5,566 nucleotides of DNA, taken from assembly GCA_018985225.1 (NCBI GenBank), contig JADGIF010000645.1:1-5566 (forward strand), in the 5' to 3' direction. This document shows positions 1 to 5,566 of the stretch, piece by piece (positions within the stretch are counted from its first letter, which is position 1; each line of letters starts with the position of its first letter). Both the position numbers and the translations under genes were made by a program. The notes beneath the pieces are model-generated. The model had not been told where the DNA came from. It ran no database searches and worked only from the letters and a program-made list of their open reading frames with translations. Origin of the DNA: Amoeboradix gromovi X-113 (Eukaryota > Fungi > Sanchytriomycota).

Positions 1-123
1 TCTTCTACTTTTATTATGAAGAGGGGATTGAAAGTAATGAAAGAAAATTGGTATAATAGAAGATCTTTTATTAATGACAGTATTTCCTCCTTAGGGAGCA
101 CCTTTAAATACGACTTAGTCTAG
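1..123 (+). pseudogene. 5'-truncated reading frame inside the left repeat (SSTFIMKRGLKVMKENWYNRRSFINDSI...), frameshifted relative to the right copy
   Basis: Frame 1 is open from base 1 to TAG at 121..123. Five codon differences from the right copy before the indel are synonymous (AAG/AAA, AGG/AGA, AAT/AAC, GAC/GAT, AGT/AGC). The product is not identifiable. Confidence 0.4.
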
Positions 124-146
124 TTTTTATATTTGGTGTCCCATAT
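9..146. repeat. Left copy of a diverged inverted repeat (partner 5429..5565); probably the end of a dispersed repeat or transposon family, truncated by the window edge
   Basis: Manual alignment of 9..146 to the reverse complement of 5429..5565 gives 118/138 identical (19 substitutions, one 1-nt indel near 84). It includes a 29-nt exact block TGGTATAATAGAAGATCTTTTATTAATGA (49..77). Similarity stops abruptly after GGTGTCCCATAT. Confidence 0.92.
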
Positions 147-1087
147 TCATAACCTTCAGAATTCAAGGTATTTAAAATACAAGTCTTGTGTCGATGTAAT
201 TGTTATTGATTGCGTTATGGCACTATAAGTATAATATCGTGAATCATATTATTTCTAGACCAAGTCTTTTGACAAATCAAATTGAGCGTTTTGATCAGAA
301 ATAATGCATTTCTACTTTCAACTGATTCAATAAAAGTGCTTGGTTGTGGTCTTCAATGCGTCTCCAGTCTAAATCTATCTCGAGAGCAATCTGAAGTTGC
401 ATCATAAAATCTAAAGAGAAATGAGGTTTAGTCTTATAAAATGCCACCAATTGTTGTGATTGAATGCAACGCTCAAAAAAGATTTCAAGTAGCTTGTGCT
501 GGATTACGATGACCTTGAACCTGCACAGAAAGTATATTTGTCAAATTAATAGTCAAATATTAATTTTGTTTTTCAAAACTTTCTCTGGAAGCTTCACAAA
601 AAGATATCATCATTTGAACCAAAAATTATGTTCCTACAACGATTATTGGTTCTGCTTCAATAATTGTCGTTATAGTTGGGTTTATTTGTACAATAAAGAT
701 TCAAAGGTATATAACCGAGCAAAATTCCAAGCTTGGTAGCGACAGAAGTAATTTCTGAGATGCTCTATAATTACTGACCCTTTTAATGCTTCATTATCTA
801 AAGAGCGGAATTGTCATCGAGAAAATGTAACACCTTAAATTAAACTGCTTATGAGACGCTTACACAGTCACTGCACCCGCCTAATTCCAAATAAGAAACA
901 AAGATGGTTGATCGAAGCTTAATGTTACTGAATGCCTGGTAAAAATGATGAATGGAAAAGCCGCTGTTGATATTACCTATTTAGCTTATCCCGAGCAAGG
1001 AAATGTAGAGTGCTTTGCAAAATTTAGTTATTTCAGTTTTGATAGAAGCGCCAATTTGATTCCATCAATAAAGATTGAATATATTTA

Positions 1088-1093
1088 TTTATT
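1088..1093 (-). terminator. Putative polyadenylation signal AATAAA of 14-3-3
   Basis: AATAAA begins 4 nt after the spliced stop codon (TAA-TTGC-AATAAA). Confidence 0.5.
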
Positions 1094-1097
1094 GCAA

Positions 1098-1956
1098 TTA
1101 TTCATCCTTGTGCTCTTCTTTATCCTTTTCTCCTAAGTCAGCTTTATATACCTTCTTGCAAATCACTGGTCCATAATGTCAAGTTATCTCTTAGCAATTG
1201 CATAATTAGAGTAGAATCCTTGTAGCTCTCCTCGTTGAGTGTGTCCAATTCAGCGATAGCATCATCAAACGCTTGTTTAGCCAAATGACAAGCACGATCA
1301 GGGCTATTCATGATCTCATAATAAAACACTGAGAAGTTTAAAGCTAATCCCAATCGAATAGGATGGGTAGGTGCCAATTCAGTCTGTGCAATCTCTGTGG
1401 CCACTTTATATGATTCGTGTGCTTCTTTGCTTGCCTTTTCGCGCTTATCTCCACCTGCAAATTCAGCTAAATAACGATGGTAATCACCCTTCATCTTATA
1501 ATAGAATACTTTTGACTCACCACTTTCAGAGTGTGGAATCAAATGTTGATCCAAAACAATCAAGATGTCAAGACAGACCTGAGTCAATTCTTCCTCAATT
1601 TTAACGCGATACTGCTTGATCTTGTCTACTTGAGACGCATTGCCTTTAGATTCCTCTTTTTGTTCAATGCTACTTACAATTCGCCATGAAGCCCGTCTAG
1701 CTCCGATTACATTCTTATAAGCAACGCTCAATAAGTTTCTCTCTTCTACGGTCAATTCGGCACCCAACTGTGCAACACTTTTCATGTGGGATACCATCTC
1801 GTCGTATCTTTCAGCTTGTTCGCTCAACTTAGCCATGTAACTACGTTAGCAATAAAGTTAGTCAAGGAGGTCAAGCTGTCAAATTAAATTATCAAATTGT
1901 AGGCTTTTCTGGACCAATTTGACTGCTACATACACATTATGTTCTCGATCAGTCAT
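1098..1956 (-). CDS. BMH1: 14-3-3 protein (BMH1/Rad24/epsilon-like), 248 aa; exons complement(join(1098..1132,1152..1840,1934..1956))
   Basis: Hallmark 14-3-3 motifs are present: AEQAERY-like [66 protein letters not shown] and [22 protein letters not shown]. Splicing restores a typical N-terminus ([13 protein letters not shown]) and an acidic tail ([16 protein letters not shown]). Exon lengths are 23+689+35=747 nt. Confidence 0.96.
1133..1151 (-). other. 19-nt spliceosomal intron (phase 1) in 14-3-3: GTATATAAAGCTGACTTAG
   Basis: It has a GTA donor after GAAG, a CTGAC branch motif and a TAG acceptor. Removal joins a charged/acidic 14-3-3 tail, followed by TAA and AATAAA. Retention gives an in-frame TAA. 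Confidence 0.85.
1841..1933 (-). other. 93-nt spliceosomal intron (phase 2) in 14-3-3: GTATGT...GCTAACGTAG
   Basis: It has a perfect fungal donor GTATGT and a GCTAAC branch point next to the TAG acceptor. Removal gives [13 protein letters not shown], matching the conserved RE..VY.AKL N-terminus of 14-3-3 proteins. Confidence 0.9.
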
Positions 1957-2068
1957 TTTACTATGTTTCAAGGGAATTACATTGAGATTTTTTCAGATTC
2001 CCACATGATTTGTTGCTATTGGAATGGTAAAAAGACAGCTAAAAGAATTCAAGTTTTGAAGATATGTG

Positions 2069-2074
2069 TTTATT
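2069..2074 (-). terminator. Putative polyadenylation signal AATAAA of Rab5
   Basis: AATAAA begins 4 nt after the spliced stop codon (TAA-AAAT-AATAAA). Confidence 0.5.
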
Positions 2075-2078
2075 ATTT

Positions 2079-2643
2079 TTAGCAGTTGCATTCTTCTCTT
2101 CTTTGATCAGCCATGTTAACTGGAGGTTGTTGAACGCGAACATCCCTAGGTAAAAACTCGACTATATTAGCTTAAAGTACCCATGTCTTTAAATATTTCC
2201 TTGACGCCAGTGCCATTCTTAGCACTGCATTCTTTATAATGAATTTTCAGGTCCTTGGCAAGTTCCTCACCACTACATTCTCGAGGTAAGTCAGATTTAT
2301 TGCCTACTAAACAAATAATACACTCTGTATGTTGGTTAACTTCTTGTATCCATTCTTTGGCCTTCTCTAATGTTATTGCGTTGTTAGTATCAAACACGAC
2401 AAGAGCAAGATGAGCATTTCTGTAATACATGGGAGCCAGTGATTTGTATCTCTCTTGACCAGCGGTGTCCCATATCTCGTATTTTAACACTGTACCATCA
2501 TTTGTAGTTACTTGTTGCGTTAAAAATGCAGCTCCAATCGTGGTTTCTTGATACTCATGAAACTGGTCTTTTACAAATCTTAGTACTATAGAACTCTTTC
2601 CAACGGAAGAATCCCCTAACAAAACAACCTTTCTAGAAAGCAT
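2079..2643 (-). CDS. RAB5: Rab5-family small GTPase (Ypt51/Vps21/Ypt5-like), 181 aa; exons complement(join(2079..2161,2181..2643))
   Basis: G-boxes are GDSSVGKS, WDTAGQE, NKSD and ECSAK. The effector loop QETTIGAAFLTQ and YKSLAPMYYRNA are Rab5-specific. The spliced C-terminus VEFLPRDVRVQQPPVNMADQRREECNC* ends in a CxC geranylgeranylation motif. An in-frame TAA directly precedes the ATG. Confidence 0.95.
2162..2180 (-). other. 19-nt spliceosomal intron (phase 1) in Rab5: GTACTTTAAGCTAATATAG
   Basis: It has a GTA donor, a CTAAT branch motif and a TAG acceptor. Removal restores the hypervariable tail and the terminal CNC that a membrane-anchored Rab needs. The unspliced ORF stops inside the intron. 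Confidence 0.92.
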
Positions 2644-3466
2644 TTATTACTCGAGTGTTTCAAATTATTCTCCACATTAGACTGAAATCATACACAAAGA
2701 TTTAGCCCTGTCCTTCCTAAATATGGCATTCATTAAGACGCATAATGATTATCTTATTTGGCTTTTTAACCTAGCTGAGTGCCTACATTTCAATTGAATT
2801 ATTGCTCCAAGGCAATTTAAAGACCTCTTTTATGGGGTTCGCTACATGAAAAACAGACTGGTGGCGAGAGAGGATGAATGCAAGAGGAGATCGCGATTTA
2901 CAAGGTAACCCAAACCCGTAAATGACTCCCTAAAGCGGTATTATGCAAGTCCTATCAGATGTTTTTACTAACGCTAGTGCTAGATTATCAATAATATCAG
3001 AAAACTCAACAGTGCCTATTTTTATCTAAGAGATCTTGTTTTGGTAATATAGTGGCTGTAATTACGACAACCATGTTATTAATAAGTGAGAAATATTTGC
3101 CATGGCGATGGTAGTTGCGAGAGAGAAAGAAGTATCACGGTAAACTAAACAAGGAATTAGTTATACACGAAAGAAAACATTGCTTCTGCTGTCTTCCGAA
3201 TGATAAACCTGACTTATAAACGAAGAGTAATAAGAAACAAAGAGTTTTTGCCTGGAATTTAGACGATATAACGTGAAACTTGTGCTTAGCAGCTAATACT
3301 TGAGACATTTGTTTTAGATATTTGCTCTAGTTTTTGTAGTGTGTCTCATATGCTCAAGAAATATAGAAAGAGGATATACTTGATTCCAATTACCCATTGC
3401 CATGCACCAGAGCCTCATGTAATCCAATTTATTAATTACACGAAATCGAGTAAGCCATCTATTAAG

Positions 3467-5269
3467 ATGTCTAGTGCGCTTACAACAGTCATCGCTTTCT
3501 TTATCTCGTTTATGGTTGTATCTAATGCGTGGAATTTAAGGTCTTCCTATAAACTCAATATACACAATCATGAATTTAAAATTGAAAAGGTTGACAATTA
3601 TTATTTAACGTCTGTGCCTTTTAGACACTCGAAATGCTTCTACCCTTTTGAGAGGTTTTTAACAGATTTTGACAAACATTTATTTATCCAATGCCTTATT
3701 AAAACGGAGTTATTAGATGAAATTGATGCTAAGACAATAGAAGAGGCCAGTTCTTTCTACTCTTCGCACTATGGTCCTCTCCCATCTGAATTTGAATCCT
3801 GGTTTCGTTTCGCAAAGGCTAACCAGTGTAGAATAAACAGATATGACCAATTGAATGCTCAACTACGGCAATTCAAACGAAGTCCAAAAGATTACAAACA
3901 AATTTTAACACTTTTACCTGCTTTTTTTAACAATACCCAGCTCACCAAAATGTCGGTTAAAGATGGGAAGGTAAATATAACAATTAATAGCGATAGAGCA
4001 GCTGCATATGTTCCTATATTCGAAAAAATTCAAGCACTTCTTCCTAATATGAACTTTTTAGTAAATACACATGCTCAGCCTATTATTATGCATAGGAATC
4101 GTTACACAGACGGCTTTTTGGAAGAAAACTCATTGAGCAAGTTTAATCAAAATCCCAGCGGAGTGAACATGATTGATTTGACTGTTCAAAATCCTGACAG
4201 GTCTAACTTCACTTCCACATTGCGTTTAAGAGATTTAATGAGTGAAAGCTGCCGTGCTGACCAATACAGAAATTCCCTAGAACAGGGTTACGGCTTGTTC
4301 ATTAATGCACCAGAGGAGTATCAAACTTTAAATCTATTTCCATTATTGAGCTGGGGCGGTTACCCGGGATGCACCAATGATATTTTAATACCATCTGTGT
4401 ATCACTATGAGTACCGAAAGCTAACTGAAGTTAAATCCGACTATCCATCATGGAAGTATAAAAGCAACACATTGTTATGGCGCGGTGCTACATCTGGCAA
4501 CCCATTCTACAACAATGTCCACATCACATACAAACCTGATCACATCTGTACCGGATATGACGTTTGCACTACAAATCAAACTAGAATTACTAAGCCAGAA
4601 TTATATGCTGACAGAATTTGGTTTTATTCACACAGGCAGCGAGCAGTTACTACTAGCGATCTTTTCCAAGGCATATTAGATATTCAGTTTGTAAACGGGG
4701 CTGAAATGGCGGTAGAGCTTCAAGAAGAAACGTTTAAGTTTTATTCAAAACCATGGCGGTTGTCGTTTTCTCGGTTCTTCAACAGTAAGTTCATTCTAGA
4801 TATTGATGGGAATGGATATTCAGGTAGATTTCTGAAATTGTTACGTGGAAACTCCTTGATATTTGCAGCTCATTATGCAACTGACTGGTTCAGCGACATC
4901 ATTATCCCATTTTATCATTATGTACCGGTAAACATGGGATACGATAAAATAGATTATACAGCAATACCACGAGAAATGAGGGAGGAATTGGTGAGGAAAA
5001 AGTTGCCTAACAAGTTTGACTTTGAGCATAGAGATCCAACTGATAAACATAACACGCCGTTAGGGTACAATGACCTAGCACCAAAAGCTTTGTACTATCA
5101 GAAAAACCTGGACTTTTCTGAAGAAATGGCATTAAGAGGGCAAAAATTTGCAAACCAGTATTTGAGAGAAGAGGATATGGATTGCTTCATATATCGAGCA
5201 CTTATAGAACTGCATGATATACTGAACAAAGAAAATAAAGATGCAAAGCAGCAAAAGGTTAATAAATAG
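3467..5269 (+). CDS. Glycosyltransferase family 90 (CAP10/Cxt1-like, putative xylosyltransferase), about 600 aa, N-terminal signal peptide/anchor, intronless
   Basis: Motifs recognised as fungal GT90/CAP10-type: HYGPLPSEFESWFRFAK...C...YDQ, LPNMNFLVN, DILIPS, WKYK..LLWRGATSG, SHRQR, KFILDIDGNGYSGRFLKLL, PFYHYVPV and GQKFA..YLREEDMDCFIYR. The start is placed at ATG 3467 (AAGATGT), just before the hydrophobic ALTTVIAFFISFMVV. The track's start at 3341 is a GTG, which is unlikely in a eukaryote. Confidence 0.85.
   Translation: MSSALTTVIAFFISFMVVSNAWNLRSSYKLNIHNHEFKIEKVDNYYLTSVPFRHSKCFYPFERFLTDFDKHLFIQCLIKTELLDEIDAKTIEEASSFYSSHYGPLPSEFESWFRFAKANQCRINRYDQLNAQLRQFKRSPKDYKQILTLLPAFFNNTQLTKMSVKDGKVNITINSDRAAAYVPIFEKIQALLPNMNFLVNTHAQPIIMHRNRYTDGFLEENSLSKFNQNPSGVNMIDLTVQNPDRSNFTSTLRLRDLMSESCRADQYRNSLEQGYGLFINAPEEYQTLNLFPLLSWGGYPGCTNDILIPSVYHYEYRKLTEVKSDYPSWKYKSNTLLWRGATSGNPFYNNVHITYKPDHICTGYDVCTTNQTRITKPELYADRIWFYSHRQRAVTTSDLFQGILDIQFVNGAEMAVELQEETFKFYSKPWRLSFSRFFNSKFILDIDGNGYSGRFLKLLRGNSLIFAAHYATDWFSDIIIPFYHYVPVNMGYDKIDYTAIPREMREELVRKKLPNKFDFEHRDPTDKHNTPLGYNDLAPKALYYQKNLDFSEEMALRGQKFANQYLREEDMDCFIYRALIELHDILNKENKDAKQQKVNK
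5261..5266 (+). terminator. Putative polyadenylation signal AATAAA overlapping the last two codons of the GT90 gene
   Basis: The gene ends AAT AAA TAG. Confidence 0.35.
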
Positions 5270-5320
5270 GAGGCTCAGTGACAAAGTGATCTTGTTTAGA
5301 ACATCTTGTGATTCATATTG

Positions 5321-5346
5321 AATAAGCCGTTTAATAAGCCGTTTAA
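5321..5346 (+). repeat. Perfect 12-bp tandem duplication (AATAAGCCGTTT x2 + AA)
   Basis: 5321..5332 and 5333..5344 are identical. Confidence 0.9.
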
Positions 5347-5428
5347 CCTGATAACACAAATTTTCTCAACCCAATGGTTCTTCTAAATAGCAATTTTACT
5401 TGAATAAATAACATTTCCCATTTCTCAT

Positions 5429-5565
5429 ATATGGGACACCAAATATGAAAACTAGACTAACTCGTTTTTAAAGGTGCACCATACGAAGGAATGCTATCAT
5501 TAATAAAAGATCTTCTATTATACCAGTTTTCTTTCATTGATTGTATTCCTCTTTTTAAAATAAAA
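5429..5565. repeat. Right copy of the diverged inverted repeat (partner 9..146), truncated by the window edge
   Basis: Its reverse complement aligns to 9..146 at about 85% identity. The inner boundary reads ATATGGGACACC on the + strand. Confidence 0.92.
5457..5564 (-). CDS. 5'-truncated reading frame inside the right repeat (FILKRGIQSMKENWYNRRSFINDSIPSYGAPLKTS*), unknown product, possibly a mobile-element ORF C-terminus
   Basis: The frame is open from the window end to TAG at 5459..5457. It shares the 16-aa block MKENWYNRRSFINDSI with the left copy, with only synonymous differences. Confidence 0.4.
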   Translation of the reverse strand, partial: FILKRGIQSMKENWYNRRSFINDSIPSYGAPLKTS

Positions 5566-5566
5566 C

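Follow-up and report, generated by a model that had tools for sequence, protein, structure and literature searches.

The stretch of DNA analysed here (the window) comprises 5,566 nt of the nuclear genome of Amoeboradix gromovi, an alga-parasitising fungus of the Sanchytriomycota, sister group to the Blastocladiomycota, in agreement with the fungal nuclear origin suggested in the initial annotation. It carries neighbouring genes for a Rab5/Ypt5 GTPase and a 14-3-3 protein, followed on the opposite strand by a glycosyltransferase family 90 gene (Table 1), which likely starts, with a signal anchor, at an ATG near 3467 and is absent at the matching place in two other sanchytrid contigs (L001, L022). 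At both ends of the window (1-146 and 5427-5566) stands a dispersed repeat of ~145 bp, in inverted orientation and with 83-89% complementarity between the two ends; at least 18 copies of it, at 78-94% identity, occur in 200 kb, and it is probably a mobile-element end.

Table 1. Features of the window (position 1 is its first letter) and the sanchytrid metagenome contigs used for comparison
Feature	Position or contigs	Strand	Support or remark
AATAAA, putative poly(A) signal of 14-3-3	1088..1093	minus	invariant in three species
14-3-3 exon 3, acidic tail and stop	1098..1132	minus	third-position changes; Allomyces continuity
14-3-3 19-nt intron, putative branch A 1138	1133..1151	minus	20 and 22 nt in orthologues
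14-3-3 exon 2	1152..1840	minus	Pfam 14-3-3, E 1e-108
14-3-3 5' intron, 93 nt, GTATGT donor, CTAAC-N-TAG end	1841..1933	minus	119 and 140 nt in orthologues
Invariant stem-capable arms in 93-nt 14-3-3 intron	1919-1924 and 1860-1865	minus	folding
14-3-3 exon 1, 23 nt, MTDREHNV	1934..1956	minus	like Allomyces and Gonapodya 14-3-3 N-terminus; conserved in L001, L022
AATAAA, putative poly(A) signal of Rab5	2069..2074	minus	sequence match
Rab5 exon 2, with CxC prenylation motif and stop at end	2079..2161	minus	homologue tails
Rab5 19-nt intron	2162..2180	minus	putative branch A 2167, intron position 14, -6 from end
Rab5/Ypt5 GTPase exon 1, ATG to phase-1 junction	2181..2643	minus	Pfam Ras; fungal RAB5 matches
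Glycosyltransferase family 90 gene, intronless	3341-5269	plus	Pfam PF05686, weak
Sanchytrid metagenome contigs	L001, L022/L023, L114-L117, L120-L122		ENA ERZ27314334, ERZ28573637, ERZ27314792, ERZ27310456

Both the Rab5 and the 14-3-3 reading frames are interrupted by a 19-nt segment, and a frame that retains the segment meets a stop codon inside it in both genes. The initial annotation had located the two segments correctly; they are bounded by GT..AG, identical at 13 of 19 positions, in phase 1, and the only matches to GTA-N7-CTRAY-N-YAG in the window. As it had also claimed, excision restores the Rab5 CxC tail and the 14-3-3 acidic tail, with AATAAA starting 4 nt past each stop. In Rab5, whose first exon has fungal RAB5 proteins as its best named matches (55-61%, homologue search), the frame with the segment left in gives 158 aa and closes with DMGTLS, whereas removal gives 181 aa and a C-terminal ECNC; CxC forms the C-terminal end in 114 of 119 homologues. 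The unspliced 14-3-3 frame ends in ...DLQEGI and is extended into the acidic tail once the segment is removed, while the Allomyces protein, intronless here, reads QEGDK continuously over the same junction. With 181 aa, the A. gromovi Rab5 is smaller than that of most fungi (~208 aa): its C-terminal region is short and the customary N-terminal extension is missing.

The 14-3-3 gene contains, in addition, a third intron of 93 nt that the initial count of two introns had missed and whose removal gives back the N-terminus MTDREHNVY. Its length across the three species compared is 93, 119 and 140 nt, with invariant ends, an invariant first 15 bases and a yeast-type GTATGT donor, and it is the sole long intron met in a scan of 203 kb; no intron at this position was found in the 14-3-3 genes of Allomyces, Blastocladiella or Gonapodya. 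An invariant AGUCAA/UUGACU pair could close a stem, leaving 9 nt free on the 5' side and 18-19 nt on the 3' side, with a pair probability of 0.2 in A. gromovi, where an alternative fold competes, and 0.9-1.0 in the orthologue on L022. This stem is put forward as a suggestion only, because the invariant arms provide no covariation support and because UUGACUAA could alternatively be a second branch site, a branch-like GACTAA lying 19 nt upstream of the intron end. The intron is reminiscent of the long introns with a stem described from Microsporidia (PMC6349667) and matched nothing in an Rfam search; it could be regulatory or RNA-bearing. Judged from this intron, the sanchytrid spliceosome would have a range beyond tiny substrates.

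Comparison with other sanchytrids adds evolutionary evidence. Public metagenomes contain long contigs from at least two or three uncultured sanchytrids, with conserved gene order, and on these Rab5 adjoins 14-3-3 as in the window. Across three species the Rab5 tiny intron measures 19, 19 and 20 nt and that of 14-3-3 measures 19, 20 and 22 nt, every indel in the two genes being confined to an intron, and the length changes between conserved exons are not multiples of three. Substitutions between species in Rab5 exon 2 fall chiefly at third codon positions, as do all 13 pairwise differences in 14-3-3 exon 3, which points to purifying selection on the exons flanking the tiny introns. Further orthologous pairs occur in eIF4A (19/22 nt), CDP-DAG synthase (21/19 nt) and CFAP20 (19/20 nt), and 8 of 10 compared positions are common to sanchytrids. 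In an orthologue on L116, two tiny introns of A. gromovi, of 22 and 19 nt, are missing, with alignment gaps of exactly that size, and this intron-less orthologue is a natural stand-in for a cDNA. A scan of JGI metagenomes contained no sanchytrid (best full-length match 56%), no spliced sanchytrid protein was among the homologue matches listed for the window proteins, and no run among the RNA runs searched for the window sequence contains it.

These comparisons bear directly on whether the segments could be assembly or amplification errors, pseudogene lesions or chance motifs. The genome (10.5 Mb, 36.27% GC) was indeed sequenced after whole-genome amplification (PMC8371127). However, a separate Logan contig, possibly derived from the same reads, is identical to the window over 900-2800, introns stand at the same places in independent metagenomes from three samples and the second exons diverge synonymously, so that an artefact is refuted by the orthologues and can be given almost no credence. 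On every genomic criterion applied, it is very probable at the least that both window segments are real introns; the splicing of the tiny introns as a class is what we infer from these patterns.

The prediction of a genome-wide peak near 19 nt was borne out by the motif scan and length plot: GTA-N7-CTRAY-N-YAG has 261 matches in the 10.55-Mb genome, whereas reversing the pattern leaves 70 and moving the spacing by a single base leaves 30. This excess is independent of the curated set described below. Among the first 100 matches to a variable-length pattern, lengths of 19, 20, 21, 22 and 23 nt occurred 28, 13, 3, 4 and 3 times, respectively, and lengths of 18 and 17 nt once and twice, giving a sharp floor at 19 nt with a tail to 22-23. 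The initial expectation of exactly 19 nt therefore holds for the mode and fails for the class, which spans 19-23 nt. In 203 kb (~2% of the genome), and without a frame filter, 29 of 32 strong-motif sites of 19-23 nt join coding sequence whose retained frame closes. Joining open reading frames by GT..AG alone proved too noisy (14 matches at 19 nt against 1-7 in controls) and was abandoned. A 24-nt length peak was likewise excluded from the count, as it consists of a single repeated sequence: near-identical copies fitting the intron pattern lie on at least 13 contigs (C6, C7, C154, C186, C206, C225, C240, C262, C368, C374, C380, C383 and C397) and form a repeat family.

Curation yielded 33 tiny introns (25 of 19 nt, four of 20, three of 21 and one of 22), which with the single 93-nt intron make up the complement of the 203 kb, so that introns of at most 22 nt are nearly exclusive. 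The donor is GTA in 31 of them, with G at +5 in one, and is followed by an A/T-rich middle of 7-10 bases and YTAAY-N-TAG; only these elements hold across the class, the consensus originally drawn from two sequences having been over-fitted. The branch A is assigned from the consensus alone, and its invariance at -6 in the curated set is not independent evidence, since the candidate pattern requires it. A pyrimidine tract is absent, and the usual layout is one tiny intron per gene, near its 3' end. Extrapolation from the motif excess gives ~600-700 tiny introns per genome, with an upper bound of 1,600 scaled from hand-picked contigs; the density is ~0.1 tiny intron per gene.

The joined exons agree with conserved protein families. 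In exon-by-exon searches, the profile positions flanking the intron adjoin in a kinase (125|126, HRDLK^PEN) and in CDP-DAG synthase (240|241), and are 247|249 in a septin and 91|93 in CFAP20; the exons of NDUFS1 map to chain residues 594|595 of structure 7zm7_A, while eIF4A is interrupted within HRIGRSGR and Rpt6 within ATNRIDILD.

As regards intron type, GT..AG ends with restored frames, a branch motif that can pair with U2 GUAGUA (by sequence only) and genes for U1, U2, U5, U6 and core proteins all indicate the major spliceosome. Neither an RTATCCTT donor nor an TCCTTAAC branch of U12 type is present, positions +4 to +8 being variable and A/T-rich. Removal by an Ire1/HAC1-type or tRNA-ligase route, or ribosomal frameshifting or hopping over 19 nt, would circumvent the spliceosome altogether, and Ire1-type fungal introns, at ~19-26 nt, are of similar length. 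Yet every segment has GT..AG ends and a U2-type branch motif, the snRNA set is full, and the junctions read AAG|GTA and TAG|GAG rather than CNG|CNG. Frameshifting or hopping, moreover, would demand different shifts for 19, 20, 21 and 22 nt and would have to cope with the in-frame stop found inside 20 of 31 tiny introns, including all three of 21 nt; these routes are accordingly regarded as highly improbable. We hold with high confidence that the segments are U2-type spliceosomal introns belonging to a genome-wide miniature class in sanchytrid fungi, for which shrinkage and a fitting of the spliceosome are proposed.

The origin of these introns was approached by mapping proteins onto their own genes, with one outgroup gene behind each homology. 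Gonapodya 14-3-3 has seven introns, the last of which (77 nt) lies at TSDLQD^A in phase 1, and the tiny intron of A. gromovi at TSDLQE^G equals it in residue and phase. Benniella Rab5 has eight, and its last (125 nt, FTSI^AKKLP, phase 1) is likewise matched in residue and phase by the tiny intron at FKDM^VEFLP. In both genes only the final intron of the outgroup is retained in the sanchytrid, and because of these shared positions the window introns are most likely shrunken old introns and not new ones.

Recent gain, by introner-like insertion or duplication creating new 3' sites, would require the two shared positions to be parallel gains. It would account for the two introns missing in the L116 orthologue, for the lack of the two window introns in Allomyces, Blastocladiella and Dimargaris, which retain 5' introns without the last one, and for the AG|G proto-splice site at the 14-3-3 junction. 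Against it stand the double identity of residue and phase with outgroup introns, the sharing of most compared positions among sanchytrids, and the sequences themselves: the 33 curated introns are alike only at their ends, lack near-identical copies and terminal repeats, and have dissimilar middles that also diverge between orthologues. Gain is thus considered unlikely as a general account and may explain part of the class. The independent origin originally proposed is supported: the sister group Blastocladiomycota has 14-3-3 introns of 60-353 nt, and lengths of 56-353 nt across sister-group and outgroup fungi speak against common descent with known tiny-intron systems, so that the likeness to other such genomes is taken to be convergence.

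Another feature of the class is its position. Of the 29 tiny introns placed within the 203 kb, 28 are located in the 3' half of their gene (p=1e-7, no exon-size filter), at a median of 207 nt and at most 732 nt ahead of the stop codon, and 11 of 14 do so in other sanchytrids. This location may come from help by last-exon definition or from a lower cost of retention there; that it is needed, through recognition coupled to 3'-end processing of the last exon, is a conjecture we rate below even. The bias can also be read as a sign that the introns, although real, are mostly retained, that short, C-terminally cut products dominate and that 3' introns survive through least harm or regulation. Precedents exist in Encephalitozoon, where introns of 22-76 nt are poorly spliced, often in <20% of transcripts (PMC3629993), which suggests that retention could be frequent in A. 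gromovi as well, and in Mikrocytos, where 16-nt introns are 63% spliced (PMC10245619). Retention, however, would deprive Rab5 of its prenylation motif, eIF4A of motif VI, the kinase of its activation segment and Rpt6 of its AAA lid, all essential parts, and purifying selection acts on the downstream exons; a measure of efficient splicing must therefore exist, and predominant retention appears improbable.

On the level of the splicing machinery, a genome search recovered U1, U2, U5 and U6 snRNA genes as single copies. U1 has an intact ACUUAC end and an Sm site, with a score below the Rfam cut-off; U6 keeps ACAGAGA and AGC, and U2, with its GUAGUA box intact, carries a single additional U separating that box from helix Ia, as in a second sanchytrid. 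The U6 internal stem-loop (L025 1501-1608) deviates from the consensus by a compensatory A-U under the loop and an A.G mismatch beside the bulged U. Among the proteins, U1-70K (L119; G000 C501 10805-11020) has ~175 aa and ends directly after the RRM, its RS tail being absent. Cwc25 starts MGRNLN and has M in place of Trp24, although ~120 of 131 homologues have G-D before LN and the Trp24 column is occupied by W or Y in 126; the MGRN/M combination otherwise occurs in one homologue, a close relative (69% identical). Isy1 is alignable only from human residue 12, with a different and longer N-terminus. SF3B1, SNRNP40 and CWC22 are given in the supplement of the genome paper (PMC8371127). One HMM search each in this 92%-complete genome returned no true match for Slu7 or Prp18, an apparent Prp18 match being rejected as the C-terminal end of a long protein reading like Sec31. 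The modified or reduced spliceosome originally envisaged is thus partly modified (U2 insertion, Cwc25 and Isy1 N-termini), while reduction has become doubtful, given the presence of U1, U2, U5, U6, U1-70K, Cwc25 and Isy1 and the 93-nt intron that must be removed as well. The changes are correlations with tiny introns and may be drift, sanchytrids being fast-evolving.

In the mechanism we propose, deletion bias would shrink surviving introns to the smallest loop accepted by the active site, 13-14 nt from G1 to the branch A, with 19 nt as the floor against which this bias pushes; a deletion bias against a length floor has been proposed for mikrocytids (PMC10245619). As 12 nt separate G1 from the branch A, U1 and U2 could hardly bind together and would act in turn. 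Full U6 and U2 helices would leave a linker of ~2 nt; pairing of U6 ACAGA with +4..+6 would be dropped and a short U2 helix on YTAAY kept, the loop comprising seven or more A/U bases. Fixed A-to-AG spacing would substitute for AG scanning and make Slu7 and Prp18 unnecessary, Slu7 being dispensable at branch-to-acceptor distances <=9 nt (PMC10158995), while room for the tight lariat would come from the extra base in U2 and from the changed N-termini of Cwc25 and Isy1. Most speculatively, recognition of tiny introns would depend on a coupling with the 3'-end processing of the last exon, hence their position. The most elaborate version, a remodelled spliceosome serving two classes (tiny and 3'-only; rare, long and 5', with a full donor and a closing stem), with survival through that last-exon coupling, a reversal of the 5' bias, and changes in U2, Cwc25, Isy1, Slu7 and Prp18 that are adaptive to a 14-nt lariat and convergent with Stentor, is offered as a rather unlikely whole.

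Several known systems invite comparison. Stentor coeruleus, a heterotrich, has 8,806 introns of 15-16 nt with the branch A at the 10th of 15 or 11th of 16 positions (PMC9505925); like A. gromovi it shows a GTA-only donor, an A/T-rich body and a branch A six from the 3' end, and its snRNAs are present, Slu7 and Prp18 were not found, and neither the glycine plug of Cwc25 nor the N-terminus of Isy1 is conserved (PMC9505925). Unlike Stentor, where no strong branch motif exists, A. gromovi has a clear YTAAY, lengths of 19-23 nt, hundreds of introns, a strong 3' bias and a coexisting long intron in an unrelated lineage. The nucleomorph introns of Bigelowiella natans (18-21 nt) are near-equal in range and mode and share the GT(A) donor (PMC10245619, PMC2483917), but number >800 in ~300 genes and lack a branch signature, in contrast to the sparse introns with fixed branch motif in the ordinary nucleus of A. 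gromovi. Mikrocytos mackini (16-17 nt) is similarly a reduced parasite with narrow lengths and a few hundred introns (PMC10245619); in mikrocytids, however, the intron sequences are conserved, the spliceosomal proteins number 17-19 and neither U1 nor U5 was found (PMC10245619), whereas the introns of A. gromovi vary in their middles and its U1, U5 and U1-70K are retained.

Closer in ancestry, Encephalitozoon cuniculi (22-76 nt) is a holomycotan parasite with short introns and CTAAY near the AG (PMC3629993, PMC6349667), and Microsporidia likewise place a rare, long, conserved stem-forming intron next to short ones (PMC6349667). A. gromovi differs in its mode of 19, far more introns, a weak donor (theirs is GTAAGT), a 3' rather than 5' bias and a separate origin. 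Yarrowia, Trichomonas and Giardia also fix the distance of branch to acceptor and lack a pyrimidine tract (PMC2483917), yet their introns are longer and have strong donors (PMC2483917). Short-intron lineages have been described without branch signals and intron-poor lineages with strong donors (PMC2483917); A. gromovi combines a weak donor, a clear branch and tiny size. Myxozoan introns have a median of 22 nt.

Altogether, the class represents an independent fungal origin of near-minimal introns, with a mode of 19 nt that lies under the reported 22-nt minimum of Encephalitozoon, is shorter than any fungal intron class we found reported and provides a new test of minimum spliced-intron size. 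New aspects are this fungal origin, the pairing of a weak donor with a fixed branch in a genome poor in introns, branching factors that have changed in parallel, and a 3' bias with surviving last introns, the last rather than the first being kept, counter to the usual pattern of intron loss. That the Cwc25 plug, the Isy1 N-terminus and Slu7/Prp18 are also changed in Stentor turns a one-species conjecture into a test of convergence. Furthermore, since the lineage keeps U1 and has close relatives with normal introns, the changes that enable 19-nt splicing are traceable and can be tested in yeast.

Tiny introns are unreported for sanchytrids in the searchable literature, subscription journals lying outside this scope; the genome paper mentions introns solely in the title of a reference, and proteins were predicted by TransDecoder on genomic contigs (PMC8371127). 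Public proteins consequently end at introns (Rab5 at 158 aa, eIF4A at YIHR, CFAP20 at 102 aa), also in Sanchytrium tribonematis, with which the EukProt entries of the unspliced window proteins cluster at 90%. With public sanchytrid proteomes cut in this way, counts of gene content, gene loss and 'unannotated proteins' need redoing. Called genes on the uncultured-sanchytrid contigs are likewise split at tiny introns, and one of these contigs carries a GAF and guanylate-cyclase gene two genes from 14-3-3 (L022 12786-15851).
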